From: Octopus sinensis
Taxonomy: Eukaryota
Direction: 5' to 3'
Assembly (NCBI RefSeq): GCF_006345805.1
Contig: NC_042998.1
Location: 128,898,001 to 128,962,000 of the forward strand
DNA length: 64,000 nucleotides
The notes under the pieces were generated by a model. The model worked only from the letters and a program-made list of their open reading frames with translations, was not told the origin of the DNA and ran no database searches. Of this stretch, positions 1 through 64,000 are shown piece after piece. Each line of letters begins with the position of its first letter. Position 1 is the stretch's first letter. A program made the translations under genes and the position numbers.

Positions 1-1184
1 TTTTACATGTCACAGGCATGGGCCGGACATGCATAGCTGTAAATAGAAGTTGAGAACTTCTACTTAAACTGTGCATGAAATATGATCTGACCAAGAGAAA
101 CACCCTCTTGAGTTTCAGACAGTGGTTTTACAACTGGTGCCATTCTTTGTCAAAATTGCAACATCTGTTAGATTATGAGTTTATGCATTGGAACAATATT
201 ATGGATATAATCTCTACATATGCCATGAAGTGGACTAACTATTTGACTGCCTACTCATGTGTATAACATGTAATTTGTCTGTAATTTGTCTGAATTACAA
301 GAAATGTAGTAGCATTGTAATAAAAAGATTGGATGACAACAGAAAAATCCTTAAGTGCATCATCCTTAAGTAAATATAATTGGCAAACTGAAAATGTTAC
401 TTGGCATTACAACAGTTAGTAGTTTTGGGGAGCAACTTTGTGTGGCAACCTACAAAACAATGCTGTCTTGATTGGTGTCCCCAGTTGGCAAGCATCCCGA
501 CCAATTTGATGGAAATGATACAAATATTCAATAGCTGCTACTTGAATGAAAAATTCCATAAAGCCATTCTATGTAGATGAAATACATTGCAAGTTAACAA
601 TCAAAGATGTAAATGTCTTGTTACTGAACATTTTGCTGGTGTTGAAGGCCAATAGTGGAACTAGAAGCAAGATAAAGTTCAGGTGCTGGCTGATTCAAAC
701 AATGCCAGTTGTATACCAGTTCCCAGAACAGTAAGGATGGCTCATACTTTTACACTGAGAAAAATATTATTAGAAAATGGTAGCAGGAACATTTTAGTGA
801 GTTACTAAATTAGCCTTGAACAATTTTTCTGAAATTCTCTGGAGTACATTCAACATGTTTCCAAGAGATATTAGTTTTAATTTTCTGCTGACTATAGAAG
901 AGCTGAAGCTACCACCCAAGAGACAAAACTGAGGGGCAACTCCTGGTGGGATAGAATTGTGTTGTAGATTCCACTTATCTTCAGAGAATGTTAGCGATGT
1001 AATGATCTGCAACAGTTCAAAAATGCAGATAGCCACTATTTGCAAATAAAAATTATCAAATTCTGGCAAAATTACTGTTTAGGTAACTGATAAAAAGAAC
1101 AAAAAAACAAACACAAAAAAAAAAAAAGAATTTTTCTTGAATGCCAATCTGAATTTTTCATGTTTAGGAATACTGCTGGTGTCA

Positions 1185-1453
1185 TGTAAAAGCATCCATT
1201 CCAGTGCCATGTAAAAGTGTCTATGCCACTGCCTGTGTTAGCACCATGTAAAAGTGCCCATGTAGGTGCTGTGTAAAAGTGTGCCATGTAAAAAGCACCC
1301 AGTGAAATGTTTGGCATTAAGAAGGGCATCCAACTGAATAAACCGTGCTAAAATGGACAGTTGGAACCTGGGCATCTCTCCAGCTGGCCAGCTCCTGTCA
1401 AACCGTCCAACTTATGCCAGCATGGAAAATGAATGTTTCATGATGATGATGAT
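1185..1453 (+). mobile_element. SINE family C (GCATGGAAA..CGTTAAA-(TGA)n tail), decayed copy
   Basis: Ends GGCATTAAGAAGGGCATCCAACTG...TGTCAAACCGTCCAACTTATGCCAGCATGGAAA then (TGA)n; homologous to 10670-10960 (+), 2022-2225 (-) and 8585-8775 (-); internal TGTAAAAAGCA repeats. Confidence 0.75.
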
Positions 1454-1529
1454 AAAATCAGGAAAAGCTGTTGTCTTCTTTGTTTTGTTCAGGTTCCTTT
1501 CTGGTTGTGGTATATGAAAACATGGAAGG

Positions 1530-2000
1530 TGACAGCTGGATGAGGAAGTGCTGTGATATCTGCATCTGAGAACTTCTCTTTGTTGATGACTCAGCTCTGG
1601 GAGTTCATTTCTTGGAAATTATCCAGAAAATTACACATGATCCTGAATATACAGTGACAAGCCTTTGGCTTTTCAGTTGTCAGAAAAATAGTGAAGTCAT
1701 ATATTATTAACTTGAACCTGGTGTGATGGAATATAAACAATCGTAAATCAAATGGAATATATAACAATTATGCAGTATGAAGAAGTTCAAATATTTGGGC
1801 AGTACAAATTTTTATGACAGCAGCTGGACATAGTCTGCTGTGGTGACTATTTGGAAGCTCAGTAATGGACTGCAGAAATAGCGAGGCATAAAACAGTCAA
1901 CAAAATGCAAAGTGTATCTAACAGCAGTGTTATGCCACTTATTGTTCTCTACTGACACCTACACACTCTGTCATCAATGCATCAAAAACCTAATAAAATA
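1530..2000 (+). mobile_element. Heavily decayed RTE-clade LINE reverse-transcriptase fragment
   Basis: Broken frames give ELLFVDDSAL (~1570-1600, cf. LLFADD), KKFKYLGST (~1780-1806) and TKCKVY (~1900-1917), in RTE/BovB RT order. Confidence 0.6.
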
Positions 2001-2021
2001 CCAATAATATCTTATATGAAA

Positions 2022-2225
2022 TCATCGTAATCTTCATTTAACGTCTACCCTCCATGCTGGCATGGGTTAGACGGTTTGACGGTTGGAACTGATGAGCTGG
2101 AGAACTGCACCAGGTACCAGTCTAATTTGGTATGGCTTCTACAACTTGATGCCCTTCCTAATGCCAGCCACTCCAGGAGTGTAATGGGTGCTTTTACATG
2201 CCACACGGGTGCCATTTACATGGAA
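2022..2225 (-). mobile_element. SINE family C copy, inverted relative to 1185-1453
   Basis: ATTTAACGTCTACCCTCCATGCTGGCATGGGTTAGACGGTTTGAC...GATGCCCTTCCTAATGCCAGCCACTCC is the reverse complement of the family C tail. Confidence 0.75.
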
Positions 2226-2774
2226 CCAACAGTGAACATGACTACAATTCATGGATGCCATGTAAATGATGAAATATAATGAATATTCTTGACAAAACCA
2301 TCTGCCAACTAAGGGATCTTGCATCTTGCAACTACATCTAATGTTGAATGTATCTTTCTAGAATCATAGTAGTAGTGGGTGGGATGTGATTTGTATAGCC
2401 GGCTCTAGGATCTCTAAGTTTGTACTCTACTGTTATCTGAAATGTGGAGGCTACTGATAAGGGCTGCTGAAACTCTGATATTAGGATGTGTATAATTAAG
2501 TGATATTTAATTGAAATGGATGACTGCATAGGACAAGATATTGGCCAAGTACAAATGATGCCAGAGAGAATTAATGAAAGGTATAAGGAAGGAAAAAGAG
2601 CCATCAGTATTCTGCATTTTTTGTGATCATGGATGTACCAGCACTTTTAGTTGCTGCAGTTCCATGAAAGTGTGAAGCATCATCAAAGAACTTTCTTCAG
2701 GAAAATAAATTCTTTTCTGCTATCACTTCATATATGATTATATGATGGTTAGTGTGATCCCCCTCCCCCCCACA

Positions 2775-3235
2775 CAGAGGAGCCCCTTATTCAACAAGGT
2801 TTTAATTAACGTGTTTCAAGTTTGTACTATTTATTAACTGTAACCTGCTTTTCTTCAACTTTAGATAAATTTTCGTGCAACATGGTTCGTGCATCATAAA
2901 ATTAAAAATATCATAGCAAACATTATATTGCCATAGAAATAGCTGGCAGCTGGCAGTAGAAACCCTTGTTTCTTTTATTTTTCTCTTTCTCCTCATGATA
3001 TCACTTATTTTTCATTTTTAATTAGAATACTTTTCCCCATCAGCAATGGATAACAGGGAAAATGAATTTGAGAATGACTTCATTTAAAGCGGGTAAAAAG
3101 CTTTTACTTTAGGGAAGGAACTTGAAATAATTAAAAATTATGATAATGGTGCTAGAAAGTAAGTGATTGCCCACAGGTTTAGATTGAATGAAATGACTAT
3201 GCACTATTTCTAAAGCAACCTGAAGATTATCAGAA

Positions 3236-3267
<32 letters not shown>

Positions 3268-3720
3268 AAACAGATGGCTTCATCTTCGACAGCAATGCAA
3301 TCAACTTCAAATTAGAATGAGGAGATGATTGAAATGGAAGACTTATTACTCATATGGAATGAAGACTGTAATCAGTTGTATTCCATTGAGTACCCAGACT
3401 TTAAAATGGAGGCTTTGATCCTGTTCTCTACCTTGAAAGGAGACAATAAAGCAGAAGTTAGAAATAAACTTATAAGTAGTTTTGTGTGGTTCAAATACTT
3501 AAAGTGATCTGGTTTGCACAACATGAGAATTCAAAGTGAATCTGCCAGTGATGAGGAAACTGAAGAAAAATTTCAAGTAGATTTTCAAAGGCTTACGGAA
3601 GAAGAAAGTTATGATGACAGATTTTCAAAGTTGATGAGAATACTTTAGTTTGGAAGGACACATCCCTGCAAAACTTACCTTGCTAATACAACATGCAAGT
3701 TCACCAAATGATTGATAATG
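2775..3720 (+). mobile_element. Decayed Tigger/pogo (Tc1-mariner) transposon: HTH-psq, CENP-B HTH and start of DDE domain
   Basis: ELEIIKNYDNG (psq HTH); MEDLLLIWNEDCNQ...FVWFKYLK*SGLHNMRIQSESAS (CENP-B HTH and linker); FKVDENT..WK (DDE start). Many stops and frameshifts. Confidence 0.7.
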
Positions 3721-4930
3721 CAATGAGCTGCTAAAGAAAAGTGTTGGAAGATGAGAGGAAGTAGAATGAATTTTTTTTTTGAAAAAAGTATTAAATGTTA
3801 GAATAAATTTGTTTTATTGTATTTTAACTTGTTTTCCTTTTGGGCAGGTAGTTAGGGAGAAAATATGTGAAAAAAGAGGATGTTTGAAAAATAAGCAAAA
3901 AAGGAGTTGGATGAATTGTAATATTTTACACTTGTATATTTATATTTATCATTTTATATATGATTATTACATTTACCTTGGCACTTTAAAGGGACTGGTT
4001 GTGTTAAGTGAGGAATTTGTGCATGTGTATATGAATATATGTAATATATATATATATATACTTTATGTTATGAGTTCTACTTTTCCTGTTTGCATCACAA
4101 ACCCTGTATGAACATATGCATGTACTTGTATAGGCACACCTTTGTATACAGATGCACAGTCAATGTGTTTGTTTATTATATTGGTAACTAAAATGGAATA
4201 AAATGTAGGGTTGCTCAAAAGAGAACTTGGCAGAACCATTAATACCATTTCAATAGCTGAGTGAATCCAGAGAGAAACAAAACCATAATAGCAGCAGCAG
4301 CAGCAACATAACCGCACCTGCAAACAACAGGAACAACAACCGGCTAATTCTAAACATTGGTTATTGCAAAACAAATTGTTTTGAGAAACGCATTGGAATT
4401 TCTTTGAGTGAAAGAAACAAACAACAAACAACAAAAAAAACATGAAGTTGCTTTTGTTCTTTTTTTTTGCTTGTTGTTACCAATTTTATAATATACATCA
4501 TCATCATCATTATTATTTGCCTTACAGTAATAACCATTTGTGTTATCATTTTTGCATTATTGTTCATTATTGTTATCATTGTTATTATTGTTATTGTGTT
4601 TGTTGTTGTTGTTGTAACATTTATTTTATCTATTTTATCAAAGAATTTATTGAATATCTGGTGGGTGGGTGGATGCTGGGTGGGATGACGACAAAGAAGG
4701 GAAGCAAAGAATTGGAATAGATGTGAGACTGTAAAAGGAAACTACCGATTATATAAAATAGATGTTTTGTGGTTGGTTGGATGGATGGCTGGCTGGCTGG
4801 CTGGAAGGATGGAGGGATAGTTGGAGCATGGAAGAAGAGAAAGAGTGTCTGTATGTGTGTATGGAATATTCTGGAATGTTTCTCTAAATAAAATCAGATT
4901 TAAAATAAAAAAAAAATATCCAATAATAAT

Positions 4931-5148
4931 AATCCTTTCTACTATAGGCACAAGGCCTGAAATTTGTGAGGAGGGGACTAGTCAATTATATTGACCCCAA
5001 TGCTCAACTGGCACTTCTGTTATTGAACCCCGAAAGGATGAAATGCAAAGTTGACCTCGGCAGAATTTGAACTTAGAATGTAAAGATGGGCAAAACGCTT
5101 AGCAACATTTTACCTGGTGTGCTAGCAGTTCTGCTATCTCACTGCCCT
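4931..5148 (-). mobile_element. SINE family A (tRNA-derived; GGCGGCGAGCTGGCAGAA head, (TTA)n tail), CpG-decayed
   Basis: Reverse complement of the head and core of 20293-20513 and 27871-28082 (GAAAGGATGAAATGCAAAGTTGACCTCGGCAGAATTTGAACTTAGAA); flanked by (TAA)n. Confidence 0.85.
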
Positions 5149-5171
5149 AATGATGATGATGATGATGATAC

Positions 5172-5199
<28 letters not shown>

Positions 5200-5203
<4 letters not shown>

Positions 5204-5758
5204 GCCCTAATGCAGTACCAGGCAGTGGCTCTCATGGCTTCTCATCTTAACTAATTGGAAGTGTTATCATGTACATTATTTTGTCTTGGTATAAAATATG
5301 GGCTACAGCAAATATTCTGCTTAATACCACAGATTTGCTTGTCAGTTGCTTGGCCATAACCAGTTGAGCATGTCCCTTAGTGGCTGACAATATGTGCGTC
5401 TCTAACCATGAGCAGAAGTAGTGAGGGAGCATCATAGCCATATGTTCAGAGGAATTCTTTGGGATTTGGATAATTCACCTCTGGAAACATGGGTGTTTCG
5501 TTCAACATCCTTAAACAACCCTTATTCAGGGACCTTTTCAGCGGGTTTGGCTACTCAATTTGAAGAAAATTCCAGCTGGGTTCCACTTGCAAGGTCATGT
5601 GTTGTTTATCTTGATATGTGATCACCATATTGCCCACATATGGTTGTAATGCATGTGCTTGGTGTACCCTTATCAGATGGATAGTCATGATGGGTATACT
5701 AGGCTTCGTATATTTTACCCCAGTGTCACTTTGATGGCATGCACTGCTCTCTCACTCA
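5200..5758 (+). mobile_element. ~560-bp non-coding insertion flanked on both sides by (TAA)n; class uncertain, possibly R4/Dong-mobilised
   Basis: Complex GC-richer sequence sharply bounded by AATAATAAT tracts at 5174-5200 and 5758-5768; no protein motif recognised. Confidence 0.45.
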
Positions 5759-5768
5759 ATAATAATAA

Positions 5769-5952
5769 CTTTTCTACTATGTGGGCTGAAATTTTGTGGG
5801 AGAGACCCAGTTGATTACATTGACTCCAGTGTTCAATTGATACTTATTGTATCAACCCTGAAAGGAAGAAAAGGAAAAGTTGACCTTGGCGAAATTCGAA
5901 CTCAAAACATAAAGACAACATTTTGTCTGGCAAGCCAATGGTTCTGCCATCT
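5769..5952 (-). mobile_element. SINE family A, decayed
   Basis: AAAGGAAGAAAAGGAAAAGTTGACCTTGGCGAAATTCGAACTCAAAACATAAAGAC core. Confidence 0.8.
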
Positions 5953-5989
5953 CAGTGCTTGAATAATAATAATAATAATAATAATAACA

Positions 5990-6161
5990 AACACATATAA
6001 CATACAGAAAATTGTACTACTCGGCACTGCACACATCCTACGCAGTACACTTTCAATACAGTAACTATCAGAGTATCACAACAAATCACAGCACATACCC
6101 AAGGCGCACAGAGCTGCGCTCGGTAGTGAAGTGAAAGCACACTATAAAAATAAAACTACTG
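5990..6161 (+). mobile_element. 5'-truncated 3' tip of an R4/Dong-like LINE, inserted in (TAA)n
   Basis: Near-identical to 40075-40246 (TYNIQKIVLLGTAHILRSTLSIQ* plus 3'UTR ...AAAATAAAACTACTG-AATAATAAT). Confidence 0.85.
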
Positions 6162-6191
6162 AATAATAATAATAATAATAACAACAACAAG

Positions 6192-6745
6192 AACACTCAG
6201 AGAGTGCAAACTTCTGCCAAGGCAACACCAATATCCTCTCAATGATTAGCCAGAGCTGATTTTTAAAATGAGAATATCTGAAATAAACTCAACTGCTCTC
6301 ACAAACGAGAATACTAAAAATGAACCCGACGGCTCTCAAAAATTAAGTAAAGAAACTAGAAAAATAATCTAGAATCCTTGTCTTGTATATGATCAATCCT
6401 AATGGTAGTTATGGACTGTGAAGGTGGCTGTAGAAAATTTAGTAACAGTAATAAATAGTTTATCCTTAGTTAAAGTTAACAAATTCACCATTCAAAATAG
6501 TTACAGCCCAAAGGGAGATAATTGAGAAAGACTTGAAAGTTAACATAAGATCTTAATCATGTAAAGTAAATATTGTCCGGTAGTGGATTGATCCCCAAAT
6601 CTAATCAGTTTGTGCCAGTCACAAGGCCAAACATCTCTGAAAGTTTCATCTGAATCCATGTTGTGGTACTTGAAATATCTTATCCACAGATAAACAAGCA
6701 TGTCTGAAAGCAATACCTCCACCTTTGCTAAGGCAGAGGTAATAA
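6192..6745 (-). mobile_element. Non-autonomous Helentron/DINE-like (or Crypton-like) element
   Basis: Reverse complement of the two ends of 17895-19313: subterminal repeats TACCTCCACC..GGCAGAGGTA and terminal hairpin CACTCAGAGAGTG. Confidence 0.6.
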
Positions 6746-6758
6746 TGATAGTCATTAT

Positions 6759-7422
6759 GGTTTCAAATTTTGGCACAAGGTCAGCAGTTTTGTAGTAGGG
6801 AGATCAGTGGAATACATCAACCTTAGTACTCAACTGGTACTTATTTTATTAACCCTGAAAAGAAGAAAGGCAAAGTCGATCTTGGCAAAATTTGAACTCA
6901 AAACATAAAGACAACATTTTGCCTGGCATGTTAATGGTTCTGCCATCTCAGTACTTTAATACTACTACTACTACTAATACTAATAATAATAATGATTTCA
7001 AATTTTGGCACAAGGCCAGCAATTTCAGTACTTATTTTATCAATCCAGAAAGGATGAAAGTCAAAGTCAACTCCGGCGGAATTTGAACTCAGAACATAAA
7101 GATGGTTGAAATGCCACTAAGCACTTTGTCCTGCATGTTAACGATTCTGCCATCTCGCTGCCTTAATAATAATAATAATAGTAGTAGTAGTAGTAGTAAT
7201 AATGATAATCCTTTCTACTATAGGCACAAGGCTTGAAATTTGGGGGAAGGAGGTAAGTCGATTACAGCAACCCCAGTGCGTAACTGGTACTTATGTTACT
7301 GACTCTGGGAGGATGAAAGGCAAAGTTGACCTTTGCAGAATTTGAACTCAGAACGTAAGGATGGACAAAATATCGCTAGTGTTTTTGCACAGCATAACAA
7401 CGGTGCTGCCATCACAGTGCCT
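6759..7422 (-). mobile_element. Three head-to-tail SINE family A copies (6759-6950, 6995-7163, 7207-7422)
   Basis: Each has the GAAAGGATGAAAG(G/T)CAAAGT..GAATTTGAACTCA core; separated by (TAA/TAC/TAG)n tracts. Confidence 0.85.
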
Positions 7423-8584
7423 TAATGATGATAATGATAAAAATAACAATAATAATAAAAATAATGATAATGATAAAACCAACTGAAAGCTAAGAAACCA
7501 ATAAAGACAAACAAAAAATAGAGTATGACAATAACTGGAATATAAATAACTAAAAATGCTAAATGAATAAAGTAATATGGTTAAACTGAAAATCTAAAAT
7601 ATCTCATCTAAAACAACTACTACTACTACTACTACCACCACCACCACCATGTAACTAAATCTCCCCCTCTTAAAGAATGTGAATATACTATAATAATCTC
7701 TTGAAAGATTAATATATGTTTGTGTGTGTGTGTGTGTATGTCTGCATGTGTGTATGTGTGTGTGTCTATGCATATGTGTGTTTATACATACGTGTGTGTG
7801 TGTGTGTGTGTGTATACATGTGTGTATGTGTATACATATATCTGACTATGTGTGATTCTGTGTGTATATTTATTTATTTAAATTAAAGAAGATAACAAAT
7901 GGAAGTAAAAGGAAAATGTTAATAGGGAGTCAAAATGATGTTATAGAATTCCTGACGAAAGCAAATTTTAGAATTCTGTGTATTCATTGCCAATGGCTTT
8001 TCCTATAGGAATCAGCGATAATCTTTCTTTTGAGACGTAACTTTGGCTCCTTCTGCTTTAGAAATGGTGCCGTGTGTTTTGGAATTTCCATTTGCATTCC
8101 AATTTTTATTTCTTAATTTTTTTTAATTTTCTGTTTAAGAAATTTTGTTGTGTAGTTATGTTCTTTTTTTTTGTTTGTTTTACTTAGTGTTTTTACTTTT
8201 GTTTTCACTGTTTGCTTATTTTATTTTTTATTTATTTGATGTTTTTTTTAAACCTAGTAATTGATGGAAAATTAGCTTGTATTCTTGTTCTGCAAATCAT
8301 GTTATGATTTCTTTTACAATATTGGCATCAAGTGAAAAGAGGTCTGGCTTTGGTATCATCAATGAAGTTATTGGTGCTGGTTTTGATGTGCTGATCAACA
8401 CTTGCAGTGAGGCGACTTAGAGCCTACTCTTTTTTTGCTTGCTTACAACGATACTACTGCTATGGATGGGTGTTAATGAGAAAATCTCTCTGTGCTCACT
8501 GAACCTGTTTGAAATAATAGCCAAGCCTTCCTCAAATTACTCTTCATCACCTTAAAGAAGAAGGTCACGTTGGTTGATGTAGTA

Positions 8585-8775
8585 TCATCAGCATCATCAA
8601 CATGTTTTTTCATGCTGGCATGGGTTGGAGAGGTTGACAGGAGCTGGCAAGCTGAAGAGCTGCCCAGGCATCATTTCTACAACTGGATACCCTTTCTAAT
8701 GCCAACCACTTTACAGAGTGTACTGGGCGCTTTTACGTGGCACCAGCATGGCTGCTTTTTATGTGGTATCAGCAC
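8585..8775 (-). mobile_element. SINE family C, decayed
   Basis: CATCATCA...TTTCATGCTGGCATGGGTTGGA...CTGGATACCCTTTCTAATGCCAACCACTTTACAGAGTG. Confidence 0.7.
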
Positions 8776-9710
8776 CTACAAGCCTTCAAGATTAGGATCC
8801 CTCAGTTGAAGAGGGATGTAGGGACATGCCTGTTTGCAAGGATAACCACAGTATTATGTAGCTTGATGTGTCTTCTCAAGCACAGCAAACTGCCAGAAGT
8901 TTTGGTCTCTAGTCATCCCCTCTGTAAGGCCCAGCATCTGAAGATCTTTTCTTACCAGTTTGTCCCATGTTTTCCTGGATCTACCCTTTCCACATGTCCT
9001 CTCCACAATAAGAGATCATTACTTGTAAAAGACAAGAAGGTTGTGGCTGGAGTGTCTTTGATCAAAGGACTACTTGACCTGGGGCTAAACAACAACAACA
9101 ACAATAAAAAGAAGTACTATAATTGTAAGAACCACTTCTGGTAGCTCTCAGTTAATGCATTCAGTGTGTTAATTAACTGATTAGTATTTACTTCTGTCAG
9201 CTAACAGTTAAGGATGGATAAATTTTATGTTTAATTAGTGATGCATAAAATAGATAATATTTTAATTTTGTATTTGGCTTGCAAGATTCTTGATGTGAAC
9301 CCATGTATTGAAACAGATTTTGTTGTATCTCAAAAGGGTCATTATTATTAATAAGTGTGCATGCACATACACACACACCTGTTCTTTTTCACTAATAGTT
9401 GACTAATAATGATAATAGAAGTGAAATAGAACCAGTGTTGTGTGTATGCTTATTATTGGCATAATGACCCTCCTGAGACACAACAAAATACATAAATATT
9501 TATCTTGTTTAATTGCTCTATAGAGATGGCTTGATTGTTGTTTGGCCCCAGGTCAGTTTTGATTGAGTAAACCTGTGAGCAAAAATATTCCAGCCATGAT
9601 CTTCCTGTTTTTTTATTAAAAAAAAAATTTTAAGTGATATGTAGGACTATATTGTACATTGTGTCCCATTTTTGTTTTAGCAAGGAGTGATTCCATAGAT
9701 TTCACTTCTA

Positions 9711-9788
9711 CAGGATGGCCTGAAATTCAAACTACCTTTTAATATATTTGAATGTACTAAGTGGTAGAGCAAATTTTGGACCACCCTG
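9711..9788. mobile_element. Tiny Tc1/mariner-type MITE
   Basis: TA|CAGGATGGCCTGAAATT ... AATTTTGGACCACCCTG|TA: imperfect TIRs with TA target duplication. Confidence 0.55.
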
Positions 9789-10490
9789 TATTTCTACCAG
9801 GTTAAGTGACCACATAGACACTTCCCTGATGATTGTTTCCTCTATATGCCCCCAGTTTGTAAATATAACACTTTTACTAGATACCTTAAGATGGGTAAAT
9901 ATACCCATTCCTCTAAAGTTGGGAATTTCCTTTTTGTAATTTTGCTCTGGTGTTCTTACTTTGTACAACTTGACTATGTCTGAGGTAGAATTCCTATGTT
10001 GGTGATTCTCATAACCCATTTCATAGAACAAAATTAAAGAATCCATTTTTATACAGTCTATGCAACTGGGTTACATTAATCTGGCTGGTCCCATCTCTCG
10101 ATAAAGCTATGGATATGGAAGTATTTGAAATCAGCTTTGAAATATCAAATACTTGCTTCTCATGACAATGTATTGTGGTACCTGTTTTCAATTAGGTGGA
10201 CTGGGCTTTTGACATATGCCGTATTCAAACCATTTGTCATTCAACCAGTAGTGAGATATTTTATTGAAACAACTTACTACAACTAAGGCAGCCATCTCAC
10301 AGAAAATTCTGCTACTGAGAATACTCACTTTGTTCTTGTTAAAGTATTATTTCTGTCACTGATGGCTAACTTGATGCTCAAGTTCTTAGGCCAAGCATTG
10401 TCTTGTATAGTAAGTTTAAATCTGTGAATTGAAACTCTGCACCTATTTGGGAACAGAATTTGATTCTTGATTACTTTGGTTCAAATAGTT

Positions 10491-10544
10491 CTTACCCATT
10501 ATATATCTGTATCCTTACCCATTATATATCTGTATCCTTACCCA
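10491..10544. repeat. 23-bp tandem duplication (CTTACCCATTATATATCTGTATC, ~2.3 copies)
   Basis: Read directly. Confidence 0.9.
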
Positions 10545-10669
10545 AGGAAAGTGTTGCGTCTGATCCATTTAATGTCAGGAAACTGGAAATAATTACTGGT
10601 CCTTAAAATCTCTTTAGGGTTTAGGAGTCATTTGCATGTTTATAAATATAATATATAATGTTTGTGTAA

Positions 10670-10960
10670 AAGCATTCAGTTCATGTAAAAAGCATCCAGT
10701 CCACACTGTAAAGTGGTTGGCATTTGGAAGGGATCCAACTGTAAAAACCCTGCCAAAACTGACCTCATCTGTGCTGGTGCCATGTAAAAAGCACTCTATC
10801 CACTTTGCAGAGTGGTTAGTGTTAGAAAGGGCATCCAGCTATAAAAACTATGCCAACAGACACTGAAGCTTGGTGCAGTCTTCTGCCTAGCCATCTCCTG
10901 TCAAACCGTCCAGCCCATGCCAGCATGGAAAGCAGACGTTAAATGACAATGATGATGATA
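10670..10960 (+). mobile_element. SINE family C with internal duplication, ending ~50 bp before the exon acceptor
   Basis: ...TGTCAAACCGTCCAGCCCATGCCAGCATGGAAAGCAGACGTTAAATGACAATGATGATGA tail. Confidence 0.8.
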
Positions 10961-11012
10961 TATGTATTCATACTTGTTGAAGACCAATTCCTTCTTGATT
11001 CATTTATTGCAG

Positions 11013-11117
11013 ATATCTCGCCCACAAAATATTACAACTGGTTACAAAACATTTAAACATTTACATGATTCCAAAAAACGTCGACGTGATACCAGCCGTT
11101 TTTTCAACCAGCACTAT
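11013..11117 (+). CDS. B4GALT7: Beta-1,4-galactosyltransferase 7, penultimate coding exon (105 bp, phase 0/0)
   Basis: Pyrimidine tract + TTGCAG acceptor and GTAAGT donor. Encodes [35 protein letters not shown], matching the recalled human segment [35 protein letters not shown] (GT7 HxH motif). Confidence 0.93.
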
Positions 11118-11312
11118 GTAAGTATTTTCTCTTGTATTCATGTGTTAGTCTCTTTTTTTATAGCTTTTCCACAACATTGATGCTTTTTTTTTGCCATAAC
11201 ACCATATTATGCAAATGTCAGTTTGTCTCTGTTTTTATTGCTGTTGTTTAACCCCAAGTCAGCACTGACTGGACAAACCTCTGCTTGTGTATGCTGTGTC
11301 TGTTTCTGTGTT

Positions 11313-11834
11313 TTCTAACTAGAAAGGGTATGGCCTGGTCAGCCTATAATGATATGCATAAGATCTGGTCATCAAATCTAAGTAGAGATTTCAAACTTAA
11401 AATCTTCAAAGCCACAGTCGAACCAATTCTACTATATGGCTCAGAAACCTGGACGTTATCAAAGAAGCTTGAGAGGCAGTTGGATGGAACTTACACTCAC
11501 CTCCTTATGAGAGCTCAAAATCTCTCATGGAAGCGTCATCCAACCAAAGTATAAATATATGGGAAATTACCACCTGTATCATCTCTTGTGAAAGGTAGAA
11601 GAGTCCAGTTTGCTGGACATTGTTGTAGAGCTGAAAACGAGGTAATTTCTATTCTTCTCCTCTGGAAGCCATCTGCTTGCGATACTAGAGGGCACACACT
11701 CTCCTACCCTGGTGTAATCTCCAGGGATACAGGCATCCAGCAACAGGACCTTCGTAATGCTATGATGGACCGTGAAGTCTGGCGTAGCATAGTAAATTCC
11801 ATTGTCTCGACCACGGTCGAACAATGATGAATGA
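11313..11834 (+). mobile_element. 5'-truncated RTE-clade LINE 3' end, relatively young intronic insertion
   Basis: KLKIFKATVEPILLYGSETWTL...RRVQFAGHC...AMMDREVWRSIV; (TGA)-type tail; 12-bp TSD TGTTTCTGTGTT at 11301-11312 and 11835-11846. Confidence 0.9.
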
Positions 11835-12666
11835 TGTTTCTGTGTTGTGATATGCTTGAGTGATACTTGTCATAAGTTTTACCTACTGAAAGTGGAGCCT
11901 GATTTCATTGTATCTAAAAGGAGAGGATTCCTTCAATCTTTCAGGAGGCTGGATTTATTTTCTGTAATGAACTTAAACTGTTTTCAAAATCAGGAGGATA
12001 ATTGATAATTAATATTATTTAAAATGCTATGTGCAATGCAGTAATACAATAATACCAGTGATACTGTGCCTCACATTTATTCAGAAGTGAGTAAAGCATG
12101 GATTTCATAATGACATTAGTAGCATTAATGAAAGTTTCTCTGATTAGTTCACTGTGGACTTGAAGCTATGTTGCAGCTATGTCAAGAAATATTGTAAATA
12201 TATTAAATCCAAGAATTATTTCTAGTCTTGCTCTAAAATAAATTTGATATTATGACCAAGAGATAACATGTAGGCAGAGAATAGAGAACTTGTGATTCCA
12301 GCTTCAGTGCTGCCAGAACCTTAATATCAGTGGTCAGTTAGATTGTTTATGCCAGTGAATATCCAGAAGAAATTGCATGTTGTTTTGTGTGTTAAGTAAT
12401 TTTTACTGAAAATATAATGGAAAAGATGTACTTATCAACATAAGAAATAGCAAACTAAATTTATTTTTTAGTCCTTTCTTTAGTTTTTCTCTTTATTTGT
12501 CTTTTTTCTTTGTTCCTCTCTTTATTCTTTCCTTTCTTTTCCGCTGCTTTATCATTGAAAAAAGCAAGCAAATATTTTTCATCAATACACCACTGTTACA
12601 AAACAACATACTAACTAACTAAACTCTATTTTTGAATCTCATTTTTTTGCTCTGTTTATGTTGCAG

Positions 12667-12852
12667 ATTTCCAGCCACCGTGATTATGAAACTGGGTTTG
12701 ATACTTTGGCGTATGAAAAAGTTTCCCAGTATGACTTATCTGTGAATGGTTCTGTGGCAAAAGTGATAAATATTAGACTAAGCTGTGACTTGAGTAAGAC
12801 ACCCTGGTGTTTACAGAAGCAAGACCATAATTTAGCCAAACCTTATCTATGA
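12667..12852 (+). CDS. B4GALT7: Beta-1,4-galactosyltransferase 7, terminal coding exon
   Basis: Strong acceptor TTTTTTTGCTCTGTTTATGTTGCAG; in frame with the previous exon. ISSHRDYETGFDTLAYEKVSQYDLSVNGSVAKVINIRLSCDLSKTPWC..* matches the recalled B4GALT7 C-terminus ([36 protein letters not shown]). Confidence 0.92.
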   Translation: MSSHRDYETGFDTLAYEKVSQYDLSVNGSVAKVINIRLSCDLSKTPWCLQKQDHNLAKPYL

Positions 12853-13139
12853 AAATACATTATTGTTTATATGTGTATATTTTATATATATATATATATA
12901 TATTGTTTTAACATTGTTTAAAGTTTGAATGGTATAAATATGGCTTGTGGTATGAAAATATTTATGCTAATAGAAAGGAAGAAAAAAATGAAAAAAAAAA
13001 TGTAATCTATACTGTTTAAAGAAAAATCCCTTAAGCTTGTTACATCAATAATAACAGAACCAAATATATGGAAATCAAAACACACATTTATTCTGAGCTG
13101 CAAAACAAGTAGAAGAGTGAAATAGCTGCTGTAATAATA

Positions 13140-13448
13140 CAGTGGAACCCTAGTTTATGAATTTAATTCATTCCAGAAGGATTTTTTGTCACCTGAAATA
13201 TTTGTAAACTAGAACCATTTCCCCATTGGAAACTCAAGAGAAAGTATGGCAAAATTGAGCAAGGATGTACTCTGAGTGAAAGCTAGACAGCTACTGATGC
13301 TCCCTCACTGATACTCTCAGTTTCTTGCCCCCCTTTATTGTGTGTTTGTTGAGATGCTGCTTATCATTCAAGATGTTTTATGTTAGAAAAATTGTTCATA
13401 AACTGATTTGTTCATAATAGGAAGCATTTGTAAACTGACGTTCCACTG
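13140..13448. mobile_element. Tigger/pogo-derived MITE
   Basis: TA|CAGTGGAACCCTAGTTTATGAAT ... ATTTGTAAACTGACGTTCCACTG|TA: ~23-bp imperfect TIRs, TA TSD. Confidence 0.85.
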
Positions 13449-13499
13449 TACAATAATACACCTAAATTTACAAAAAAAAAAAGAAAAAAAAAAAGAGAA

Positions 13500-13561
13500 A
13501 TGGCGGTGCCCCAGCATGGCCACAGCTCATAAGCTGAAACTAGAATCAATCAATCAATCAA
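13500..13561 (+). mobile_element. Extreme 3' tip of a LINE/SINE with an (ATCA)n tail
   Basis: GGCGGTGCCCCAGCATGGCCACAG..GCTGAAAC resembles the 3' end of SINE family B. Confidence 0.55.
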
Positions 13562-14009
13562 ATACTACCCCTGCTTTTCCCTTGTTTTTGGTTCATTTAA
13601 ATATAATAATGATTATTTGAATAACACCAAAAGAAACAAGCAAATTTATTTTATAACCAAATACTGTAAGCCTTTTCACTCCCAGCTTTCAACTTGCAGC
13701 ATTTTAAGGGTAAGAAGAAGAATGAAAAATCATGAAAAAAAAAAAGAGTGTAGGGAAATGATTTAAAAATGCATAAGGAAAAATGAAGAGAAAAATCTTA
13801 TATCATAATTTTTTTTGTGTCTAGATAATCTTTACATTTTAGATGGAGGACAATCATCTTAAGCACTCAAACTAGCAACTGTTCAAAGTTTGTTTATTCT
13901 AGGTAACATAACCCTATAACAGTAGTGATGTCTTTTGTCTCTACTCAAAAATATTACACACACACACAAATCGTCATCATCATCATCATCAATTTATATC
14001 TGTTATATA

Positions 14010-14044
<35 letters not shown>

Positions 14045-14049
<5 letters not shown>

Positions 14050-15070
14050 GTTTGGTGATGCAAACAGGAAAATAGAACTCAAAATACAAGTATATGTATA
14101 TGTATTTTATTAACAGTTATCAGATGTTACAGAGTGACTCAAGTGCTCAGATTTTTGTGCATTGGCCAATGCATAAAACTCTTGAATCTTGAGTCACTCA
14201 TCACTCTGTAATGCCTGAGGGTTATTAACAAAAAAACGTCTGTGTGTGTATACATATACATAATGTGTGTACACATACAGATAGGTGTACAAACACAAAA
14301 AGCACTCGATGGGTGTCGTCTCAATACTCAGAATTAAGCGGCCAAATAACCAGATGTGTGCTTTATTCTTCATCTGAAACTTAAGTAATTCAATTGCGAG
14401 TGAAGCTCTGAATGCAAATATCACAATAAGAGGAGAATATTGTTTAAACAGTTTCTACACATTGCTTAATTATTCTCAGATAAACTCGTCTCCACCGAAT
14501 CTCATTGCATCCATGATGGTGTCTTTGTGTGCTGAATGAGTGTTAAATCCCCAGTGAAATGTGATGAAGGAAACTGATAAACAAAATGATTAAGTTGTGA
14601 GAAAACCTAACTTTTCTAATTTTAATGTAAAGTAAATTGGCTTAGTAGTGAAAGTACCAAGCCAGACTTTAAGTAATTGCAGTTCCCAAGGCACTGCCTT
14701 ACAGAATTAACATCACGCTTTTCGGATACTGTATGATTACATACTATATGCTCTTTTGATGTTATCTTAACCTTTAATACCATGTTTATTCTGTTCTTTT
14801 CATGAGCATCTATGAAGTTTGGAAGTGCTTTCCAGAAGTAATAGTAATGATTAACCCACCGGCTCGTTAGGATATCATTGAAGACTTTGTCTTCCTGTAG
14901 TGATTTAAAGTAGGATATATTCAAAGGAATGGTTTTCTTAACTTTTCCTTGTGTTATTGAAGTATTTGGACACAGCATTGCAATCTAATGAAGTTATGTA
15001 ATGTTGTTGGTTACAGAAAGCTCCTACTTGTACAGTAGAGGACATGTGGCTTCTTATGTCACCCATTTGC
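14045..15070 (-). mobile_element. Decayed Penelope-like element (thumb to GIY-YIG region plus terminal repeat)
   Basis: Faint PLE-like motifs (FIRLQ..; FKSLQED; GIY-YIG-like 3' end). Terminus 14045-14095 is homologous, in reverse complement, to ~4062-4108. Confidence 0.4.
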
Positions 15071-16459
15071 AGTCACGCAGACAGCTGTTGTCTTCTTTTC
15101 TCAAGGACACAAGCTGGTTACAGTGATGAGATGTGAGCCATGGACTCTTTGGCTTCTAGAGCAGCACTGTTATCACCACCACCACTGACCCCAAACTGCG
15201 AATTTTATTCTTTGATATTGGTAGTCTTCAGTTTCTTAAACTCACTGGGTCCAACTATTAATATTTGTAACTTCACTGCCACCACCATTACAGACAACAA
15301 CAATTACAACAACTACAGCACCTTAACATTATTAGGGTCAATAACTATTGATAACTTATGTTTTATAGCTATTGAAACTGACCATGATCACAATGGATGA
15401 AACCTCATATTTCAATTGTTGAAAATGTTTGTTATATTTTGTTTATTTTTGAACACCAAAATCTTTCTATATATATATACTTCAAAGTTAAACATTTTGA
15501 TGTAAATAGAATCCTTTATATTCTCAACTATAAGCCTCCCACCACCAGAAGAAAGCAAAATTGTTTTATATTTAAGTTTTTACAAAATCATTCATGTTAC
15601 CTTTTTTAGCATTCATTTTTGTTCATTAGGAAAATGCGGAGGTTATATTGAAGAATGTATGGTGCTTGGGTTAGGTTTGTACTGGGGATGGGACATCAAA
15701 TTTTAAGTTGGTTATTTGAGACAAAATATTATTTTATACGTGACTTCATCAAAAAGATTGCAAACACGCAGGGATTTTTTTAAAATCACTGACGAAACTA
15801 TGTTATTCTCATGTTGATAAGCTACTGTATATTAAATGTAAATATATACATAATACTATGTGCGTTAGTGTCTTGTCTTTTTTATGATACTTGTTAAAGA
15901 ATTCTTTATTCTTTCAGTTACGTATTTTATTTATAAAGTGTAAGACACTGTATTTGTATTTTAACTGAGGAGAAGGAATTTCATTAATTTATATTTCACT
16001 ATTCGTCAGTTGTGCCACATTTAAAACCAGTCAGAATTCTCTGTTGATTTTGAAGATGAATTCTTTTTTTTTTTTTTAAACATGGAGTGAGAAAAAAAAA
16101 ATCCACTTAATAAATGCAGGCGAATTTCTTTATTTGAAGCTGATAGAGCTTTATCATTTGTCACTACTCGGTTTCATATGATGTGCAGTCCTTTAGGCCC
16201 CAGGACAATGAATCATTTTGTCAGTTGAAGCAATGTACACAGCTAAATGTTTTGAGTAGCGATGGAGTGAACAATCAGCTTCAAATGAATATGTAATCAA
16301 CAACATGTCCAAGGTGGGTGGATGGGAGTAAAATACCTCGGGAAGCATTCTGTTTACTAAATACAAATATGCTATGGTCTCACACATGTAATATATAGTA
16401 CAATAATGCAGCTGAAATCCAGGAGATCTGTTCGATGAGATTATTTCATGAGGAGTATA

Positions 16460-16815
16460 TGAACAACAAAAAGTCAGGTTTAAGAAGTGAATATATTTAT
16501 TTAACCACTTGTCATTCCTAGGATTACAGCTGTTTCGCAGTTTTCTTCATGTAATAATAGTATCAGTGTAGAATAATGTTTACATGTCTGCATTAATATA
16601 CATGCCATGCATTATACAACTGTATTGTATAATGTGTCGTTTGCATATTAGTGCACACATGTGAACATAATTTATTACACACTGAAATCATTATTACATG
16701 AAGAAGGCTAAGGACGTCAAGTAACTAAATATATTCCCTTCTGATACCTCCTGCCTTTTTATGGTGGAACATGGATTGTTGAGAAGGTCTAATGTGACTG
16801 AAACATTTCTATTAA
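16460..16815. repeat. Long imperfect palindrome of Penelope-like terminal repeats, centre ~16622
   Basis: CTTCATGTAATAAT...CATTATACAA-CTGTA-TTGTATAATG...ATTATTACATGAAG; the outer arms are diverged homologues. Confidence 0.75.
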
Positions 16816-16836
16816 CACACACACACACACACACAT

Positions 16837-17128
16837 GGCACGTGGCCTAGTGGTTTCGGTGATGCACTCACGATCGCTAGATGTGGGTTCGATTCTCGTA
16901 CCGAGCTGACGTTGTGTTCTTGTCCGAAACACTTCACTTTACGTTGCTCTGTGATCGTGTTGATAACTGACGTGTGGTACACTTGCGCATCTGTATAGGC
17001 AATGTCGATTTGATGGAGGGAATGAGCTTAATGTATGGCACATACATTTGATCACTATAAGCAAATCATTTGTGCAGGTCGTTCAGGAAAAACTAAACAC
17101 GTACGTTGTCTTCGACGGGAGAGTCTAT
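16837..17128 (+). mobile_element. tRNA-derived SINE (family D head, different tail)
   Basis: A box TGGCCTAGTGG and B box GGTTCGATTCT, then TTGTGTTCTTG..AAACACTTCA..ACGTTGCTC shared with 41428-41676. Confidence 0.75.
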
Positions 17129-17129
17129 C

Positions 17130-17165
<36 letters not shown>

Positions 17166-17171
<6 letters not shown>

Positions 17172-17306
17172 ATAGAAATGTTTCAGTCACATTAGACCTT
17201 CTCAACAATGCATGCTCCACCATAAAAAGGCAGGAGGTATCAGAAGGGAATATGTTTAGTTACTTGACGTCTTTAGGGTTACGGCCGTTTCGCAGCCTTC
17301 TTCATG

Positions 17307-17310
<4 letters not shown>
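17166..17310 (-). repeat. Third copy of the Penelope-like terminus, inverted relative to 16692-16818
   Basis: ~130-bp reverse-complement match bracketing the SINE at 16837-17128. Confidence 0.8.
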
Positions 17311-17381
<71 letters not shown>

Positions 17382-17382
17382 A

Positions 17383-17572
17383 AATAAATGCGCCCTTTTA
17401 AAGCCAAGCCAGGCACTTGGGCCCGGTTTCCATGGCGTATGTGTTCCCCAGCTGGACGGGACGCCAGTCCATCGCAGCGTTGCTCATTTTTGCCAGTTGA
17501 GTGAACTGGAGCAACGTGAAATGAAGTGTTTTGCTCAAGAACACAACGCGTCACCCGGTCCAGGAATCGAAA
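17383..17572 (-). mobile_element. SINE family D, 5'-truncated
   Basis: Reverse complement of ~41485-41670 (AATAAATGCGCCCTTTTAAAGC...TCCAGGAATCGAAA). Confidence 0.85.
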
Positions 17573-18304
17573 TACACACACATTACATACGCACACACAC
17601 ATAACGACAGGCAAGGTGGTTGCGGCTTTCATATCATCATGAAGATTGTCAGTCAATCTTAATTTTACTAACTCTAGCTTTCATTCAAGAAATAAAAGCA
17701 AAACAAATTTGCTCAAACTTAGAATTAGTACCAAACATAGCTAGATGTCTTCTAGTGACGCACGTTGCTTTTGCGTCAGTTTTTTCGGGAAGCGTTGCAG
17801 AAAATTGCAATAAAGATTCATTCTGTAATCTTTACCAAAGAAATTCATTAGCCTGAAGTTAAATTATTTCTTTTGCAGTTTCTTTACTACGATTTATTAT
17901 CTCTGTCTTCGCTAAGGCGGAGGTATTGTTCTCAGTCGTGTTTGTTTGTCTGTCCGTGGACAAGATATCTCAAAAACCGTTGGATGGATTCGAATGAAAC
18001 TTTAGGGGATGTTTGACCTCGTGACTGCCACGAACTGATTAGATTTTGGGATCGATCCAGTACCGGGCAAAGATTCTGGATGATTTTTTATATTTTACTT
18101 TATGCGAAGTATTACGATCTTACGTTGAAGTCTCTGATTATCTCCCTTGAAAGCAAGCTCATGGTTTCCACGTAGGCTGTCGTGGTGTTGCTGTTTCCGA
18201 AGTTTTGTTTTTGTTTCTCTATTATTAATTTTATTCACGTTTCTCAAACTACATAAACAAACGGCAGCAAAACCGTTCAGAAATTAAATATCACTAACAT
18301 ATTG

Positions 18305-18713
18305 GGATCTCTTCGGTTTGACCGGCAGTTTTTTCTAGCGGTGTCATATGAAATTGTCACCTATAATTATGACTCTAGTATCGATCTATTGCATTTCCAT
18401 CTGTTTTAGGGTTAGGGTTAGGGGTGGGGGGAAGGGTATCTTTTTTTTCTTCAGAAATGTAAATAAACTGAATCTGTTTCTTAAACGAGGGACATATTCA
18501 TACGGCACAGAATGTTTTCACCTCAATAGACGTCATTGATTGGTTGAAATTGCAGAAATTGAAGAAAAAATATCTTACAAAACATAGAATTTTCTCAATA
18601 AAGCCAAGAGAAAAAGATGTTTTATAAACACATTCTACCAGTATACGAAGTTTAAAAGTGTTTAGTTACGTGGAAATTATTTTAAAAAACTGCCGGTCAA
18701 ACCGAAAAGATCC
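18305..18713. mobile_element. MITE with 30-bp TIRs and a 7-8-bp TSD; internal TTAGGG repeats
   Basis: GGATCTCTTCGGTTTGACCGGCAGTTTTTT / AAAAAACTGCCGGTCAAACCGAAAAGATCC (one mismatch); flanks ACATATTG / ACATATTC. Confidence 0.9.
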
Positions 18714-18859
18714 ACATATTCAGTAACAATAATAAATTTAATTTATTCTAGACAGTTTTTAGTTTTATCAGTTTTGAATATATCACTCCTGTTTAAAACC
18801 TCTTACCTACTTGACAATTGCATTTCTAGCTCTGCCTTGAAGGAAGCTTTACTTCTTGG

Positions 18860-19022
18860 ACTCACGTTTCTGTGCGCAACGATGTTGTTAACCTCCGTTA
18901 ACAGCACCGTGTGCAGGACCTTTCCGTTTTCTTTCACGCGTGGATAAATTTTTCACTACAGACCTCAATGGTAGTAAAGACACTATATCAGTGGATAGAC
19001 TAAAAAATGCCTTCATAGAGAA
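18860..19022 (+). mobile_element. Ty3/Gypsy integrase C-terminal (GPY/F) fragment
   Basis: THVSVRNDVV-(frameshift)-PPLTAPCAGPFRFLSRVDKFFTTDLNGSKDTISVDRLKNAFIE. Confidence 0.75.
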
Positions 19023-19313
19023 AAATGTCCCTGTTCCCACAGCAGACAACACACACACACAGTACCAGCACGGTAATTACAAACACGGCCGGCACACCTA
19101 CCTTCACATTCTATGACTATCGATGAGGTACCGAACAAGGATACTGGGTTATTTTCCCGGTGTTTTTAATTTTTGAGAGCGATCGGGTTCATCTTTAGTA
19201 TTTTCGCTTGTGAGAGAAGTCGAGTTTATTTCAGATTTTCTCATTTTAAAAATCATCTCCGTTGAGAGGACGTTGGTGTTGCCTTGTCGGATGTTTGCAC
19301 TCTCTGAGTGCTC

Positions 19314-19355
<42 letters not shown>

Positions 19356-20292
19356 GATTTTAGAAAACGTTAACACCGGTTTCTTTTCTTTGACGTCATT
19401 AATTCTAGTGCTCAGTTCTTTTTCTTTTCTTTTTAAAGTCCTTTAACTGATCAGCGCAAAGCTCTCGCTTGATTGGGAAATGGAAAAGTGCTACAAGTCT
19501 TGAGTTTATTTTTTCTGAACTTGAACTTTGGTTCCAAATGATTTTACAACACTATACAATTCATGTTTGTAAAGACATGAACATGACATACATAGGGGAG
19601 ACATCTAGGAGCACTGCGGAAGGACAAAATGTGCATTTGAGATAATATGACGACAAAAAGAAAAAAAAAAAAAACAAACAAACAGTCCTCCATACTCTAC
19701 CATCATGCCAAGGATTAACATGGAGGCAACCTGGGTCAATTTGGCATCCGCACTTTATCCAAGCACCCAAATGACCCAACCCTCAGACAAATACAGGAGT
19801 ACGACCTCATAAATGAAACATCCCCAGTACTAAATAGGAAATATACGTAGTAGGTAATCATACCCCCAAACCCACACTTTATATATGGTAGAATAGTTAG
19901 TGGGCTGTTATGTAGATGTGTTCTGTGTGTATATATGCATATGTATGTAGGCAAATGGATATGAAAGTAAACAGATAGACATACAGACGGATAGGTACAT
20001 AGCTAATATGAACAGACAAGCACACATATAGACATGCACAAATGAAGACTGAAATACATGTCCATAGACACACACTTCACTTCACACAAGGACACATATG
20101 GAGACACACACGGAGATACACATCTATACATACAGACACAGTACATAGTCACAAAGACCCATACACACACACAAGGAGAAAGAGGTACACACATACATAT
20201 AAAAACGCGTAAATACATGAATATGCAGAATACATACATACAAACGTACACGTACATACATGCATACACACATATATACATATATGTGTATG

Positions 20293-20513
20293 AAGGTGGC
20301 GAGCTGGCAGAACCGTTAGCACGCCGGGCGAAATGCGTAGCCGTATTTCGTCTGCCGTTACGTTCTGAGTTCAAATTCCGCCGAGGTCGACTTTGCCTTT
20401 CATCCTTTCGGGGTCGATAAATTAAGTACCAGTTACGCACTGGGGTCGACTTAATCCGTTTGTCTGTTCTTGTTTGTCCCCTCTGTGTTTAGCCCCTTGT
20501 GGGTAATAAAGAA
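20293..20513 (+). mobile_element. SINE family A, young full-length copy
   Basis: GGCGAGCTGGCAGAACCGTTAGCACGCCGGGCGAAATG..GAGTTCAAATTCC (B box); 23-bp TSD ACATATATACATATATGTGTATG at 20270-20292 and 20514-20536. Confidence 0.92.
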
Positions 20514-20749
20514 ACATATATACATATATGTGTATGCGCACATACACTGATCCACACACATGCGCACAAACGAACAAAAAGAACGCAGCTTGAATAACGG
20601 ACAGTCAACAGCTATTGAAAAGGTTGCAAGACGCAACGTAGATTTTAGAAAAGTAAATAAGTAAATATACGGAAATTTTACCGGTGAGTATGTTAAATTA
20701 TAAGGCACTAAAAAAGAATGACTCTCTTTAGACACAACAGGTTATGCTT

Positions 20750-21850
20750 CAACACACGAACTCACATGAATCTTGCAAACCAAATCCAAAAATGAAATAC
20801 TATTCATGAGTTAATTGATTTTCCAATTGTAATTTTAAATTAAAATAATTTAAACGGCTAGTAACACCCTCGAGAAATGCAAAACGATCCTTATTTTCTC
20901 TTTGAGCCTATAACCATCATGAAACGTTTACTAAACCAACGACTTCTCAATAACATACCAGACATCCGAGCACACGTTTCATTTCTTCTTGAAATATTTT
21001 GAATAGGCGATGGCTGAATGTTCGAGATTTCAAAGAAATCGATGGTTGAAGCAAATACACGCGTCACATTTTAATTCAGAAAGAAATCTTGATTTAGATT
21101 TAAACATTGCAGTGATCCTGTCTGTTAATATACTCGTAAGCTTTTCAAGAGAAAGACTAAACTTCATTACTTCTTTACTTTTTCATGGATATTTGTTTCC
21201 TGTAAGGTATCTTTCAAAGTTGGAATGGGAAGCTCCTTTTTTTTTTCAGTAACGTTAAAGGCTCTATAACAAAAATTACAAGCTGGTGCGTCAATACTTT
21301 CGTCGAGAGGCAGTGAAATTGAACTAAATTCCAATGATTTTTCCGCCAGCCTTTATTATAGTGACAATTTCTTCAACTTGTCTTATTATTGTTCTGTGAG
21401 AGAAGCTAATTTTTTTCCAAATGTTTTTACTTTTTCCGTGCACAAAGCTTCAGCAACTGCATGAAAGCGTTCTTTCACAAATTCTTCGCTAGAATAATTT
21501 TTAGAATGTTTAGTAACGGTTTCGCTAACAACATAGCTTTTAGCTTGCGTGCACAATTTCTTCGGAATCTTTGTGCCTTTTATCAAAGAGCGAATTCAGG
21601 CTTCCGATCTGTTTCAGAAGTGTTTCAATTTTAAGCTTTCTAATATTTCCTTTAAATTTATCATACTCAGAAAGTTTTGTCGTGTAATGACGCTTAACGT
21701 TACATTGCTCAAATCGAAGAGATTCGGAACATATTAAGCACAATGGTCTGTTTTTCTTTTCAATAAAGAAATAATCATTTATTAACTTATTTTGGAATTT
21801 TTTCATTTCTTCTCTATTTCTTTCTTTTTTTTTTTTAGATCAAACCACCA
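20750..21850 (-). mobile_element. Decayed hAT (Buster/SPIN/Charlie, GTF2IRD2-like) transposase
   Basis: DYFFIEKKNRPLCLICSE..NVKRHYTTK (BED-like finger), SYVVSETVTKHSKNYSSEEFVKE, and ISLPLDESID (cf. SLALDESTD, first catalytic D); frameshifted. Confidence 0.8.
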
Positions 21851-22370
21851 GGATGTTTCATTTATAATTGAAATATAAAATTGCAGTACTTAACACACTT
21901 TGTAACGTGCCCCAATACTATCTTTTCCAGATTACGGATTATTGTATATTAATACTGCACAAAAATTTGAGGCAAACACTTATGTAGCCCTTTTTGGGGG
22001 AATCCTCTAGCTTTAACCAAACTTAGATCGAAAGAAGACGTTAATAAATCAAAAAGATAAAGAAATTTAATTGTTCAATAAAACAAGAATAGGACCCAAA
22101 GATAGTCATAAATTTTAAATTAAAGTGTGTCTATTTACGTCGTTATACTAACCATACAAAATGTCATAAAGGGGTCAGATGTGGACAGAATACTACAGAA
22201 TATTCATGCCAAGTTTACTCGAACGGATGAAAATTGACGCGTCACTTGGATTCTCCACGCATATTTAACATCATTACGGTTGATTATGATTCTCGTATCA
22301 TGTAGATCTTGTATACATGTAGGAAGAATAGCCTAGAAGATCAACAGACAAAAGTTACTCAGGCGTGTAA

Positions 22371-22419
<49 letters not shown>

Positions 22420-22423
<4 letters not shown>

Positions 22424-22558
22424 CCGACAACTGATGAAGGGTCGTTATTTATGTTACTTGTCCTGTTTTCCAATTGTTCCTCTCGTTGTTTGCGCATTGA
22501 ACTCATTTGTTTTCGTGTTTCATGTTGTTTATTGTTGGTGACGTCCTGTACTCATATA
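22420..22558 (+). repeat. Penelope-like terminal repeat, direct copy of 23362-23500
   Basis: GAGAGCCGACAACTGATGAAGGGTCGTTATTTATGTTACTTGTCCTG... also at 23362 and ~62150. Confidence 0.7.
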
Positions 22559-22559
22559 T

Positions 22560-22636
22560 CCATATGTATGTATGTGTATATGTATATGTATATATATATA
22601 TATTTATATATACATGTACATATATATATATGTATA

Positions 22637-22675
<39 letters not shown>

Positions 22676-22676
22676 T

Positions 22677-22711
<35 letters not shown>

Positions 22712-22843
22712 ATACATACATACACACACACACATATATATATATATACATATATATGCATATGCATATATATATGTATATATGCATATATATATATTAT
22801 GTATATATGCATATATGCAAATAAATGTACATATATATGTATA

Positions 22844-22880
<37 letters not shown>
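22560..22880. repeat. Compound (AT)n/(TATG)n/(CA)n microsatellite
   Basis: Read directly; source of the YIYI ORFs. Confidence 0.95.
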
Positions 22881-22882
<2 letters not shown>

Positions 22883-22899
22883 CATTATTTAATTGAACA

Positions 22900-23500
22900 C
22901 CACACATCCATTTGCAAGTAAATTTACCTTAATCTTTTTGATGCGACTCTACTCTATACTGTTTTTCTCCTCCATCGTTTTCTCTCTCATGCTTTCTCTA
23001 ATTCCTTTTTCTCCCCTTAACCGTTTTCTATCTGTCTCTCTCTCCCTCTTTCTCCTGTTCTCTCTCTTGTTGCTCACACGTGACCATCGTCCATCTTTCG
23101 TTTCCTCACGTGATCATCTTTCTTTTCTTTCCAATACTATCCTAAGGACTGGATGTATCCTATCTCTGTCTCCTATCTTTTCTCATGTCAAAGAAAATAT
23201 TTCTCCTGCGTTCGCTTTTTTACCCTCGTTCTGGTCTAACGACTCTCTATGTTTGTTTTCTTTCGATTTCCTTGTATGTCTCTATAAATCCCAAATTTTA
23301 TTTTGGCACTTATGTGAATAACTATTTTCGAAGACTTATATTGTCGTTCAATCCTCGAAATGAGAGCCGACAACTGATGAAGGGTCGTTATTTATGTTAC
23401 TTGTCCTGTTTTCCATTTGTTTCTCTCGTTGTTCGCATATTGAACTCATTTGTTTTCGTGTTTCATGTTGTTTACTGTTGGTGACGTTCTGTACCCATAT
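22900..23500 (+). mobile_element. Penelope-like element 3' region / pseudo-LTR
   Basis: Homologous to 61960-62284 (CCCTCGTT.TGGTCTAACGAC..CCCAAATTTTATTTTG.CACTTATG..ATTGTCGTTCAAT.CTCGAAATGAG); terminal repeat duplicated at 22420. Confidence 0.6.
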
Positions 23501-23525
23501 ATGCATATGTATATATATATATTAG

Positions 23526-23557
<32 letters not shown>

Positions 23558-23579
23558 ATACATATATTCATACATACAT

Positions 23580-23644
<65 letters not shown>

Positions 23645-23789
23645 TACAATACACACACACATATATATTACACATTGTGGATATATATATTATGCATATA
23701 TATATATTATATATGTGCATATATATTATTTATATATATGCACATATATCATTTTTCCTTGTAAATTTGGATTTTATTCCCTCAAATAA

Positions 23790-23840
<51 letters not shown>

Positions 23841-24207
23841 CGTTGGGTTTTAAATTTAACAGTTTGCATAAAAGGAAAAGAAACAACATATCCCATCCAA
23901 AAATGAAAATATTTTAAAATATCGAAAAATATCAACTTGGTTATGCTTGGAAGATAACAGTTTGCTCAAAGTAGCCACCCTCAGCATAACCAAGTTTGTA
24001 GAACTAACCAGTCATTTAAACCTATCACACTTGAAACTGTGAATAAATATACATTTAACAACTGATTATTAGAAATATAGAAATAAAAAGTTAGTTAACT
24101 AAACTCTTAGGTAGGTTAATTAAATTCAACAGATGGACTGGATCATTGGCGGAAATTAGTAGAAAAATTGCTATATATTTCATAAATGCATAATATCCTG
24201 TAAAAAT

Positions 24208-24597
24208 GGTTTCAAATATTGGCACAAAGCCAGAAATTTCGGAGTAGAGGCTCAGGCGATAACATTAACTCCAGTGTTCAACTGATACTTATTTTAAAGA
24301 TCTCGAAAGGATGGAAGGCAAAGTCAACCTCGGCGGATTTTGAATTCAGAGCGTAAAATGTGCGAAATACCGCTAAGCAATTTGTCCGGCGTACTAACGA
24401 TTCTACCTGGTTCAAAGAGAGGTTTTTAGACGATTACACCAACCCCAGCGCTCAGCTGGTGCTTATTTTATTGAGCCCGAAAAGGCGAAAGGAGAAAAAA
24501 AGTCGAGCTCGGTAGAATTTGAACTCAAAACGTAAATAGAGCAGGAATGCTGGCAAGTATTTAATACCGGCGAGCTTAACGACTGCGCCAGCTCGTC
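24208..24597 (-). mobile_element. Two head-to-tail SINE family A copies
   Basis: Cores at ~24305-24350 and ~24480-24530. Confidence 0.8.
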
Positions 24598-24805
24598 AGA
24601 AAGTTAATGAATTAATGCGATTACCATATATTACAACGAAATGAAAACTTCAGAGCTAATTAATTTCTGAAATATATCATCAACAGAAAAGTTTACCCTT
24701 AATTAGACTTTCATAATTAAAATCTTAGTTTTTGCTTTTTTTTTGACTCCTTAGATCGAAGACATTATTTTCTTGAGCAAAAAGTAGAAAAAAAAGTGAA
24801 ACCAG

Positions 24806-24855
<50 letters not shown>

Positions 24856-24980
24856 CATAAACAGTGACATACCGACATACACTGAAACATGGGCAAGGCT
24901 GTGTCTGTTTTCTCTCTCTTCCTCTCTCTCCCCCCCTCTCTCTCTATATATATGTGTGTGTGTATGCATATATATGTATA

Positions 24981-25024
<44 letters not shown>

Positions 25025-25080
25025 CATTCCTACGCATTCAACTGTCTGTACATATTTACATACACACACACACGTGTGTG

Positions 25081-25114
<34 letters not shown>

Positions 25115-25789
25115 CATTCATACATACATATATGCAGACGTATACATACACACCCATACAGACACAGTTCTGTATGTGTGTGCGTGTGTGTGTGTGTATG
25201 TATATTATATTATATATATATATATATATTTATATATACACTGCAATACACACTCACACACTCACACACACACACACACACACACGCGCGCGCGCGAGCG
25301 CGTACATGCAAACCAATATCTTATAGATAGGTATTAATAATTCCGTAAAGGAGCTAAATTAACGTCTCTTATAATATCACACAACACCAAAAGACGGTAA
25401 TTTATTTTCATGGTGAGATGGGTTGAAGATTATAACGTTTGCACCTACCTACAGCACGTCGACATCTTGAATACAACGACCTTTCTTACGGAACACAGTT
25501 TTCCTATTACTGTCAAAATAGCAGAGAGTTAGCAATCAAAATTTATCTTATTACCCATTATGACGCCGTTAAACACACTCTCAGAATATTCTCTTTCCTC
25601 TCTGTTTTGTTATATTTCATGTTGTGCTGTGATTTTGTGATTAGCACTGAACAGCATGGAACTAGTCAATTACTATCTTTTGTGAGCTTGGGCTGGCGTT
25701 TACGGCTTCAGTCCCGCGATTTCGACTTCAAGCCGTTAAAACTTCTTTTATTCTGCTTATGACCTTTCGAACGGCATATCACAACATTC

Positions 25790-25793
25790 CTTC

Positions 25794-25837
<44 letters not shown>

Positions 25838-25842
25838 TTTCT

Positions 25843-25882
<40 letters not shown>

Positions 25883-25935
25883 TTCTTTTCTTTTTTTCTT
25901 TCTTTCTTTCTTTCTTTTCTTTTCTTTTATTTTCT
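25790..25935. repeat. (CTTT)n polypyrimidine microsatellite
   Basis: Read directly. Confidence 0.95.
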
Positions 25936-26559
25936 TTCTCTCTCACCTCCCTCCTCCCTCCCACCCCTCCCCCCCACCACCCTCTCTTTCTTTCTTTCTT
26001 CTTCTTTCTTCTTTCTTCAAAATTAAGGGTCTAACGATGACTGAAAATCCTCTTTCGTACGGCATTAGGTCAGCAAAAGATCTATGATGACTTTTACAAA
26101 ATCTCCAATAAGGATCAGTCTTAGACAATATATGGTTTATATGTTAGTTACCCAGTCACCGTTTTACGCCCGAGTCCACTGCCGACGCGCTCTCTCCAGA
26201 CAATTCTGGCCCAAAATAGTGCAAAACATAACAATTCACTCTAAACTGTCTAATGGTTGACGGCAAGTGTAACCATTGTATGTTAATTTCCGATTTTTCT
26301 ATTGTTATTACAATAATACTCTGCCCCTCCAACGAACTGCAAGTCCCTTCTGCCTCGGTATATCTGATGCACCTGTTTTGTCTCTCACCAACCAAGTCTG
26401 TGTTATGCAAGATGCCACACTAAATATTTTACTCGACAGTTCCTTAGATTACCAATCTGGAAACCCTATGTTGCTCAGCATATCAATCTTCTCTTTTCAC
26501 TTCACTGTGTCTCTGTCATTTTTTCTTGCCCCTCCTTAATTCTTCTGTCCCTCTGCCTC

Positions 26560-27018
26560 CCTCTCTTCTCTCTCCACGTGACCGGTGTTCGGCCAAGCCT
26601 GATCTTTCATTCTTGGTTCGACCGTCGTCCCTGCAACATCTACATTCTTCCCTATGCCTGTGAAATCTTGCATCCCTGCCGTAAAGTTTTATTTCCACAC
26701 ACGCTAGCTTAATCTAATTCGTCCTTAGGCGGAAGACACCTGTTGTTATGTCCTGTTATTTGTATTTTTGTAATATTCCCCATTTTTTTTCCGTCTTTGT
26801 TTTCGTATACATTCACTGCTTTCTTCCAAGGTATCTAATGCTCTTAGCCTAGTTTTTTCCTTGGGGCTGGCCAGATTGGAGCATTCTCGAGTATAACCAG
26901 CCGAAATTGCAAAGATAATCTGGAACTCGACTGAGGAAAGAAAACTCCGAATGACCCGTCCTTGTTTTCTTTGTATCGTCTATCTGGATGTTTTGCGTTC
27001 TTGTCCCATTTTGTACGT
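26560..27018 (+). mobile_element. Penelope-like element terminal region (second family)
   Basis: 26785-27013 is the reverse complement of 34238-34465; carries a degenerate hammerhead-like core. Confidence 0.6.
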
Positions 27019-27019
27019 T

Positions 27020-27059
<40 letters not shown>

Positions 27060-27170
27060 GCATACACAAATATTTAAAGAAAGCAGAATATAAAATAGCA
27101 ACATGTAATGGCTGTGTAGAAGCAATAACTCACATTGTTTCTGGCAGGTCAATCTGAAGCTAAAATATAA

Positions 27171-27362
27171 GGAGTGGCTGTGTGGTACGTAGCATGCTTA
27201 CCAACCACATGGTTCCGGGTTCAGTCCCAATGCATACCACATTGGGCAGTGGTGCCCAAGGTGGTATGCAGGTGGACTATACGCAAGGTGGTACGCAGTG
27301 TTGCCCAAGGGGGACTATAACCTCGACCCGACCAAAGCCTTGTGAGTGGCTTTTTTAGACGG

Positions 27363-27417
<55 letters not shown>

Positions 27418-27588
27418 CGTGTTTGCGCGTTTGTACCCCCATCATCGATTGACAACCGATCTGGTGTGTTTATGTCTCCGTATCTTAGCGGTTCGGCAAA
27501 AGAAACCGATAAAATAAGTATTAGGCTTACAAAGAATAAGTTCCGGGGTCGATTTGTTCGACTAAAGGCGGTGCTCCAGCATGGCCTG
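27171..27588 (+). mobile_element. SINE family B (tRNA head, central microsatellite, conserved tail)
   Basis: GGAGTGGCTGTGTGGTA..GGTTCAGTCCC head; (AT)n(GT)n centre; tail ACTAAAGGCGGTGCTCCAGCATGGCC; matches 37277-37750. Confidence 0.88.
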
Positions 27589-27870
27589 AAACCAAAAAAA
27601 AAAAAGAAGAATAAATTGATATAACAGAGGTGAAGTTTAACAAACACCGTAAACTCTATTAGCTTTAAAGAAATCTCACAGAAAAGAGACAACATACATT
27701 ACAAAAGGTTTCAGGGAGCTGCAAAAAGCGATCGTTCTCTGCCAGTCTAAACCTACTGAGAAGATTAAAGAACATCTTTCAGGCATTATTATTAAAGTCT
27801 ACCAAAAAGAAAGAATGTATCTTCATTGATATTTTGGTTCTAACAAACTACGATATATATGTAAAATTAA

Positions 27871-28082
27871 GGCGGCGAGCTGGTAGAATCGTTAGCACAC
27901 CGGGTGAAATGCTTAGCGGCATTTTGTTCATCTTCACGTCCTGAGTACAAATTCCTCTGAGTTCGACTTTGCCTTTATCCTTTTGAGGTCGATAAAATAA
28001 GTACCAGTTGAACACGGGGGTCGATTTAATCGACTAGTCCCCTCCCTCAAAAGTGCTGGCCTTGTGCCGAAATTTGAAAATA
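27871..28082 (+). mobile_element. SINE family A
   Basis: GGCGGCGAGCTGGTAGAATCGTTAGCAC...GGCCTTGTGCCGAAATTTGAAA. Confidence 0.88.
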
Positions 28083-28189
28083 ATATATATCGAAAATTAA
28101 CTCAATATATAAAAAGTTGACAATACAAACACCTAAAATGGGAGAATTGAGAACAAGTGCGATCACGATGATGATATTTGTCCAAGAAG

Positions 28190-28450
28190 GCTGCACGGTC
28201 GAGAAGTTCGTTTTGTAAACCAGGTGGTCTCTGATTCAATTTACTGCGCGACAGCTTGAGTTAATGTCTTCAGCTACAGCCCAAGGCCAACAAATTCATG
28301 GAGAGCGAATTTGGTGATTGGAAACTATTTAGAAGCCCATCACACACACACACACACACATGCATGCATGCATACATACATCTATGTAATGGATGTGTGT
28401 GTGTGTGCGCATGTATGTGTGTATGTGTCTTTATCTCTCACCACCTGACA
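28190..28450 (+). mobile_element. Decayed SINE family B
   Basis: CAGCTACAGCCCAAGGCCAACAAA..GAATTTGGTGATTGGAAACT..AGAAGCCC followed by CA/GT microsatellite. Confidence 0.55.
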
Positions 28451-28599
28451 ATCAGTTTATTTGCTGGGATGCAATGTCTGAACGCGAGTGCAGACTAAAA
28501 TGATAGTGCTTTTATTTTCTCGATTGTATTTCAGGTGAAAGAAAAAAAAATATTGGATTACAAGGAACCCTTGTAACTATTCTCTCTCGTTATTTCCTT

Positions 28600-29208
28600 T
28601 ATTTCCGTCGCTACATTCTGAGTTCAAATTCCGCCGAAGTCGAATTGCCTTTCATCTTTTCGGAGTCGATAAATTAAGTACCTGTTGAGTACTGAGGTCG
28701 ACGTAATCAACTATCTCCCTTCCCCAAAATTTCAGGCCTTGTGCCTATAGTAGAAATGATTATTTCCCCTATTTCAGGTGGCGAGCTGGCAGAAACGTTA
28801 GCACGCCAAGTGAAATGCTTAGCTGTATTTCGTCTGCCGCTACGTTCTGAGTTCAAATTCCGCCGATGTCGACTTTGCCTTTCATCCTTTCGGGGTCGAT
28901 TAAATAAGTACCAGTTACGCACTGGGGTCGATATAGTCGACTTAATCCCTTTGTCTGTCCTTGTTTGTCCCCACTATGTTTAGCCCCTTGTGGGTAATAA
29001 AGAAATAAGAATTGTTTGCATGTCTGACAAAATGCTTAGTGGTATTTCTTCCATCCTTACGTTCTGAGTTCAAATTCCGCCGACGTTGATTTTGCTTTCA
29101 TCCTTTCGAGATCGATAAAGTAAGTATTACCTTGGCACTGGGGTTGATGTAATAGACTAGCCCCTTCCACCCAAATTTCTATCTTTGTGCTGACAGTAGA
29201 AAGAATTA
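28600..29208 (+). mobile_element. Three head-to-tail SINE family A copies (28600-28762, 28777-29008, 29020-29208)
   Basis: Repeated TTCTGAGTTCAAATTCCGCCGA core. Confidence 0.88.
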
Positions 29209-30704
29209 TTTCCCCTTAGTACTATTCCATTCTCATTCTGTCTCTTCAGCTGTTTATTGTTACGTCTTACTGCCTGTAAAAAATGCAGACAATGCAAGAC
29301 TCTTACGTTCTCTGAATTTTTTTATCGCATCTTTTAATTTGATTCCTTTAAAATTAATATAAAAAAAAAAACAAAAAAAAAAAAACCGCAAAATAAGATA
29401 AAGAGAAATTATTTCGAGCGAAGATTGAACCCGTATCGCAGATCTTTGTTTGCCAGTAGCTTAATTCTCTTACAACAGAGGCAATGGAAGTTAACACAGA
29501 TTTTTAACAATCGCAACAGCAACACCAACAACAACAATGACCACAAAAATTGATGGCGTCAGTTTTTAAAGACTGTTTGCTGAATAGTATCAAGACGGTC
29601 TTCTCCAGCTTCGCATCATCGTCGTCATCATTGTCATCAATCATTATCGTCACCACCACCACCACCACCACCACCACTACCACTATGCTCACTTCTACTC
29701 TTCCTCCTCCTCCTCCTCGTTCCTCTTTCTTCTTCTTCTTCTTCTTCTTCTTCTTCTTCCCTATACTCCTTCCTCTTCACCAATGACAAGCTCTCATAAG
29801 AATTTTGACGATCTAAGTGTGTGTGTCAAAAGAATTAGTTGAAAGAAAAAAGACAAAATGAAATAAAAAAAAAAGAATAATAATAATAATAATAATAAAA
29901 AAAATGGTATCTGATCTGACATGACAATAAATCATCTCGAATTGACTAGTTAAGTGTTTTGGAAAGATTCAATCTGATTTGGCAGAGTTTTTGAAGTTGT
30001 TTCCTCGTTACAAATGAAAAAAAAAAAAAAGAAGGAAAAAAAAAAGAATAAAAAATTCTTCCAGTTCTTCGTTCTTCTAGTGATTTTTATCTGACCCGAC
30101 TTGGATTTTTCCAATCGATCAAAGAAGACACTACAAGGTAAAGAGAAAAAAAACCGAAAATAAATGAAATAAAAATGAAAATAAAACACACGCCTAGGAA
30201 AAAAAAAAAAAATAGAGAAAAGAAATCCTTGGTAATGTTCTCTCTCGCTCATTATTTCCCCTATTTACCATTCCCTTTTCGTTCTGTCTCTTCATCTATT
30301 TATTGTTATGTCTCTCCGCCTCTTACGTTGTCTGAAAATTTTTTTTTCCGCATCCTTAAATATGATTCCTTTAAAACCAACGTAAATTCTAAAAAGCCGT
30401 AAAGAATTTGATTGAATCATTTGGTGTCGTAATTTAAAAAAAACTAAGGTTTAGGCTGAATTGTAGCGATGGGTATAGAATTAGATCTATCTATCTAGAT
30501 ATCTATCTATCTGTCTGTCTGTCAACTAATCAATGTATCTATCGTTCTCATTCTGAATCGACTACTCACTAAACTTTATCGATATTCTCCTCCTGCCGCC
30601 GATTTCTTTCTCTCTATGTCTCTCAGTATGTATATAGATTTATATATATACGTGCATACATACACACACACACGGACACATGCGCGCGTGCACACACATA
30701 AATG

Positions 30705-30739
<35 letters not shown>

Positions 30740-30740
<1 letters not shown>

Positions 30741-31110
30741 TGCAGTATCGCCCGGCGTTGCTCAGGTTTGTAAGGTAAATAACTATAAAGCATTTTAGAG
30801 AGTTATATCCAAAAACAGCAAAATATGAAAAAATGATGGTAAATTTTTTTTTTAGTTAAAAAAGGTGGAGTTGAGTCCCCTAGACAGTTTGCAATTTGTG
30901 TTTCTGATTCTCGACCCCATGTCGAATTTATCGATTTTTTTCAGAACTGGGGGAACTTTTCAAAATTTTCGCTGCGTTAGTTTTGAACTATGACATTGGG
31001 CTATGTGTGTGTCAAGTTTCATCAGAATCGGTTGAAAGCCGTGGTCAGGGTGAGGGTACGAGAAAACAGACACACAGAAAACGCACAGACAAACTGCCGT
31101 TTATATATAG

Positions 31111-31111
<1 letters not shown>
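30740..31111 (-). mobile_element. Non-autonomous Helitron
   Basis: On the minus strand: 5' TCTATATA; 3' CTGAGCAACGCCGGGCGATACTGC(T)AG hairpin end shared with 63193-63715; inserted in (AT)n. Confidence 0.8.
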
Positions 31112-31141
<30 letters not shown>

Positions 31142-31176
31142 TCTCTGTCTGTCAGTCTGTCTGACTGTCTGTCTGA

Positions 31177-31252
<76 letters not shown>

Positions 31253-31264
31253 TCTATCTATCTT

Positions 31265-31307
<43 letters not shown>

Positions 31308-31434
31308 AGGTTTGATAGTAGCATGCTTGAAACCTCAGCCCTGTAGTCACCTTGTGACTTCTACCGATTAAAAATAATTATCTATATCTATATCTGTCTA
31401 TGTATGTATGTATGTATGTATGTATGTATGTATG

Positions 31435-31488
<54 letters not shown>

Positions 31489-31803
31489 GGAAGAATCTTT
31501 TTTGGATTAATCCAGAAGTCGGAACTGATTCGGGGATTACTATATTTCTATGAATTTCTGTTAGCTTGCATTCTTTGTTTCGACACGTGGTGTAATAATA
31601 TAAGTGAAAATATTTTATGTAGTTAGACGATTTAGCATCTATTTTTCAGCATATTGGTAAAGACAATTTTTTTCATAATTTAGGGAAAAGGTTGCAAAAC
31701 CAAATACCTGCAAACCTGGAGAACTACGTTGCGTGGGGAACAATTGTAGTGACTAAAAATAAATGTCCAACGTACTCCTTGTTGATCCAACTTATTATTC
31801 AAT

Positions 31804-31891
<88 letters not shown>

Positions 31892-31898
<7 letters not shown>

Positions 31899-32242
31899 TT
31901 GTATACTGTCAACTTAACGTGACAGTCCCGTATGGGAATTACACCACCGCTGTTTAGCCCTAGGAAGCATCGAACGCTTCCTGTCGGCTTTGACACATTT
32001 TCTGTGTCCTTTGTGAAGGGGAGGCAAGCACCCCCACCAGCCAAGATTCACACCTGAGGACATGCATGTTTCTGGGTCTTAAGAATCTTGGCTGGTGGGG
32101 GTGCTTGCCTCCCTTCACAAATAAGGACACAGAAAATGTGTCAAAGCCGACAGGAAGCGTTCGATGCTTCCTAGGGCTAAACAGCGGTGGTGTAATTCCC
32201 TTACAGGACTGTCACGTTAAGTTGACAGTATACAACCACTCT
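31892..32242. repeat. Inverted repeat: ~158-bp arms (31892-32049, 32083-32242), 33-bp spacer
   Basis: Arms are near-identical reverse complements; the spacer on the minus strand is the 3' half of the hammerhead. Confidence 0.92.
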
Positions 32243-32290
32243 ATCGCTCCACCATTTAGAAATTTGAGACATTTAGAAAGTTAGTATTAG

Positions 32291-32329
<39 letters not shown>

Positions 32330-32470
32330 TTAGAAATATTGAATTTCTAAATGTCTCAGAGAGACATGAGCGGTGGTGGGGCGATATAGTGGCTGTATAC
32401 TGTCAACTCAACGTGACGCTCCACCATCGCTCATGTCTCTCTGAGACATTTAGAAATTCAATATTTCTAA
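32330..32470. repeat. Inverted repeat: 54-bp arms (32330-32383, 32417-32470)
   Basis: TTAGAAATATTGAATTTCTAAATGTCTCAGAGAGACATGAGCG / CGCTCATGTCTCTCTGAGACATTTAGAAATTCAATATTTCTAA. Confidence 0.92.
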
Positions 32471-32770
32471 TTTTGGTAACCAGTGAATAAATATCACTGA
32501 AAATATTATATATTTGCAAAGCGGTTGCAGCCATCTCAGCTAGCAGGACTTGCTACCCTGGACTGATGACGGGTAAGACCCAGAAACATGCATGTCTTCA
32601 GGTGCTAATCCTAGCTGGCGGGGGTGCTTGCCTCCTATTTGCAAATATAAGGACACAGGAAATGTGTCAAAGCCGACAGGAAGTGTCGATGCTTCCTAGG
32701 GCTAAATAGCGGTGATGTGATTCCCTTTACGGGATTGTCACGTTCAGTTGACAGTATTCAACCACTATAT
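32417..32770 (+). mobile_element. 354-bp hammerhead-containing unit (retrozyme / Penelope pseudo-LTR like)
   Basis: Its end (CCACTATAT) is joined to its start (CGC[T/C]CCACCA) in two neighbouring partial copies (32231-32255 on +, ~32370-32395 on -), so the unit is circularly permuted. Confidence 0.7.
32557..32602 (+). ncRNA. Type I hammerhead ribozyme
   Basis: Stem I CCUGGA/UUCAGG; CUGAUGA (32563-32569); stem II GGGU-AAG-ACCC; GAAA (32583-32586); palindromic stem III ACAUGCAUGU; GUC cleavage triplet ending 32596. Distal stem I extension CAGCUAG/CUAGCUG (32537-32543/32611-32617). Confidence 0.8.
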
Positions 32771-32982
32771 ATATATGTATGTATGTATAATACTAATGTT
32801 TGTATTCGTCTTTAGTTGTTGTGTATGCATTTTTATTCTGACCCAAAACGGGTGCCTTATCATTTAAATGCCTTATTCACCGGAATCTTAATATATTACA
32901 TTATATTACATTATAATATATTATATTATATTATTATATTATATTATATTATATTATATTATATATTATATATATATATTAT

Positions 32983-33025
<43 letters not shown>

Positions 33026-33224
33026 TGTATATATATGTTTGCGCCTATCATATCACTTAATTGAGGTGAAGATCGTGCGGTGCTATAATTTCATTCAGTG
33101 ATGACTAATACTCGCTATCATGAGATCATGTGCTCAGTTATCTCTTCATACCGACAGTTAAGACATGCCAAGTCCTACTGTCAAAGAGAGAGAAAGAGAA
33201 GAATCAAATTAATTTCAGGTTTAA

Positions 33225-33793
33225 TACTTTATTCATCGATTACTGCCGAGAGAACGAAAGGCAAAGTTGATCTCAGCTGTATTTGAACTTAGAGCACAGA
33301 GAGCCGGAACGAACACCTGAGGGTGATCTATCCAACGTTATAACGATTCAGCCAATTCTCCGCTTTCTGTCTTGTAATATTGGATTCAAATTTTGGCACG
33401 AGGCCAGCAACTTTGGGGTTAGGGCGAAGGTCGATTATGTTGATACCAGTGCTCAGCTGATACTTATTTTATCGACCCTGAAATGAGGAAAGGCAAAGTC
33501 GACCCCGGCGGAACTTGAACTCAGAATCTAAAGACGGACGAAATGCCGCTAAGCATTTGGCCCGGCACGTTAACGACTCTGGTAGCTCGCCGCTTTTTAA
33601 AGCATATACTGGTTTCAAATTTTGGCACAAGATCAGTAATTTCAGGGGAAGGGAGTTAAGTCCATTAAATCGACCCCGAAAGGATGAAGGGCAAAGTCGA
33701 CACCGGCAGATTTTGAACTCGGAACGTAAAAAACAGACAAAATGCCGCTAAGCATGTGTCCCGGCGTGCTAACAATTCTGCCAGCTCGCCACC
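33225..33793 (-). mobile_element. Three head-to-tail SINE family A copies
   Basis: Cores at ~33255, ~33490 and ~33680; heads end at 33363, 33593 and 33793. Confidence 0.85.
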
Positions 33794-34237
33794 TTTAACA
33801 TACTAATAAATTAAACACAGTAATATACTGTATCTAATTCAGTGTTGTCCTTACAAACATTGGTTTTATGCGTTAAAATAAGAAAGTGCAAGTGTCTGTT
33901 TCGATAGACTGCTTGATTATCAATCAACAGGTCAACGTTACATATTCTATCACCAACACTGTCGCGTCTGTGACCCGATTCCTTACTTCATAGCAACTGA
34001 GTCTATTCACTTTGATTTTGCATTTGCCCACAACCACTACCCATGCAATATATACCCGTGTGCATTCGTGCCTACGTCCATTTGGGTGAATGTGGTGGCA
34101 GGTCAAAAGTGTGTGGGTATAGGTAGTTATATATAGGGTATTATTAGAATAACAGCAGCATGCAAAGAAATTCATACAGTTAACTACACAAATAATATGA
34201 ACAATTCTGATACATAACCATATATATATATTTATAA

Positions 34238-34465
34238 AAAATGGGACAAGAACGCAAAACATCCAGATAGATGCTACAAAGAAAACAAGGACGGGTCATT
34301 CGGAGTTTTCTCTCCTCAGTCGAGTTCCAGATTATCTTTGCAATTTCGGCTGGTTATACTTGAGATTGCTCCAATCTGGCCAGCCTAAAGGAAAAAATAA
34401 GCTAAGAACATTAGATTCCTTGGAAGAAAGCAGCGAATGTATAGGAAAACAAGGACGGGAAAAAC
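34238..34465 (-). mobile_element. Penelope-like terminal repeat (same family as 26785-27013)
   Basis: ~225-bp reverse-complement homology; embedded between microsatellites. Confidence 0.7.
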
Positions 34466-34530
34466 GGAGAAAGTTACACACACACACACACACAGACACA
34501 CACACACATATCTCCAAGGATGCGCACACG

Positions 34531-34575
<45 letters not shown>

Positions 34576-35299
34576 GCATGCATAAGCACATATGCATACA
34601 TAGGCACACACAAACACACACAGAGGCATACATTCAGACGCCTGCCTACAAAAAAAAATCGGCTACACTGCGCACAAACACACACCGAAATGCATAAACA
34701 TAAGTAAACACTCACATATCTACATACACATAAGCATAAGACTAATTCTCAGGCAAACTTAAGGTAGATCTTGAAGTGTAAGGGCATCTTATTGAAGAGG
34801 TTGAAAATAACGATGGAAAGTGTTTGACAAACAACCGATTGATTGTTTAATAATCACATTAAACAATCAAACAAACAATCGATTAGTTAATTGGTCAGAT
34901 ATTCAACCGATTGACAACAAATAAAGAAGTGATATTGAACAGGTGCGTGTGTCTATTTTAAAGTTTACTGGCATAATGACTCTCCCAAGATGAGTTCATT
35001 TAGCTTTGAAACAAAAGTCTAACCGTTTCTAGTATCACAGTGATCCATATGACTTGATGTTTCGGAAACAAATACTTCGATCTGAACACTGATGAATCGT
35101 AGGTTGCTTTTCCATGCTTTGCACTCAATGCTAAACAGCCATTTTACAATACAACAGCGCTGCTACTACATGTAACTGTTGCGTGTTCCAGCCTTATGGT
35201 ACCATTTCAGAATTACGTGTCCTTATTACATACACAACGCAATGTCTAGGAACTATATAAATCGTTGCCTCAAGGATGGGCGATATGCTAACCGACAAC

Positions 35300-36262
35300 T
35301 AGTTGTCCGTTACCGTTTCCACACGGCCATCTTCACTTTCTCTAAGTTCCTGGTGTTATTGTTTGGCCTTAGTTCAGCCCTGACAGCGCAGACCTACGAC
35401 CAAACTGTTACCACCCCATCTCTCTTTATTTCTAGGACTCTTTTTTTGACCAGTTTTCTTCCTATTACTTTATTAGGACGGCTGTGTACAATTTGAGAGT
35501 GCTTTTGCTGGCTTGTTGATTGCTCTAAGATGTTGTTATTGTTGTTGTTGCTGTTACTGCCGTTGTTGTTGAATCCTAGGTCAACCTGACCGATTAAACC
35601 TTTGGCAATAGGCTTTCCAGCCGTGATCATCCAAGAATTTTGTATACCTATGATTACATTGTGCAATCTGCCCTGTCATTTTTAGGTATAATTTCCTGGA
35701 GTTTTGGCTGCTATTTCTAGCAGGTCAAGCGACTATGTAGACGCCCTGCTGCAGGCACGCCGCCAGCGACTTCGCGAAGTAACATAGGTGATTCGGTAAA
35801 ATATTAGATTAGTAGACACTTAAAAGAAACCTTAGATAATGTTGCCTTCTGTGATATCATAATACTTAATTGTTATACGTTGCCGTGAGTGCAGCTAATA
35901 GTACTTCTTGGCAGTAGTTAGAAGCTTGTCTTTGAAGTGATTGCAGTAGTGACCCAACAAACACGAGGTCATTTTACTGCTACCGTATATTTGGATTAAA
36001 TTCTATCTGCTTTTGTTTCTGTCGGTAAATTCATTGTTGTTGTTTAACGACGGATGAACACTGAATGAACAGTCTTATGATCAAAGGAGGTCCAACCGTG
36101 ACCATTGAGCTTTAATTTCGGACAGTTTATCGAAAACTATTCAATATTATTTCAAGGTCTCTTCGCTTTTTTTCTTTTTTGCTTTAGAGTCAGGGAAAGT
36201 ATGGTTTAGGGTAATTTGGGTGCTATTTCTAAAACATCTACTGACCATGTAAAGGCAAAGGC
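35300..36262 (+). mobile_element. Several decayed copies of an old interspersed repeat
   Basis: GTTGTTT..CC.AGGTCA.CC.TGA...TTTGG.TGCTATTTCTA motif recurs at ~35355, ~35565 and ~36035; related copies at ~9535 (+), ~8490 (-) and ~44200 (-). Confidence 0.5.
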
Positions 36263-36764
36263 TTCCTCATTGGCTTATAAAATTTGTGCAGATCAGTTCG
36301 CTTATGATGTCTATGTGTACTGAGTTGCTTCAAGTCATCATTAATTTTCACTTTCAGAAACGAGGAGTTGTGATGTTAATGTTTTGTCCGTAACATTAGC
36401 AATAAATTCTTAACGGAAATAGCAAAATATCGATTGAAACCAGCAAGATAGCCAGTGTTGAATGCATAACAAAGTAGATGAATACGTGTATCAATTAGTG
36501 TGAGAATGTAGCCAGAGGATACGTAAAGAAACGGAGGAAGAAACGACAAAATGGAAAAACAAAGGTACACTGAAGTTAGTAGAAAATTTGGATTTCAGTA
36601 CACAACAAAAGCTCATATGAAATATGACTACGAGCATTTGAATATCTTTAGAATTGTATGTTTTAAAAAAGAGTTCTTTAGATTGAATTAACGAGGAGAT
36701 ATGCGTGACAAAATCAGATTTTGCTGTATTATAGGAGGTCTTTAGCGTTCAATTCTGTTTTTCT

Positions 36765-37240
36765 ACCTATTCTCATCTATGGTCACGAATGTTAGTTAAT
36801 TACCGGAAGGGTACGATCACGAATGCGATCGACCGAAATCGGGTTCTTCCGAAGGATTTTTAGAGTAACGTTACTCGACAGGGTGTGTAACTCTGCGACC
36901 ATGGTGTCTCTTCGACTCGAGCTGCTACTTCTCCACATTGAGGAATCACGGCTCCAGTACTAAGGACATGTACTTAGAATGTCACTGGAAAGAACCACAA
37001 GACGGATTCTTGAAACCGAGCCAATCTTTAGCAGACTTGGGGGTAAATCAAGAACGAGCTGGTTGGATAAGATCCATAGCCTCTGCTGGTCATGCTTGAG
37101 AATCCAACCGGAAAGTGTAATGACGGTCGGTTCAGAAAGGATCCTATGGAGGCCGTATCTGAGGACTCTGTCCCTAAGATCCTTCCAGGAATAGAGGAAC
37201 AGTGAGCAGAGAAGATAGATGGACGGATGGATGGATGGAC
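36765..37240 (+). mobile_element. RTE-clade (Expander/Rex3-like) LINE 3' end
   Basis: LIYGHEC..RSRMRSTEIGFFRRI..LLLHIEESRLQY*GHVLRMSLERTTRRIL..KSRTSWLDKI; (GATG)n tail. Confidence 0.8.
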
Positions 37241-37276
37241 GAGAACAAAAAGTAGAAGAAACTGAAAGTATTAATC

Positions 37277-37519
37277 TTTTACTTGTTTCAGTCATTTGAC
37301 TGTGACCATGCTGGAGCACCGCCTTTAGTCGAGCAAATCGACACCAGGATTTATTCTTCGTAAGCCTAGTACTTATTCTATCGGTCTGTTTTGCTGAACC
37401 ACTAAGTTACGGGGACGTAAATACACTAGCATCGGTTGTCAAGAGATGTTGGGTGGGGGGACAAACACAGACACACAAACATATATACACACACACACAT
37501 ACGTACATACATACATACA

Positions 37520-37589
<70 letters not shown>

Positions 37590-37750
37590 TACGACGAGCA
37601 TCTTTCAGTTTCCGTCTAACAAATCCACTCACAAGGCTTTGGTCGGCCCGAGGCTATAGTAGAAGACACTTGCCCAAGATGCCATGCAGTGGGACTGAAC
37701 CCGGAACCATGTGGTTCGTAAGCAAGCTACTTACTACACAGCTACTCCTA
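37277..37750 (-). mobile_element. SINE family B, full length
   Basis: Tail TTTTACTTGTTTCAGTCATTTGACTGTG..; central microsatellite; head GGGACTGAACCCGGAACCATGTGG..ACACAGCTACTCC. Confidence 0.9.
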
Positions 37751-38150
37751 CGCCTATTGATCAGAGAGATAAAAATTCTTTCGTTCATGTGATTGAAAGC
37801 TATCCCAGTTGTGATATTTAAAACAGATGTCCAAGAGAATGAGAGATATTAGAATTAAGATTTGGATAGTGAGATTAAAAAGATGCTTTGATCTGTTATA
37901 TTCTTCAAGGATATTTCACCAAGATTTTGAGAGTTAGGAAAACTTGTAATCACTAAATCTCAAGGCATGAATCCATTGGCTTAATCCATGAAAGGCTTTG
38001 TTAAAAGAAGAACGTGGAGAGGAAGAAGAAAAAGGAGAAGAAGGAAGAGGAGGAGAAAAAGAAGAAAAGAGAGGAAGAGGAGGAGAAAAAGAAGAAGGAA
38101 GAGGAGGAAAAGAAAGAGAAGAAGAAGAGGTAGGGGAAGAAGAGGAAGAG

Positions 38151-38478
38151 TGGTTTCTGATTTAGGCATAATGCCGGAAATTTTGAGGGGTGGGGATAAG
38201 TCGATACTTTATTTTATCAACTTCAGAAGGATGAATAGTAAGCTTGACCTCTGGGAGATTTGAACTCAGAATGCGAAGTGCCGGAGGAAATACCCTAAAG
38301 TATTTTGTCATGTGTTATAACAAGTCACTGTCCAAATAATGATGATGATAATGATGACAATGATAATAATGGTTTCAAATTTGGCACACGGCCAGCAAGT
38401 TTTAGGGAGGTGTGGGAATTTGAACTCAGAACGTAAAGACAAACGAAATGCTACTAAACATTTTGCTAGCTCGCCGCT
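38151..38478 (-). mobile_element. Two decayed SINE family A copies
   Basis: ATTTGAACTCAGAA cores at ~38258 and ~38418. Confidence 0.65.
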
Positions 38479-38495
38479 TTAATAGTAACAATACT

Positions 38496-38559
<64 letters not shown>

Positions 38560-38592
38560 CACCACCACCACCACCACCACCACCACCACACC

Positions 38593-38641
<49 letters not shown>

Positions 38642-38668
38642 ACAACAACAACAACAACAACAACAATA
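38496..38668. repeat. Compound trinucleotide tract (CTA)n(CCA)n(CTA)n(CAA)n
   Basis: Read directly. Confidence 0.95.
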
Positions 38669-38789
38669 ATGATTTAATTTATTTGCCACAAGGGCGAAGG
38701 ATGAGGGGGACAATACAGAGACAGACATAAAGTGTTGGGGTTTACATATAATGAAATGGTAAAAAAAGGAAAGAAAGAAAGTAAGTATA

Positions 38790-39413
38790 CACGGTATACA
38801 CTGAAAAATGTTGTCTCCATGTGCAACGTTCTTGCGCCTACAGAATATCTCAACAAGCATCATAGAACAGCACAGTATATTCGCTGGATAATTTGCAAAA
38901 ACTTGGACCTGCCTCACGATAAAAAATGGTGGGAACAAAAACAAAATAGTGCTCATGGTAAAGTGCTCTCTATGTCATCCTAAAATTTAAATCAAACGGC
39001 CAGATATCGTGATCATCCATAAAGATGAAAAAGAAGCAAAGATAATAGATTTTGCAATACCAGGCGATTCGAGGGTAAAATGTAAGGAAACAGAAAAGAG
39101 TGAGAAATACCAGCCACTGCAGGACGAGATAGGAAAGTTATGGTGCATGATGAAAGAATGATGATACCTGTGGTAATTGGATCATTAGGAGCAGCTTCCA
39201 AGGATTTTGAAAAATATATTAAGAATACTGGAGCTGCTGTCAGGTTCGAAGTGATCTGGAAGACAGCATTGTTGGGTACAGCTCGCATTCTAAGGAGAGT
39301 ATTGTCTCTTTGAGTCACAGGAGAAGGCACTACTTGGAACCTTTGGTGATTTGTTATTACCTGCTTTCAAGTAAAAAACAACCGGTAATTAAGAAATATC
39401 CGCGAGTCTTCCA
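38790..39413 (+). mobile_element. R4/Dong-like non-LTR retrotransposon 3' fragment (REL endonuclease), family 1, frameshifted
   Basis: VVSMCNVLAPTEYLNKH..; RPDIVI..IDFAIPGDSRVKCKETEKSEKY..IPVVIGSLG..KTALLGTARILRRVLSL*; ends in (TAA)n. Confidence 0.85.
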
Positions 39414-39433
39414 TAATAATAATAATAATAATA

Positions 39434-39480
<47 letters not shown>

Positions 39481-39482
<2 letters not shown>

Positions 39483-40243
39483 TCAAAGCAGAAACAGAGG
39501 GATTTTTAATTGCAGCACAAGACCAAAGCCTCCCCACCAGAAATTACCAAAAAAATGTAATGAAAAGAAATATTACAAGTAACTGCAGAATATGTGGAGA
39601 TGGACAAGAAACAATAAATCATATTATCTCTAGCTGCCCAGTCCTGGCTAAGAAGGAATATATTCACAGACATGACAGAGTTGGAACCTACATACATTGG
39701 AAGCTATGCCAACATTATGGAATAACAACAGAAAAAAGATGGTATAGGCACACACCAGAAAAGGTCACAGAAAACGAGAAAGCAACCATACTCTGGGATA
39801 TGCCGATACACACAGATAGAGAAATTAAGGCCAACAGACCAGATATAGTTGTCAGAGATCATGAAGAAAAAAAAATGCTTTCTAATTGATGTATCAATAC
39901 CGGCAGATGACAACGTTACTCTAAAAGAAATGGAGAAACTCTCAAAATACAAAGACCTGGAAATAGAGGTAACTAGAATGTGGAATCTGAAAACAGAAAC
40001 AATTCCTATCATAGTGCATTAGGCATGATAAAAAAATATTCAGACAAATACATAACGAAAACACCAGGACTTACAAACACATATAACATACAGAAAATTG
40101 CACTACTAGGCCTGCACACATCCTACGCAGAACACTTTCCATACAATAACCATCAGAGCATCACAACAAATCACAGCACATACCCAAGGCACACAGAGCT
40201 GCGCTCGGTAGTGAAGTGAAAGCACGCTATAAAAATAAAACTA

Positions 40244-40246
<3 letters not shown>
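39481..40246 (+). mobile_element. R4/Dong-like non-LTR retrotransposon 3' fragment (CCHC finger + REL endonuclease), family 2
   Basis: LKAETEGFLIAAQDQSL..CRICGDGQETINHIISSC..RHDRV..ANRPDIVV..IDVSIP..KEMEKLSKYKDL; small frameshifts; (TAA)n on both sides. Confidence 0.92.
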
Positions 40247-40289
<43 letters not shown>

Positions 40290-40336
40290 TAATAATAATA
40301 ATAATAATGATAATAATAATGATGATGATGATGATG

Positions 40337-40372
<36 letters not shown>

Positions 40373-40397
40373 TAATAATAATAATAATAATATAATA

Positions 40398-40836
40398 ATA
40401 CTTTCAACTGAAAGCACAAGGCCTTAGATTTTGAGGGGAGGGATTAAGTCGATTACAGCGACCCCAGTACATAACTGGTGTTAATTTTATCGATCCCGAA
40501 AGGATGAAAGGCAAAGTCGATCTCGGCGGTATTTGAACTCAGAACGTAGATAGCCGGAACAAAGTAACGCAGACTATTTTGTTCGATGTTCAAATGATTT
40601 TGCCAGGTCGCCGCCATTTTTGTTTCATATTTTGGCACAAGGCTAGTAATTTTAGAAGGAAGGGGTTAGTCGATAATATCGACCCCAGTAGTTGACTGGT
40701 AATTTATTTTATCGAACCCAGAGAGATTAAAGGCAAATTTTGATCTCAGCTGGATTTGAACTCAGAATATAAAAAGCTTGAACAAATACTACAACATTTT
40801 TTATCCGGTACTCTAACCACCCTACCAATCCACTGC
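40398..40836 (-). mobile_element. Two head-to-tail SINE family A copies
   Basis: Cores at ~40500 and ~40730. Confidence 0.85.
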
Positions 40837-41119
40837 TCTTTGCCAAATGATTATAAATGTAAAAACTAGTGGGTGAGTGGTTATGTTAAACGGCAGAACA
40901 ATATGTTGAAGCTGCAGTAGTTGCGGAAAGCAAAACTGAATGACTGAAAATGACTAAGAGGTATTATTTCAATAATGTTTTAATCAGGAGGGAAAACAAT
41001 GGCTGTGATCTTAACATATCCTTAGAGACTAGTCTGAACAATATGATAGATATTCAGTTAAGTCCACCACTATAGAAAACACTAAGACCGAGACACAATA
41101 GACATGCTATGAAGAGGAG

Positions 41120-42660
41120 AGATGAGTGGGTTTGGGAGAATGCGGTATGCAAGAGGCTAGTACAGAGAAGCATTAACCGTTGGAGTAACGTTATGAAGGA
41201 GTGAGGAGAAAGGAAGAGAGAGGAAGAAGACAGTGCATCTGTTCTGTGGGATAGATATCACAATGCATCTCTGCGTGAGTTTTTGCTAACCAGTGTAATG
41301 GCATTCTTTTGGACACTGTATAGTATATTTTTTGATGTGTATCAGCATCTCCGCCCCAGATAGAACAACAGTCTTACATGAGGTTTGCAGAGAGTCATTA
41401 ATTTTTGACTAGTATTTAGGATGCATGTGGAGGCGCATGGCTCAGTGGTTAGGGTGTCAACATCATGATCGTAAGATTGTGGTTTCGATTCCTGGACCGG
41501 GTGACGCGTTGTGTTCTTGAGCCAAACACTTCATTTCACGTTGCTTCAGTTCACTCAGCAGGCAAAAATGAGTAACACTGCGATGGACTGGCGTCTCGTC
41601 TAGCTGAGGAACACATACGCCATTGAAACTGGGAAACCGGGCCTATAAGCTTTAAAAGGGCGCATTTATTTTTATTTATTTAGGATGCATGCTTCGTTGT
41701 ACTGGATGTAATATAACAAGAAGAGATTCTAGGTGTTTATGAAGCTCAGTTTGTAGTGACTTTCACGGTTTTAGTTGTGTGATGTTCAAAACAAAAAAGA
41801 ATCGGATACGATATTATTCCTTTGGTATAATTAAATGATTGTAGCTTGGTATCTTGGAGGAGACTAAGTTGTCATGTCCTTATTGGATGATCTTTTCGAG
41901 GTTTCTGTTCATGGGGAGCGTGCAGGATTGACATTAGCCACCTAGGTTTCATATGAATGACCTTTAAGTGAGAGATTAAGAAGTGAAGATTGGCATCATT
42001 TGCGTAGGTGACAGAAAGCAGGTCTTTATTGTACAGAATGAAGAGTGTGGAGTACGCAACAGAACAACTAAACTTCATGGTTGGAGCACGCTGCAATGAT
42101 GAGAGCGGACAAAGAGCTCGATTTCAAGAGATGAGAAACAAGTGGATTCCATGGGTGGATCAGAATACTTAAACATTTCTTCTGTTAGATGTATTCAACC
42201 ACTTTGTTGATGTGTAGTGAAACGATATTACTTTTGCCGAAGTTCTTGAGGATAAGAGGGGCGGGGCATTAGATATCTTTCGGGTGTTCACTGAGGAGAA
42301 AGAGGGGTCTGAGGTTTTGGAGTTGCCGATTATTAATGACCATGACCGTCATATTTGAGATGTTTAAAATAAAAATCAGAGGTCGATAGTTGACAGAGTT
42401 AGAGAAGTTGTTTTTCTTGAGAATGGAACACAGTGTAATATGTTTAAAAAGATCATGAGAGATCTCTATAACGAGAGACAATTTGAAGAGGTTGACGAAG
42501 GTAAGGGCTAAACTAGCGGCATATCCCCGACGCAATGAGAGGACCAATGAGACAACCGAAGTTGTTTTCGCACTCAGTGTATATAGAAATGAAAATCGGA
42601 GTGAAGATAAGTTTTGGAGAAGTTTTACTGAGTGTATATAATGTTGAGTTGAAAGCAAAA
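41120..42660 (-). mobile_element. Decayed CR1/L2/Jockey-group LINE RT region
   Basis: NYRPLIFI..INNRQLQNL..LLSEH (cf. NYRPISL..LLSDHQYGF); LFILYNKDL..TYANDANLH (cf. YADD); interrupted by a SINE. Confidence 0.65.
41428..41676 (+). mobile_element. SINE family D, full length
   Basis: A box TGGCTCAGTGG, B box GTTTCGATTCC; 15-bp TSD TATTTAGGATGCATG at 41413-41427 and 41677-41691. Confidence 0.92.
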
Positions 42661-43453
42661 CCAGAAGAGAGGATTTAATTTCCGAGAATATTGAAGGAAA
42701 TCAGATATATTTTATTGATAAGGCCCATTCTAGTGAAAAAAATTCCAACAAAAAACTCAAAGAAATAAAGAAATAAAGAAAACGTCAGTAAGAGAAACTG
42801 AGAAGGTACCAGTAGCTAGATCATGCAATGCGATAAGAAACAACGTGGAGGGTGCAACAATTGTGAGAGATTGTTTAAGTAGAGCAATGACTGAAACTTA
42901 ACGATAATGGATCATGTAAATGAAAGGAAAGAAAACATTTATAAACTTATAAACATTTCGAATACAAATATAGAAACATTAAAAAATATGTAAATACTAT
43001 ATTTTTTCTGCATAAAAGTCGACATATTATACAGTATAAATATGTAGAGTTAACATTCAAACATCATCATTATATTTCCAAATCCTTCTGTATTTCATAT
43101 GGAAAGTTTTTTTGCCCTCTAAATTCATCTTAGTATATAAGTCGAACTAATAGCTTCGACTATAAACTTTGGCTTGAAAAATTTCACCTATATACTGGAA
43201 AATAAGGTAACGGTATATTTCGAGTTATACAGTTAAATGACGTCTTTATAAAACTGTTTGTATATAAATGTCAATGTTGAAAGCAGTTTTTGTGAAAAGG
43301 ACACAACGTTTAGAGAGTTACTGTTCAGAGTTTGTTTCGAAAATTGTCCACTTTGAAGTGCTAAGCCTTAAAGTCATGAGAGGCGAGCATCTGGCTCATA
43401 AAGGGTTTCTACTGAATAAAGAAATATGCGAGTAAAATAAGGAACCTCTACGC

Positions 43454-44188
43454 CAGGATTTTTCAACCATTTTATACCTGTGCACCTCTTTGATACCTGT
43501 TTTACTTGAATGAACTTCCCTAGTCATTCGATATTTATAAAATCATATTATATTCTATAATTAACTATCAAAGCCTTGAAACTCTACTCTCTCCAGCGTC
43601 GCCGTGAGCGGTACATCATTTGTACGATGTGGAGAATATACCGCCAACTTTGCCCAAACGACCTGAACATAAGCTTCAAGGTTCATCCAAGACTGGGACC
43701 ACGGGCCATACGTCCCCTGCCCAATTCAAGATCACAGCATACATATACACTACAACATAATTTCTTTTCCTCAACAGGCCCTGCCCTATTTAACATTGTC
43801 CCGAAAGAGATCAAAGATGAACAGGATCCCATCAACTTTAAACGGAGTCTGGATAGATTCCTTCAAAGAATACCAGATAAGCCACCCATAATTGGATACA
43901 ACTCACCCAACAAAAACTCACTACTTGAATGGACCATAAGCAAAACTTGACTTAAACAGGATTCAAATAATCCTATCAGGTGGTGCTATTAAGTTAGACA
44001 TGGCCTGGACCAATCATTGGTCGAAACACATCTAAGTTTTATCTAAGTTTTATCATTAAGAATTGTATAAAAAATTTGCTAAAATATTTTGTGTATTGTT
44101 GAAGTATAACCAATTTATTGCAGATAAATTTTAACAAAATCTTATATTGATCCCCAAGTGCCGTATGGAGCCTGGTTGCGAATCCCAG
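43454..44188. mobile_element. hAT (Charlie-type) MITE interrupted by a CR1 fragment
   Basis: Imperfect TIRs CAGGATTTTTCAACCA / TGGTTGCGAATCCCAG; 8-bp TSD CTCTACGC / CTCTACAC. Confidence 0.7.
43568..44055 (+). mobile_element. CR1-like LINE 3' end
   Basis: LKLYSLQRRRERY..GPALFNIVPKEIK..FKRSLDRFLQRIPDKP; tandem tail (ATCTAAGTTTT)x2. Confidence 0.88.
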
Positions 44189-44380
44189 CTCTACACGATC
44201 GCTTAATCTATCAGGGTTAGGAACTAAATCTCACTCAAATTACACCCTGATAAGTAAAGAACGTATGGACAATGTATTACTAGAAAAACGATATCTGATA
44301 GAACGATACTGGAAGTTATGGTTGTGATGCCTTTGACCATAAATTCGGTTGACTGGGAGGGTAAATAACATCCGAATAAT

Positions 44381-44585
44381 AATCCTATCTCCTGAAATTT
44401 GCAGGGAAGGGGATTAGTCGATTACATCGACCCCCTAGTGCTCAACTGGTACTTTATTTTATCGACACCAAAAGGATGAAAGGCAAACTCGACCTCGGCG
44501 GAATTTGAACTCAGAACGTAAAGAGTCGGAAGAAATGCCGCTAAGTATTTTGCCTGGCGTGTTAACGATTCTGTCAGTTTCCCGC
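44381..44585 (-). mobile_element. SINE family A
   Basis: AAAGGATGAAAGGCAAACTCGACCTCGGCGGAATTTGAACTCAGAACGTA core. Confidence 0.88.
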
Positions 44586-45597
44586 TTTTTACAACTAAAT
44601 AATAATGGGGAAAAAATGGGCCACACATTTTATGAGAGGCGGATGTAGTGGCAGTAATTAGCCCCGTACATCTTTCATACATGTTTTGTTTTTTTATTGA
44701 TCCCTCCCTTCCTCTACGAAAGGATGAAGTACATTTGGTGAGATGTGAACTCTAAATGTAGAGGGATGAAATTAAGAAAACAAGAAAAAAAAATTAAATT
44801 GCGTAGTATTTAGTCTAACGTTCTACAATTTCTGACATTTCGTCACCCTAACAGCAACAACAATAAAAATAACAATAACGACAATAATAAGAGCTATAAG
44901 AGCAATAACAACTACAACAAAAGCAACAAAAATAGTAAGAACAATAACGGCAACAACAACTACAACGATAACAATAAGAACAACAACAACAACAACAACA
45001 ACAACGGCAACGACACCGTCACAATGATAATTATAGAAAATAAATCTTCTTTCTACAGATTTTATTAATTTTTTTGTTGTTGTTGAAGGTGATGGTTTCC
45101 AAGTACACAGATCAAGTGATTTCATATAAAATTCTCGAAATCTTATAGCAGAATAACCGCTCAACCATTATTGTCGAGATTTTTCTTCAAAGAGAACCAT
45201 AACACGCATTATCGAACCCTATTGATCTTAATAACATAGTCACTTGATTGTGTTGAATGTTTTTTTTTTTTTTTGGCTTTCCTTTTTATTTATTTTAATT
45301 ATATTTTATTTTATTAGTTAAAAACAAAAGCATTTTTATTTCTTCAGAAATGAAGAAAAAAAAGGAGGGGAAAAAACAACAAAATATTCACACCTACACA
45401 TACACACATTCACACATTCACATGCAGACATACACGTACACACACACACTGACACACACACACATACACACACGCACACGTACACATATATACATATGCG
45501 TACACATACATACATGAATGATTCAGCACAATAGTTTTTTTTCACACCAATTTTTCTTGGAAGTATCATTTATTAAATATATCCTATATAAAAATAT

Positions 45598-46495
<898 letters not shown>

Positions 46496-47005
46496 TATGA
46501 TTCATTAGATGATTTAAATGACTGTTGATCAGCCCATCTTAAAGTGTTTGTATGGGTGTATGTGTATGTATGTTTGTTTAAATATGTGTGTATGTGTGTG
46601 TGTGTGGTGGGGTATACGTGCTTCCGTTGTTGACATCGTCTGGATGTTAATGTAACAGAAAATACATAAGCAACAAATAAATCAGATTATCTCTGTAGTT
46701 TTATTGTTGCTCGCTTTTTACTCGTTCTTCTTCATTGTTTTCGTACTTCTCTTGCGATCTATTCATTGTAGATGTTTCTTCTTTGCTCTACTGCTAAACA
46801 TCTCTCTGCTTTTTATAGATTGATGATAGATGGACAGTTGTAAACTAAATATATGGCTGTGTGTTTTAGTTTATTTAATATCAGAAACAGATATAATAAG
46901 ATCCTAGGGAGATGTATAACTAATGTAGATTTGATACTAACATTGCCAAGATATTTGGCAGCGTATTGTATACCATTAATTCCGTTCGCGTGAAGCCACA
47001 CATGC

Positions 47006-47064
<59 letters not shown>

Positions 47065-47093
47065 CATATATATATATATGCATAAATACATGC

Positions 47094-47126
<33 letters not shown>

Positions 47127-47128
47127 CA

Positions 47129-47203
<75 letters not shown>

Positions 47204-49209
47204 TATATACATACATATATATATATACATATACATATACGTACATACATATGTACGTACGCACACATACACACACACACACACGCACATACACACAAAT
47301 AGACATGTTTATAGAATCATTATTGAAACTCCGTCTCTAGTTGTATTATGTTATGCTGTATTTGAAAGCAAGCAGGCAGCTTTTTGCAATAAAACAGACA
47401 CATTTCGAAAACTGATACTGAAGGTTTTAGCTGAATAAATTGTTGTGATGGGAAGCAATTGTTGAGAATCAATTCATTTTATTCGGCTAAAACATTCCAA
47501 CTTTGCGAAGTATTCAAGCTAAAACGTTCAGTATTTGAAGCATAAGTAAGTAAATACTGCAAAACGTTTTATGTGGCGCTTTAATGATTCTGCCGCCCAA
47601 ACAGTTTCAAATCGTTGTTCGTTGAAGTTGCTTAAAATATATTAAGTTTCTAGCAAATAAGTTTACAATTATATGGATATTTTTAGAGCTAAAATATTTA
47701 AAAATAGAACACCTTTGTTTTCAACTAAAAATAGTTTTATTGAGCTGATACTTTTGTATATCATGTCTCATTAGACAAATTCGAAATGGTGAAGCGAAAA
47801 GGAACGCGCGTGAATCTGCGGAAAAAAAAAACCAAAGCCAGAAAGAAAACTAGAAGTTTTCCCTATCTGTTATACAATCTGATGATCTACCCACTGAAAA
47901 ATCTAAAATCCAAACCAACAGCGAGTTTTGTGATTTTTTGTGCGAGGGATTAAGGACGTTATCAAATGAATTCTATGATGAGGGATTACGTCAAATTGTA
48001 ATATTCCAAATATGATTATCTTGCTTTACATACATAAAAGTAATTGCAATAGGTGTATAGATTGGAACCAAGTAAAAAAGGAAAATTATTTGTACATGTG
48101 AATATCAAATTTTGCTAATGAACTATCTGTTATAATGTTAGCATACTGTCCATAAGCAAAATGTCACACCATTTGTGAACTGAAATCAACAGGGAACTGT
48201 TTAAAGGGATTAGGGACTTGCTGACATTCAGTTAATATTTAAAACTGAATGAAAATGAAAAGAACATTACGGAACTGTTTACACATTTATTAAAACACAT
48301 CCACCCACCAAAGACAACCATTTGTTCAAAATATTTTTTCTTATTTCTTTGTCAATCGTAGTTGGTTTAGAATTTATTTTACTGTAATTATATTTGACTT
48401 ACTTGTAGAAAATATTTCATGATTTGTACTTAAACCTGTTGAAAAATTTGAGGGAAGTATTTTCTAGTCATATTGTATATAAATCCTCTTCATAGATTTC
48501 CAAACTAATATTGGTGTATACTTCGGAAAGAGACTCTTAAGTACGTTGGGAAGCTGGGAACCAAAGGTCGATCCTGTTAAACTGATCGATGCTATTCATC
48601 GCTATCTACGTATGAAATACTCAAAGTTGTCGAATTGGATTATGAAGACATAATCCAATTGGATTACGAAGACATAATCCAATGTGTAATTCTAAACTCA
48701 ACAGGAATATCAGTCAGAGTTCTGATGGTACTTGACCCGATGTCGATGTTTTGAAGAATTGGTTGATGGAAGTTTCGTCAATGGATGATGCTGTGAATAG
48801 GAGCAGTCCAGCGTCAACCTAGATATTAAAGAGGAAATTTCAACTCCATCATTCAAATAACCTCGTCGCTCAACACGGATCCAGAAACATTACATGCGTC
48901 TCTGAAGGTTATGGAATCATTATTGCTTACCTTCAGTACAGGGGCATTGTGATATATTTGAGTTTCGGTCCAGCTGCAAGATGGTATACTTCAGTTATCC
49001 CCTCTCCTTTTTTTCTTTTTCCTTTTCCTTCTTTCCACTGCTATTCATCAGACTCTAGACCACCGCCACCACCACCACTACCACTACCACAATGCTCCTG
49101 TTACATAAACCAATGTTATATAAACCAATGTTACAACCTCCATAATGTCATAATGTTTAGAAATCGTTTCTAAACGTTCATTCTTTCCTGCCTTCACACG
49201 CACGCACAC

Positions 49210-49316
<107 letters not shown>

Positions 49317-49694
49317 ACACAATATATATATATATATATTTATATGCATATATTGATAATTTTTCTTTCATAACGTTACCTACCTATTTATTACATAATT
49401 TTTGTTGCTCTCTCTCTCTCTCGCTCTCCCTTTATTTTCTCTGTTTCTCACCCCTTTTTGACGCCCAACACTCATTTACACATACAGTCTTCTCCACCCA
49501 TTTCATTCTCATTTCACGTTGATAATTGCTAACTCCTTTGAAACTTTCCCTCATTTAACTCATTGTTTTAATTTACTTAATGCTATTATTCTTTTTATTT
49601 CTATTTGTACCTATTGTTGTTGTTATTATTACTATTATAACCATCATGACCATGATCAACATTATTATTATTATTATTATTATTAATAATAATG

Positions 49695-49742
<48 letters not shown>

Positions 49743-51286
49743 TAATAATAATAATACTTTTTATTCAATTTATTATGTAGGAGCAAGGCGGGAAAAATCA
49801 GTATTGCATTCTGTATTCAGTTCCTAATTAAAGAACTATCCATTATAAATATGACAGACACGAAAACAAAAAAAAGAAAAAAAAATTGAACGAAGACAGA
49901 AAAAGAAAAGTAAAACATAATAATAATTGCTAGAAAATTTTGATAAAGCGACGATACAGCGTAATGGCGATAGAGTGAAATGACAACGAGGCTATTATCG
50001 ATTGATGCGAAGGACTAAATCAATCTCACTTGTTTTAATATTGATTTTAAATGTCCATCAACTAACTGGTTTCTTTTAATGCTTAAAACATCGCGCTTAT
50101 TTAAATTCATTTATTTCATTTATGTACATAATTTTTAATCGACGTCAGGATAAACTATTTGCATCCATATTTTAGCAGACGACAGACATCTTGGTCTTGT
50201 TTCATAATCTTTGTCGAATAATTATTTATAGTGTTTTTTTTTCTCTCTCATCGCACAATTCTTTTTTAAAATTTAGATTGCGCTGGGTGTCTGGACACTG
50301 AATACAATCTATTACAATATGAATTTGTTGTTTGTTTTCTTTTCTGATTTTGCAGATCTTTTGGAGCAGCTTTTCTTTCTTCAGGAGTTGATAACATGTT
50401 TCATTCAATGTGAGAAATCATAATTTTATAGATACAGTGGTAACTAATAACAAACTGTATAAGTTGGAGAAACTGTCATGGGTATAGCCATGCCTGCCTA
50501 CTGGCCTGCCTGCCTGCCTGCCTGTCTGTCTGTCTGTCTCTTCTACAACTAAACGGTTCTTGCACTTCTGATCTGGCAGCAGTGTACCACCAGTTTAAGT
50601 CCACCTGATTTATCCCCCTTTCCTAATCTTCTCTAGCTCTTCGAATATCGCACTAAATAATTTGTTCCAATCCTTCCTCGAACTACAACTTCCAGGAAAT
50701 TCTTCCGCTACCACATATTCCATACAAGGGTTCAAGTTGAGCATCGACTTTACCGATATCGCTCGTCTGGGAGAATCTACAATATCTAAAGGTACTTCTC
50801 TCCGTCCTCGGAATTTTAAAATAGCATACCAAGTTATCAATTTAAAACAAACCAATATACATTGTACTACTAGTGAAGATCTGTCTAATCTCAAACACTT
50901 TTATATACATTTAATAGTCGTTCATTTAATATAGCTGTGTTTTTTCTTTTATTTTTCTTTGGTGTACAGCACGTAAAGAATTTCAAATGATATTTTCTTA
51001 ATTGAATTTTTCAGACTGCAATTAAAAATAGATTTTGGTAATTCATAGTAGAATATTGCCAACGCACTATCGATTATGCTTATTAAAGAGACAAGTGGTT
51101 ATATCATTCTCTTTCTATTATGTAGTCTTCTTCATATTGTATGTATGAGTGCGAGCATGCGTGTTTTGTGTCAGTGTACTAGAGAATATGTTGGCATATG
51201 CTTATCATACTATTTACTGCATATCTTCCAGCATATATGTACTTATACACGAATACACACACACACAAATAATAGAAAGAGACAGT

Positions 51287-51362
<76 letters not shown>

Positions 51363-52343
51363 CTAGCCAGCTAGATAAATGCGTTATTTATGGATATCCA
51401 AATATTATATAACAACAACCATTTCATATATAATAACATACTGCTAAGAGGACCGAACTACTGAGTGTGTGGTATCTTGGGGATGGTAACAAGATACGAA
51501 CCTCTGACCTTTCGTTTCGTTATATACATATAGAATACCTAATCAGTTCGGCCACCTGCGTTTTCTAAGCTACTTTGGAGATCGAAAGACCTTCTACATC
51601 AGAGAATATATTAGGATAGGAGAATATTATGAAGTTTAAATCAACCAAAGCATGGCATACGACTCTTGGTAATCTTGTGGATAAATTACCATCCAGAGTA
51701 TAATGTACCTAAGATAAGGATTCACTGGAGGACAAGACCTAAGAATACTATCAGAAAATACAGGGCTGTGTTGCTATCACATTTTGGTAGATTACAATTT
51801 GGTGAAACGATGCTTGTTTGAATATGTATTTTTGAATCTGTCAAAAGCATTTAACTTTCCATAGAGAAGTCTGGAATATTTTCAGAAGAGTGTGATTGCC
51901 GGCCGAAATTCGTGGATCTTTACTGCCATTTTTTCATAAGGGTGATGGCTTAACTTGTTGCTGGAGGGCAGATATCTGAAACATTCAGGGTAAAGATGGC
52001 AGATAGACAAGGCTATGTCCTGGTTCCTGTACTGTTTAATATCCAAGTATGACCACAATGTTGTTTAGATAAATGGAACAGGCGGTAGGAAGTATTTTCA
52101 GCATTAGAGCGTTGCAGATCCGCACCAAACTCTGCTTCAGTAGATCACACCCCGCAAAACCTAAGGGTCATCATCTAACAACGTAACAGAAACAAATATA
52201 TACTATAAGCCCACGAATTAGTATAACCAACGAATTAGTAAAGAGACTCTCTTTATTATAAAATACAGATCCCTTTTGAACGCGTCTACAACAAACGACA
52301 TATCCACCACGGCCCTAGAATAATACACACACACACGTAAATA

Positions 52344-53251
52344 TTAAAAAACTATAGTACATATCAATTTTGCTAGGTTGAATGGGATATTCATTCTGGT
52401 GTGTCTGGGGTGGCATGAATTGAACGGTAGATATTGCTTGAGATCCATGGGCTTATAGTATATATCTGTTTCTATTACGTTGTTAGATTTCTTAATGAGA
52501 ATATCGAGGAAAGGAAGTTGTTGATGACTATATTCCATCGTGAATTGAATGTTTACGTCAAGTCCTTTTATAAGTGCTTGGAATTCTTTAAGTTTCTCTG
52601 TATTTTCATGCCAAAGAATGAAACAGTCATCCAGGTATCTCTTCCAGTTATATTCTATGTAGAGGGAGAATGGACTGCCGTATTTTTCTAGAACCTTACG
52701 ATAAAGACTAATTTCTAGATATCCCATGACTAGGTTAGCAAAGGAGGGGGCCATTCTCGTACCCATCGCAGTCCCCGATTTTTGTCGGTAGAAGTTGTCT
52801 TTGAAGACGAAGTAGTTACTTTCCAGGATGAATTTTAGCCTTTCTGTCACGAATTCTTTTTTGATGCGATGTTGGAGTTCGTTGGCGTAATTCTCTAGCC
52901 AGAATTGAATTGCCTCTATTCCTAGGTTGTGGGGGATATTGGAATAGAGGTTGACTACATTGAAGGATAGTAGTAGGGTGCTTTTGTTTATTGTTTCAGG
53001 AAGGTGATTGAGCATATCCAGGTCGTCCCTTATATAGTTTTGACATGCTTGAAGAATGGTTTTAAGAGGGTATCTAAAAAGTTACTGAAGCGGTGGTTTT
53101 CGCATTCGGGACCTGCTATTATAGGTCTCAATTTGAGGTCATTAGGAGTAGGGACTTTGATTATTATGTCTGTGGCTATCTTGCATGCGTTACTTATTTT
53201 CTCACTTTTGAGTATCTTGAGAATACCGTAAAATTGACTGGTTTTACTCAA
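52344..53251 (-). mobile_element. Penelope-like element reverse transcriptase fragment (one frameshift near 53035)
   Basis: FYGILKILK..LRPIIAGP..SFNVVNLYSNIPH..NYFVF..YRQKSGTAMGTRMAPSFANL..WKRYLDD..LPFLDI..DIYYKP..QYLPFNSCHP: the PLE RT and thumb motif series. Confidence 0.93.
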
Positions 53252-53660
53252 GAGATTCCCAAGAATTCATTAAAAAACAGTCCCAATTACTGCTATAATC
53301 CACGACTCACTTTTAGGTCACTTCACCATTTAATACCCTACTACTATCATATTACTTACATTCCTTCTTATTCTCCCTTCTCTTTCTCCTTCTTCTTCGT
53401 CTTCTTCCTCTCCGCCACCTCCTTCCTAACTTTACCACTATTGCTATTTAGAATAACACCTACGCAAATTTTATAAAAAAACATTCAAAAGAGATGTCTC
53501 AAGAATTCAATCACTACTACCATCCACAACGGGTCACTTTCAGGACACTTGACCATTTAACATACTACTATCATGGCACCCGCATTCTTCTTCTTCTTCT
53601 TCTTCTTCTTCCCTACCAAGAATTCATAACGAAGAGTAAACAAGAGTAAACAAGAGAGAC

Positions 53661-53717
<57 letters not shown>

Positions 53718-53901
53718 AACAAGGAAAATGCCCCTTGTATTTGAATACTATGCAAATTTTCTTTTAAAAACTTTTCTTTTAATTTTTTCAAAATTTATTT
53801 GCTTTCCATACTTACAGTTGAAAACGTCTCAAAGGCTGAAACCGGTACTGAAATGTTTTTTTTTATAAAATTATTTTAGCACTTTCTACCTTGACTTTTT
53901 T

Positions 53902-53949
<48 letters not shown>

Positions 53950-54300
53950 GTATATACGTATATGCGTTTGTGTCTGTGTGTCTGTGTGCGTAATAGGATT
54001 CCTCATTTCATCCATTTCGTTCTGTTTCCTTCACACAGATACTGTTGTCATGGCTTAAATTAAATCTTAACTAACCTTTAAGTACTTAAAGATAAAGATA
54101 CCTCTACGTGTATTGCAAAGCATGTGTACCATTAAACACACACACACACACACAGAGACAAAAGCATGCATGTATCCCATGGTTATGTGAAATGAAGTAC
54201 CTATAATTATGAACATTGAAGAGAGAAACACTCGATGACACACTCGAAGCATGTTTGAATATTCATATACAAATGATTAAATAATAATAATAATAATGAT

Positions 54301-54364
<64 letters not shown>

Positions 54365-54699
54365 TAATTGTGGAACACGTAAGCACTATCCTCGTATATT
54401 GTGTCTAGTAATAGCCACTTTGATGGCGTCAATCATCTATCTTAAGAGCTATTGACTACAGTTGATAAGATACGAAGGATAAATGAAACTGAAGTGGTCA
54501 CAACCGTGAATCAAACCTACGACAAGATTTTTGCAAGCTGAATCACCTTGCAAAAATCTTGCACATCTCTATTCCTTATTTGCATTTGATTCCCGCCTCT
54601 CCTCACATACGTGCACACGTATTGCACACAGACGGGTCGAAGAAAGGATTCTATATACATCGAATGCATATATTCTATCTGTAAAGCAAGTTATCTTTC

Positions 54700-55117
<418 letters not shown>

Positions 55118-56765
55118 GTTACCCATCTATCTGTCTGTTCCTGTGTTTGTGTATATGCACACCCACCGACACACCCACGTCATTTAGTCACGATGTAAGA
55201 GCGGTACGCATGAACATTAGGGTTTCTAAGTCTGGTGGGAGAAGTAGGAGGCTATCCTCAAATCAGAGACCTGGCCAAATGCTTGAAACAAAGTAGTCTT
55301 ATCTAAAGGCACCCAAGGACCATATGATAGTAATAAACCAAGCGACAGATTATGCCGCTGTTTGTCTGTCTCTCTCTTGGATTTAAGTCCCAGCCTGTAT
55401 TTTCCAGACAGACTAACTTTGTAAAAGACGGTGGTTTAGAGCGTTGTACAAAATGCCTCGCAGTATTTGTTCTGACTCTTTGTGTCAGCACAAAAAAAGT
55501 GAGTTGCTGTTATTTATTTGCTACTGTTTGAAGGCATATTAACTCGTAGTGTGAGTCATGGCTTATCACCCTTCACCCGTTGCAATGATATAATTCTGTT
55601 ACATAAACGGGCTTTTCTCTTGTCTTTCTGGGACCCGAAATCCTAGGCAATTTGATTCCTGGGATTGTATTCTATTTCCTGGGAATTATAAAATTTATAA
55701 CAATGTTAAGGTGATCGAATGGTTCAAGAAACAATCTTTTGCAACATTTAAAGATCGTTCGCAAGGATATTTTCTCAGAAACGAGCACTAGATGAACCTC
55801 CTACGAAGAGAATCGACCAACAGAAAATATCTTTCTGTAAGGAAAAATAGACAGAAAATTATATTAAATTCAAATTAGTTGCTATTGATGGATTTCCCCC
55901 GAATGCAACAGTTAAAAGCGATTTTTTTTAAGGAAAGCTATTCTAAAGGTTTGGTTTTATTACAGAATGGTTCACATTAAACGCAGATTATTCTATGTCA
56001 ATATGATTTGAAAGAAAAAAATTGTAATTGGTGAGTTAAATGGAAGAACTATGAAAAATTTAGTATTTCTTTTGAAGATTATACATCGTTGCGTAATCGC
56101 AGATATTTGATCGTAAATGTATTTATGACCTGTTAAAATTTGGAATTTAGAAATGATCAGAATTTATGGAGGTGTACCTACCAAAAAAATATCATTTGAA
56201 GCAAAACTTACTATATTCAACCTTGACTTGGAAAAAATATATATAGTTATAGTGGCAACTGATGGAGCAAGTGTCATGTTCAAATTCGGCAACAATATGA
56301 ATTATGTTATGCACATGGATTTCATTTGACTGTGGTGTTGCTTACAAGAAAATTGAATCTAATTGTGATGAATATAATTTAGATAATGGTACTTGTAATC
56401 ACAAGGACCTACTTGAAGGTACATTCGAGGATGATCATTAGAATTTAGATTCTGCAGTTGTGAATGTGGTTAATAACACTGGTCAACAGCCAATTTTCAC
56501 CAGGGATATTATATGGTGTTTTATATGTAGTTTTGTCCGTAGATTTCAAACATGTAATTTTCCTTCTATCAGGCACAGTTTTTTTGATGAACTCCCATCA
56601 GCAGTATCGCTTCACGTAAACGTCTTATACAGGTAAATTCTGACTTCTGTTATATAACTATTTGTATTTATTTTGTAATTTTATGTTTTCATAATCTTTT
56701 CTTTTTATAAATTTTACTTTCTGTTTAATGTGCCAAGTCATCATCATCATCAAATTCTACTCAGG

Positions 56766-58446
56766 ATGTCAAGGCATAGCAAGAAGAGTCCTGATATATT
56801 TTGTCATGTCTGTGGTTCATTTACCACCAAAGCTCAGCAACGTGCCATCACAAGTGAAATCAAGAAGATCTACCATTTATACTTTGGCTGCTCTCTTGGG
56901 GATCAAGATAAGAATTGGGCTCTGCACATCATCTGCTCAGCTTGTTCAAATGGCATAAGGGGTTGGCTAAATAAGAGGAAGAGAGCAATGCCATTTGAAA
57001 TACCTATGATATGGAGAGAGCCAAAGGATCATTTCATGGACTGTTATTTCTGCAACGTTAATGTATGCGGGTTTACTGTAAAGACCAAGCATAAGATTGT
57101 GTATCTCAACTTGGAATCAGCAAGAAAACCAGTACCACACAACGATGATGATCTTCCCATTCCAATACCACCAGAAAATAGCCTTCAGATGTCTGACGAA
57201 GATGTATTTCCTGAAGAAAATACTACCACTGTGGAAGACACCGAAGTGGATGCAGATTTCAGGATTGAAAATGAAGACGTACCACAGAAATTTTCTCAAG
57301 GAGAATTAAAGGATTTAGTTAGACTTGTCATTGTTGAAGGATAAAACTAAACTATTAGCGTCTCGCCTACAAGAAAAGTGTCTGCTTCAGAAAGATGTTT
57401 GTATTACTCATTTTAGGAAGAGAAATAGGGATCTGACTTCATGCTTCTCTGTTGATGGACTACTTTGTTTCAGTAATAACAGTGATGAGTTATTTCGCTC
57501 TTAGTTCCAAGAGCATAATCCAGCTGAATGGCGCTTATTCATTGATTCATCTAACAGAAGCCTCAATGTAGTACTACTACACAACGGCAATAAGAAACCA
57601 TCTATTCCCATAGGACATTCAGTGCACATGAAGGAGTGTTATGAAAACATGCAAGTACTCCTCAATGCCATAAAGTATACAAAATACAGTTGGAAAATAT
57701 GTGGAGACTTGAAGGTGATTGGAATGTTGATGGGAATGCAATCTGGATTCACGAAATATTGTTGCTTTTTATGCCTTATGGGACAGTCGTGCAACTAACA
57801 AGCACTATGTGCAATCAGAGTGGCCTTTGCGAAAATCATATGAGCCGAGAGTTTCTAGCGTCCAGAATAAGCCACTTTTAAACCCAGAAACTGTTCTTCT
57901 TCCCCTTCTTCACATAAAGCATGGCCTCACGAAACAATTCATGAAGCCACTTTCCAGGAAAAGCTCAAAAGGTTTTGAATATGTGAAGGCCAAATTTCCA
58001 AAAATCACTGAGGCAAGACTGAAGGAGGGCGTATTCATAGGTCCCTAGTTAAAAGAACTCCTGAAGGACAACCACTTCATCACAGCACTAGATGAGATTG
58101 AGCTTAAAGCCTGGGAAACCTTTAAATGACTCTGTGAAAATTTCCTAGGCAACAAGAGATCTCTAGAGTTTAGAAATGGAGTGTGTTTTCTAGTCTCCTA
58201 CGCTGCAATGTGCTGTCGGATGTCCCTAAAAGTCCACTTTCTTGATTCACATCAGGAATGTTTTGCAGATAACCTGGAGCAGTGTCTGATGAGCAAGGGG
58301 AACGCTTTCATCAAGATATTGCATCGATGGAACAACGCTATCAAGGGTTTTGGAATTCAGGAATGTTAGATGACTACTGTTGGATGCTATACAGGGATGA
58401 ACCTGAGACAAAACACCATAGAAAGTCCAAATCTCAAAGATTTTAA
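56766..58446 (+). pseudogene. Chapaev3 transposase, disrupted by several stops and frameshifts
   Basis: PDIFCHVCG..YFGCSLGDQDKNW..WREPKDHFMDCYFC; WRLFIDSS; CGDLKV..KYCCFLC; LHIKHGL; SDEQGERFHQDI..RYQGFW..DYCW. Confidence 0.9.
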
Positions 58447-58605
58447 ATTGTTATGCATTTGAGTGTATTCTAACTTATTTGTACATAATAATTTTAATTT
58501 TGTACAATAAAAAGCCATGAAATTATCGTATTTTATATTCAATATACTTTATATAGACATGCTTTACGTATCCTATAAGTTAAAACAGCAGGTATCATTA
58601 ACATG

Positions 58606-58830
58606 GCGAGCTGGCAGAAACGTTAGCACGCCGGGCGAAATGCTTAGCGGTATTTCGTCTGCGTTACGTTGTGAGTTCAAATTCCGCCGAGGTCGACTTT
58701 GCCTTTCATCCTTTCGGGGTCTATAAATTAAGTACCAGTTACGAACTGGGGTCGATGTAATCGACTTAATACCTATGTCTGTCCTTGTTTGTCCCCTCTG
58801 TGTTTAGCCCCTTGTGGGTAATAAAGAAAT
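58606..58830 (+). mobile_element. SINE family A inserted in the Chapaev3 element
   Basis: 16-bp TSD AGGTATCATTAACATG at 58590-58605 and 58831-58846. Confidence 0.95.
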
Positions 58831-60443
58831 AGGTATCATTAACATGAAAATGTGACCTGATAGAGGAAATTGGGCTTCATATTCGTAATCAGCATAAAAA
58901 ATTAACCCAGAAAAGCCAATCAGCAACTCTAATGATTAAAAAAGTTTCATTTTGTTGACCAGTGTATTTAAGGTGATCTGCAACAAATTGAACTTAATAA
59001 AATAGCTCCTATTGTAGAGGGCATTTTCATTGAAGAAACTGCGAGCTATGCCATTATCATTAAAAGAGTGTCAGTTCTTTTTATGTTTCCAACAAATCAT
59101 TGAATGTTAAAACAGCATGAACTGCAATTAATCAATGGAAATAAGACAATATGGAATAGTTTATCTGTAATGTTAGAAAGCTCTTGTTGCTTAAAAATTC
59201 TATTGCAAAACGTGTTAGGAAAAATATAAGGGAACTCCCCAACTTGTCAGACAAAGAAATTGATGCTATTTGTGGTGTTGTTATTAACAATGGAGCCAAT
59301 TAAAACTGGAATTGAAGACCTTGGTCGAAAGGATGCAGCACCTGGATTTCTGTAGATGTATTTTCTTTTCATTCTAGAAGAATTTAATCGACAAAAAGCT
59401 TCTCTTGCTGAGAGAATGTGTTAAAAAAGAAAGAAAAAGAAAAAAGAATTCAAACAGCAAAGGAGTAAAAACATCTTTCTTGTTTGGCGAAGATTTCAAA
59501 TAATTGTCTTTTAATTTGAGATGCATTCGATTCTCCAGAAAACCTCCTTGCAAAATATTATAAAGAAAACTATACGTAAAGAGTGATCATTAATTTGCCA
59601 TAAGAATCCTATATTTCCGATTCTGAATCTGAACTCATGATAATTGAAGTATCCCTTATTTCAAAAGAAATGTCCCAACGGAATGTCTCTTCTTCAGAGA
59701 TTAAACGCTATCATTAACAAAGCGGTTGAAAACGATCAAGAAAGTATTCAGTCATTTTGTTAACAAAGATGATATAAGGAAAATGTCTGAAATTACTGGA
59801 CATAGAAGTGTTAACATTCAGAACGGATCCTTGCACTTAATACTATCTTTCCTAATTCCATTGAAAGTCTTTTCTGCACTGCAGCTCTCTCTCTTTCTCA
59901 TAAAATTGTGATCGAGTTTGCACAATAACAACGTTACCAAAATATGCTTCTTGAGAGATTAATAACAATCAATTTGGTTGAAATATTTTTAGTGCCAAGT
60001 ATAACATATATTTAATACTTTTATGGTTTTATATTCCCGATTTCTTAGAAGTGGCGAGTTCCAGGTAAATAAAGATATCCTAATATGTGGTTTACACGTG
60101 ACCTGGATTAGCCAATGAAATAGTTATTTCGAACATTTTTTTTGCTATGGGATTACATTATGTAATGTATCATGATCTTTTTAAAACGGAATTTTCGTCA
60201 TGATCATCATCGTGATTATGATCATCGTCGCCGTCGTTATCATCATCAAGATACCTTTATTCATATAAGCATATACATCATCATCATCATCAACAAACTT
60301 CACTTTTGGGAGTGTGGGTGGTTCTTCTGAGCTCTATGGAGGTTTAGTCATGTTAGCAGAGCTGTCTGTTATTTTTGACGGTATAGAGACCTCAGTCATT
60401 GTGAGTGAGCGTTAGTTTCCCACGTTTTTCTCACAGAGAGAGA

Positions 60444-60508
<65 letters not shown>

Positions 60509-60727
60509 TGAGGGAGAAATAAAGAACATAGAAGAAACCACCTAGTACATAAATGATAGGCAAAATTGACCTGAATTTGAACTCAGAGTAGAGAGAGAAA
60601 GAACAAATATCGTTCGGCATTCAATTCGACACTCTATCGACTCTTACAAAAATAAACAGAGATGTGTAGCAACATCTGATAGCCTAGTCGGTCACGGTGA
60701 TCACAGTGATATACGACCAATGGTCAC

Positions 60728-60788
<61 letters not shown>

Positions 60789-60790
<2 letters not shown>

Positions 60791-60980
60791 GAGAATTCAC
60801 AAAAACACAAAAGACGAAGACAGGTCAGTACAATACAAACAGATGTATTAGTATAACGCTCGGGAATTGAAAAAGTCTTTAACGTTTCGAGCCTACGCTC
60901 TTCCACAGAAAGGAACACAGAAAGAAACAAGGAAAGAAAAAAATGTGTGTAGTGGCAAGCGATCTATCATGGCGAATGAT
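60789..60980 (-). mobile_element. Penelope-like terminal repeat with a hammerhead-like core
   Basis: Minus strand CTTTCTGTGGAAGAGCGTAGGCTCGAAACGTTAAAG; bounded by microsatellites. Confidence 0.5.
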
Positions 60981-61138
60981 ATATATATATATATTGTTGA
61001 CATATATTTTTGACATCATAAAAATTTATGAAACATCCGCGAGAATGTGGACTTCATTCTTTTCGACTTTTTCTATCCCAAAAGGGTTTTCCAATCCAAT
61101 ATTTACATGGTATTATTTACAGTTTTATATGCACTTCG

Positions 61139-61181
<43 letters not shown>

Positions 61182-61255
61182 ATATACATACATAATATAA
61201 ATAATATATATATATTCATATATACATACGTACATGTGCATAATTACATCTATGC

Positions 61256-61291
<36 letters not shown>

Positions 61292-61545
61292 TCTTTACTC
61301 TTTTACTTGTTTTAGTCATTTGACTGTGGCCATTCTAGAGCACCGCCTTTAGTCGAGCAAATGAACTCCATGACTTATTGTTTGTAAGCCTAGTACTCAT
61401 TCTATCGGTCTCTTTTGCCGAACCGCTAGGTTACAGGGACGTAAACACACCAGCATCGGTTATGAAGCGATGTTGGGGGGTCAAACACAGACACACAAAC
61501 ACACACACGCACACACAAACACACACACACACACACACACACACA
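61292..61545 (-). mobile_element. SINE family B, 3' half
   Basis: Matches 37277-37490. Confidence 0.88.
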
Positions 61546-61555
61546 TACGACCAGT

Positions 61556-61870
61556 TGAGGCGCAATGGCCCAGTGGTTAGGGCAGCGGACTCGCAGTTGT
61601 AGGATCGCGGTTTCGATTCCCAGACCGGGCGTTGTGAGTATTTATCGAGCGAAAACACCTAAAGCTCCACGTGGCTCCGGCAATGGGGTGGTGGTGGCGA
61701 TCCCTGCTGTACACTTTAGCCACAACTTTCTCTCACTCTTTCTTCTGTTGGCCTGCTCAATTAGACAGCTGGGTGGCGTTATTTGAAGGCTAAAACAATG
61801 CGAAGCGCATTGTGACCAGAGATGTGTAGCAACATCTGATAGCCTAGTCGGTCACGGTGATCACAGTGAT
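61556..61870 (+). mobile_element. tRNA-derived SINE (family E)
   Basis: A box TGGCCCAGTGG, B box GTTTCGATTCC; probable TSD ATACGACCA. Confidence 0.8.
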
Positions 61871-61889
61871 ATACGACCAATGTTGCTAG

Positions 61890-62284
61890 AACCTCGAAAG
61901 AACGGGCATTAAGAGAACCTAGACAAAAGCTAAAACAGCCAAAATAGCTAACAGCAATTTTACCCTCGTTTTGGTCTAACGACCATCCATGTTTGTTTTC
62001 GTTCGGTTTCCTTGTATATCCCCACTGTCCTGTTTTTGTTCCCAACTGTGACCCTCCATAAAACCCAAATTTTATTTTGTCACTTATGGGGGCAACTGTC
62101 TACAAAGACACATATTGTCGTTCAATGCTCGAAATGAGGAGTTGATAGATAGCCTACAACTAATGAAGGGTCGTTCTTTATGTTACATGTCCTGTTTTCC
62201 TTATGTTTCTCTCGTTGTTTGTGTATTGAACTCATTTGTTTTCATATTTCATGTTATTTACTGTTGGTGACGTCCTGTACCCAT
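61890..62284 (+). mobile_element. Penelope-like terminal region (same family as 22900-23500)
   Basis: Colinear homology to ~23220-23500. Confidence 0.65.
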
Positions 62285-62325
62285 ATATATATATATATAT
62301 ATATAATATATATATATTATATATA

Positions 62326-63011
62326 CTAGCAGCTAAGCACGGTCGGTTTGGATGATGTAGCTGTAAAACCTGCCCTGGGTAAGCATTCGACTTGTTTGGA
62401 CACACATTAAAAAACTATTTTAGAATGACTTTTTTCTGCCAAAATGCAAAAAAAACTGATCAGTAAAAAAAGAGAAACAACCAAGATTCAACCAAATCAA
62501 AAAATAAACCCAAATACTAAGCGAACAAAGATGAACCATCCCACATCCATTGCGTGAGCACACGCACGCACACACACACACACATTCACATACCCCACAG
62601 ATATATTCACACAGAGTTGAAACGCTGTTTGATTTATTTTTTAGCGTACAATTTTCATCACTACCAAGTACAACATCATCCCTTCCTTCCTTATTCATCC
62701 ATCACCTTTCCTTTCTCATTCAAAAAACAAGAGTATTATTGTAGTAGATTATCTCGGTAACCATGGGAGCTATGAAAAAATATGACATCACGCCTTCTTT
62801 CCTTATTCATCTATCACCACTTCCTTTCTCATTCATAAACACAAGAGTATTATTATAGTAGATTACCTCGGTAACTATGAGAGCTATGAAAAAATACAAA
62901 ACCCAGCACCACCACCGGATCATTCTACACATGTGTAATTTTTCGCGCAATTCCACCCAGCCGTTTGGCCGTGAATCCCAAGACAATAACGAATCGCCCA
63001 TGTCAAATCTT

Positions 63012-63020
<9 letters not shown>
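62326..63020 (-). mobile_element. Non-autonomous Helitron-like element with an internal ~105-bp direct repeat
   Basis: CTAG terminus in (AT)n at 62326-62329; repeat 62686-62781 / 62799-62896; other end approximate. Confidence 0.6.
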
Positions 63021-63091
<71 letters not shown>

Positions 63092-63192
63092 TGGAGTAAA
63101 CACATAAATGTGAAACAAGGTGCAAAAAAGAGTACTCAAATACCAGGGGTAGAGTAATATGCTTTTAAATAAAGTATATATATATATATATA

Positions 63193-63715
63193 TCTATATA
63201 TATATATATATAAAACTGTAGTTGTGTGAGTGTCTGTCTCCTACGATTTAGATTCCTAACTCCTCCCACATTTTGCGGTGCAGTTTAACCAAATTCAGGT
63301 ATCTTATAGTCGTGATTAATATCGAGCCCGTCTGGCTATTAGCGCGCGTCTACGATGAGTCTACGATTTTAAAAATAATTTAACATCATTTTTTATTCCA
63401 TTTTAATGCTAATTTTTCGTGTGTCGATGGCGGCGGAGTTGGCGTCCACGCTCAAACACTGCACCTGTGTTTGCTTCTCCCCCTTCTTCTCTCCCTCGTG
63501 AAGCTGTGGGGAAGGGAGTTTAAGGAAATCAACGTCGTAATGCGTTGTCAAGGAGACCAGCGTTCTTTTAGAACAACGACTTCATGGCTTGAAGATACCA
63601 AAACAGAAATGGCTAAGAAAGCCCGAATTGGCATCTATAAAGGAAGTAACTCTCTAAAAATGCTTATATAGTTATTTCCCTTACAAATCTGAGCAACGCC
63701 GGGCGATACTGCTAG
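63193..63715 (+). mobile_element. Non-autonomous Helitron
   Basis: A|TC start; 3' imperfect hairpin CTGAGCAACGCCGGG; CTAG|T end; no TSD. Confidence 0.88.
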
Positions 63716-63804
63716 TATACATATAAATATATATGCACATATATAGGCATATATATACATGTGTATATATACATATATTCACACACCCACAAGCACGCAT
63801 ATAT

Positions 63805-63966
63805 ATGACAGGCCTCCACACAGTTTCTGTCTACCAAATTCATTCTCAGGGTATTGGTCAGCCCGGGGTTATAATAAAAGGCACTTCTTGCCTAAGGTGC
63901 CGCACAGTAGGACTGAAATCCCAAACCACATGGAGACAAATGGTGCTTCTAAGCCACACAGCCATG
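63805..63966 (-). mobile_element. SINE family B head, decayed
   Basis: CAGTTTCTGTCTACCAAATTCA..TTGCCTAAGGTGCCGCACAGTAGGACTGAA..CCACACAGCCA. Confidence 0.75.
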
Positions 63967-64000
63967 CTTAGGACTATATACACACATATACCACATATAC

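Follow-up and report, generated by a model that had tools for sequence, protein, structure and literature searches.

What is the 354-nt hammerhead-bearing unit that lies among TA microsatellites in the octopus window analysed here (the whole stretch of 64,000 nt), and which machinery brought it there? A preliminary description read it as a candidate retrozyme, a non-coding unit with an intact ribozyme whose end joins its own start and which might be mobilised by Penelope reverse transcriptase (RT). The unit is probably a non-coding hammerhead member of a many-copy family and, as such, a non-autonomous derivative of Penelope elements (PLEs) of the non-LTR-retrozyme type. Its copies were likely placed in (TA)n tracts by the reverse transcriptase-endonuclease of a PLE. 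We call the unit retrozyme-type and not a proven retrozyme: of the two features that define an active retrozyme, consecutive whole hammerheads are absent from the locus, and RNA circles are putative.

Table 1. Features of the hammerhead locus and of the distant RT relic. Positions are those of the window; unit positions count from 32417.
Feature	Position	Strand	Remarks
Type I hammerhead core, helices I-III	32557..32602	+	descriptor scan; predicted cut after C32596
Helix I as continued beyond an internal loop	32537..32618	+	predicted fold; part of a rod at ~32508-32650
Perfect 10-nt palindrome forming helix III	32586..32595	+	predicted intermolecular duplex in a double hammerhead
Whole 354-nt unit, forward arm of insertion B	32417..32770	+	tail 1-54, spacer, hammerhead, 3' part; ends in CCAC, then (TA)n ('short' 3' end)
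'Tail', unit 1-54, two hairpins	32417..32470	+	follows the unit end in partial copies; bears the 'long' 3' end of the family
Inverted arm of insertion B, 5'-truncated	32330..32417	-	unit 321-354 and tail 1-54; ends at (TA)n
Inverted arm of insertion A	31894..32081	-	unit 158-350, 86.6% identical to the unit; ends (CT)n/(TA)n
Forward arm of insertion A	32083..32292	+	from ~unit 190 via the end-to-start join into a variant tail; ends (TA)n
(TA)n(AG)n repeat flanking insertion A on its left	31804..31895		
(TA)17 separating insertions A and B	32293..32327		
Broken RT of a PLE, probably canonical	52344..53263	-	in its relatives, GIY-YIG domain at the C terminus and zinc finger in the linker

The ribozyme has the CUGANGA/GAAA/UH core and the three helices of a type I hammerhead, with helix I open. 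CUGAUGA occupies 32563-32569, GAAA 32583-32586 and UC 32595-32596. Helix I pairs 32557-32562 with 32597-32602 (6 bp, including one G-U) and, in the predicted fold, is prolonged beyond an internal loop as a long rod, in line with the earlier statement that this stem can be extended. Helix II pairs 32571-32574 with 32578-32581 around a 3-nt loop, and helix III, which has three pairs (32586-32588 with 32593-32595) and a 4-nt loop, lies inside the palindrome. At the base of helix II, C32570 faces A32582, which confirms the non-canonical pair noticed earlier; the usual 10.1-11.1 pair at this position is G-C.

How much weight can the motif bear? A descriptor scan of both strands of the window gives a single match, at 32563, so that the locus does hold one complete ribozyme, as had been claimed. 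A loose descriptor finds matches in 69 of 200 dinucleotide shuffles of the window. The strict descriptor finds none in 200; its thresholds (helix I of at least 6, helix II of at least 3 and helix III of at least 2 further pairs) were chosen after the match was known. The scan and the strict shuffles thus confirm a complete type I hammerhead. The Rfam hammerhead models, which had been proposed as a check, find no match in the window, neither at the gathering score nor at E <= 10. The matches that Rfam does return there by E-value are hairpin or microsatellite artefacts, lie far under the gathering scores and were rejected. No tRNA was found in the 64-kb window.

The unit itself has a GC content of 43.8% and, read as a circle, contains no ATG open reading frame (ORF) beyond 47 aa on the plus strand and 53 aa on the minus strand, in agreement with its earlier description as non-coding. 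No ORF remnant occurs within the 354 nt, and the RT plus GIY-YIG ORF that would mark an autonomous PLE is found neither in the unit nor adjoining it. Its length is within the range of short non-coding retrozymes (~150-450 nt), as are its GC content below 50% and its ORFs of at most 53 aa. The predicted fold is far more stable than that of shuffled sequences (z = -7.18; 0 of 100 shuffles as stable). Metazoan non-LTR retrozymes are described as 350-390 nt long in mussel and 330-350 nt in axolotl, with a GC content below 50% (Cervera and de la Pena 2020, PMC7229834). The size, low GC content and self-paired fold of the unit fit this description, and the 6-bp helix I and the short palindromic helix III are further likenesses. 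The mismatch at the base of helix II also has a counterpart in the axolotl motif HHR_Amex2 of the same paper, where it is U/U instead of C/A.

In which form is the unit present at this locus? BLAST and repeat finding resolve four arms arranged as two head-to-head pairs, insertions A and B, with microsatellite between and around them. The arms of insertion A share 153 identities, with mismatches at 3 of 156 positions and two small indels. Those of insertion B differ in 5 of 88 common letters, being 96% complementary over 54 nt and identical in 31 of 34 letters of the head. A and B are 84-87% identical over their common parts, which suggests two separate events within a single tract. One arm of each pair ends just after CCAC (unit ~349-354) and the other is ~55 nt longer; the last letters of the CCAC-type ends are common with the microsatellite. 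The end of the unit joins its own start at 32244/32245 on the plus strand and at 32384/32383 on the minus strand, so that the earlier claim of closure in two neighbouring partial copies holds. These copies are not arranged in tandem; they are mostly inverted and belong to two separate insertions. The frame of the unit needs a similar amendment. Its size and closure stand, and since the 3' ends of the family lie at about unit 349-354 and 52-58, the original 1-354 frame is in turn one permutation of the unit.

Two of the four arms, the inverted arm of A and the forward arm of B, span the predicted cut site, the former holding the 3' half of the hammerhead. This implies that the template was an uncut multimer or a re-ligated circle and not a linear cut monomer. 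The forward arm of B equals the unit length within 6 nt, in this one case. Two consecutive units with whole hammerheads are absent from the locus, which is a dead-end copy with one whole hammerhead and as such falls outside the 'active' class that Li, Clavereau and Pollet (2026, bioRxiv 10.64898/2026.07.22.740005) define by two consecutive whole hammerheads. Described retrozymes form tandem dimers to multimers, and their RNA circles are documented by northern blot (PMC7229834). The copies seen here are instead dispersed, truncated, inverted pairs with a tail.

Which machinery leaves such copies? Both insertions show 5' truncation, an adjacent inverted copy, a tail at one end and an AT-rich microsatellite target. 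This locus pattern matches that of PLEs as described by Craig et al. (2021, bioRxiv 2021.04.23.441226), in which elements are 5'-truncated, carry an adjacent inverted copy and a one-end tail, and occupy (TA)n targets. An anole PLE cuts and extends both target strands in vitro and prefers AT-rich DNA, and its tail is the stretch between two internal RT starts (Frangieh et al. 2024, PMC11167929). The unit resembles canonical EN+ PLEs, as portrayed in PMC4209133, Craig et al. 2021 and PMC11167929, in that its type I hammerhead is followed by two possible 3' ends, its partner arm is inverted and 5'-truncated, and its target is AT-rich or microsatellite DNA. Unlike these elements, it has no ORF from tail to hammerhead; its tail is ~55 nt long, compared with 30-40 nt in PLEs, and its helix III is fuller than that of minimal PLE hammerheads. 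The footprint thus makes the suggested mobilisation by Penelope RT likely. We propose that master copies in partial tandem elsewhere would be transcribed and that a PLE protein would nick both strands of AT-rich DNA. Reverse transcription would then begin after unit ~350 or after unit ~54, two internal positions ~55 nt apart. The outcome would be an inverted pair of mostly 5'-truncated arms, one of them tailed.

Is this architecture a property of one locus or of a family? Parts of the unit are present in 20 of the 24 public sequencing runs listed, across four organisms; none of the runs listed as containing it is labelled as RNA. The contigs of four of the 24 runs were aligned to the unit at 80% likeness. 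The two DNA runs, from two organisms, yield 2836 and 1749 family contigs, and two putative RNA runs, so classified by guess, yield 381 and 71, which are no evidence of expression, since RNA ends are not visible in contigs. The unit was also sought by exact pattern in collections of viral sequences, prokaryote genomes and metagenomes, with 0 matches. Both DNA runs contain joints of the unit's end to its start (2 of the 8 rows of one joint listing and 2 of the 3 of another), one of which has 31 intervening letters similar to the end of the unit. In six of the 8 rows of the first listing, opposite strands are joined at breakpoints that differ, which indicates that the inverted architecture is family-wide. 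Among the 24 loose-end rows listed (393 more exist), one lies behind 32474, with 11 AT-rich contigs at an agreement of 0.53, and another behind 32468 leads into (TA)n in one contig; both mark the end of the tail as an insertion end.

The contigs also connect the tail with the hammerhead. Three of the 32 records listed, out of a set with 5046 more, bridge the two (32440-32569, 32441-32558 and 32442-32628) and carry 22, 9 and 6 other letters, respectively, a divergence of 3-17%. Their tail side comprises 29-31 letters up to 32470, or 33-35 up to 32474, right at the limit of 31 set by the alignment tool; one of the three may be this same locus. Variants at 32478-32493, just past the tail, are found in 25-30 contigs per DNA run. 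Together, the joints and bridging records indicate, for more than one lineage, an ORF-free unit that closes at ~354 nt, and the head-to-tail closure read from the window is thereby extended to the family. None of the records listed spans the whole unit or two hammerheads; the contigs are short and cannot show arrays. In the four runs, the lowest spacer bin upstream of the hammerhead reaches 0.8-1.3% of the summed depth of the tail and 3-18% of that of the hammerhead, where summed depth is not copy number and the divergence of the window copy contributes. This uneven depth fits a population of mostly truncated copies, and most of the family DNA appears to be 5'-truncated. Given the low spacer depth, only a minority of the family may have the closed 354-nt form. 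An alternative upstream sequence precedes 32623 in 23 contigs of X1, 12 of X5 and 2 of X14 and points to sub-families that differ upstream, in which helix I of the hammerhead or the parent element may be different.

The listed variation largely avoids the core of the hammerhead. Among the 40 variant rows listed, beyond which there are 43 more, only one of the 38 variable positions falls inside the 46-nt hammerhead, namely 32574; this avoidance of the core has a P of 0.027 over the unit and of 0.004 over the span of the listed rows. Even this position is a peculiarity of the window copy, which has U where ~96-100% of the depth reads C in all four runs. The C/A mismatch does not change among the listed variant rows, and copy A of the window and two loose ends keep the same letters, so that it is probably a family trait. 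At helix I, one X5 contig has G at the last base of the 5' strand and copy A has C opposite that base; the pair would be compensatory, but its two halves are on different molecules.

How would such a ribozyme work? In the predicted fold of the monomer, linear or circular, the core is buried (helix III has a probability of 0.0) and the active fold can be imposed at a cost of 3.9 kcal/mol; the family letter at 32574 makes no difference to this. When two copies of a fragment of 68, 82 or 146 nt are folded together, they are predicted to form a double hammerhead in which the core is unpaired and a 10-bp intermolecular helix III has a probability of 0.83-0.99. Two whole units co-fold without a double hammerhead, and the energy gain of dimerisation (-8.9) is as large in 72 of 200 shuffles. 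The models are consistent with a ribozyme that folds poorly as a monomer and would work as a double hammerhead via its palindromic helix III. Such a mode is described for metazoan type I motifs (PMC4209133) and for axolotl retrozymes (PMC7229834). One of nine Xenopus retrozyme dimers tested was cleaved, according to Li et al. 2026. Cleavage is dispensable for insertion of the anole PLE, for which uncut RNA is reported as the main template (PMC11167929).

The RT relic that had been noticed at 52.3-53.2 kb is present, with the refined limits and minus-strand orientation of Table 1. It matches Pfam RVT_1 with an E-value of 5e-6, below the cut-off, and Atlas clusters at 0.94-0.97. It has 222 longer relatives at E <= 1e-20, including proteins of ~750 aa; the best named relative, from Octopus bimaculoides, is 58% identical, and others reach 64%. 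The relic would be of the same class as the likely helper. Its neighbourhood and the unit show no DNA similarity (best E 0.42), and the relic is for this reason no evidence of partnership; as for the idea that Penelope RT moved the unit, it is the footprint and not this neighbour that speaks for it. A 41-nt inverted duplicate (95%) of part of the relic, 52173-52213 versus 52448-52488, suggests that the relic itself has a PLE-type inverted arrangement.

An alignment of 29 RT relatives led to 54 PLE loci, many of them redundant or incomplete, which are apparently animal DNA inside microbial assemblies. Single-protein searches, which gave two weak matches in one case and none in the other, lie outside this count, and an alignment search of viral contigs found no related PLE locus. 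A hammerhead descriptor match occurs in 8 of the 54 coding-PLE loci, one of them doubtful, and the animal-type hammerhead PLEs in assemblies labelled bacterial are probably contamination by host DNA. In the closest locus, L003 (1838-1886), the hammerhead lies ~200 nt past the ORF; its helix I has 6 bp, helix II starts from a U/U mismatch, and helix III is palindromic. Because this hammerhead is so much like that of the unit, ribozyme shape cannot separate a retrozyme from a pseudo-LTR (pLTR). None of 56 PLE loci of other hosts resembles the unit in DNA, and no helper with DNA in common with the unit was found among the relic neighbourhood and the fetched loci. Another locus, L014, contains 894-nt perfect inverted arms at 403-2200 with a hammerhead in each.

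Could the family simply be the pseudo-LTR of a coding PLE, with most copies being truncated 3' ends and the closed 354-nt unit an occasional by-product that lost its ORF? We consider this unlikely. It would account for a footprint that is common to any PLE, for the eight coding loci with a hammerhead match and the close likeness of L003, for the very low spacer depth and for the second 5' sequence before 32623 in 23, 12 and 2 contigs. However, the tail continues into the spacer in dozens of contigs and in records diverged by 3-17%, from two organisms; the best-supported loose end behind the tail is a heterogeneous AT-rich flank with no single path to an ORF; and the unit is devoid of an ORF remnant. 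A very improbable alternative is an AT-targeting DNA transposon or MITE-like foldback, in which the arms would be terminal inverted repeats and the hammerhead a product of chance. It is already largely refuted by the variable inner breakpoints and the two alternative outer ends of the arms, by the circular permutation of the unit, by the absence of strict descriptor matches in 200 shuffles and by listed variation that avoids the core, even though the long inverted repeats in a TA context, the lack of an Rfam hammerhead match and the loose descriptor matches in 69 of 200 shuffles speak for it.

The preferred reading, a non-autonomous PLE derivative of retrozyme type, also has a stronger form, and the probabilities of the two overlap. 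Long tandem arrays elsewhere might produce an abundant ~354-nt circle that templates all insertions, as in a classical, highly expressed retrozyme; this would be the strong version of the preliminary description. We regard this form as doubtful. The uneven depth fits dispersed truncated copies and not arrays as the main form, the anole PLE used mainly uncut RNA with cleavage dispensable, and most Xenopus dimers (all except one of nine) were not cleaved. In its favour are the exact closure, the match of size, GC content and fold with mussel and axolotl retrozymes, the two arms that span the cut site, and the single arm of one turn within 6 nt. A further version, which we hold to be improbable, is a very high-copy cephalopod retrozyme with a circular RNA that a Penelope protein copies into DNA, starting at either of two fixed positions within it. 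If so, the ends of its thousands of insertions would document the route by which retrozyme circles of animals reach the genome; exact copies of one turn, of unit length like the forward arm of B, would be among them, and a hammerhead active only as a dimer would spare the circle from self-cutting.

The class is not new. Retrozymes of this kind have been described since 2020 from coral, mussel and axolotl (PMC7229834), and the unit would extend retrozyme-type elements to cephalopods. The literature surveyed, outside which lay most subscription papers and repeat databases, contains no report of a cephalopod hammerhead or retrozyme; the supplements of PMC7229834 and of two preprints may list a cephalopod case. 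The accessible text of an O. vulgaris repeat paper, together with one supplement (PMC13282606), holds neither the word 'ribozyme' nor a library sequence. Li et al. 2026 propose that retrozymes are non-autonomous PLE derivatives, and their account has in common with ours a pLTR-like hammerhead unit moved by PLE proteins and dispersed monomers that are often the majority. They argue from pLTR homology and from co-occurrence in Xenopus, where our link is an insertion footprint, and the 35 genomes that they cover include no mollusc in the description of the main text. So far, the machinery that moves animal retrozymes has been argued on evidence of these two types (PMC7761336; Li et al. 2026). A family in which a hammerhead unit the size of a retrozyme is combined with the complete Penelope footprint provides a direct genomic test of the mobilising machinery.

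Other repeats and ORF remnants also occur in the window. SINE-like clusters at 6573-7477, 28603-29353, 33246-33809 and 40356-40787 have 23-38 self-matches each, and these abundant repeats presumably resemble octopod SINE families. ORF remnants at 11252-11827 (+), 39482-39889 (-) and 43561-43950 (-) are similar to what we take to be LINE-type retrotransposon proteins. Broken ORFs at 56679-58048 (+) presumably derive from a DNA-transposon protein; their first part shares 80% identity with a Macrobrachium rosenbergii protein over 97% of 192 aa, and the next matches reach at most 75%. The similarity of this putative transposase to a prawn protein in an octopod host hints at horizontal transfer. 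Finally, 62673-62896 consists of two tandem copies of a 114-nt unit with 89% matches.
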